Assembly (NCBI RefSeq): GCF_009914755.1 | Contig: NC_060930.1 | Length of the DNA stretch: 64,000 nucleotides | Source: the human T2T-CHM13v2.0 reference genome, Homo sapiens | Strand: one strand, 5' to 3' | Part shown: one piece after another, positions 1-64,000 of the stretch | Layout: every line of letters begins with the position of its first letter | How positions within the stretch are numbered: position 1 is the first letter of the stretch | Made by a program: the position numbers and the translations under genes | The notes under the pieces: generated by a model | Told to the model about the DNA's origin: nothing | Databases searched by the model: none | The model's input: the letters and a program-made list of their open reading frames with translations, nothing else

Positions 1-304
1 AGTACTCATTTCCATGTATACTTACAAGTCTACCCTTTTAGCTAATTTTAGATAACACGCTACATTCACCTGAAGAATTGTTTATGAAGTTTCAAGCTGT
101 GATGATATCATATCTCAAGTTGGTTTTAAATTATAACCGAAAGAATGTTAATGCTGTCTGTATACTTAAAAGTTCACAAATTCATCTCTCTCCCAGACAG
201 CTGTCATATTTTTCCACTAATATGAATAATAATGCAGATAATATTTTAATCTGATGGCAGTTCTGGTGGCATTAGAAAAAAAGAAACCAATAATACCCAG
301 GATG

Positions 305-324
305 TTTTTTTTTTTTTTTTTTTT
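305..324 (+). repeat. poly(T)20 tract
   Basis: Seen directly. Confidence 0.9.
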
Positions 325-1145
325 GCAAATCATGTATCTGTTGTAAAAATTAAAATATCAGTATTAAAGAAAAAGTTAAACAGAAAACTTGAGCCAAAGT
401 GAGGTTCAAGATATTTGAAGTCAGGTATCTTTTACATTCTCATAATATAAATTTTAAGAGTAGCTTATGCTCTTGTGATTTCTAGCTTAGTAAAGTCTAA
501 GCAATGAGTAGTCTATGGTATTATAAAGAGCAATTCAAATATGACCCCTCAGTCCTCAGATGTTTTCTTTACAAGCCAGGACAGAGAAGTGAAGGATTTG
601 GAAGAAAACACTGTAACTGTTAAAGAAAAATTTCTACAGCAATAAGATACCAGAAAAATCTTACCCCCAAACCAGTTCATTACTACTACATTAGCTAAAA
701 CCAGTATTCAAATTTGAATCAGTCACTATAAAGTTTTTTGGTTATATTTAATCGTGATTTTTGACCCTCTGATAGGTACCAAGGACTGGTGGTTCACAGA
801 TTACTGATATGACACTTTCATGTCAATTTCAAAATTAAGATCTAGTCCTGGCTCAAACCAATTATCCAGCAATATTCTTTAGGGTAAAGCAATTTACCTC
901 AATGCATCTTGGTTTTCTCAAAACCTTTACCTCCTTTTCTCTCTTAGTTCACTGCCTTGCTTCACAGAGAAAATTTGGTCTTGAACCCCTGAACTTCTCA
1001 TTTCCAAACTTATGAAAGAATGGACCTCTCCCACCTATCCTTATGTCTTTACTTCTAGGGTTAGAGGAAGAGGAGCATTCTGTTCAAGATTCATCCCTCA
1101 GTCCCCTTAGGGTTATCCTTAAAGCTCTTCCAAATTCTACCTTCA

Positions 1146-1432
1146 GGCCAGGCCCAACGACTAATGCTTATAATCCCAGCAATTTGGGAGGCTGAGGCAG
1201 GAGGATCACTTGAGTCCAAGAGTTCAAGACCAGCCTGGGCAACACAGTGAGACCTCATCTCTACAAAAAAATAAAAAATTAGCTGGGCGTGGCAGTGCAC
1301 ACCTGTGGTCTCAGCTACCCAGGAGGCTGAGGCAGGAGAACTGCTTAAGTCCAGAAGGTCGAGGCTGCATTGAGCTGTGATGATGCTACTGCACTCAGCT
1401 TGGGTGACAGGGAAGACCCTGCTTCAAAACGA
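1146..1432 (+). mobile_element. Alu (AluJ-like)
   Basis: Dimeric Alu; target-site duplication approximately AAATTCTAC(C/T)TTC. Confidence 0.9.
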
Positions 1433-1599
1433 AAAATTCTACTTTCGAATTCCTACTGGCTATTTCCCTGCAGGTTAGAAGCATAGACCCTTCTATTTTA
1501 GTACAAAAACAAAGAGGAAACAAACCAACTAAAACTCTCCCTCTGATTCCGTTACTTCCTTAAGCTTCGTTAAAAGCTAAACTCCTTGAAAAACAGCAC

Positions 1600-2130
1600 A
1601 CAACTGCAATCCATATATCTGAATCCTTCAGTCTTCAACCGGGTACAACAAAGCTTGTCTCCATGATAAAACTAAATTGGACTTATGGTAACCCTGGACT
1701 TCAAATGATCAAATTCAGCAGATTCACTTAGGCCTCTATCCTTCTATCTTTGTTTCTGGGGAGCCATCTTCTCTTGGTTATCCTGCTATGTCCAGCCATT
1801 CCTCATCAGTGCTATTTGTTAGATCCGCTGAGCTCCTCTTCTTCCTTCACGTCACATAATTACACTGGGCAGAAACATTTGTTTTCATCAATTCATCTGC
1901 CTTCTAATGCTGATGTTTCTTAAATCTAAAACACATCTCCTGATCATTAAGTTCAAAACTAAACTAACCTTTGCCCCACTGTTTACTTTCTTAGGGAAAG
2001 CCATCATTCTCCACCTACTTGCCAAGGCCAGAAAGCTGGGACTCATACTAGATTGCTCACCACGCTCCACATATAGATTACTATAGTTTGTACTACTCTT
2101 CCAGTTAAGCCAGTCTTCCAAATAGTGCCA
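1600..2130 (+). mobile_element. L2 fragment
   Basis: Degenerate match to L2 3' region (gttcaaaactaaac...gccaaggccagaaagctgggactcat). Confidence 0.55.
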
Positions 2131-2144
2131 ACATAATAAATCTT

Positions 2145-2357
2145 TTTTTAAAAACTCTTCTTTTAGGTCCAGGGGTGCATGTGAAGCTTGCACAGGTAAA
2201 CTCGTGTCACAGGGACTTGTATGGATTATTACATCACACGGGTATTAAGTCCAGTCCCCAATAGTTATCTTTTCTGCTCCTCTCTCTCCTCCCACCCTTT
2301 GCCCTCAAGTAGACCTCAGTGTCTGTTGTTTCCTTTTTGTGTTTGTAAGTTCTCATC
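2145..2357 (-). mobile_element. L1PA (older, L1PA15/16-like) 3' end
   Basis: ttttaggtccaggggtgcatgtg...ggtaaactcgtgtcac...cccaatagttatcttttctgctcctctc. Confidence 0.75.
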
Positions 2358-2867
2358 TTAATTTGCAGTTATCCAGTTTTGGAATGCCACGAAAAAATAA
2401 TTATGTTTTTAAAAATTATTTTTTAAAAAAACCTTTCCAAATAATTGAAAAACACTATTCTACTCAAATCTCAAAAATATCCAAATATACGTTTTAAACA
2501 GAAAAATTAAAAAAATATTTTCTCTGGATTCTCTATTTTCTGAACCTTTAAAAAAATGTTTTCAGTGAATAATATGTTCCGAGGTGGATTCGACTACAAT
2601 ATACATTACCACTTTACCTTTACAGCACTCTTCCACTAAACATAACTCAATAAACTTCAACTTGGCTGAATTTATATTCATCTAGGGTAGGTGATGTAAT
2701 ACTTCAAAAAAAAAAAAGATGAAGTTTCCTGGCTTCAAGAAGCTTACAGAGGTGTGTGGAGGGACAGATACATAAAGATTAGAAGCGAAAGCAGTTATTA
2801 TGTAAAATTTAAAGAGACAGAAAAAGAGAGTGTGTGTTATTCCTCCCTGAGGTAATTTATAATCTAA

Positions 2868-3289
2868 TGTCAAAAAGAAAAAAATTAAGCTGAAAGCTAA
2901 GTCATTCAAAGAGTTCCTTTTCTTTTTATTCATAAGCAGATAGCTACAGATAAAAGGTTAAATATCTCCGCAGGTAGCTTTCATGTTCACCTTATCTTTT
3001 GAAAAGTGTCAATTTACTGAGTGTGAGATGAATACATAATTGACTATCCCCCTACATGCATCTTTTCTCTTGCAACTTGAGGATTCAGTAATGTGACCAT
3101 ACCTTTCTTTTCTCCTCCAGCCTGTTTTTTTCCCTTTAAATATTGAAGCCCCCAAAATCATCTTTGGAGAAAGGCAGACCCACAGACTGTGTCTGTGATT
3201 CTTGTTTTTTCTTCTGGGTCCTATCCTTAACCTCAGCAAAATAAACTTCTAAATTGTTGAGACCTGTCTCAGATACTTTTTGGTTTACA
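2868..3289 (+). mobile_element. ERV1 MER4-group solo LTR
   Basis: Ends AATAAACTTCTAAATT...GAGACCTGTCTCAGATACTTTTTGGTTTACA; left boundary approximate. Confidence 0.7.
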
Positions 3290-3299
3290 ATTGTTTCCC

Positions 3300-3650
3300 C
3301 TTGCTTGCTCACTACACTACTTAAGCAAAGTGGTCTTCTTTCTGCTCTTTGAGCATGCCAGTTTTCTTCCTAGATGAGGATTTTTGCAGGACATGACTAG
3401 CTCCTTGTTAAGTGTTTCTCTCAGCAAGGCCTTCTATGACCATCCTCTTGAGAGTAGCTTCCCTTCCCAGTCATTCTTTGTCCCATGAACCTATTTTATT
3501 TTCTTCACATCACTTATTATCTGAAACTACCTTATTTGTTTCCTTTTAAGATTATGTGTCTCTCTACAATAAAAGGTTCTTGTTCACTATTACATTCCAA
3601 GCACTTAGAAAAATACTTGGTAGATACTCAATAAATACTTGCTTAAAGAA
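3300..3650 (+). mobile_element. L2 3' end
   Basis: Ends gatactcaataaatacttgcttaaagaat, resembling the L2 terminus. Confidence 0.65.
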
Positions 3651-3799
3651 TGCTAATGGAAAAAACAAGCGAGCCTTCAACAATATAAAAATACTGTAGA
3701 AGGGCAAAAACTTATGTAACGGACACTTGGGAAAAATTTATTATCCTAGATCTAATAGATGATAAACTGCATAAATACACTCTGTTGTTAAGATTAAAG

Positions 3800-5590
3800 A
3801 TTTTTGACAAGGGTGCCAACACCAGTCAAAGGGCAAAGCACTCTTTTCAATAAGTAGTGCTGAGACAACTGGATAGCCTCATGCAATAGAATGAAAGTGG
3901 ACCTATCCATCATACCATATACAAAAATTAATGCAAAATAATCACAGACCTGAATGTAAGATTTAAAACTATAAAAATCTTAAGAAGAAAACATAGGAGT
4001 AAATCTTTGTGACACAAGGCTAGAAAATGGTTTTTTATTACAACACAAAAAGCACAAGTGACAAAAGAAAAAATAAACTGAACCTCATAAAAAAACCTTT
4101 TTGTTTCAAAAGACATCATTAAGAAAGTGAAAAGACAATCCACAAAATGGGATAAAATATTTGCAAATCATCTAACTCATAAGACACTTGTATCTAGAAT
4201 ATATAAAGAACTTAAAAGTAAACAATAAAAAGACAAAAAATCCCAATTTTAAAACCAGGTGAAATATTTAAACAGACATTTCTCCAGAAAAAAAAGTACA
4301 AATGGCATATAAAAAACGCTCAACATCATTAGTCATAAAGAAAACACAAATCAAAATCACTATGATATAACCACTTTTCACCCACTAGGATGGCTATAAA
4401 GAAGAGAATACAAGTGTTGGTGAGGATGAGAAGAAACTGGAACCTCATTCGTACACTGCTGGTGGAATTCGAAAATGGTTCACATGCTCTGGAAAAAGTT
4501 TTGGGAGTTCTTCAAAGTGTCAAACATAGTTACCATATTACCCAACAGTTCCACTCCTAGATACATATCCCATAGAAATGAGAATATATATCCACACCAA
4601 AACTTATACACACAATGTTTGTAGGAGTATTATCTTAATAGCTAAAAAGTAGAAACAACCCAAATGTTCATAAACTGATCAAATATAACAATACGTAACC
4701 TATTCATACAATGAAATCTTATTTGGCAATAAAAAGTAGTGCAGTTGACCCTTGAACAACATGAGTTTGAACTGTGCAGGTCCACCTATAGGTGGATTTT
4801 TTTTCAGTAAGTTACACCAAGAGTGCCTGCCTCTCCTGCCTCCCCTTCCCACTTCTCCACCTCTTCTGCCTCTGCCCCCAGTGAAATAGCAAGACCAAAC
4901 CCTCATTTTCCTCCTCAGGCTATTCAATGTGAAGACAAAGGAAGACCTCTATGATGATTCACTTTGCTTAATGAATAGTAAATGTACATCCTCTTCCTTT
5001 TAATTTTCTTAATAACATTTTCTGTTCTCTGGCTTACTTTAAGAATATAGTATATAATACACATAACACATAAAATATGTGTTAACTGTTTACATTATCA
5101 GTAAGGCTTCCAGTCAACAGCAGGCGATGAGTACTTATTTTTTTGGGGAGTCAAAAGTTATACATTAATTTTTGACTGCACAGGTGGTTGGTCCCCCTAA
5201 TCCCTGTGTTGTTCACTGATATATGTTACAAATAGAGGAATCCTGAAAACGTTATTTTGAGTAAAAGAAGTCAGTTATAAATGACTACATACCATCTGAC
5301 TCCATTTATATGAAATGTTCAGATTAGACAAATCTATAAAGTATATTAATGGCTGCCAGGAATTTGGGGTATGTTCCAAGAGTTTGTATTTGGAGTGTGT
5401 ATGTGTAGGAATTGGGAATGACTGCTAAGAGATATGGGGCTTCATTCAGGGGTGATGAAAAACTCTAAAATCAGATAGTAGGGATGGCTGCAAAACTTTG
5501 TGAATATGGTAAAAACCAGTGAACTGTATATTTTAAAAGAGTGGGCATTACGGTATATAAATTATAGCTCAATAAAACTATTATAAAAAA
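3800..5590 (+). mobile_element. L1M (L1MB-like) ORF2 end and 3' UTR, interrupted by Tigger2a
   Basis: gacaagggtgccaa...acaactggata...; ends aataaaactattataaaaaa. Confidence 0.85.
4742..5218 (+). mobile_element. Tigger2a-like DNA transposon
   Basis: Starts CAGTTGACCCTTGAACAAC; right terminal inverted repeat partly deleted (ttgttcactg). Confidence 0.8.
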
Positions 5591-6609
5591 AGAATAACTG
5601 AAGATACTAGTAAGGTTAATTTTTCCAGACACTGATTCATTTCCAAATTAATCATTTTTTCAATGAGTATTTATTCTACCTTTATTAAATACTAGGGATA
5701 TGAAGATGAATGGCATGATCCTTCACCCTTGGGGAGTTTCCAGATTAGTAGAGGCTGTTCTCCATAAAGCCTTGCTCAATCTGTGCAGGACACTTTATTC
5801 TCTGGACATTCAGACAGCATTCCAAAAGAAGAGTATGCAGTACATTTGTTAAATAAAGAGAAATAGCTTTGAATTGCTAGTCAGAAAATAAATTGTATTT
5901 TTGCCTCTGATTTTATACACAATGAGTACTTCAGAAGGTTTAGTAATCTTGGAGCTACAATCATTACACCAATCATTGCTATCAGGAACGTTTCCTGAAC
6001 ATCTGCAGTACAAGTCAGAATATAGCTTGTTCTCTTTTCCCCCCTCGTCTTCCTTCCCCTTGTCTATATTCCATATCCTGTTGACTTGTGATAATTAGGT
6101 ATAAAAGTGATGGGTTCTGTGACTGATGCTGGACAGCTCAGTGATGGGGTAAGTCTTGTATTTTCTGACATGTTCCTCCCTCCCTAACATGCCCCATCAG
6201 GAAAGCGACAATAGCCTATTGCATTCCAAGTGCCTACTACCAAATGGTAGTAGGTGCCCACTGAATTAAAAAAAAAAAAAAATTCCATTGCACTGACATT
6301 ATATGAAGCAGTCTCTAAATATACTAACATTCTAATTCTTTCCTTCTGGATGTTTTACCTTCTCTTTGTGATATGTAATTATATTTGTTAAATGAATAGA
6401 CGTCTAATTATTCAACTGAATTTTGGGAGTGGACAGAAGAGGGAAGGATGAACTCATGTTGCCATTCCAACTCCTTATTTTCCCAACACCTAAATTAAAA
6501 GTTACACATAAAATAACCTTGCTTGTAAAAGAGGAAAGCTGCTGTGTTGAAAGCATATAAGATACAATTTAGTTGAAATTGTTTACTAATCGAGAGCCTT
6601 TTTGTACAC

Positions 6610-6775
6610 TACCATTTTTAGACTAACTTGGGACCTTGGGCAAATCACTCAACCTGAATAAACTTCAGTCTCCTCCTTTCTAAAATTGGAATAACAATTA
6701 TATCTAATCCATCTCTCAGGATTATTATACAGTATAGTTAAATGAGAAAAGAAATGTGAAAGACTTATAAATGAA
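6610..6775 (+). mobile_element. MIR
   Basis: MIR core gaccttgggcaaatcactcaacct...cagtctcctcctttctaaaattgg. Confidence 0.7.
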
Positions 6776-7194
6776 GGAGAGCATTATCAGTACAATAAAT
6801 CATTTATGTACAGCTTGCATGCATTTCAATGCTTATACAGTTTACTCAGCATATACCTACTGGAACTATATTGACCGGTGTCTTATACAAATTAAATATC
6901 ATATAAAATTTTTCTCAGAGAATGACATGACCTTGTTGATCCTTTACTGAAAGTATCTCCATCACTTAGTATTCTTAAATCTTTAAAAATGTGAAGCTAC
7001 TTGCTAAATGATCACCCTTACTAAATTATCAGCTTCCAGTATTGTAATTCTGTGATAAAGCTGAGCTCCAATAATGAAAGTACACATCAGATTAACTCTT
7101 ATAAAGGTTCCAAACTCTATGAATGGTGCATTCCAGTTCTTTGGAGCATCACTATACCTTTGAAGTTATCTTCCTGGTAATAAAAACTACTTAC

Positions 7195-7221
7195 TTTTGC
7201 AGCACAGGAACGTATCACCTC
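7195..7221 (-). CDS. AHI1: AHI1 27-nt micro-exon (EVIRSCAAK), phase 0 to 0
   Basis: TTTCTTTTAG|GAGGTGATACGTTCCTGTGCTGCAAAA|GTAAGT; continues the recalled Jouberin sequence ...ETVT-EVIRSCAAK. Confidence 0.94.
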
Positions 7222-7821
7222 CTAAAAGAAATACAATAAAATAAGGAAGTATTCATAATTTCATTAAATATTGACTGTTTGCAAAACACTCAGATGTTTA
7301 TCTTCTAATAACCTAAATCAGCATTTGGAAGTTTCTTTATCCATTATCCTGCCGTTGTCACTCTGCATTGTTTCCAATGAAAGAGACTTAATGACATGTT
7401 CAAGGTAAATCTAACTTGCCCAAACAAATGGCACTGTGAAACTCCCGAGGGCTCACAGGTTATCTGCCTCAAGAAAAACTTGCTCTTCAATCAATAGAAT
7501 AAAATTCTATACTAGAACACTAACAGGTGTAAAAGACACATGCTGAGTTAAATGCAATATATAATTATCTCTATAAATAATAATAGCCATAACTATCATT
7601 CCCATATTATTTGTATCAGATGAAATCTAATATTAAATAGTAAATACTACTAAATGATAAAATATATGACTATTATTGAAAGAGCTACAGAAAGGAACTC
7701 TGTACAATTCATGGTACAAGGCCAAGAAAAGATCATTTTGAAAGAGAAACTAGTAAAAGTCGATGTATTATGGACAATTTGAAAATCTGCTGCTAAGGAG
7801 AGAGTAAAAATACTCAAGTCT

Positions 7822-8204
<383 letters not shown>

Positions 8205-8267
8205 CTAGTACAGTGCTAGTGAAAAATGGTCATAATCAACATGGAGTTTAGGAAAAAAAAGAACTGA

Positions 8268-9371
8268 AAAAAATAGATACTTCTCAGTTATTGGGAGCAT
8301 TACCATTTAGTCATAATATAAATCATTTAATTATTTATCAGCATACTTGACTGCATGTTGCTGCCACAGCAATACCTAAAAGCATTCTGCAACCTAGGTA
8401 AGACCTCACAGGTGGACAGTACCTTGAGAACATCGGTATATCTCATTCTAAGTTTTTAGATCCAGAAATTTGATTTTATCAGTGCATCCACAGTTGCTCA
8501 AAATCTGGAATACCTATTAATTTTTTTATCTATAAATTTCTAAGAGCCAGATACTGTATCTAAAGCGTATCAGTAATTCAGTCACTAAAAGGAGACAGTT
8601 AAACTGACTGTGGACATGGGAGTCCAACTACCTGGGCTGAATCCCAGCTCCAGTGCTTACTACTTGTGTGATCTTGGTTATGTGGCTTGATCTCTGTAAG
8701 CCTCAAAATCCTCTTCTGGAAAATGGGAATAATACTCAACCCTATAGGATGGTTTGAGAATTAAATACAATAAAATGTAAAGCCTTTAGCACAGTGCCAG
8801 AAATATATCAATTATTACTAATAATTAAGCAGATGTTAGTTATCATTAATCAATATATACGGTGGTATCTCCTGTGGGGTAGAGAAAATTAATCTTTTTT
8901 CAAAATTGGCATAAAACATTTTCGAACCCATTCAATCCATACTCCTATGGCTCTACTTAGCAATCAACTCTGTGATCATTAGCCTGGGCTTCAGGTTAAA
9001 TTTAGACAGGATGAGATCTTGAGTGTTCAGGCTGCCAGAATGGTCTACCTTTTATTATATTATAAGGTGTATTTTCATGGATTCTCATTTGTTAATCAAC
9101 TTTTTGTAGGATTGATTAATCTTAATAGATACTACAGATTCTGAGCAACCCTGGATGCACTGATAAAATCAAATTTCTGGATCTGAAAACTTAGAATGAG
9201 ATTTACCAACGCTCTCAAGATACCCGTGAAGTCTTACCTGGGTTGCAGAATGCTGTTAGGTATTGCTGTGGCAGCAACATGCAGTCAAGTATGCTAATTA
9301 TGAAATAATTAAGTGATTTATATTATGACTAAATGGTAATGCTCCCAATAACCGACAATTATCTATTTTTT
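8268..9371. repeat. Long inverted repeat: arms 8268-8520 and 9122-9371, ~600-bp spacer
   Basis: Hand alignment gives about 20 substitutions and 2 small indels over ~250 bp. Confidence 0.95.
8600..8840 (+). mobile_element. MIR (inside the spacer of the inverted repeat)
   Basis: ctgggctgaatcccagctcc...tgtgtgatcttgg...aaaatgggaataata...agcacagtgcc. Confidence 0.8.
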
Positions 9372-9975
9372 GTATCTTTTACTCATTAATGCCTAAACAC
9401 CTATTATATACCTGCTGAACTGAATTTATTATGCAATTCACTCACACATACCCCACAAAAATTACACCCTAAACCTGTACCATAATTTATTAGAAAAACA
9501 TTCCTATTGTAATAAAAAATAAATAAAAAAAGGAATTTGGGGTCTACTGAAATAAATGGCAAGAAACGAGAAAAGGCATAATGACAAAAGGTGGGAATTC
9601 AGTCAACCTAAATGTTTGCACAATATAGAATGAGGCTGCCATGGGAATAAAGACGACACTTTGTTTTTATTCCCATACATACTATGTACATTCTGAAAGA
9701 AAATACATTGCAGATAGCATCAGAAAAATAAATTCAGTGAATTCTCTCAACAAAGGAAAAATAATGGTTTTTAAAAACCAAAGCAAAACTTTCATTTCCA
9801 AAGGCAGCTTCTATCTACCTCAATACCAAAGCAGACATATTCTCTAAATAATTTTAAAAAGAAATGATATGCTAAAAGCTAAATAAAGTAATAATTCAAA
9901 GTAAATTTTTTTATAATAAATTATCAATTTGCTTCTCTCTTGCGTTTGATTTCATTTCTTAAAAAACATTTTTCT

Positions 9976-10313
<338 letters not shown>

Positions 10314-12209
10314 TTACATCTACTTTCTTTAGTTCTTACATCCTTTCATTTATCTGAGGATGACAGGTATATAAAATGAAATTAGAAAAAAGCTACAAGA
10401 CTTAGTTGATTCCAGGATGTTAAGTTTTACAGAATAAAGACGGATAGACTGTAGGAAACTTGTTTTTATAAATCTGTTGGTGAGTTGTTTTTATGCCTGT
10501 AGATGAAGTTACTTTGCCATGCAAGTTTTTAGACAAGGAACACATTTTCTTTTTTTTCCTAGTGAAGAAATATGTTTCTCTTCATCTTTAAAGCTCAATG
10601 TATCTATTCAGACTTCCTTTTAAAATCTGGAACAGCATGCATTATTTGATTATATTAAAAATGTTAAAATACAAAGAACTGCAATATTGAAATAAATTTA
10701 TTAATTTATAGTTATATATTCTAAAAGTTAACTAAGAAATATATATACTTTTCTATATTCCTACATTTATTCTGGGTTTAGGTTAAATCTAAACCCAGAG
10801 ATGGAATGTAATCTGCATCCTGATACACCTTCAAGTCTCTAACTTTAGAAAGAAGAGAGAGGAAGAGAGCATAGTCAGAACTAAAGCTGTCTCAATGTAG
10901 TTCCTTGTATAGTTTAAAACTAATCAAGATATCTATCAAGGAAGCAAGAAAAGGGATAACATTTATTAAAGAAGGTAAGAATAAAACAATGAACAAGGGT
11001 GCACAGCCCCTGTCTTCAAGGAGCTCAAAGTAATTCTAATAAAAGGACTTCCACTTAATTCTACTAGAAGTATGGTCAAAGATATTTCTCAGGATGCTTA
11101 GGCTTCTTACTACATTTGACCATTTATCTTTGAGAAAAATTTTCTAGGAATTTTCACTAACAGAATGCTACACTACCTTTAACAAAGCATCTTCCTCCTC
11201 ATCATTTTCATGATCTATTTTCCAATTTTATGGGAAATACCTGGTTTATGTGGTACTTTTCTTATGAGTAGTGAGATAGAACTTTTAAAATATGCCTATG
11301 AAACATTTCTATCTCCTCCTTTTAGAAGAACAGTTTATTTCTTTCACTCATTTCTTTGTTAAAGATTTACTATTTTTCTTCACTGTTTAATTATTTGCAT
11401 GTTAAAAGGGCTGTTTCTTTAATACATTTTATATAAACATTTCCCCAGGCTGGTGTTTGTTGCACATATATGTGTGTGTTTGTATGTTTTGTATATACAC
11501 ACAAATATACACATCCTTATATTTTTAAACAGAGAAATTTAAAATTCTATGTCAATAATCTATTAATATTTTGGGAGAGGATCTTCCACTGCTTTTAAAA
11601 TTAGTATGTTTTCATTCATTTGAGAAATAATTGCAAGTGTATTTCCCTAGTTTTTAAAAAGATCTGGATTTTCATATTTAACTCCTTGGTAAATGAGAAT
11701 TTGATTTAGGTGAGTGACCTAAGATATATATGTAAATGGACTGTATTTTTCAGTTAACTCATAGTTAACAAGGTTTCCCAACACCATACAAGGGAACAAT
11801 TCTTCCTTTCCCCACTGATTTATCTTTCTATCTTAGTGAATTTCAATTATACTACTAGTATTATTTCAGCTTCATTATTACTTTGGCTCTCATGGAGAAG
11901 TTCGAAGGTAGCTTAGTTCCTATGTAGATAACCAGTCTTTTTTTCTCCCCCCCATTATATCTATGATTTTTCTTTAAGAAATCTTTAAAAATCAAGCGAT
12001 TTCACTAGGATATTTCTAAGATACTGGCATCTTTTCATTAATTGGTCTGGTAATAGATACTTTCATTTTATAGATTTTGGGACTTTAGCACAGGAAGGCC
12101 TTTTGTATTTGATCTTTGTTATCTCTTTTCACACATGCTGGTCTCTTCTTTAACAACACTGATCAACTATATGCACAATCTATCTCATATTCATCTCTTC
12201 TCTCATTAT

Positions 12210-12770
12210 CAACAATAATAACTAACATTTATCAGTGGCACTATGTATCAGACACCCTGTTAAGAGGTTTACTTTTAGGGTCTTACTGAATCTTAAAAAT
12301 CCTGTAAGGTAAGAAATACTACAATCCCCATAATGGCTCATGCCTGAAATCCCAATACTCTGGGAGGCTGAGGCAAGAGCACTGCTGACTGCTTGAGGCT
12401 AGGAGTTGGAGACCAGCCTGGGCTACATACCAAGACCCTGTCTCTACAAAAAAAATTTTTTTAATTAGCCAGGCCTGGTGGTGTGTGCCTACAGTCCCAG
12501 CTACTCAAGAGTCAGAGGCAGGAGAATTGCTTGAGCCCAGGCGTTCGAGACTGCAGTGAGCAATGATCACACCACTGCATTCCAACCTGGGCCACAAAGT
12601 GAGACCCTGTCTCTAAATTAAAACAAAACAAAACAACCAAAAACCACCTCATTTTATAGATGAGGAAAACTAGGTTTACTTAAACTTCTCCAGTCAAAAA
12701 GCTGGCACAGGTTGGAGCCTATGCCATTCCTATGCCTAAGCAGCTGGACCCCAGAGCTACACTCTAAACC
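12210..12770 (-). mobile_element. MIR split by an Alu insertion
   Basis: taacatttat...cactatgt...aatcccca then [Alu] then cattttatagatgaggaaaac. Confidence 0.65.
12335..12640 (+). mobile_element. AluJ-like, slightly 5' truncated
   Basis: Alu dimer with (AAAAC)n tail. Confidence 0.9.
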
Positions 12771-13089
12771 ATAGTTTTCACCTATCTCTTTTTTTCTGTA
12801 TTCTTGCGTGCTTCTGAAATTAGTTCTCTACGCTACACTATTGATCTGGTATTTTAAAGTGTCAACTTTCTCTTTTACCATTTGCAATGTGGAATTAATT
12901 GAAGCTTACCTTTTGATTTTCTTTAAATTCATTTTATCTTAGATGTCTTTCTAAAATCAAAATCTTGGGACTCTCATCTCTTCATTAATAGAAATTCTGT
13001 TTTCTTCTATTTTACTGAGAACACACTCTAAATATTCTGTTTCTTATAGCAAAGCATTTTAAGATACGCTTTGCCTTTACTTATTTTCC

Positions 13090-13252
13090 TTTTTTGGGGA
13101 AGCAGGGACACAGTCTCATTTTGTCACCCAGGCTGGAGTGCAGTGGCAGGATCTCGCCTCACTGAAACCTCTGCCTGTCTGGTTCAAGTGATTCTTGTGC
13201 CTCAGCCACCTGAGTGGCTGAGATTACAGGTGTACGCCACCATGCTGGGCTG
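13090..13252 (-). mobile_element. Alu right monomer
   Basis: cccaggctggagtgcagtggc...gattacaggtgtacgccaccatg. Confidence 0.85.
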
Positions 13253-13525
13253 ATAAAGTCACAGCTTCTCTTTCTTTCCTAGGAGATGGAGTCATACCTG
13301 TATGCTAAGTCCTAGGTGTGGTCATCTGGTTCAGAGCCCTCCCTTATCACTAGGTGCTGGGCTAGCCTTTACAGAGATATCAAGTCAGAACAGCATGATA
13401 GATTATCCTAAATTCAGGTTGTCTGTTGCAATTAAGGTTTTAGGAATAAGTACCTGAAAGGAACCATAAAAGTATAGGAAGGTCTAATTTTAAGTAATTA
13501 ACTTACTTCATTAAATGAATATTTA

Positions 13526-13837
<312 letters not shown>

Positions 13838-14348
13838 TCAAGCCCTAAAACTGTAGCATTCAACAAATAATCAGAAACTGCATAACACATCTTAAAAACT
13901 GGGTAATAATAAGACACCATAACTAGCAAAATTTGAAATTATTCAATGCTATAAAATCATAAGGAAGCAAATAGAATTTCATGTCAGGCAGCATTATAAT
14001 TGAGCTGTGAAGGCCATGTAAACTGGGATGGGAGACTAACTTTAAATATATGTATATAGAAAAATAATACTAAAAAATCAAAGGCATAACAGAATTAAGG
14101 GAAATGCTAAAATAATATTTATTCACAAGCCTCTCTAAAACAACTATTTTCATATTTCTGTACCCTTCTTAATTTTTACACACACATTCTATATATCATA
14201 ATGTAAATACAATTTAACATTTCTCAATTTAAATGCAAGTATTTCTTACATTTCTACAATGACGTAATTATAATTATTAAATGTTTTACAGTATCTCATT
14301 TAATGAAGCACCGTAATTTTTTTTTTACACATTCTCTTATACTGAATA

Positions 14349-14646
14349 CAGTTGGTCCACTGTATCTGTGGCTTCCCTATCCATGAATTCAACCAACTAT
14401 GGATAAAAAATATTCAGAAAAAAATAACAATACTATAAAAAATACAGTATGATAACTATTTACATAGCATTTATACTATATTAGGTATTGTAAGTAATCT
14501 ACAGATGATTCCAAGTATGAGAGAAGATGTCCACAGATTATATGCAAAAACTATGACATTTTATGTAAGTGACTTTAGCATCCATAGATTTTTGGTATCC
14601 CCAGGGGTTCTGGAACCAGTCCTCTATAGATAACAAGAGATAACTC
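14349..14646. mobile_element. Tigger/MER2-group non-autonomous DNA transposon
   Basis: TA|CAGTTGGTCC...GATAACTC|TA; tttacatagcatttat...ggtattgtaagtaatcta core. Confidence 0.75.
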
Positions 14647-15045
14647 TATTTATAGTGTTCTCTGTTCTCCCTTATAGATCATGCAAGAATAATTACTTTC
14701 ATAGCTAACTTTGTTTCTTAACATCATTCTTATTTTGGATTTAATTCTCTAGAGTGACGAAGATGGCTCAAAGGGTGAATGTTCTGATGATGACTGATCA
14801 TGATGATGATGATAATGAGCATGGTAGCATCTGTGCTGCACTTTGTATTTTTTGGGGTGCTATCACATACATTACCTCATTTGATCATTTAAAACACATG
14901 AACTTGAAAAATATTAAATGTCTGTCTAAATATACAAAGGAGAAAAAATATATAAACTCATCATTTAAAAAAGTATTTCCTTAGTTACATAATCTTGAAA
15001 TGGAAAGCCTTCCTAAACATGACATGAAAGAAATAAATCTCAAAA

Positions 15046-15216
15046 CAGGGATTCATAATATGGAATCAATGGATAAACCTTCAGGGAGTCTATGGACTAC
15101 TGAAATTACTATGGAAATGTGAGTGTGTTTATATAAGCATTTCTGGAAAGCAGATTCATAATTTTTATCAGGTTATCCATCGAAGGATTACATGAGTCAG
15201 AAAAGGTTAATAATTG
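15046..15216 (+). mobile_element. hAT-Charlie family MITE, degenerate
   Basis: cagggattcataa...cttcagggagtc...aaaaggttaataattg. Confidence 0.5.
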
Positions 15217-15292
15217 TCAACATTCTTATGGACCAATGAACAGATTTTGTAACATGAACATTTAAAGAGTCTTCATTAAAATAAAAAAACTT

Positions 15293-15552
15293 GCCAGGCA
15301 CAGTGTCTCATGCCTTAATCCTGGCACTCTGGGAGGCTGAGGTGGGAGGATCACTTGAGCCTAGGAGTTTGAGACCAGCCCTGGCAAGATAATGAGACCC
15401 TGTCTCTATAAAAAACTGAAAAATTAACCGGGCAGGGTACCATGTGCCTGTAGTTTCCAGCTACTGAGGAGGCTGAGGTGGGTGGGAGGATTGCTTGAGA
15501 CTGGAGGTCGAGGCTGCCACTGCATTCCAGTGAAGACTGGATGACAGAGCTA
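15293..15552 (+). mobile_element. AluJ-like
   Basis: Alu dimer, tail lost. Confidence 0.85.
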
Positions 15553-15849
15553 ATGTGATTTTTAAATCATATTTAAGACTTAAATATATAAATAAACTAC
15601 CACAACAAAAATTAAAAAGGAAATGATGTAATAGGGTTCTTCCATTTCTGACCAAAATGGAGTAGGGACTAGATTTACTCTGCTGCTTGAAACTACCAAA
15701 AAATGGACAAACTGTATAAAAGAAAAAAAAAAAACTGTCTTTGCAGACATGATTGTCTAGGTAGAGCTAAAGTGGAGTAAGGCAAGTGAGGCACACAGGC
15801 AGCAAAATTTAAGGAGGTTCTCACTCTGAGGTCCTGGCTCCATATCTGT

Positions 15850-18410
15850 GTAAAAATTCTAAATGGAATCTAAAAAAATAAGGCACTAGAATTGACTTTA
15901 GCAATGTTGTAGGATTGAGATCAAAACACAAAAATCATCTATATGTCTATATACAAGCAATTAAGAACCAAAAATTGAAATTAAAAAAAAAATGCCATTT
16001 ACTATGGCATAAAAAAAGTGACATACTTTGGGGAAAAAAAGGAGAAAGATGTGAAAGACCTGTATACTGAAAACTAAAAATACTGCTGAGAGAAACTGAC
16101 AAAGCAATTTGTCATTGTGTTCATGGGGTGGCATACTCAATATTGGTAAGATGTAAATTCTCCCCAAATGATCTGTAGATTCAATGCAGTCCCACTCAAA
16201 ATTCCAGCAGGTTATTTTTGGAGAAATTGTAAAATAAATTCTAAAATCGACATGGAAATGAATATTACCTAGAACAGCCAAAACAACTTTGAAAAAGAAA
16301 AGAATACCTGACTTCAAATCCTATAAAGCTACAGTAATCCACACAGTTTGCTACTGGCATAAAGATAAATAAACAGATCAACAGAATAGTATAGAGTGCC
16401 CAGGGTGTATAGACAAAGTATAAAGGCCATTCAGTGGAGAAAAGACAGTTTTTTCCAACAAATGGTGTTAGAATAGTTGGATATTCATATGTGAAAAAAA
16501 TGAACTTTGATCCATACTTTACAACATGTACAAAAGTAACTCAAAATGAACCACAGATCTAAATGTAAAACCCAAAGCTGTAAGACTTCTAGAAAAAAAC
16601 AGAGAACACCTTTGTGAGCTTGGGTTAGGCAAAGATTTCTTAGACACAACACTAAAATGCATAAAAGAACAAGCTGATAATTTGAACTTCATCAAAATCT
16701 CAAACTTCTGTTCTTTAAACTGTTAAGACAATTAGAAAACAAACCAGACTGGGGGGAAATACCTGCAAATCATATGCCTGATAAAATACTTGTATACACA
16801 AAACACAAAGAAATCTCAAAACTCAATAATCAGAAAACAAATAGGACAATTTAAAAAATGGAGAAAAGATTTGAAAAGACAATTTACTGAAGAAGCTATA
16901 TGGATGACAAATAAGCATGCAAAAAAAGGTGCTCAGTATCATTAGTCATTAGGGAAAAGCAAATTAAAACCACAATAAAATAGCACTGCATGTATATTAG
17001 AATGGCTAATATTCAAAAGATTGGACATTTCTTTTTTTAAATTTTTTTATTTATTTTTATTTTATTATTATTATACTTTAAGTTTTAGGGTACATGTGCA
17101 CAATGTACAGGTTAGTTACATATGTATACATGTGCCAGGCTGGTGTGCTGCACCCATTAACTCGTCATTTAGCATTAGGTATATCCCTAATGCTATCCCT
17201 CCCCCCTCCCCCCACCCCACAACAGGCCCCAGAGTGTGATGTTCCCCTTCCTGTGTCCATGTGTTCTCACTGTTCAATTCCCATCTATGAGTGAGAACAT
17301 GTGGTGTTTGGTTTTTTGTCCTTGCGATAGTTTGCTGAGAATGATGATTTCCAATCTCATCCATGTCCCTACAAAGAACATGAACTCATCATTTTTTATG
17401 GCTTCATAGTATTCCATGGTGTATATGTGCCACATTTTCTTAATCCAGTCTATCATTGTTGGACATTTGGGTTGGTTCCAAGTCTTTCCTATTGTGAATA
17501 GTGCCGCAATAAACATATGTGTGCATGTGTCTTTATAGCAGCATGATTTATAGTCCTTTGGGTATATACCCAGTAATGGGATGGCTGTGTCAAATGGTAT
17601 TTCTAGTTCTAGATCCCTGAGGAATTGCCACACTGACTTCCACAATGGTTGAACTAGTTTACAGTCCCACCAACAGTGTAAAAGTGTTCCTATTTCTCCA
17701 CATCCTCTCCAGCACCTGTTGTTTCCTGACTTTTTAATGATTGCCAAGATTGGCCATTTCAAAGTTGGCAAGTACACTGATATACTAATGGTGGGAATGT
17801 TAAATGTTAAACGGCACAATCACTTTAAAAAATAGTCTGGCAGCTTCTTAAGAAGTCAAACATACATCTGCAATATGATCCAGCCCTTCTGCTCCTAGAA
17901 ATTTGTCAAAGAGAAATGAAGCATATGTCCATACAAAGACTTGTATGTGAATATTTGGAGCAGCTTTATTTGTAATAGCTAAAACCTGGTTACAACCCCA
18001 ATGTCCATTGACAGGTGAATGGATAAACAAACTGTGGCATAGCCATACAATTAAACAACACCCAACAATATAAAGAATAAACTACTGATAAATGCTAAAA
18101 CACAGATTTATCAAAGTAATTATAAGTGAAAGGAGCCAGATAAAAAAAGAGTACATGGTATATACAGTTTCACTTATATACAATTCTGGAAAATGCAAAC
18201 TAATTTATAGTGGTTGCCTGGGATAAGGGTGAGGAAGGAACAGAACACAAAAGGGCACAAAGTAACTTTTGGGGATGAAATATGTTCATTATCTTGATTG
18301 AGGCAATAGTCTCCCAGGTTTATAAATGCCCAAACTTATCAGATAGTACATTTAAATAGTTCAGTTTATAATATGTCAATTATACCTCAATAAAGCCATT
18401 CACCAAAAAA
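15850..18410 (+). mobile_element. Old L1M ORF2 and 3' UTR (host element)
   Basis: Degenerate L1 ORF2 motifs; ends tatacctcaataaagcc...aaaaaa; ORF 15961-16317 is its antisense reading. Confidence 0.85.
17032..17745 (-). mobile_element. L1PA (L1PA3-like) 5'-truncated insertion, 714 bp
   Basis: ORF 17274-17819 contains the L1 ORF2p C-terminus ([20 protein letters not shown]...); 15-bp target-site duplication AAGATTGG(A/C)CATTTC at 17017-17031 and 17746-17760. Confidence 0.95.
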
Positions 18411-21400
18411 AGCAAATGACAAAATTGTAATGAAAGGGGTAATTAATCTTACTATGCAGAGTTCCCATGAAATCCATTAAAAATTAATAATCGAACAGAA
18501 AAATGGGCAAAGAACCATTAAAGAAAATTCACAAAAGAACTGTGTCCAATAAAAATATATTTAACTTCACTAAAAATTAATTAGTAATAAAAATGCAAAT
18601 TAGAAAGTGCCTTTTTTTTTTGCCTGTTTAACTGACCCATTGTACCTCAAGACATTATTTCCTGAGGAATGTAAGGGTAGTTAGTGTGTACTGAAGCACT
18701 ATCTAAATGTTGAAAAAGATATAACAGTATAATTGTGCAACAACAGTTGTTTAAACTATGGTGTATTCATTTAATGAAAGGGAATTTAGCCACTAAAATT
18801 ATGTATAGAAATGTAATTATCACAATGGAAAATTGCTCATATTATTCATTGGAAAAAATAATTTATAAAACAATATAGACAGTATATACAAAAGGACGAC
18901 CACTTTTTCAAGTTATAGGCCTTGGTTTCATGAACTATGAGTCTGAGATGATGCATATAAACAATATTAGGTATTTGATCTTTATATTCATGTACTATTT
19001 CATTCAGGCACTCTAAATGAAGACCAGCTCAATAATAATTGGTGTTCTCTCCCTGCTAGTGAGTACCAAAGGATATTATCAAGGGAGAGGACCTGCTTAC
19101 ACTCCACCCTTTTAGTGATGTGCATTCCTCAATACTAATTACTGTTTTTAAACAGAAGTGTAGCCATTTCTCTGTAGATTGTTGTGGATTTGACTATTAT
19201 TTTTCATTACACATTTTGAACTTTTCTCCAAAACAATCAGAACACTTATTACCCTCAACTATTCAAAGACTGCTTACAGAACAAGAGAAACTTTAAAGCT
19301 GTAAAAGAAAATAAGTGCTCCATGAACTGGAATTTGGAATGTTTAACATTAGTAGGTGGGTTTCAGGAATAAATAAATAAACAAATGCATATCATGTTTC
19401 ATGATCTTTGTCTTATTTGCTTTTTAAAATTGTCCTTTCAACATTTAATTGTGTTTTGCTGCTATGAATGGAAAATAAAACTGGGTTAATTATTTAATGA
19501 CATTTTTTAACTCCCTATATTTTCTCTGAGATTGTGTACCTACCAACCATGATTTCATTTTAATATGAGTGAGCGAACATGCATAGAAATGGCCCAGAAG
19601 CACATACACCTACGTAAGTAACAGTTACATAGGTTAGTAAGATTTCAGTATTTTTCATTTTACTCTTTTTGTCAAACTATTTTCTAAGTATTATAATATG
19701 CTAAACATGTATTATTTTTCTTTCTTAAAAATGACATTTTTAACTGGAAAAAAAAGTAACAAAAAGCAGAGCCTAATTATTTATCTCTTTATTTTTCCAG
19801 GTATTAATATGCCTTTCGGAAGGATTAAAATGGCCCAAATGGAAGCGGATAACACAAATAAATACAAACAATTATGAACACTTGTTTTTTTCATCTAAAG
19901 GAAATTTTCTATACAGAAGCCAACTGATTGGTATTCAAGGGGTCAAATTAAACACCCTATTTTATCTTTAACACCTTTAGTTCTGTGAAGGCAGCCACAA
20001 AAAAATCTGCAGAAATATTCATAAAGACTTAGTTTCTCAGATACTAGAAACAGAAGCCGTTCAGAAGTTCTTCTGCTCTTCCCCCTCCTCCAGCCTCCAC
20101 AAATACATACATCAACTTGTATCAGACTATATAGATTTCATTGTAAAATATTAATAGGATTTAATATATGACTTCTGATATTCCTTCAAGCTCTATGCTT
20201 TTAACATTTCAGGGGTTTCTAAAACACTTTGACATAGGCCACAGTTGGAGTATAATTTTGCAATTAAATAACTCTATTTCTTCATTTTGTCATTACTTTT
20301 TGTGTTAATTTAACTTTGCATATTTAAAATTTAGCTCTACTCTAACCTGGTATGTTTAAAACTCATAATTTTAACAGTCTCACTCCCATCTTTTCCTCAC
20401 TTTTTGAAGAGCTGTCATGTACCATGCACTAAGCAGATTCTGGGAATACAGACACTGGCCCCACTTGAGGTTTCGACCTTCTGAAGGAGAATAAATTACT
20501 GCAAGGTGCTAAGTGGTATAGCAGAGGAATGCACAGATGATGAGAGCACAGAGATGGCAACTACATTTGCTTAAAGAAATGTTATATCCATCAAAATCCT
20601 TCTAAATTTACTTCTAATAGGCTATCATTTGGGATTCAAAATTTTACAAAATTAAAAAATTCTTAAAATGTTTTTATGATGGAAAATCCTTTGATTTATA
20701 TAATAAGCTTGGTGCTTTTGTGTATGTTCTTGAGTTAAACAATTATGAAAAAATAATGTGGTTTTCTCAAGAGATTTTTATCTTTACAGGAGGAAGGACG
20801 GAGGAAATAAGATATTTTAATCCACTGCCCTTTGCATTTGAAGCAAATGCAAACTTTGCTATTATTACAATCTATGTACTTACATTATTGACTTTATAAT
20901 GAAGTGAACCTGGAATCACAACATATTCTTTCTCTTACATTATATTAACAATAAGGTTCCCCTTTGGTTCACCGTTTAATTCCTTTGTTCAAGACATTTC
21001 ATTATATATAGCCCTGTTACTTTATATGGTCATCTTACTGGATACCTAATTTCTTTAGCTATAAACTATTATATTTCCAGTTATAATATCATCCCTATAA
21101 GTTGGTAGTTCTACTTAGTTTCCCAGCATTTAGCAGTTATATAGCATTCTCCTTCTCTAACATCTGCAGTAAATGTTCAGTACTTATAATTTTTTTTTTT
21201 TTTTTGTATTTTATCTGGCCTGACTTGTTCCTCCTTCAGCTAATCTTGAGATACTGAGGTGATGGATCCAAGAAGTTCTATAGACTTAACACTTCAATTC
21301 TGGTAGCCTGTGTTTCAGGGCCTGTTAGCAATTTTGTATTTCCTTGACACACCTTGTAAGTCAATTAGAACTTTGAAGTATTACTAATAAAACTGTTCAA

Positions 21401-21675
21401 AATCTATAGAGTGATGTGTAGCAGATTCAAGTCTCACAGTCAACCAAATGAGACAGCATCTACCAGCATCTGGCAAATTGATTAGCTGGATATAAAAATT
21501 GAATCAACTATCTGCAAATTCCCTGCAGTACATGCTATTCTGCTCTTGTTGGTTCCTATTCCATTATCAATCATCACACAGAATGTTATCCAACTGAAAA
21601 TGTGTCATACATACCCTGCTACAGAGAATAGCTACAATTTCCCGACTGCAGCCTAGTTCATGAACTCTAATAACA

Positions 21676-23649
21676 CAGGCATTACTCAGAGATATGGCGG
21701 GTTTGGTTTCAGACTACTGCAATAAAGCATATATCTCAATAAAGAAAGTCATATGTTTTTAATTTTCTAGTGCTTATAAAAGTTATGTTTACACTATATT
21801 GTAGTCTATTAAGTGTAGCATTATGTCTAAAAAATCAATGCATTTACCTTAAAAACTATTTTATTGCTAAAAAATGCTAACAATCATCTATGTCTTCAGT
21901 TAATCATAATCTTTTTGCTGATGGAAGGTCTTGCTTTAATGTTAATAAAGGGTCTGCTGACTGATAAATGGGGTGGTTGCTGAAGGCTGGGGTGGCTGTG
22001 GCAATTTACACAACAATGAAATTTGCTGCACTGATTGGCTCTTACTTTCACAAAAGATTTCTCTGTAGCATGTGATGCTATTTGATAGCATTTTACCCAC
22101 AGAAATTGTGTCCTCTCAAACCTTGCCATTGCTCTACCAACTAAATATATGGAATTTCCTAAATCTTTGTTGTCATCTCAACAATGTTCACAGAGTCTTC
22201 ACCAGGAGTAGATTCTCTCAAGAATCTACTTTCTTTGCTCATCCATAAAAAACAACTCATCCATTCTAGTTTAATCATGAGATTGCAGTAATTCATTCAT
22301 ATCTTCAGGCTCTACTTCTAATTCTAGTTCTCTTGCTATTTTCACCAAATCTGCAGTCACTTCCTTCATTGAAGTCTTGAAGCCCTCAGAGTCATCCATG
22401 GGGGTTGGAATACACTTCTTCCAAACTTCTGTTAGTGTCCATATTTTGACCTCCTCTTATGAATCATGAATGTTCTTACTGGCATTTAGAAAGGTGAATC
22501 CTTTCCAGGTTTTCAAGGTACTTTGCCCAGCTTCATCAGAGGAATCACTATCTATGTCAGCTATGGACTTACGAAATGTATTTCTTAAATACTAAGACGT
22601 GAAAGTCAAAATTACTCCTTGATCCATGTCTTCTCCTCTTTAGCTATGAAACTACTGGAGGGCATCTTCCTCCATTAGAAAGCTGCTTCATCTCCATTGA
22701 AAATCTGTGGTTTACTGTAGCCACCTTCATCAATGATCTCAGCTAGATCTTCTGGATAACTTGCTACAGCTTCTAGATCATCACTTGTTGCTTCACCTTG
22801 CACTTTAATGTTATGGAGACGGTTACCTTCCTTAAACCTCATGAATGAGCCGCTGCTAGTTTCAAACTTTTCTCTTGCAGCTACCTCACCTCTCACAGCC
22901 TTCACAGACTTTAAGAGAGTTAGAGGCCTTGCTCTAGATTAGGCTCTGGCATAAGGGGGTACTGTGGCTGGTTTCATCTTTTATCCAGATCACTAAAACT
23001 TTGTCCATATCAGCAATAAGGCTGTTTTACTTTCCTGTCATTTGTGTGTTCACTGATGAAGAACTTTTACTTCGCATTCACAACTTGGCTAACTATACGG
23101 CACAAAAGTCTTAGCCTTTGCCCTATCTCAGCTTTCCCCATGCCTTCCTCACTGACCTCAATCACTTCTACCTTTTTATTTATAATGAGAAATGTACAAT
23201 TCTTCCTTTCACTTGAATACTTAAAAGGCCACTGCAGGGTTATTAACTGGCTTAATTTCAATACTGTGTCTCAGAGAATAGGGAGGCCTGAAGAGAGGGA
23301 GAGAAATGGGAGAACGGCTGGTGGGTGGGGCAGTCAGAACACTGAAAACATTTATCAATTAAGTTCGCCATCTTATATGGGTACAGTTTGTGGTGCCCCA
23401 AAGCAATTACAATGTAACATCAAAAAGCACTCACCGCAGATCACCATAACAGACATAATAATGAAAAGGTTTGAAATATTTTGAGAGCTACGAAAATGTG
23501 ACAGAGAGACACCAAGTGAGCACACAATGTTGGAAAAATGGCGCCCACAGACTGGCTTAACATAGAATTGCCACAAACCTTCAATTTGTAGAAAACGCAA
23601 TATCTATGAAGCACAATAAAGCAAACACCAGTAAAACGAGGTATGCCTG
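21676..23649 (-). mobile_element. Tigger1 DNA transposon, both ends present, internally deleted, transposase pseudogenised
   Basis: Terminal inverted repeats CAGGCAT...GAGGTATGCCTG|TA; ORFs 22675-22905 and 23067-23261 resemble Tigger1 transposase fragments (HNIKVQGEA...[14 protein letters not shown]). Confidence 0.92.
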
Positions 23650-24479
23650 TATTTATGCTTCATGCCTCATTTTATAGTTTCATTTTATCCTTTGATAAAA
23701 ATATTGATATAAAATAGAATATATGCTATTCTAATTTTACAAGCAGAACAAAACAAGTGCAGAAAGGTAAATTATTTGATCAGGGTCAAATACAGAGTGG
23801 TAGTATTTTGTCTAGAATGCCAGCGCTCTCTTACTCCAGTCTTTGTTGTTGTCTATTTTACATCATATCATTCATGCATTAGTGCAATTAAAAACACCAC
23901 TGTAAACATTAAAAAAAATGTCTTAAAGAGGAAGTCAGGGCTCTGGTTTATGCTCAAAACTATCAAGTTAAGTTTTCCATATGTCTTGAGTTCTTGAATG
24001 ATATAAACTTTCATATCAAAGTACCTATTATGTGAATAATATTAAAATAGGTACTTCAGCATATAACCAAGAAACAGGTAGTTTTGGCATGTCTTAAAAT
24101 GTGGCATTTCTATCTTTTAATTTCTCCTACCAGGCTAAAAATAAATATTTAAAATTCTGCCCTACTATTAGGTATATTTTAATGACATAATCTTGTATAA
24201 GTATGAGAATTATGTTATCTGAATGTGCTTTTGAACTATTCATAAGTATTACAAATGAATGCCATATAGAACGTAGAAAACAAATGTATTTCTACATTTG
24301 TAGATGTATCGTATGTACATCGTATTGCAAATGAATACATACAAATAGCTATCTCCAATATAGAAAACCACTACATCGTATCTATATTGTACAGAAAACT
24401 GTGGATATTAAATTTATTTCTACTAGACATTATCTGATTTCAAAAATATTGTAAAAGGAGTTATATTAAAATTTAATGA

Positions 24480-24765
<286 letters not shown>

Positions 24766-24770
24766 ATTAG

Positions 24771-25052
<282 letters not shown>

Positions 25053-25214
25053 TGAACTATTAATAATACTAGATAAGCAAACTTCCTTTCTTAAGGGGTT
25101 CTCCTAAATGTTGAAATTGAAAACCAACAACACATTTTACCATAGGAATATTTAGCTACTTTTTAAATTTACTTCATGATCAGGAAATGCAAAGACTAAA
25201 TAAGTGCCTAAGAC

Positions 25215-25470
25215 AGATAGCTTAATGCATTGAGAACATGGACTCTGGAGTCAGCTTAGACAAAATGGTGGCTTTACACCAACTGTGTTACTTTAGGAAA
25301 ATTATTGTTTTCTCTGTGCCTCCGTTTCATCATCTGCAAAATGAGGATAATAATGGGACCTACAATGAAGAGTTTTAGAAGGATGGTATGAGATAATATA
25401 TGTAAAATGCTCATAAGATTGGTAGACACAGTAAATGCTTGATAAATGTTAGCTACTACTACCACTGTTA
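25215..25470 (+). mobile_element. MIR
   Basis: ggactctggagtcag...tctctgtgcctccgtttcatcatctgcaaaatgaggataataa. Confidence 0.85.
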
Positions 25471-25987
25471 TTAGCCCCAAATTTACTGATGATGCCTCTC
25501 AGCATATATTTTTATAAAATTTAAGGAAAAAATGCTATTCTATAGGATTTGTAATTGTTAATGCCAACATTTATTCATTTATTGCATATTAGTAACATGC
25601 CAGGTACTATGTTAGACATATGGCATTCTAAATATCACACGCTTCTAGGCAATGAGCAACTTAAATAACAAATTTTATAGGAAACTAAAGGTACATGTTG
25701 CCCTGAACTCTGGTAAAGTGTGCCACAATATAAAAAATAAGTTTGTCAACAATGACAACGTAGGCTATCATTAATTAATATGAATTGTGTTAATAAAATC
25801 ATGTCAGTAGTAGAAACTGCTTTTTGGTTTAAATTTCTTTTAGAAATGTAATCAACTACTTAGGAAGTACAAAGGACTAGAAAAAAGAATGGTAATCTGA
25901 GTCTGATTCCTGTGTTTCATAACACAGCTCAACTTGACACACAATAGGTGCTTAATAAAGATTTGTCTTGTCTAAGATACTATGACT

Positions 25988-26084
25988 ATGTGTCCTCTGA
26001 ACCAGAGTTGATACTCTGTTATTAACTCTGGTTAATATACTCTGGTTAATAAACTCAGTATTAACTCTGGTTCAGAGGAGACAT
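25988..26084. repeat. Short near-perfect inverted repeat (hairpin)
   Basis: 25988-26015 pairs with 26057-26084 at 26 of 28 positions. Confidence 0.9.
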
Positions 26085-26399
26085 TGCCACCTAGCGAAAA
26101 ATCAGCCTCATTACCTAGAATTATCAGACAATGCTGAGAACTTCTCAAATTAGACTTGACTCCACTGACTTGACTCCACTGAAAACACTACATGCATATT
26201 TATTATGTGTCAGTATTCAGGGTAGGTACTAGTAGGAAAAAGATGAACAAGCTTCCATCTTTGCTTCTTACAACGTATAGAAAATACAAGGAAACCACAT
26301 ACTCCACAGAGAAACATAGAAAAAACTGTACTGTAGAAAAAACAAGGTTTGATTATTAGACATTTAGAAACTAGTATTTCAAGAAATTTGCTGAAAAGG

Positions 26400-26600
26400 A
26401 AATTTAGTGTAGCAAATAAGAGCATGGACTCCAGGAGCAAACTGCATTGATTTAAAGCCATGGCTCCTGTAAAGCGAGGATAACAGCCCCTATGTCATAA
26501 GATTATTGCAGAAACTTAAATATATGTAAGGTAAAATGCTTAAAACAGAACCAGGAACAAACAAAATGCTATGTAAGTATTTACTAAAATTATTATTAAA
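26400..26600 (+). mobile_element. MIR with internal deletion
   Basis: agagcatggactccagg...ctgtaaagcgaggataa...tatgtaagg. Confidence 0.6.
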
Positions 26601-27799
26601 TCTAGAACAATATCCTAGAGACTGAGGTGAATATTGATTAATAACAACACATTAACTGAAGTCTAGCTTCATAAATTTAATTCAGTAGAAGCCGTTTCTC
26701 TGACTAGTACTCTGTTATTATGGGAATCCTAAAAGTACATTATTTGTGGTACTCTGTGACTAAATTTTGTATTACTGGATGATTAACCCTTTCAACATCA
26801 GGCAAATAAAACTGCCTTCTGAAAGTAAAAATCATATTTCTTACCAAAAAAAGCAAAAAGTCAGTAGAATGAAAGACCCAAAAGACCACAACCTGAACAT
26901 ATGTTTACCAGGGAAAGATGCTTGCTAACTCTTCACAGATTTTGCTAGAACTGAAAGATGGATGATACATTTAGTTACCACTGTGGTCTCATTCACAACT
27001 TGTTTAGCTTATAAAAAAAAATAAGCTTGCTCCATTTTCCTGGAAAATTATCTGATAATTTTTTTTAAACACCACTTAAAAATCCCTTAAGTCTTTTGTG
27101 TTTTTTGAATTTTATACTATTAAAATATTTATGTAAAGCCATATGTAAACTTTATTTTCAACCAAAAAATTATGAGCAAAATATTCCTGTATTAAAAAAT
27201 AAAACATAAGACAAAACTCTAATAGGTTGGTAATAAATATTATACTTTTCTTATGGATCTATACCATTCACAAGAACTCTGCTCAATCTTAGATGGCTTA
27301 AGATTACTTAACTTCTTCCTAAGCTTCCTCTTTTTAAAAATAGCAACGAGTTGGGAAAATGTGTTGAAACATTTTTTAGTTTTAATTTGTTTGTAAAGGT
27401 GTGTTTGCATATCAAAAATTGTGTTTGTGATATATTGCACAAATAATTTAAATTTAATGTGTCTACTATTTGAATATTTAGATTTCTAAAATGCTCATGG
27501 AAATCCTTCCTCTTGCACATTAAGATAGTGTGGAAATAACATTATGTTTTTAATTTTATGCATTTATATTCTAATAAATTGACCTGGAAAGAAACATACT
27601 TTAATAAATAAAAGACTGACCAACAGAGTAAAAGAGAGGAGAAAAAACTCTTCAACTGCTTTCCATATAGAGATGCTTATTAGCATATTAAAACAGAAAT
27701 TCTTACATATAGTCAAGCATATATTGGTTGGATGGGCATAACAACCCATTTTATCTTTTGTTTCAATATTGTGCTTATCAATTTACCTAGTACTTTCAC

Positions 27800-27990
27800 A
27801 GTCATGGTCTCATAGTATCTTCACAAATACCTCTCTTAGGTAGGACAGGTATTAGTACTGTAGTACCTTTTCATAGATAAGAAAATGGAGCTTCAGGAAG
27901 GCAAGAAGCTTGTGCAAGGTCACTAGAGTAACAGAATGGAGCCTAAACCCCATTTTTTTAGACTCCTAAAATGCTTAGCTCTTTCTCCTA
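27800..27990 (-). mobile_element. MIR
   Basis: tttcatagataagaaaatggagctt...gcttgtgcaaggtcac. Confidence 0.65.
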
Positions 27991-29393
27991 CTAGGCCTCT
28001 AGAATGGACTTCTTTGCTTACTGCCTAAAAACCAAACTGGCAAACCTAACTATCCTGGGCTACTCTGATGATAAAATCCTGTCAGTGACAAAAAATAAAT
28101 TGCTTTAAGAAAAGATAGAGTGCAACTTTAATGTGTATGTGTAGTGAAAATTTCAAAGGCATAAAAAGCAAATTAGAAATTGAATGAAGACTACTGTAAA
28201 ACCTCTTAAGAGTCTGAGGAAATAACTGTGCTGCCTATTTCCTGTATAACAGTTCCAAATATAAAGTACTTTGGTATAACTCTTCATTTATGTGAAGATT
28301 TAGAGTGGGTACAAAGAGAGAACTGTTTCAGGATACATGGTGAAACTAGACACCAGATTTGGACATTGAATGATTTGAGGAATCCATCTATTTTTTCCTA
28401 TAATCAGGCAGTGTTTATCTTTGCTAATGTCTGCTTGTAATAGTAAATGGTACTGTGTTGCTTGGCAATTCTACCATTACTAACAGTGTTCTATAAATCT
28501 GAGTATGCATTGCAGAAATGATTTCTTCTCTATAAAATTCTTTAAAATAAGATTACATTTTGACTTTACACATTATTTTCTAGCATAATTTACCCTGGAA
28601 GGCATAATATAATCCACACTGTGATCAAGAACTTCAGATTTCTAACTTAATTGCCTAATTACTTAGTATTTATCACAACCATTAATCAATTCAATCTATA
28701 TTAACTTAATACACTTAACTTTCCATAAGCAAATCAAAGAAACTAACAAAGACTTTTCATTTTTGTACAATACTATATGAAGAAAATAGAAATGCAATTT
28801 TGAGAATGACAGCACTAATAGTATAATATAGAAGAGTGGAATCCTAATTTCAGGATAGAAATTAAAGAAATATATGAAAACCAGCATATATCCAAAGAAT
28901 TCTTAGAATACCATACTGTCCCTGAAAAATAATGTATCCACACTTTTTATTTCCTTATTATTTCTCAGAATGATAGAATAGTGTAATTGCGGACACGAAA
29001 GACATTAGATTTCTAATTCCAGGTGATGTTTTCACTGATGTGATTTTCCCCCTACTTTTTATGTTAAGAAACTCTCAAAACTACAATTTATTAAAACTAT
29101 GTGCTTTAGTAACAACACAGGATAAAATATTAACTCAACAGTCAACTGAAAACATCAAAGATCTGTATTCCCTAAGTTTTATTTACCTTTTAAATTTAGT
29201 TAACATATTCCAAATAATTTTTAGGTGAATTCTATTTACTTAAATTGATTTACAAAGAAACTTGTGGCTAGCTTTCTGTGATTCCAACATAAGGGCACAA
29301 TTGTTATGTGTACTTTTGTCAACATTTGAATTCCAGACAGATTCCTGGTTTAGTCTAAATGTAAAGGTTACTCTAAAAATTCTTTACTTATCA

Positions 29394-29579
<186 letters not shown>

Positions 29580-30693
29580 TCAGAGCATATCTGTATCGAT
29601 AAATCTTCTCACAAGATTATTCTGCCATTTATTAGAAAATATTTATAGCAATGATGCTCACATTATTTATGTGAAAACCTCAAATATTTAAAAATGTTTG
29701 AGTAACAATGTATTAAATTATCTTTATTTTACATTCCACTGACCCTCCTCCTTCTACTTTCTACCTCTTCAATGAGGTTTTCAAGGCACAAAATAAAGAC
29801 AAAGGGCACAGACGGAAGTAGAGAGGTATATGACTCTAAGATTGGAGATTGGACAGAGCTAAGCAAACTCCAAATGACAGAGAACTCTGGGTAGAACTAC
29901 AGGAGAAATTACAGGACTCTAAAACTAAAGAAACTCTAGTTGGGTGAGCTTTGGTGAAGGATTAACTTTTCCATTTTTTTTTTCCCAGATGCTGTTTGAG
30001 GTACCCATTTGCTTGAAAGATACCTATGACTATGGCCTAAAAGATGTCTAAAGTAGAGATCTGTGGAATCCAGGAAAATCAGTCAGGAGTCAAAAAGCAA
30101 AGAATCTAGATTCATTTATTGAAGGCGAGACTTGTTGCTACTGAATTGATGCTAAAGCATCAAAACACGGTACAGGAAACAAACAATCAAACAAAAACCT
30201 AAGTTACCTGACTAGTCAAAATGCCTAACAGAAAGAATAAAAAAAAAACAAGGAAAAAATCAAATACTGTTCATTAAAGAAATTTTAAAGTTAGTTTTAT
30301 GAAATTCTCTCAATTTCTTATTAAAAACATTCATGTAGCTTTAGCTTTTCTTTTGAAAAGCAAAGGTGAGGCACAAGTGAGCTTCCCAATGTAATTGTTT
30401 ATTGGAAAAAAACTGAATTGCAGTATTTCAGGCAACTTGCTATTTAAGTTTCAGACATCAAAACTTTCACAGGTATGTTTCCGTTACTAATGAAAATATA
30501 GATGTTTAACAATTTGTCTACCTAATCATATTCCAAATTCAGCTTGTAACATTTTGTACTTTGTGTTAGCCTCCATTAAACGCTTTTCTAAGATCAGCAA
30601 TGTCTCATTATAGGCCATGAAAGAACAAACCTTGAATTATAATGTGAAATTCTAAATCCATAAAGATATTAAAGCAATAGAGAACAAAATTTA

Positions 30694-31035
<342 letters not shown>

Positions 31036-31849
31036 TTAATCATGTAAATGACTGGTGGTATAAAATCTTTTCTCTTAAATACTTAATTTCCATTCAACAA
31101 ACATTTTTTGAGAATCTGCCATATGGGAGACATTCTATAATATAATGGATGCAGAATAAAGGAGAGCTAGTCCCAAGAGCCCAGGGAGTTTATAATTTAG
31201 CAAGAGAGGAGAAACATGTCAACGTAAAATAGAAGGTGGATGTAGAACATACTGCAAAAGAAAAACAGAAGAGTTCTTTTCAAACTTGGACAAGAGAAAT
31301 TAATTCTAGCTATAGAGCAAGAGAGACTACTTTATGGAAGTAGCATTTGAGCTGGTTACTAAACTAATGGATAGAATTTTTATACTCATATATTCTTCTG
31401 ATGAATTTTTAAAATAATACAAGGAATATTTGATCTCTGAAAAAAAATTAGATAAAACATATTATTAAACCATCTGCTAAATATGGTACATAGCCTTCCA
31501 TATTTTTTCACTCACGAAAAAATAGTAAACACCATTTCAGCACACACTTTGTGCCAGGTAAGTATTATTATCATCTCTAACATCAAACAAAAGTGCACTA
31601 GAAGTCCATGTTGATTTTCCCAGAACACTGCTTCCACCTTTTTCAGGAAGGATATTTCCCTACATTTGCGATTATTTGGAAATAAACAAAAAAACAAGGA
31701 CATATAAATCAAAAGCCCTCTCCTGTAGTTATATCATATTATACTAATGCTGTAACAGTATCATAGTGATAATATCAGTATCAATCAATATCATTGTTGA
31801 AGGTAGAAGTTTCTTTTTTTTAATTGTGAAAATAAAAGCAACTAACTAC

Positions 31850-32046
31850 ATTTCAGCCTCAGAACTACTCACATTTTGGGCTGGATAATTGTTTTAGGGG
31901 GACTGTCCTATGGGCTGTAGGATGCTTAGCAATATTTTTTATCTCGACTCATTAGATACTAGAAGCAACATAAAAAAAAAAAATCTCCAGATACTGCCAG
32001 ATGTTCCTTGGTGAGTGTGGGGACACTGCTTAGTTGAGAACCACTA
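31850..32046 (+). mobile_element. MER20 (hAT-Charlie)
   Basis: acattttgggctggataatt...tctccagatactgccagatgttcct...gttgagaaccact. Confidence 0.8.
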
Positions 32047-32121
32047 CCGAATTTTATAAATATAATTTAATTCATTACTTACTCTGTGAGTACTTATCCT
32101 GTCAACACTGAAATATACTTA

Positions 32122-32241
<120 letters not shown>

Positions 32242-33445
32242 CTAAAATGATTAAAAAAAATACTACTACTGAAAAGTTTGTCTAATGTTAAACTTTTTTG
32301 GGGGTACAAAATTAATCTTAAAATATCATTTCCAATTCCACTGTATAGGATGCTTTAAAATTGTTAGCAAAAGGATTCTGAGTAACGTCAGTTTAGGGCT
32401 GAAAATAAAGCTGATGAATTGTATTTTTGTGTTGTTATGCAATGTGCAAATGCACATTTAATTAGTATGTGTTTTTGTAGTATGTTCACTTTCCCAAAAT
32501 TTGGTCAGTCCCAAACAAGAAGTACTTCCAACAAACACATCTTGTAACATTACATTTTTTGTTTAAAATCATGTAAGAAGCTTCCAATTTTTATAAATTC
32601 AAAACCACATGTAGAAATAATTTTCAAGTTTCTATTCTTATTTAGATAAGAATTTCTAACAACAGAATGAACTGCTTTTTCAACAGATCTGATAGACTCA
32701 ACAGATTTAACTAAAATTCATGGAAATTATTTTTCACTTAGGGTGTCTTTTTTCAACTACTATCATAATTATATTATGAAAAATTGAAGAAAAAGGTATA
32801 ATATGTTAGGCAGAAACTGAATCAATTTATATAGAACAAATTCAAGTTTAATGATTCATTTGTATTTTTAAATAAAAAGTAAAAAATGTACACTAACAAA
32901 ACTGCTTAACATACAAGCTGTCTTAAAAACACTCCAGCCCCCAAATGAAAGAACTTATTCATTTGTTTCTATTCGGCAAATTTCAAATGAAACAATTATT
33001 GTGATTAAATGACAGATCTTCATAATAACCGCATAACTCTGAAAGACACCAGTGTTGATAAAATACTGAGAACACTGTTTTTAGAGATATAATTGGACCA
33101 AGGAAAAAGGATATAATAGGAAATATAAATTATTACTTATCGATGGTAATATAACATACATCTCATTTTAGCATAAATGTCACCCAATGGATTACTGAAT
33201 GCCACAGTGCAAATGGGGTATAAAAAAGTGAAATTAACACCTGGCCAAAATTTTAAATCTTCACTAAGTCGTTATATCATCAGTCAGCCATCAGGAGGGT
33301 GTGCTAATTAATTATTGATAACTAAGAAAAACTGTTAATTTTTTGAAATGAGAGAACAGAATGTCCTGACATCCTATCTTAAAGTCATGTGATTGGATTT
33401 TTCCAACTTCTTTAATTAAATCCCAAAATATAAAATATGATTTTA

Positions 33446-33559
<114 letters not shown>

Positions 33560-33999
33560 TTAAAAAAATAAGATCACTCACTTATGAATGTCACACAGAG
33601 TTAGAAACAAATAATAGGAAATCGGGGGAAACTATACCCCAGTAAAACAGTCAAAGAATTGAAGGGCTATTAAAAGGTATTTCAGTTTAAAAAAGCCAAA
33701 AATCAAAATGCAACTCACAAACAAACCCCAATTATCTTTAAATGAATTCTTTACTCTTTTAAATTATTTTTGATGACTTCTTTCCCTTTTTCACTTACCT
33801 GAATTTAACTATAAAAAGAAATGAGCCTCTCAGTACATGTGTATATGGCTTATATTCCAAAGCCAAATAATTTGAACCATCCGACATGTAACATTATTTC
33901 TCATCTTTATTAACCTATAAATCTGTTTTGGATTCCTAGAAAAATACCTATATTCTAATATGCACCAGTTTAACATCAATTCTTTGGAGTCAAATAATC

Positions 34000-34450
34000 T
34001 TAAAATTGAAAGACCTCAGAGACCATTAAGTTCAACTTCATACCCACTCAGGAATATCTCAAACACCACCACTAACAGATGGCTGTTCAGCAACTGTGAA
34101 TTCAGTATTTTATAAAACAGCTATTCAACTGGTGAACTGCTTCCTGTATTAAAATATTCTTTCTAATTCTGAACAAAGAAAATCTATCTTCTACAGCTTT
34201 GGCCCACCTCTACCCACTGGAGTAACATGGACCAATTTCCTTTTTTTTTTTTTTGCACATTTGGATATCGTATGGCCAAATAGTTGAAGAAAGTCTTTAT
34301 GTCTCTTTTATAATCTCAACTACTGCTATTATGACAGAGTTAGTTTTCAGATACCTTTCTATTCAGAGTCTTTCCTGAATATGTTCCAAATTTATTAACA
34401 TCCCTACAGCTGAACTGAGTAAATCAGCAGTATTATCCTTTTGATCTGGA
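34000..34450 (-). mobile_element. Probable L3/CR1 fragment
   Basis: gaaagacctcagagaccattaagttcaac...aacagatggctgttcagc...aatattctttctaat. Confidence 0.45.
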
Positions 34451-34559
34451 TCCCATACCAATTAATTATAGCGCTAGCCTACATGCCCAGTCTCTGAAAT
34501 TATGTAAAAAGTGACTATTTAATAGATACAATAAATTTCTTCATTCTTTCAGATAATAA

Positions 34560-34890
<331 letters not shown>

Positions 34891-35197
34891 ACCATATTAT
34901 TCTTATATCAAGATAAAACTTTAAATAATTGCAAATTTCCCTTCTATATGTTTGCAAATTTTAAGGTTCTTGAAGAAAAAGTAAGAATGATAATCACCAG
35001 TTCAAAGAAATATATTTATGCAATTTGGCATATGACTGGTTGTTATAGCAAAGATTAATTGAATCTAAATGTTTAAGAATTTAAAAACTTAAAAATTACA
35101 AACAGAAGTCCCTTAGTGTCATATCTATCATATGACCTGCAAAATAAGCATAAACCTAAATATGCGCAATCATCAGTACATAACCCTCTCAAGCCTA

Positions 35198-35584
<387 letters not shown>

Positions 35585-37799
35585 TTAAGCAAGCAAGTGA
35601 CAACGACCAATGGTAAACCAAGTTTTAAAACAATGAAAAATATAATGATGATCTCATATTTGATGACTGGAATTTTCACATGTGACAAAGTTATTTGTTA
35701 TAGTTATTATCCAGCATATTATATCCACTAATTGTAATCTATACTATAAAATTAATAACTTTTTAAAACCTACCTATTTTGCTGTTGGTTAAACACACAT
35801 TGAACAGTTGGTAAAATATTGCATTTAGTACAATATACATAAAAAATATATAGGGAGAAACTTTAATGATTTCCCATTTAGGTTGTGTATACCACTTTTA
35901 CAAAGTGTTTATTAATGGGGGTTTAGAGAATAGAATAGTCTATTAACTTTTATATTTGTAATTTCAAAGCCTAGATAGTAAAAATGAAGATCTCAAAGAT
36001 TTAAGAGATACTAAAATTATTATATTTTGAATTCTCAAGTAAAATAAGATTAAAATAATTATGACATTTTGATAGAAAAGACTATCCTACATTAAGCACG
36101 TTCTTTTTGTTTAACACTCATTATCCTGTCCTCTAAATAATGGCTAACTAAAAAAAATTAAGATTATTATCACTGCTACAGTCTTGACAAATGAGTAAAC
36201 CCTTAAGGGTTAACCTCTTAGATACTCTGCATTTCTAACAATGTATAAAACTAGGTGAAATCTACCAATATACAGGTGCTATATAAGTGTGAAGCATTGG
36301 ATTTTTAAATATATTTTGTTAAATTATCAAAATTAGAAGAACATATTAATTTTAAATATGGGATTTGTATTCATCCTTTTAATTACTGCTTGAAAACTAA
36401 AGCAAATTGAGTCTGTTACAAGATTACTGATAAGAGAAAAAAAAACAGTTTCTATTCAAGAAAAATATTCTATGAGTTTCCTCAGCAGCTGCTTACAATA
36501 TAGGATATGATCTTCAATTACTAAGAATCCAAACTAATAATAGAGGAAGTGAAAGAACATGTTTTCGAGTAAAAATAAAGCCCATGAATGAATCAATTGC
36601 ACAAGCATTTTTACCACAGTGTATTCTCAATAAGCATATTTATATGAAATATGATGCCTATTAAAAGAAAAAACCACTAATTTTGGGAAAATATTAAAAA
36701 GATAGATGAAAAACTCAGTTGTTTGGTAATAAATCTTAGTAGCATTATTTAAAATACTATATAACAGGCAGAAATGAAGCAAATACATCTTCAAAACAGC
36801 TCAATATAATTAAAACAGACATAATATTAAAAAAATAAAAGTAAAGCTTTTTGTGTAAAAACTGAACTGGAATCAATGATGGTTTCTGTTACCCAGGCCA
36901 TGGTAGAATCTGAGATTAAAATAAATATATAAATGGGTTTGGGGAAAAAAAATCAGACCAGATCATAGAGAACAAAGAAATACAAATTTGTAAAGACTGA
37001 ATGAACACACACAAAAATTACTAGATTTGGGAAAGAAAAAACATAAAGTTAAGCCATATGTTTGAGAAAAGGGAATAGTGGGCACATATAGGCCTGTGTG
37101 GGAGCCATTACATATGGAAAAGCCTCTCTGACTGTATTAGAAGTTGTTGATTTGAGAAAAACACAGATTATTCCAGGGATAACTAAAGAAGGGTATTTAG
37201 GATAAACCCATATGGCAGAAAGCTAATCAAGTGGGAAATACTTAGGAGACACTAACAATAATATGTGTCAGGGATCCTCAGGAATAAAGAAGGAGAAGAC
37301 ATGGACAGAAATTCATACTTCTGCCACTTGTGAGCATTTGCAATTCTAATTCTCTTTCTTTGGACAACAGCTCCTTTATTACAAGTATTCCTTACCTCTT
37401 TCAAAACTCTCCTTGTCATTTTGATGCTAGCCACATGCTTCTCTTTTCACTCAGTTAATGCTTTCACAATACTATTTTAATGATGTAAAGAGTCCTAAAT
37501 TAGTATCAGTTTTAAAGATAAATAAGGAAAAAATGTGTGCTTTAGCATAATATACTACATATTGTGTGCAGAAACCCAAGATAGCTTCAAGAAATAATAG
37601 AATTTGGGCTGGATTTTAAATAATAACTACAAACCTATGAGAGCTCACAAAAGGCACTTAATTTTTGTTGAATGAATAAGTTATTCAGGAAGGGTAGGAG
37701 AAGGTCATTTAAGTATAGGAAAAGTAGGTAAGTTTCAAAGGGCAGGAAGATGCCAAAGAAGATAAGATGCTAGGGTGTTTCAAAAGATTACGTGGGTAA

Positions 37800-38800
37800 A
37801 GCAAAGGGTACAAGGGAAGCGCATGAGAAAAGAATGTTGGGTCAATGAGGAACATGCCTGTTAGGCCATGCTAAGGAACTGGAAAATTTTTCAATGGGCA
37901 ATGGGTAAAGTCTTTTAAAAAATTAAGGCATTATGAAAGATAGTTATGGAAAGATAATTTTAGCACAGCAGAGACAGAGGACTTAGAGACTGAACACTGA
38001 GGTCAATAGCAACAATTTAAGCAAAGAGTAATAGGGCTTGAATTAAAGCAAACGCAATAGAGAGGACGTGACAAAACTGTGAGCCTTTTAGGAGGGAGAA
38101 TTGGCAGACTTTAGTGCTAGTTGGATGTGAAAGAAATGATGGGAAAGAAAGAAGAGATGAACACCACTCTGAGTTTTCAGCTTGGGAGATGGTGGATAAG
38201 GATGCCATTAAAATATATGTAAGAGAATTAAAAGAGGAAAACAAAATTTAAGGAGGTGGGTAAGTTTGGTTTTGGATTTGAGGTGGCAATGGGCCATTCA
38301 AATGGAAACGTGTAATAGGAAGTCAAATTCATAAAAAAGGTGTGCGCTAGAAGTCATTAGCATATCAGCAAGAGTCAAAGCTGGGAAAGGTAAGAGAAAC
38401 TAGGATAAGCATATAAAACCAGGAGATGATCAGCTAAAGGATCCTGGGGATAAAACATATAGACGATCGGCAGAGGAAAATAAATCAGAGAAAGACAATG
38501 GATAGAACTGGTCAGAGTAATAAAAAGAGAAGAGAAGAGGTTGTCAATGAAAACTATGAATTCAAAATATTTCAAGACTGGTCAATAATCAATTACTACA
38601 GTGAAGGCAAGCAGAGCAGGAGTTAAACTGTCCAAATGGATTTAAAAATAGCAAGAAACTGCCAACCTCTGAAGAAAGAAGTTTATGTAGCATGGTGGGA
38701 AAGAAAGCCAGAATAACTGGGCTGAAGTAAAGACAGTATGTGTAGAATACTCCTGATGGTGTAGAAAAAGAAAAATAATGGGCTAGTCTAGAAGGCAGGA
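37800..38800 (-). mobile_element. L2 fragment
   Basis: ggccatgctaaggaact...agttggatgtg...gagttttcagcttggg...tttggatttgaggtggc. Confidence 0.6.
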
Positions 38801-38848
38801 AGAACTGAAAATGATGTTTTTAAGATAAGGCAATTTGAGCATATTTCT

Positions 38849-39140
38849 TTTTTCTTTTTGAGGCAGAGTCTCAATCTGTCACCCAGGCTGGAGTGCAATG
38901 GCGCAATCTCGGCTCACTGCAACCTCCACCTCCCAGTTCAAGTGATTCTCTTGCCTCAGCCTCTGAAGTAGCTGGGACTACAGATGCAGACCACCACACC
39001 CGGCTTATTTTTGTATTTTTAATAGAGACAGGGTTTCGCCATGTTGGCCAGGCTGATCTCGAACTCCTGACCTCCAGTGATCTGCCCACCTCGGCTTCCC
39101 AAAGTGCTGGGATTACAGGCATAAGCCACTGCGCCCGGCC
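38849..39140 (-). mobile_element. AluSx-like
   Basis: 16-bp target-site duplication ATTTGAGCATATTTCT at 38833-38848 and 39142-39157. Confidence 0.95.
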
Positions 39141-40540
39141 CATTTGAGCATATTTCTAAGATGAGAGGACACAATCAATAGAGAGAAAGATATTAATCAG
39201 ACTAGTAGATGTAATACAAATTTTCAGGGACTGAGATGAAAAGTACAGGTCAAATAGCCTTTAAAACGTCAGTCACGTGCCTCTTTGTTAAAAGAGATGG
39301 ACAGAGATTAAAAATGGACATATCTATGGATATTAGGAGGGAAATCAGAGGGAAATATACGAAGATCATGTCTGACTAAATTTCATCTAAATTGAAGATA
39401 GTCATCTAATGAAGTGGGAAGACTGTGATTTACTGTAGAGAATGTTCATGGTAAGTTTGGATCTGCTGCCAGAGGAAAAAGAAAAGGAAGCTGAGTAAAG
39501 TAAAAGGATTCCTCAGCAGAGATGACAGCTTAGGTGACATTAAGACTTACAAATCCAAAGTCACCCCTCAGCAAAGTTACATATTTTTCTCTAGTATGGC
39601 CTGGCATTGGACAGAATGGCTGTGCTAAAAGAACAGATCAGATAGTTTCTTGAGGATATTGTCAAAAAGGAGTAATAGTAGGTTCCCAGCATGACCAAGA
39701 AGGAAGTCAATTGTTACTAATTCTCATCTTTTTCATTTAAATAAAAACTAACCAATAATGGTAACATCTTGATTAGATATTTTATACAGAAAAGGAGGTT
39801 GGCAAGATCAGTAGAAGAAGTGGTCTGAACACTAAAAGTAACACGAAGTGTTAAGAGAGTAGAAGGCAGAAGTAAATGACAATGAATTCAGCATGGATCT
39901 CAACTGTTTACATGTCAGTTTCGTAGTGTGTGGAGAGAATAATGTCTTACCTAATAGCTGTAAGAATCAAATTAAGTGATGTATCTAAAAGCACCCTGAA
40001 AACTAACAGTATTTTTAGAACACATTCAAGGTAGAACAAGCAACTAAAAAAAGTATAAATGAAACTTTTAAAGTTAGCTTTTAAAATGTTTTATTGTGAT
40101 ACTTATTAAATTGAAAAGGGATAAATTATTTTTAAGATTGACATTCTGAAAAATGTAAATGTTTAACCAATCTATAAAACTGTTAAAATATAAGGTACAT
40201 ATTTATTTCCTCTACTGTGATATACTGAGCACCACTGGATTCTACCCTCTGCAAATCCAGCCAATAGTGAAGACAGTATCCCTGCCACCAAGAGCTTATG
40301 CTCTAGGAAAAAATCTCAAGTGTTTAATAACCCCTAACCCCATCTCAAAGCATTAATCAGTTTACATAATGATCATTTAAAGATGGTGAGGACTAGAAAT
40401 ATTATATGCTACATAAATAAAAGACATTTAAGAAAAATGTCTTTAAAAAGTGTTACTATAATTTATGGAATCAGTCTGCATGATGCATATTTATGACAGT
40501 CCCTTCTTGGGAAAATACGACTGGAGCATAAGAGTAGTTA

Positions 40541-40750
<210 letters not shown>

Positions 40751-41392
40751 TTAGAAATTAGGTTTCCAGACAGAAGATCCTTAATCCAATAATATACAAA
40801 TATATAATTTAATATTATTTAGACATAAGCAGTCTATAACAAAATTATAACCAAAGACATTTGCAGCACAGAGAAAATTTCAAAATTTACTTAAGAATAG
40901 TTTTTCTTTTGCTTTACACAAAAATTCACATGCAAAATTTTCAGTTATAATTTTGCTACAATTATCAATTATTTTCATCTCTTTAAAGAAATCCCCTAAG
41001 AATCTTTAATAATAAATTTATATCAGTTGAATAATAACATTTACATTGCAATTCACTTATATTCTATAATTTAGGCTTTCATTATTATTTCACCTGAAAA
41101 TCAACTAAATGCCAACCAAAAATTTAATTATTTGAAGTAAGGAGAAATTTAAATTGTGCTATTGTCAAAAGTAAATTTTAATACTAAAATGAACAGGGAT
41201 AGTAATCAGGGATAGTATGGGAATTAACAATGACTCAATCAGACACACAAAGCACTGTGGTATTTTACTATATGTTTAAACATACAATGAAATCTAAGAT
41301 AGTAACACGGAAAAACAAAGTTTCCAAGTCTCTGCTTCCATCTAGTGGTAAAAATCAATTGCCCTTTAAAATACTTAGCAGTTCAGAAATAA

Positions 41393-42108
41393 CAGCAGTC
41401 CCCCCTTATGTGCAGTTTCACCTTCTGTGGTTTCAGTTACCCGCAGTCAACCATGGTCTGAAAATATCAAATGGAAAATTCCAGAAATAAATAATTCCTA
41501 AGTTTTAAAATGCACATCATTCTGAGTAGTGTTATGAAATCTCATGCCATTTAGCTCCATGTCTCCAGCATGTGAATTATCCTGTGTTCAATGTATCCAT
41601 GCTATAGATGCTGTCTATCAGAAACTTAGTAGCTGTCTCAGTTATCAGACTGGTTGTCACCCAGTGCTTTTGTTCAAGTAACCCTTATTTTACTTAACGG
41701 TCACAAGGTGCAAGAGTAATCATGTTGGCAATTGGCATATGCCAAAGGGAAATGATAAAGTACTTCCTTTGACTGAAAAGGTGAAAGTTCTTGATTTAAA
41801 AAGGAAAGAAAAAAAAATCATATGTTGAGGTTGCTAGGATCTACAGTAAAAATCTTCTATCCGTGAAATTGTGAAGAACGAAAAAGAGGTTTGCGCTAGT
41901 TTTGCTGTCACACCTCAAACGACAAAAGTAATGGCCTTTAGTGCATGGTAAGTGTTTTGTTAAGATGGAAAAGATATAAATCTGTGGGTGGAAAGCATGA
42001 GCATACATGTGTTTCTACTGATGGCAATCGGGTTCAGTACTACTTGAGGTTTCAGGCTTCCACTGAGGGTCTTAGAACATATACCCTATGGAAAAAGAGG
42101 GACTACTG
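41393..42108 (+). mobile_element. MER44 (Tigger7-derived, MER44C/D size)
   Basis: Terminal inverted repeats CAGCAGTCCCCCCTTAT...AAGAGGGACTACTG|TA. Confidence 0.85.
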
Positions 42109-42109
42109 T

Positions 42110-43770
42110 ACTTGTGGAATAGCAAAGTAAGAATCTTAGAAAAAATCTCCTCCCCACAGAAGCAACAAGAACACTGGCAAAAACTGTCAAAAATCAACAT
42201 TCTCAGAACTCTGAAAATTAAGCAAAGCTTACAAAAATTTGAAGAGTATTTAAGAAAAATGGCTGAATTTGGTAAGAACATTGAGCTTTACGGTGTTTTA
42301 ACTTGCTATGTTCTCATTCCTGTCTCAAACTTTCAAGGAGCCTTAAAAACCAATAAAAATCAAGAGACTGGTTGGGGCAGAACAGGTCTGATGCTCCCTA
42401 AAAGCCCCATCCCCAAAGACTTCTCACTATTTGACAGTCTGGCCCTCCAGGAAAGATCCACTGTCAGGGCCTGCCTTTATTTGACCTGGCTCACAGCATG
42501 CTCTGGGAGGACAGCCCTAACCCTAAGGTGCATGTCAAAACAACCCGTGGCATCATTTAATATCACAGCTGCAAGTGAGGCTAAGAAGAGGCTCACCAAA
42601 GAACTTAAAATAAAAACAAAAAACAAAATGAAACAGAACAAAACAAAAAACCGGGCATGAGATGTCCATAGGGGACACTGATAAACTCCAAAATATTCCT
42701 GGGTATCTAGAAGGATTCCCATCCATGTATGTGAAGGGAATATGCACAACCAAGAAAGACCTGACAGGCTTTACTTCTCACTCGGGCTGACGTGAGGAGG
42801 CTCAGGACAAACAGAAAGTAAAGCTAAGGCAGAGCTGTAGATTGTGTACCGAAGCATTGAAGGTATACCCCAACACACACAGAGTCTCTTGGCAAAGACC
42901 AGTAGACCTATCCACTCAAGTATTTAAAAATCTCTGTCTAACCACAACGGTGGTCTCTGTCTGACCACGAACTTAACCGAGCACAGACATCAATGGCAAC
43001 ACATGACAGACAGTAAAGACTACAGAATTAGTCCAAAATCACAAAGCTAACTGCAAAAATAATAAATCTTGGGTGGGCGTGAGGGGAGAAAGGAGGGCAT
43101 CTGATTTCCAGAGTTGCCACACTGCATTATTAAAACATCCAGTTTTCAATACAAAATTATGAGAAATGGAAAAAACAGGAAAGAGTGGCCCATACACAGG
43201 GGAAAAAAGTCATCCACATAGAAACTGAGGAAGCCCAGACGCTGGGCTTTCTCAACAAAGACTTTCAATCCACTATTATAAATATATTCCAAGATCTAAA
43301 GAAAACTATATCTAAAGAATTAAAGTGTGAAAAGGATTTCCCACCAAAAAAGAGAGTATCAATAAAGAAATAGATATGATTAAAAAAAAAGTCCAACTAG
43401 AAATTTTACAGTTGAAAAGTACAATAACTGAAATAAATAATTCACTAGAGGGGCTCAAAAGCAGATCTAAACTGAAAGAATTACTAAATTTGACAACAGG
43501 TCAACTGAGATTATCCAGTCTGAAAAAAGCAGAAAAAGAATGAAGAAAAATAGAAAAGTTTCAGAGACTTGTGGGACACCACCAAGAGTACCAACACAGG
43601 CATAACGGGACTCCCAGAAGAAAGAGAAAAGGGCCAAACAGAACATTTCAAGAAATAATGACTGAATACATCTCTAATTTGTGAAAAACACTGATCTGCA
43701 TATTCAACAAGTTAAAGGAATTCCAAGTAGACACATCATAATCAAATAGTCAAAAACCAAAGACAAAGAT
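42110..43770 (+). mobile_element. Old L1M 5' region and ORF1 remnant
   Basis: ORF1-like ctagaaatt...aagtacaataactgaaat...aattcactagaggggctc...cagagacttgtgggacaccaccaag. Confidence 0.75.
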
Positions 43771-44812
43771 TCCTCTTCCTCCTCTATTTTTGAGATTTAA
43801 GCAATATCTCAATCTACATAGCATTTTAAAGCAAGTTTATTTAAGCATAAAGTAACATATTTATCACAGAAGCTTTTAAAACATAAAATCGGAATAAAAT
43901 AATTCTTTCACTATCCAAAAGAAATAAATTACTATTAATAACTTAGGAGCATTTCCTAAGAATCTTTTTTCCCTCTACATATGGGTTTTTGGTGAATTTT
44001 AAAAATAGCATAGTGGTAATCAAACGACACAAGTTATTTTTTATTTTTAAAATTTATTACTATTTCATGGGGAGCAATATCTACTTAATAAATGCCAATC
44101 AAGTCAATTATGAGTCCCTGATTAAAAAAAAGGGAATCAACCAATTAATAGCAAACTGTGTTAAGCTGAGGAAAGTTCAATAAGATCTAGTGTTTAGGGC
44201 AGATGCCCACAAGGAGCTGGCTACTTCTGCAGAGGAGAGCTGGTTTTATTATTGAGTCAGAAGTAAAGGAGAGAGTATTTAATGCTTCTAAGTCTAGAAC
44301 AGTATGATAATGCTCACTTTAGAATGTCTCTAAAGCAACAGAAATAATTGCTTGGCCTCTCTGCTGACTTCTCTATCATAATGAGAAGTTTTCATCTAGG
44401 TACTCTTGAGTCAATTATTGGTATTCCACTACACAGCAAATCTGGAGGCTTTTGTAACTCAAATCATCACTGCTATCAACTAGCCACATTGGACTAATGT
44501 TCCCCATGAGATTTATTCATCCTTGTTTCCAAATTTCTATATTTAAAATACAAAATGTTTACAAAAATCCTCCTGCATGTTTTAAAAATAAATTTACCAT
44601 CTTTCATTTGATCAATCTCATTCTACTTACGAACAGTTACTGTATAGAAAAGTGTAAAATTATTACAAAAGAACTTTCTTTGCTTGAAGAAATCCGTTTT
44701 CTTTAATTTAGTAGTACAGGGGATTACTCAAGTTAAGATTTCCATGAATTTAAAAAAACTAAAGAATGTCCTCCACGTGGACTACAATCAGATTAAACAG
44801 GTAGGATTATTA

Positions 44813-44950
<138 letters not shown>

Positions 44951-45996
44951 CTAAAAAACATACATTTAAAAAATATAAATTAGCAAACATTAAAACGCGA
45001 AGGCTAGTTTTTAATTTCAATTACTGTAGTTCTTTTAAGTCCTTTTATGATGCAGAGAAAGAGAAAAACAAGTACGCAGAATGGTGAAAAACCATAGTAA
45101 ATTGCTTTGTAAAAAGAGAATCAGTGTCCATGAAATTTTTAAAGTGGGTTTGTTCTTCATGTTTAAGTAGTACTTAATTCACCTAAATATGAATAGAAAA
45201 ATTTCAATATCTGATACTCTAAAGCCATCACTGCCACACTGCTTCTATATAGCTACTAAAAGAATGTATGTCACAGCCTTATTCTATGACAGCACTAGTA
45301 AGTCACTTTTGTTAAAGTCACAAGCTTTTTTTAAGACCACAAGTACCTATGGGGCCTAGCTTAAGCCAGAATGTATGAATGCTTATTCTCTCTTTGCCTA
45401 TCTTAAAATAATCACCTTTTGTGGCTGCCTTCCAAAATGTATTTTCAAAGTAATCAATCGGCCCTTATTGGTCTCTCATTCATTATTACAATTTCTTCAA
45501 AATTTTAATGTTTTCACCCTCTTCTACCAGATGAAGCCCAAATTTTCTGGGTATTAATGTCTACTGTAGAAAATACCAGTTACGTTTATTTATCCTAATT
45601 CTATCTCTTGCAACCTTCAGTGAGCCTTAGTTCTTCTGTTTCTTATAATTCAAAAAGTTGAAGTAAACATATACTGGGCTCTTACTATATGTCATGAAAG
45701 TTGTACTTTATTACAAAGGTCTTTGAATATATTCATCACAGCCACCCTATGAGTAGCTATTACTAGCTAAGAGTAACCATTATTAGCTCTATATGGCTAA
45801 GAGGGATTATTCAAAGGGTCAAGCCTAGCTTAATGGACCTACTCAAAGACTGTTACTTCAAGGGCATGCTTTCTAGACAGGTACCAGGTTTTTCACAAAT
45901 AGTACCAAGATCTAGCAGTTCCTCTGGAGACAGCATTATGACCAGCTACTAGGAATGTGAAAAATTCAAAAGAATTTGTTAAGTGTCAATCATGTA

Positions 45997-46071
45997 CCAG
46001 ACTCCATGCTCCCCATCCTTTCTCTGCATTCTCCAGACTCCATGCTACCCATCTTTTCTCTGCATCCTCCA
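45997..46071 (+). repeat. 36-bp tandem duplication
   Basis: CCAGACTCCATGCT(C/A)CCCATC(C/T)TTTCTCTGCAT(T/C)CT twice. Confidence 0.9.
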
Positions 46072-46329
46072 ACCACATAATTAAGAAAAGGGAGAGGAGG
46101 GTAACAAGGTAACAAAAACTGAAAGAAATGTCAGGAGGCTTTATAACCACTTGCTGCTGCTCCTAGAGTAGGAAGTGTAATTAAGGAAAACTCTGTGCCC
46201 AATCACCTAGGCTGAAAATGAAAACATTGAACCCACTATCATGTTCTTTGTATTCTCAGGGTTTGACTCTGTGCCCTATCCACAACAGACACTCAATGAA
46301 AGTCTGATAACAACAATAAAGGTCCTCAA

Positions 46330-47075
46330 AAGCCTTGACTGTTTCTCCTCCTTTACTACCTTGTCAGTCACTAAATCATGCTGGTTCCTACTTTCTGTCT
46401 CTCGTATTCATTAGACCCTCATCACCTCACACATCAATGACTGCCATCTAATTCTGATGTTACTACTTCAAGATCTCCCCATGCCACTGCCTGCATTAAT
46501 TCATCCTCAAATACAATTGTTATTTTTCTCACTCACCCGAAAACCTTCCATTATTCCTCACATCCCTCACAATCAAGTATTAGGCTACCATTTGAGACAC
46601 TCCACAATGTGGGCCTCATCCAGTACACTACTTTATCTCCTCTTTTACAAACTCTGGTTTCCAACCAGCTAAGCTTTTGAGTGCCTAATGAATACAACAG
46701 GTCCTTTCCCACTTATTTGCAACTTTGCCTTCATATGAAATACCCGCCCTTGTCCCTCCTTCACTCACCCCTACCTTGAGCATCCTAGTCTATCTCAAGC
46801 TCCACTGTTGAATGAGCCCTTCTTCCACCATTGTAGTTCAGTCTTCATATCTGCAATTCTCAAATGTTTTTAGTTTCGAGATGCTTTACATTCTTGGAAC
46901 ATTTTTTTGGAGGCTATTTGGAGTTTTCATAAAAATAAAATAAAAGTAACTTGCTAACTTTAAATGTCTAGCTGAATAAAATCTAGATTTTCGTAAGTGC
47001 CTCTGCTCTCTTGTGATATCACGTTATTTAGCCTCTAGAAAATGCTAGTACATACTTGTAAGAGAATGAATCTGA
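46330..47075 (+). mobile_element. L2 fragment
   Basis: ccttgact...cagtcactaaatcatgctggttcctac...ccctcatcacctcac; ends gaatgaat. Confidence 0.55.
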
Positions 47076-47809
47076 ATGAGACTAGTAACACCTTAGAATC
47101 ATTATGAAAAGAAGTTGACTTCAAGAACCCCCTGAAAGGGACTCAGAACTCCCAGAGGTCTCCAAACTACATTTTGAGAACTGCTGATCTGTACAATCAT
47201 CTTTATACCTACATTTCCTCATTTCATCAAGACTTCTCTGAAGCATATCTGAAAATAAACAACAATGTAACTGCTTTCTTTTCCCACCTAACTTGGAAGT
47301 TCCCCAAGGGCATAATCTAAGTGTTATTCTCTCCATATCATGCTTAAAGTATTCTAACTCAAAGTGATTTTAAAATGTATCTGTAAAATCAGCCTCAAAA
47401 AGAAAGTCAAATGTGATATAAAATATAGAAAATGAAGATGAATAAGTAAGAATAGTAAGCTCTTATTTCTACATTAGATGTTTGAATAAATTAAGATTTT
47501 GGATAAATTTCATCTGGTAGCAGCTCATATGCATAAAATAAACCACTTCATTCTTTATAAAAACAAGTAAAACATTGCAAAATTGTATCAGCAATGCTTC
47601 TTGCCACTGCATAAAATGCTAATCTAGTAAGAACACTTTAGTAAAAGCTTAAATTCTGCTCAGCTTGTGGCAGAAGTATATACATGTACATATCTCTATC
47701 AAAGTGTGATTCAGGAAGAAGCCAGGTGCTGTGAAGAATTTCATGAATCCATAAACATTAAGAGATATACATCTTACAGACATCAAAAAATTTTTTTTTA
47801 AATTTTTAA

Positions 47810-48337
<528 letters not shown>

Positions 48338-48360
48338 AAAAATCTATGTTATCTGACTGC

Positions 48361-49022
48361 TGTTATAGGCTGAATTGTGTCCTCTCTCCTCCCACTCACA
48401 CCCCCACCCCTTGTCACCCAAATGAATATGCTAAAGCTCTAACCCCTAACACCTCAGAATGTAACAGTATTTGGAGACATGGTCTTTAAAAAGGTAATTA
48501 CATTAAAATGAAATAATTATGGAAGGGTCCTAATCCAATAGGGGGAGAGACAACAGGGGCGTGCATGCACAAAGATCATGTGAAGAGGCAGCAAGAGGGC
48601 AGCCAACTGTAAGCCAAGGAGAAGCCTCAGAAGAAATCAACCCAGTCATCATCTTGATCTTTGCTATGCACTGAATGCTATGTCCTCTCAAAAACTGTAT
48701 GTTAAAGCTGTAATCCCCTATGTGATAGTATTTAGATGTGGGGGTCTTTGGGAGGTAATTTGGTCCTGAGAGTGAGAAGCTCATGAATCAGATTCGTGCC
48801 CTTATAAGAAAAGACGCGAGAAAGGTGATCTCTCTCTCCACCATGTGAGAATATAGTGAAGAGGAGGCGGGCTCCAAGTCAAAAAGTGGACCCTCACCAG
48901 GAACTAGGCTGGCTAGCATCTTGATCTTGGACTTCTCGGCCTCCAGAACTGTGAGAAATAAATGTCTGCTGTTTAAGCCACCCAGTCAGTGGTATTTTGT
49001 TATAGCAGCCCAAGCTAATACA
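48361..49022 (+). mobile_element. Two abutting MaLR (MLT1-type) LTRs: partial 48361-48660 and complete 48662-49022
   Basis: TGTTATAGGCTGAATTGTGTCC start; second TGCTATGCACTGAATG start; end aataaatgtctgctgtttaagccaccc...gttatagcagcccaagctaataca. Confidence 0.8.
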
Positions 49023-49126
49023 ATTGCCCAAGTGCCCAAAGAATGTAAGATAGTGCTTATATACACATGCTAGGCACTCTATTATTATTTGTCAAATTAA
49101 TTAATGGAAAGGCAAAATTGTGGTTA

Positions 49127-49396
<270 letters not shown>

Positions 49397-50042
49397 CTAA
49401 ATATGCATTAAAATATGAAAATTTATATACCATGTTCACCTTTTTCTTTTTCTAGCATATAGTTTTTAAAATACTGAAACAAATAATATGAAAATATTTT
49501 CAAAATGTAATCCAGAAAAAAATTCTACTTTTATTTGTACATTATTCTAAATAAAATAAAAAAGCTGCTTAAAACTACAGTCCTGTAACCAAAAAGCCAT
49601 AAAAATTTTGGAGGAAAAAATATGACCACAAAGGTCACATGAAATGATTTTAATAACTCTATCCTTTGTTTCTGCTTCTTCACCAATACTTATGAGTTAT
49701 GCCATGGCTCTGATATACTATCATATCTCTGGCTTTAATATCACAAAACTAGTATCATAAAAATCTCAAGTTTTAAAAATCCTCATTTCTCAAATAATAG
49801 ATTTAACTCCATCCAAACCAATGCAAATCAGCCCTGTGGTGACAGTACATATCAGCTACAGAACGTGCAAATGACCTGAAAAATTAATGTCTTACAAGAA
49901 ACTAGACAAAAGCAAAACTTTTTTATTTTAGGGCCAATTCTTTGCTAAGATTATTTATAATATTAATCTATGGAAAACAGCAGCAGTAGAAACATTACAT
50001 ACTGATTATTTGAATAATATTGTGAAAAATGTGCCCAGAAAT

Positions 50043-50264
50043 CAGGAGTCTGCAAACTGCAGCCCACACACCAAATCTGGCCTACTACCTGTTTTTGTAA
50101 ATAAACTTTTATTGGAACACATCACACCCATTTGTTCAGTTATGGCCTACATATGTCTATGTAGCTATTTTCACACTATAAAGGCAAAATTGACTGAAAC
50201 TACAGGGCCAAAGCCTAAAATATTTACTATCTGGCCCTTTACAGAAACTATTTTTCAACTCCTG
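50043..50264 (+). mobile_element. MER58A (hAT-Charlie)
   Basis: CAGGAGTCTGCAAAC...gtaaataaacttttattggaacac...ctatctggccctttacagaaa...CAACTCCTG. Confidence 0.85.
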
Positions 50265-50519
50265 CTTTAAATCAACCTTTTATCTTTAATTTTTGAAAAT
50301 CAAATTATAACAAAACATTTTTCCTAATACTAAAAGCCACATTTCACATTTAAAATTCATTTAAGCATCTTTTAAATATCAGCTATTACAGGCTTAATAT
50401 ATAACCCCAGAAATCTATTAAAATTATTATTAGAGGCCTTATCTTTTTAGAAATGAAAAACATGCTATGTCACCATTTAATTTCAACACTAGATGATATA
50501 CACTTAATATGTACTATTA

Positions 50520-50804
<285 letters not shown>

Positions 50805-51294
50805 TTAATATGGCATGCTGAAATTTCTTAGTTTTAAAAAGCAAAGAACATTAAATAGTTAGTTAAGCACACTTCCAGATCATTTTTGACAAAAGGTAGC
50901 CCAAATGGCTTTTAAAATATTTTCCTGATAGCTCTCTTTTCACGTGTACAACAATTTCAGACTGTCGGTACAGCATTTACATTACTGTGCCAGATTTCAC
51001 GCTGAACAAAGGAAGTGATCAATACACATGTTTGAAATAATTATGATAAAGACTAAACTGTATATTTACACAAGACACAAATCTTCCATTTGTTTAATAT
51101 CAGTATTTTTAATGGTTAAAATTTTATGTTTTAAATTTTTAAAAAGTTAAAATCATTTCAAGATAATTAAACTCATTCAAGCCATTCGTTACATTTTTTT
51201 CAGTATTTTAGTATATCTTCTTTCAAAGGTCTATTTTTAAAACCCTATTAAACAAAACTTATATTTAAGCTAACTAAATGGAGGTTTTTGTCTC

Positions 51295-51586
<292 letters not shown>

Positions 51587-51762
51587 TAAATGGAGATTTT
51601 TATGAGAAACATAAAAATCTTACCAACTCAGAATACGTTCTCTTTCATTAGACCATGACTCAAAATAGGAAATGAAACGTCTTTCTAACCTTTATGTCTT
51701 CTGCAAATTAGGAGCAGAAAGATAGTTTGAACCCTTTGCAACAGTTCACACAAAACATGAAG

Positions 51763-51916
51763 TATCTTAAATTAGAAGAATAAGCACTGAGTGCCCGGAA
51801 GGTATTTAACAACTGTTACTTGTAGACTCATGTAACTTAATATCTTAAATTAGAAGAATAGGCACTGAGTGCAGGGAACACATTTAACAACTGTTACTTG
51901 TAGACTTATGTAACTT
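51763..51916 (+). repeat. 78-bp tandem duplication
   Basis: TATCTTAAATTAGAAGAATA...TGTAACTT starting at 51763 and at 51841, about 7 mismatches. Confidence 0.92.
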
Positions 51917-51956
51917 GGAAAGTAAAAAAAAACAAAGAGGCAAGAAAGGCTCTAAG

Positions 51957-52145
51957 ATAGTATTGTCCAAGAGAGCTTTCTATAATGATGGGAATACTCT
52001 AACCAATTTGTGCTAACCAATACGGAATCCACATGTGGCTACCCTGCACTTGAAGTATGGCTAGCACAAATGTGAAAGTAAATTTTTAATTATATTTAAT
52101 TTGAATTCAAACAGCCATGTGACTTGTAGCTACCAAAACAGTGTA
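51957..52145 (+). mobile_element. MER3-like (hAT-Charlie)
   Basis: tgtccaa...ctttctataatgatggg...cacatgtggcta...gcacttgaa...tggctag. Confidence 0.75.
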
Positions 52146-52149
52146 ACTC

Positions 52150-52650
52150 TAAGTTCGTAAATCTGGGAGAGTGGACAGATGGTGGTACCACCAATTGAAG
52201 TGGCAGAGAGAGTAGCACGGATACTCAGTTTGGAGGAATCTGACATATCTATAAGTCATCCAAGCTGAAATGTCCAGCAGGTGACTGAATTTACAAATCT
52301 GAAGCACAGGTGAGAAAAGTGGTTCCAAGAAAAGTGGGTTAAAGATGAAACCATGAGTAAGACTGATATTAAGGAGGTAGGTAGAAGACCATGAAGGAAA
52401 CTCAAAGAATGGTATAAGAAAAATTAGGAGAGGATGGTGTCAAGAAAACCAAGGTAACAGAGTTTCAAGAGTGTGATATGTTAAATGCATAGATGTGACA
52501 AAATAACTAAAAAATGTTCAATATATTTAGCAAACAGAAATCACTAGTGATTTGGTTGGAGAAGCTTTAGTGGCAGAGGCAAAATTCAGAACGTTGTTCA
52601 GGAATGATAAGTTAAGGAATGATGCATCAACAAGGAAAAAGAGATGGCAA
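52150..52650 (-). mobile_element. L2 fragment
   Basis: gatggtggtacc...catccaagctgaaatgtccagcagg...gaggatggtgtcaagaaaaccaagg. Confidence 0.65.
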
Positions 52651-53221
52651 AATATAGCCCATCTTTTCCCCTACCCCTTTAGGAAAGAATGTAAAGACAA
52701 TGGAGGTTATAAGCTGAGCGGGTGACATTGTGATTAGTGTCAAATGACACACAGGGGTAAAGAACCATTCCCAATTGAGTAATAGATATGTTCAGTCATT
52801 AAATCATAAGCACTCGAGACTCCCTTGATAAACTCTCCTACAGCTCCCCAAAGCTTATCACGGTAATTTTAAAAAGATATTCCCCAGCTTCTAAATCATA
52901 CTTTCCATAGATTAATTTAAACAGGCAATTTAGTTTACATTAATACGTTGCTTAGCCTGAGTAAACAACTAAGATTCAGCCAAGACCCTGCCATTATGGT
53001 TATAAATTATATAATGTAGAGCTCAGATAAATAAGGCTTTATTACTTTTTAGTTTAGAAGAATAGCCACATATATGTACTAAAAGAACTGAAAGTACCTG
53101 AGAATCTGAGGCATAGCTGAGAATTAGGATAAAGTCTCATTTGAATTACTGTAATAACTTAACAATTATCCAAGACATCCCTCGTACCAACAGGATAGGT
53201 AATAAAAGATTTAAATTTTAA

Positions 53222-53529
<308 letters not shown>

Positions 53530-54699
53530 TCATGCCACTTTCTTGAAGATGAATTTTATCCTTGCCACTCTTTCTATCATCAATGATTAATTCCCTCAAT
53601 ATATATTCACCAAACACTTTCTATGTGACATTAATATGCTGGGAGCTGGTGATATTATAGCATGGAGTTTCAACAGAGTGACATATTAAATGCAAAAAGA
53701 TCTAGTAAAATAAGGACTAAAAATGTTCAACATATTTACCCAAAAGAAGTCATTGGTGACTCTAAAAAGCTTACAGTCTAATGAAGAAGACAGGTAAGTG
53801 TTAGAAGACGTGAAGCACATAGAATACCTTACTCTTTCTGGGGGGTGGGGATGGGATAAGAATTCTTGACTGCCATTTTTGCCAATGGCATAAGATGAAT
53901 AAATAAATAAAAATCCATATAGTACTTAGAGGTAGAAATGCCCTGAAATATGTTACTGCTTCCTAAGTGCAACTTACAGTAAATTCTGCAGGTCTGCACA
54001 AATCTTAGCATAAAAGAAATGCAGTTTCTAATAAAACCACACGATGGCACTGTTTACTATGTGAAAGTGAGTTTTTTGCTTTTTTTTTTTAATGGCTTTT
54101 TTTCTTTGCTCTAAATCAGTATGGAAGGTGTTATGGAAAAAGGCATGATCATCGATATAAAAGGGTGATCATCGATAGCACACTGGACCAGGTGATTGCT
54201 AAGGCCACTCTCAAATTACTTACTCACCATAGCCAACCTGGTGGCTGTTCAGCCCTTTGACTATAAAACTTCTAAAATCTCTCTCTAACCTCCAATATGG
54301 ATTAAATGTCTCAACTGGATTTTAACAGCATCTGTTCTATAGCACATAATAATGTAGGTAACAGGTCTGTATAGAAATTAAATTGGAGGGCAGCTATATA
54401 CAATGTCTAATTTATCTATGAATGTACTGAATTTAGCAGACTGTCTCACATTTTATAGATCATATTTGTTGAATGAATGGATTCACAAATGAAAATGTTT
54501 TTATAAGATGGTACAAAATAATTACTCAAGACTTTTCATAATTTAAATTGATGTTTGAAGGAAAAGATAATTACAAAATTAAAATATCCTTTTTTAAACA
54601 TCAATCTACGCCTTTCATCTTTGCTGAAACATCTCGTCAAAGACATCCTAGTCAGAGACACCTAGTCAAAGACAAATGTACAAAGACATTTTTTACCTA

Positions 54700-55430
54700 G
54701 ACTACTGTTAAGAATTTCCTAATGTGATTTTCAAGTATCTACATTTGCTCCCTCTAGAATCTGTTCTCCACATAACAGAGTATATATCTTTCTAAAACAC
54801 AAATCAGATTATTTTATTCTTTTGTTTAAAATCCCACAGTGGCTTCCCATTGCTCTTTAAATTCTATAATGGCTTCCTCTTGCTATAATGACTGAGAAGA
54901 CCTCATCATAATTAACATCCCGTTGACCTTAGCAACCTCTTCATGCACCATTCTTCTCCCCTTAGTCTCTGTCCTCCAATCTTGGTGGCCTTCTTTTGAT
55001 TTTCTGAATTAACCCTGCTCCTTCAAATATCAGGGTTTTTGCATATATTGTACCCTCTACCATAGACCATTTCTTCCCCACCGGTGGCAATGTGTCTCTT
55101 CCTCAGGAATGTTTTCCCTGACCCCACAGTTCATCATCCATCCTATACCTCTTTACGATATTTATAAAAATTTATAATTAAATGATAAATTGTGAAATCA
55201 ATTGTTTTATGTTTGTGTTGCTGGAATATGAAGTCCAGGAGTTCAAGGAATTTGTCATCTTTGTCCACTGACAACAGTAGCTGGCACATAGAAAAGTCTT
55301 AATATTTTTTGAACTGAATAAATAATGGCATGGCTGTTTGTGTCTTTTTTAATGCTACATCCTCAGAACCAAATAGTGTAACTGGCACATACTGGGCCAT
55401 CAATAAATATTTAAGAATCTGAATGAGCAT
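54700..55430 (+). mobile_element. L2 3' region with two successive termini
   Basis: tctttctaaaacacaaatcagat...cagtggcttcccattgc; ctggcacata...aatatt...gaat terminus seen twice. Confidence 0.7.
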
Positions 55431-55577
55431 AACCTGAGCTTGAATTAGTAACTCTTCATCCCTACAACATTACCTTAGATTCTAATTCCTTATATGAGAC
55501 CAAACTGATTTGGGAGAAAGCAGCCAACTAAATTTGAAGACTAGTTTTAAAGTGTTTAAAATGGATGAAAAACATAC

Positions 55578-55673
55578 CTTAAGAAATGCCCAGGCAATTT
55601 TCCGAAAGCCACATTCTTGGTTTTGAACCTCAGAATTATTCTTAATTTCATCCACGCTTAAGAAATCAAGAAT
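55578..55673 (-). CDS. AHI1: AHI1 coding exon, 96 nt (ILDFLSV...AWAFLK), phase 0 to 0
   Basis: ORF 55482-55679; acceptor TTGCAG|ATT; donor AAG|GTATGT. Confidence 0.96.
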
Positions 55674-56349
55674 CTGCAAATAAATTCACAGAAGACTAAG
55701 CTACCTAAAATTTAATATTTTCTAATGGTACATTATTAAAACTTTAAAAAATCATTTGTATAGTGCTTAAAAACATTAACCTTTACAGGGAATAAAAACA
55801 TTTTTATCTCATTTCATTCACCTTAAAGTTAACTCATTCAGTTAGGGAGGGTCCATTTTCTGACTATTTTATCTTTCATTAATAAATACTATGATTTATT
55901 TCAAATCCAAAGCAAAGTGTTAATCACCTCAAATATAACCTAGGTACAAATATAATAGGCATAGAATTCTTAAGCTTTCATTGTTTTTTATGTATCACAG
56001 CAGACTTTAAAGGATTGTTTGTTTAAAAAACTCACAACCCTATTTCTGGGTCTTTGTCTTGGATCACCTTCCTGAAGTTGGGGTTTTTCTCTTTGGATGT
56101 ATGTTATAATTAGGCTTCTCAAGAGGATTTCTTCCATTCCTCTATCCTGTCTGGACATTAAAGCTCATGGATTTGCAACCAACCTGCCACAGAGATCGTA
56201 TTCTAGATATTTATCAAAGGCTATCACTTCAAACTTACTGGTGCTTATTAAAAGCTCAGCTGCGAAAATGAGATTTTTATAGAAAGAAGACTGCTTAAGA
56301 AATGATACAGACTCCAATCATCTGTGCTTTTTGGATACCTAAATCTTTT

Positions 56350-56860
56350 TTACAGATATAATACATGCTCAGTGAAAACATAATATAAAAAATATATAGA
56401 TCCAAAGTAAAAACAACTTGTAATCCAGACCCATAGATGGTCACCATTAACATCTAGTTTGCAGGCCAAATCTTTTTCTGTGCATTCCTAAACATATGTG
56501 TGGAACTACAAATCTAATAATGCTATTTCACAAATTATTTTCATATAGTATGTAGTGAATATCTCTTCATGTCAATACATACACATGAATACCGTAATGT
56601 TAATGACTGCCTACTATTCTGTCACAAATACCATAAATTTAACAAAAATTATAACTTATTTAACCAAATCTCTTACTGATCTAAATGTAGGTTATTTTAT
56701 CTCCCTAAAATTTTTGCTATTATAAACAGTGCTGAAATAAATATCCTTGCACACACATCTTCACGGACTTGTCATTTTTTTCCTTAAGATAAATACCTAA
56801 GAGTAAAATAATGGTTTTAAAGACTGTGAGACATTATCAAGTTGTCCTCAACACTTAAAA
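56350..56860 (-). mobile_element. L1ME-like 3' fragment
   Basis: tttttgctattataaacagtgctg...atatccttgcacacacatctt...ccttaagataaatacctaagag. Confidence 0.6.
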
Positions 56861-57967
56861 AACTGAGATCAAAAAGCAGTTGCATAGGCAATAACATATT
56901 ACATTAAAACTTAAGAAGCAACCAAAAGCGTTTATAATACAACAATCTATCCTTCTTCATCTCTTAATACTAAAATGAATACAGAAGAAAATTGTAACAA
57001 ATGACAAAGTTTGAAGACAAAAAATTCCTTAAGATACAAATTATATCAATTTTTCAACAATAACAGCTTTATGTAAATCACACACAACATAATCACAAAT
57101 GTAAATATTGGAATATTTGTATCATAAATACAAATAGACAACCTGAAAGTCAAGGATCATAAAAACAAGTAATTCTACAAAATGAATCTTCGGCACTGGT
57201 TATGCCAAGTCCCCTGCTGTTCCCATGCTAAACTTCTCCATCTAGCTTACACTGGAAGGGGGCTTTCTCTATTGTCCTTTGCTTATGGAGACAGAACACA
57301 TGATAGAGTAAAGAAATGTGGTATTCTAGGTTCAAACTATCTGCAAACGCATTTTTTTTAACTTAAAATTCGAGTAACTTTGGGGAAATCACTTTTATTC
57401 CAAACCTTGTTATCATTTTCAGTAAGAAAATTATATAATAACAACTAGTCAGCTCAAAAGCCATGTATTCCATAAAGCTTTCCCTGACTCCACTGACCCG
57501 CCACTAACCCTTCACATATAAGTTCTACATCATTTTTGGTTACATATTAAACTGCATTAACTGATCTGTGTACATTAATCTTTATTTATCCAGGTGGTAC
57601 ACATATTCTTAGGGTGCCTGACATGGTTAAATGAGTTTATGCTTTGTGAAATGGGTTTAAAATGGAGAAATGCATTCATATCGAGTGGATTCATCACTTC
57701 ACTACAGTTAACAGTCACAGAGCTGTTGTAATTATTAAATTATACAAAGTAGGCCAAATGGTTAAATAGTAAACACTCAGCAAATATGCTATCACTGTTT
57801 ATAAAAGGGCGTCTCACTTGATTCCACAGCATTGGAAAACTAAATCCTAGAGATTAAATTCTCACACAACTTTTTTTTTTGCCTTACTGGACTACTAAAA
57901 ATAATAGCTTACATTTGTGCTATTAAATATTAACTATCGTTTAATTTGAATTGGTCCATTCAATTCA

Positions 57968-58186
<219 letters not shown>

Positions 58187-58496
58187 TTAACACAATTTTC
58201 ATAATTTTGAGGTGAGAAAAAAATATATAGTGTACAAGGTGAGGCAACCAGAAATAATGAATAGTCATAATAATACAAAAGGAAAAATTATTCTGAGTGT
58301 CCATCTAGAAACTTACAAATTTTATAAGACTTAAAAGTAACAGTCCATCTTATATTTGTCTACTATCAATTGGTTTCACATGATTATTTTATTATAGAAA
58401 TATAAAGTGAGAAGTATGATTATACCTTTGCCATATAAAGCTGGGATAAACTAACTCCTTCAGAATTTTGTAAGAGTTTATAATAAAATAGACATT

Positions 58497-58797
58497 GCCA
58501 GGCACAGCGGCTCAAGCCTGTAACCCCAGCACTTTGGGAGGCTGAGGCAGGTGGACTGCTTGAGCTCAGGAGTTTGGGACCAGCCTGGGTAACATGATGA
58601 AACCTCGTTTCTACAAAAAATAGAAAAAAAGTTAGCTGGGCATGGTGGCACATGTCTGCAGTCCCAGCTACGTGGGAGTCTGAGGTGGGAGGATCACCTG
58701 AGCCCAGGGAGGTTGAGGCTGTAGTAAGCTGTGATTGCACCACTGCACTCCAGCCAGTGAGACGCAGTGAGATATTGTCTCAAAAAAAAAAAAAAAA
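58497..58797 (+). mobile_element. AluJ-like
   Basis: Full Alu with A tail; AGACAT flanks on both sides. Confidence 0.92.
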
Positions 58798-59248
58798 GAC
58801 ATAAAATTGATTTTACATAAAAAAGGCACAAGACTGTAAACCCTTTGAGTTGTCATATTTTCTTTGTGTGCCCTAAGGCAAATGAATAGGTGAATGGGCT
58901 TTTTTTGGACAATCTTCCTGTTTCCATTCCCCACTGGCTTTCCAAACAATTTTTTAAAAAATTCTAGTATAAATGTGTATTTCATTGTACTTTTCATTTG
59001 GGATTTCAAGCATGCATTAGCTATAGAAGTACTCTTAGAAAAAACATTCAAGATTCATTTACCTTACCTGAAGCCCAGATAACATTACTTTCAAAAGAAA
59101 AATATGAGGTTAGACAATTAAAGCATTTACAATGCAATATAAAATATTTACAATGCAACTTTATGTCATAAATTACATCTACTAAGCTGGCAGAAGCTCT
59201 CTACCACTTAAAATGAATTATTCCCTTCCACTTAAAAGTAATTACTGA

Positions 59249-59524
59249 GCCAGGCACGGTGGGTCATGCCTGTAATCCCAGCACTTTGGGAGGGTGAGGC
59301 AGGTAGATCGCCTGAGGTCAGGAGTTCGAGATCATCCTGGCCAAACCCCGCCTCCACTAAAAATACAAAAATTAGCCAGGAGTGGTGGCGAGTGCCTGTA
59401 ATCCCAGCTACTTGGGAGGCTGAGGCAGTAGAATCGCTTGAACCCAGGAGGCAGAGGTTGCAGTGAGCCGAGATTGAGCACTGCATTCCAGCCTGGGCGA
59501 CAAAGCGAGACTCCATCTCGGAAA
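59249..59524 (+). mobile_element. AluSx-like
   Basis: 15-bp target-site duplication AAAAGTAATTACTGA at 59234-59248 and 59525-59539. Confidence 0.93.
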
Positions 59525-59729
59525 AAAAGTAATTACTGAATTAGATGTTCTCCATTTCTTCTACAACATTCTGATCAATGTTAATGACTGATGAACACCT
59601 ACAACTAGTAGACTATTCTCTAATACAAATCCATAACTCTATTCCCACTGACTTTCAACTACCAATGGCAGAAAAAAGACTTCTACTAGTTTCAGTTTCA
59701 AGAATTAGTTGTGCAATTAAAAAAAATTA

Positions 59730-60005
<276 letters not shown>

Positions 60006-60269
60006 TTACATATAACCTAATCTTTAAGATCTGTGATGATCTCACTGTGTTCAAAGGAACTTCAGGGGGAAAGAAAGAAAAAGCCAGACAACAGCAAACC
60101 ATAGTGTGAAAGTAAAATACTACATTTGCTAATACATTACAAATAAGGTGAAAAATCCTTGTTTATATTTTTCCTAATAAGTAGGAGAAACACAAAAAGA
60201 AAAAAAAGAGAGTCAAAGTCAGAAAAGTAACTTTATCCAGGTATTTTCTAAGTAGAATATATATGACAA

Positions 60270-64000
<3,731 letters not shown>

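What the first reader, a model, noticed from the sequence alone, without database searches (positions are those of the whole stretch)
8268..9371. Non-Alu ~250-bp inverted repeat predicted to form a long dsRNA stem in AHI1 pre-mRNA, ~1 kb upstream of the 27-nt micro-exon
Seen: 8268-8520 is the reverse complement of 9122-9371 (hand alignment: ~20 substitutions, 2 small indels, ~90% identity, perfect runs up to ~40 bp), around a 600-bp spacer containing a MIR. I do not recognise the arms as any transposon or terminal inverted repeat. Of the 14 transition differences, 11 give G-U wobble pairs on the minus (AHI1 sense) strand and only 3 on the plus strand, although several of these could be simple CpG decay. 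Established: long intronic duplexes are ADAR substrates and can control splicing. Inference: this is a local fold-back duplication that may be kept as an RNA structure, or kept similar by arm-to-arm gene conversion.
Basis: partly seen in the sequence, partly recalled or inferred. Interest (0 to 1): 0.85.

Follow-up and report, generated by a model that had tools for sequence, protein, structure and literature searches.

The report
Local inverted duplication in AHI1 intron
A 250-base stretch of an AHI1 intron was copied in reverse about 600 bases away some tens of millions of years ago, so the intron RNA can fold into a long hairpin, but nothing found here shows that the hairpin does anything.

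Summary
The inverted repeat is real. Window 8268-8520 is the reverse complement of 9122-9371: 225 of 246 aligned bases are identical, there are two indels (4 and 7 nt), and the spacer is 601 nt.

In the whole T2T genome the arms match only each other. The inner 70-125 nt of each arm come from an old dispersed repeat whose other copies are at most about 76% identical. The outer ~120 nt are not part of that repeat, yet are 94% identical between the arms. So this is a local inverted segmental duplication. It is not a transposon's terminal repeats and not two independent insertions. K2P distance is 0.092, roughly 30-46 My old.

On the AHI1 sense strand it is predicted to form a 236-bp duplex of -373 kcal/mol, 35 kcal/mol more stable than on the other strand.

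The wobble asymmetry holds (12 versus 3, p=0.035) but drops to 8 versus 3 without CpG sites.

Both arms lie in intron 21. The 27-nt exon is in 23 of 23 RefSeq transcripts that span it.

Editing, conservation across species and in-cell pairing could not be tested. Verdict: an ordinary member of the known class of non-Alu intronic dsRNAs, probably neutral.

The parts
8268..8520 (-). Left arm of the inverted repeat (253 nt). It is transcribed second in the AHI1 pre-mRNA and forms the 3' strand of the stem.
   Evidence: reverse complement of 9122-9371, 225 of 246 aligned bases identical
9122..9371 (-). Right arm of the inverted repeat (250 nt). It is transcribed first and forms the 5' strand of the stem.
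8521..9121 (-). 601-nt spacer, the loop of the predicted hairpin.
8619..8802 (+). Old interspersed repeat inside the spacer. I recognise it as MIR from memory; no tool named it. It is older than the duplication.
   Evidence: 25 matches elsewhere in the genome, 69-83% identity, all within query 450-633
8386..8510 (-). Part of the left arm derived from an old dispersed repeat family (like RF02089 / CLRN1-AS1 conserved region).
   Evidence: (E 4e-12 against a profile built from 12 other genomic copies)
9133..9203 (+). Matching part of the right arm derived from the same old repeat family. Whether the repeat runs on into the spacer (8950-9121) is unresolved.
   Evidence: (E 4.8e-13); flank-only tests were weak or negative
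8412..8418 (.). 7-nt stretch present only in the left arm; a bulge in the stem.
9299..9302 (.). 4-nt stretch present only in the right arm; a bulge in the stem.
7195..7221 (-). Context only: the 27-nt exon 22 of 29 (NM_001134831.2), 1047 nt downstream in the transcript.

Best explanation
A roughly 255-bp piece of AHI1 intron 21 was duplicated in inverted orientation about 600 bp from its source. The piece held the 3' part of an old dispersed repeat plus about 120 bp of adjoining unique DNA. The likely cause is a replication or repair template switch in an anthropoid ancestor, some 30-46 My ago on a neutral clock (inference). The two copies have since drifted apart to 91.5% identity.

Because both copies lie in one intron of a transcribed gene, the pre-mRNA is predicted to fold into a stem of about 236 bp with a 601-nt loop. 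Such a stem is the kind of substrate ADAR enzymes edit (inference; not observed here). It leaves with the intron, and I expect no specific effect on splicing of the 27-nt exon or on AHI1 function.

Shown here: the repeat, its uniqueness in the genome, its composite content and the predicted fold. Inferred: the mechanism of origin, the date, editing and neutrality.
For: - Uniqueness: the arms match only each other in the whole genome. In one search both of the 2 candidates were the arms. In one search there were 28 matches: 1 to itself, 2 arm to arm, and 25 to the MIR-like part of the spacer at 69-83% identity. That search can therefore see old repeats, yet found no third copy of the arms.
- Composite content: a profile of the two arms hits 13 of 20 RF02089-like loci at E<0.1, always within arm positions 6-120 of about 257. 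Among those loci, homology runs from about 155 nt before the arm's inner edge to about 100-113 nt inside it. The outer part of the arms has no relative there but is 94% identical between the arms (I3). The copied unit thus crosses a junction between repeat and unique DNA.
- Relative age: arm to arm is 91.5% identical, against at most 76% over 66 nt to the best other family copy. The MIR-like spacer repeat is much more diverged.
- Fold: the minimum-energy fold of the sense strand 8200-9440 pairs the arms almost end to end. The arm duplex is -372.8 kcal/mol with 236 bp and a longest helix of 43 bp.
- Known class: a genome-wide map lists 497,429 predicted non-repetitive dsRNAs, 4,597 of them edited, with an edited median of 144 bp, -184.8 kcal/mol and a 509-nt loop (PMC11838218, passages and Table 1 read).
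- Splicing: the 27-nt exon is in 23 of 23 spanning RefSeq transcripts. It has a pyrimidine-rich 3' splice site and a GTAAGT 5' splice site.
Against: - The 12:3 excess of differences that keep G-U pairing on the sense strand (p=0.035 two-sided) is not expected under plain neutrality. In addition, 36 inverted Alu pairs in the same gene window give 689:693, with no pair at or above 0.8. This hints at selection for pairing or at a strand-specific mutation bias.
- No outgroup genome, editing table or cross-linking data could be consulted. The date, the neutrality and the folding in cells are therefore all untested.
- Matches in closed regions of the reference are not shown, so a hidden third copy cannot be wholly excluded.
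- The direction of the duplication is unresolved.
Confidence: 0.7

Rival explanations
1. The stem is kept by selection as a functional RNA structure in the AHI1 pre-mRNA, for example an ADAR- or dsRBP-binding element that tunes splicing or intron processing. Substitutions that break pairing on the sense strand would then have been removed.
For: - Twelve of 15 transition differences give G-U on the sense strand and 3 on the other strand (p=0.035).
- The sense-strand duplex is 35 kcal/mol more stable.
- Inverted Alu pairs in the same window show no such bias: 689:693, with per-pair fractions of 0.25-0.68.
- Mouse Ahi1 has an nSR100-dependent splicing event, but the exon is not named in the passages I read (PMC4387716).
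Against: - Without the four CpG-context sites the split is 8:3 (p=0.23).
- The test was chosen after the data had been seen.
- A>G exceeds T>C on the non-template strand of mammalian genes (PMC2927911, section 5 read). That pushes the split the same way without any selection.
- There are also 6 transversions and two bulges that break pairing.
- Both arms are in one intron, whereas the exon-skipping effect reported for inverted Alu repeats concerns pairs that flank an exon (PMC13019944, passages read).
- Exon 22 is constitutive in RefSeq.
- Conserved dsRNAs in the genome-wide map are short and weak (median 65 bp, -42 kcal/mol), unlike this one.
Confidence: 0.1
2. The inverted repeat is older than its divergence suggests, and arm-to-arm gene conversion held the arms alike for a long time. 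The 8.5% difference then dates only the end of conversion.
For: - Inverted arms 600 bp apart are a suitable substrate for intrachromatid conversion. This is established for large X and Y palindromes (recalled, no call).
- The identity is patchy, with 94% in the outer 69 nt against 86-88% further in.
Against: - There are no long identical tracts beyond 40 nt.
- Differences are spread over the whole arm.
- Nothing here requires conversion.
- It cannot be told apart from simple duplication without outgroup genomes.
Confidence: 0.12
3. The arms are transposon sequence: either the terminal inverted repeats of one low-copy DNA transposon (8268-9371), or two independent insertions of the same family in opposite orientation.
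For: - Both arms carry a piece of a dispersed repeat family at their inner ends.
- A TA dinucleotide can be placed next to each outer end if the boundary is moved inward by 8 nt (read by eye).
Against: - There is no third copy in the genome at BLAST sensitivity.
- The family homology covers only the inner 70-125 nt of 253, and it faces inward rather than toward the outer termini.
- Arm to arm is 91.5% identical, against at most 76% to other copies.
- No direct repeat of 2-8 nt flanks 8268/9371 or either arm alone (read by eye).
- The spacer holds a much older repeat, which a younger transposon could not contain (inference).
Confidence: 0.05

Closest known systems
Inverted Alu pairs (IRAlus) in introns and UTRs, the main source of human dsRNA and of A-to-I editing
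   Same: - Two inverted copies of about 250-300 nt lie within one transcript.
- The predicted stem is long and imperfect; its energy (-373 kcal/mol) is close to the median of edited repetitive dsRNAs (-410.8; PMC11838218 Table 1).
- It sits within one intron, like 78.9% of SPLASH-detected duplexes (PMC13019944).
   Different: - The arms are not Alu and have no other copy in the genome.
- They arose from one duplication, not from two insertions.
- They can pair only with each other, so nothing competes with them and they have no partners in trans.
Non-repetitive predicted dsRNAs of the human dsRNAome map (dsRNAscan, PMC11838218)
   Same: - It is an intramolecular stem from non-Alu sequence.
- The loop of 601 nt is close to the median of the edited non-repetitive class (509 nt).
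- Its pairing (236 pairs, spanning 246 aligned positions of arms of 253 and 250 nt) and its longest helix (43 bp) exceed that class's medians of 87.5% and 30 bp.
   Different: - It is longer and more stable than the class median (144 bp, -184.8 kcal/mol).
- That map might file it as 'repetitive' if the old repeat in the arms is annotated.
- I could not see the paper's tables (supplements are closed), so I do not know whether this stem is listed or edited.
Inverted repeats made by replication template switching
   Same: A nearby stretch is copied in reverse orientation close to its source, which creates a hairpin-forming repeat. The abstract of PMC7954356 (seen in the search listing) describes the process.
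   Different: - That study concerns short-range events.
- This copy is about 255 bp long and 600 bp from its source.
- No microhomology at the junctions could be shown (by eye).
Large X/Y-chromosome palindromes kept alike by arm-to-arm gene conversion (recalled, no call)
   Same: Inverted arms around a short spacer.
   Different: - Those arms are kilobases to megabases long and more than 99.9% identical (recalled).
- These are 250 bp long and 91.5% identical, with no sign of current conversion.

Membership tests
DNA transposon with terminal inverted repeats (MITE-like) | Multiple copies of the element or its termini in the genome | tested here: not met
   the arms match only each other. One search did find 25 old-repeat copies for the spacer, so its sensitivity reaches about 70% identity.
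DNA transposon with terminal inverted repeats (MITE-like) | Target-site duplication next to the outer ends | tested here: not met
   read by eye: no 2-8-nt direct repeat at 8268/9371. A TA on each side appears only if the ends are moved inward by 8 nt, which is within chance.
Two independent insertions of one interspersed repeat family (as in inverted Alu pairs) | Arm boundaries coincide with the ends of the family unit, and homology does not extend into flanking DNA | tested here: not met
   family homology covers only the inner 70-125 nt of each 253-nt arm. The outer segment is 94% identical between the arms (I3) and has no relative in the 20 family loci.
Two independent insertions of one interspersed repeat family (as in inverted Alu pairs) | Arm-to-arm identity similar to the identity of an arm with other copies | tested here: not met
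   91.5% arm to arm against at most 76% over 66 nt to the best other copy, L012.
Local inverted segmental duplication | Exactly two copies, adjacent and inverted, with a copied unit unrelated to repeat boundaries | tested here: met
Local inverted segmental duplication | One arm absent from outgroup species (an empty site) | not testable with these tools
ADAR-edited intronic dsRNA | Long, mostly paired intramolecular duplex on the transcribed strand | tested here: met
   236 bp, -372.8 kcal/mol on the AHI1 sense strand. The stem lies in intron 21 of all 23 spanning transcripts.
ADAR-edited intronic dsRNA | Clustered A-to-I sites on both arms in RNA-seq | not testable with these tools
   No reads and no REDIportal. 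Literature searches found no paper on editing of this intron. Supplementary tables are closed.
Conserved functional RNA structure | Compensatory or pair-preserving change beyond the neutral expectation | tested here: inconclusive
   12:3 in favour of sense-strand G-U (p=0.035); 8:3 without CpG sites. The Alu-pair control gives 689:693. No cross-species covariation test was possible.
Exon-looping inverted repeats that promote exon skipping | Arms in the two introns that flank an alternative exon | tested here: not met
   Both arms are in intron 21. Exon 22 is in 23 of 23 spanning RefSeq transcripts.

The most novel reading that the evidence does not exclude
A primate-born, single-copy hairpin of about 240 bp in AHI1 intron 21 has been kept paired on the sense strand by selection; the G-U-biased divergence would be its footprint. 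It would act as a dedicated dsRNA element, through ADAR or another dsRNA-binding protein, that tunes processing of the intron just upstream of the 27-nt exon of a Joubert-syndrome and autoimmune-risk gene.
Probability: 0.06. Interest if true: 0.55.

Novelty: new member of a known kind. Interest (0 to 1): 0.2.

Why it matters
If it is only what the evidence shows, it is one more non-Alu intronic dsRNA. Its use is as a clean, partner-free ADAR substrate in a widely expressed gene, because the arms can pair only with each other.

It also carries a caution for repeat-based filtering. The arms would probably be annotated in part as the same old repeat in opposite orientations. That looks like two insertions, although the sequence shows one duplication.

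If the G-U bias reflects selection, it would be a rare case of a young, long, structure-constrained intronic stem in a disease gene.

Tried and rejected
1. Transposon terminal repeats or two independent insertions: rejected. Details are under the rival explanations.

2. Known RNA family: Rfam gave only sub-threshold hits to RF02089 on both arms (25.2 and 23.7 bits, cut-off 48). That model has no base pairs. The hits reflect shared ancestry with an old dispersed repeat and do not indicate an RNA gene. In the genome, RF02089 gave 53 matches at E<=10, of which 1 was above the cut-off; 56 of 756,551 candidates were scored.

3. Which arm is the parent: full-length profiles align the old repeat from the right arm on into the spacer. 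One search gives 8950-9201 at 56.2 bits, against 33.9 bits for the left arm. One search gives 8965-9203 at 54.8 bits, against 37.4 bits for 8440-8599, where the left extension has low posterior probability. The spacer flank on its own is only weakly supported: 4.8 bits, bias 12.2, E=0.0036 in a 1.5-kb search, with 0 of 200 shuffles reaching that score. A profile of the upstream part alone did not find the flank among about 60 listed window hits. I therefore leave the direction open.

4. RefSeq soft-masking: the arms are not masked, but neither is the MIR-like repeat, so this tells nothing.

5. Mutation-bias null: inverted Alu pairs (9 plus-strand by 4 minus-strand, 36 pairs) were compared as they stand. 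The pairs are not independent, and differences between Alu subfamilies dilute any bias.

6. Literature: searches for AHI1 with 'inverted repeat' and 'intron' (3 papers, none relevant), with 'A-to-I' and 'editing' (8 papers, on engineered editing or unrelated), with 'edQTL' (1 paper, where AHI1 appears only as an eQTL colocalisation) and with 'microexon' (6 papers). None describes this repeat. Supplementary tables that might list editing sites or predicted dsRNAs were closed.

7. More family members: a BLAST search of the genome with one family copy found only that copy.

Full report
The repeat finder reports three collinear inverted segments that together pair 8268-8520 with 9122-9371 across a 601-nt spacer. 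An alignment of the two regions, each extended by more than 100 nt, shows homology that starts and stops sharply at these coordinates. A global alignment was run on a slightly wider range. After I dropped the seven columns outside 8268-8520, it gives 225 identical of 246 aligned columns, 15 transitions, 6 transversions, and indels of 4 nt and 7 nt. BLAST of the left arm against the whole T2T genome gives the right arm at E = 1.8e-85 and 88% identity, gaps counted.

**The arms are single-copy apart from each other.** In one search the first look found 2 candidates, and both were the arms. A second search used the whole 1311-bp structure at E<=10 and returned 28 matches: the query itself, the two arm-to-arm matches, and 25 matches on other chromosomes. 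All 25 fall in query 450-633 (window 8619-8802) at 69-83% identity. That stretch is the old interspersed repeat in the spacer, which I recognise as a MIR from memory. The search can therefore see repeats at about 70% identity, yet it finds no third copy of the arms. Two caveats apply: only the best candidates are scored, and closed regions are not shown.

**Part of each arm is old repeat.**
- Rfam gave sub-threshold, structure-free hits of both arms to RF02089, the 'CLRN1-AS1 conserved region' (25.2 and 23.7 bits, cut-off 48).
- Searching the genome with RF02089 gave one true hit on chromosome 3 and 52 weak ones.
- A profile of the two arms matched 13 of the 20 loci fetched from that search at E<0.1. 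Every match was at the RF02089 site and within arm positions 6-120.
- A profile built from 12 of those other loci, with the arms left out, hit the right arm at E 4.8e-13 and the left arm at E 4e-12.
- A sequence-only model of 10 loci found exactly two hits in the 64-kb window on both strands, and they were the two arms.
- The best pairwise identity of an arm to another copy is 76% over 66 nt (L012).
- Among the other copies, homology runs from about 155 nt before the point that corresponds to the arm's inner edge to about 100-113 nt inside it.

**What the copied unit shows.** The 253-nt copied unit consists of the last ~70-125 nt of an old repeat plus ~120 nt of DNA outside it, and the outermost 69 nt are 94% identical between the arms (I3). 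A unit that crosses a junction between repeat and unique DNA, exists twice only, and is far more alike than any two family members is a segmental duplication. It is not a pair of insertions or a transposon's termini. The much older repeat in the spacer fits this: the spacer predates the event.

**Which arm is the original is open.**
- Full-length profiles carry the alignment from the right arm into the spacer, back to 8950-8965. The right side scores 17-22 bits more than the left.
- The flank alone scores only 4.8 bits with high bias.
- An upstream-only profile does not pick the flank out of the window.

**Age.** The K2P distance is 0.092 (0.073 without the four CpG-context transitions). At 1.0-1.5e-9 substitutions per site per year this is about 30-46 My (24-36 My without the CpG sites). 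The rates are from memory. Gene conversion would make this a minimum age.

**RNA fold.** AHI1 is on the minus strand and the repeat lies in intron 21 of NM_001134831.2. The minimum-energy fold of the sense strand 8200-9440 pairs the arms almost end to end (-524.7 kcal/mol for the whole stretch).

| Arm duplex | Energy (kcal/mol) | Base pairs | G-U pairs |
|---|---|---|---|
| AHI1 sense (minus) strand | -372.8 | 236 | 12 |
| Plus strand | -337.8 | 225 | 4 |

- The longest helix on the sense strand is 43 bp.
- Within window 1-16000 the only other inverted repeats of 50 nt or more are two Alu pairs at 78% complementarity, 2.8 and 5.0 kb apart.

**The wobble asymmetry.** Twelve of the 15 transition differences give G-U on the sense strand and 3 give it on the plus strand (binomial p=0.035, two-sided). 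Four of the 12 lie in CpG context, and all four read as C>T on the sense strand. Without them the split is 8:3 (p=0.23).

As a local null I compared the 36 inverted Alu pairs in the window as they stand. They give 689 sense against 693 antisense, with per-pair fractions of 0.25-0.68. That null is imperfect, because the pairs are not independent and Alu subfamily differences are mixed in.

Polak et al. (PMC2927911, section 5 read) report that A>G exceeds T>C on the non-template strand along mammalian genes, and that C>T and G>A are about equal beyond the first 1-2 kb. That bias alone pushes an intronic inverted repeat toward sense-strand G-U. The signal is therefore suggestive and no more.

**Splicing link.**
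- The 27-nt exon (7195-7221) is in 23 of 23 RefSeq transcripts that span it.
- It has a pyrimidine-rich 3' splice site and a GTAAGT 5' splice site.
- Both arms are upstream of it in one intron. In contrast, the association of inverted Alu repeats with exon skipping concerns pairs that flank an exon (PMC13019944, passages read).
- A mouse study lists Ahi1 among genes with nSR100-promoted events, without naming the exon in the passages I read (PMC4387716).

**Place among known things.** A genome-wide map predicts 5.13 million human dsRNAs (PMC11838218, passages and Table 1 read). Of these, 497,429 are non-repetitive, and 4,597 of those are edited on both arms (median 144 bp, -184.8 kcal/mol, 509-nt loop). 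The dsRNAs conserved across species are short and weak (median 65 bp, -42 kcal/mol). The AHI1 stem is a strong member of the non-Alu class. I could not check whether it is listed or edited, because the tables are in closed supplements. Four literature searches found no paper on this repeat.

**Verdict.** This is a real, single-copy, primate-age inverted duplication that should form a long intronic hairpin. It is most likely neutral and probably edited. It is a new member of a known kind, of low to moderate interest. The one open lead is the G-U bias.

Noticed in passing
L003-L022 (for example L012:1498-1568, L009:1505-1566, L022:1510-1565); window 8386-8510 and 9133-9203: Rfam's RF02089 'CLRN1-AS1 conserved region' looks like one copy of an old dispersed repeat of at least 256 nt. 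Copies on many chromosomes are 60-76% alike, so weak RF02089 hits elsewhere are probably repeat copies and not lncRNA relatives. I could not name the family.
   Followed up: partly
L007 (G000:C4:168593692-168596747) and L008 (G000:C4:122668114-122671170): Two chromosome-4 loci 46 Mb apart are 96.9% identical over the full 900 nt compared. This looks like a segmental duplication or a younger, longer repeat that contains the old family copy.
   Followed up: no
window 13107-13254 versus 7954-8096 and 10138-10276: An Alu near the 5' end of intron 21 is inverted relative to two Alus on either side of the finding (139-143 nt, 78% complementary). These are further possible dsRNA partners within the same intron, and one such pairing would enclose the hairpin.
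   Followed up: no
window 7956-8105, 9971-10280: Sub-threshold Rfam hits to Metazoa_SRP, mir-1268, mir-3135 and mir-619 all lie in Alu elements. These are ordinary Alu-derived look-alikes.
   Followed up: no
window 8107-8159: An A-rich (GAAAAA)n-like tract follows the Alu at 7819-8105 (D1), about 110 nt from the left arm. It is probably the Alu tail grown into a microsatellite.
   Followed up: no
window 8205-8250: By eye, the stretch just outside the left arm resembles the 3' part of a MIR, as does 8780-8830 inside the spacer. This is recognised from memory and not tested. If it is real, two MIR-like tails sit on either side of the left arm.
   Followed up: no
window 8286, 8410, 8432, 8434: All four CpG-context differences between the arms read as C>T on the AHI1 sense strand and none as G>A. 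The number is too small to interpret, but it goes in the direction of non-template-strand deamination.
   Followed up: partly
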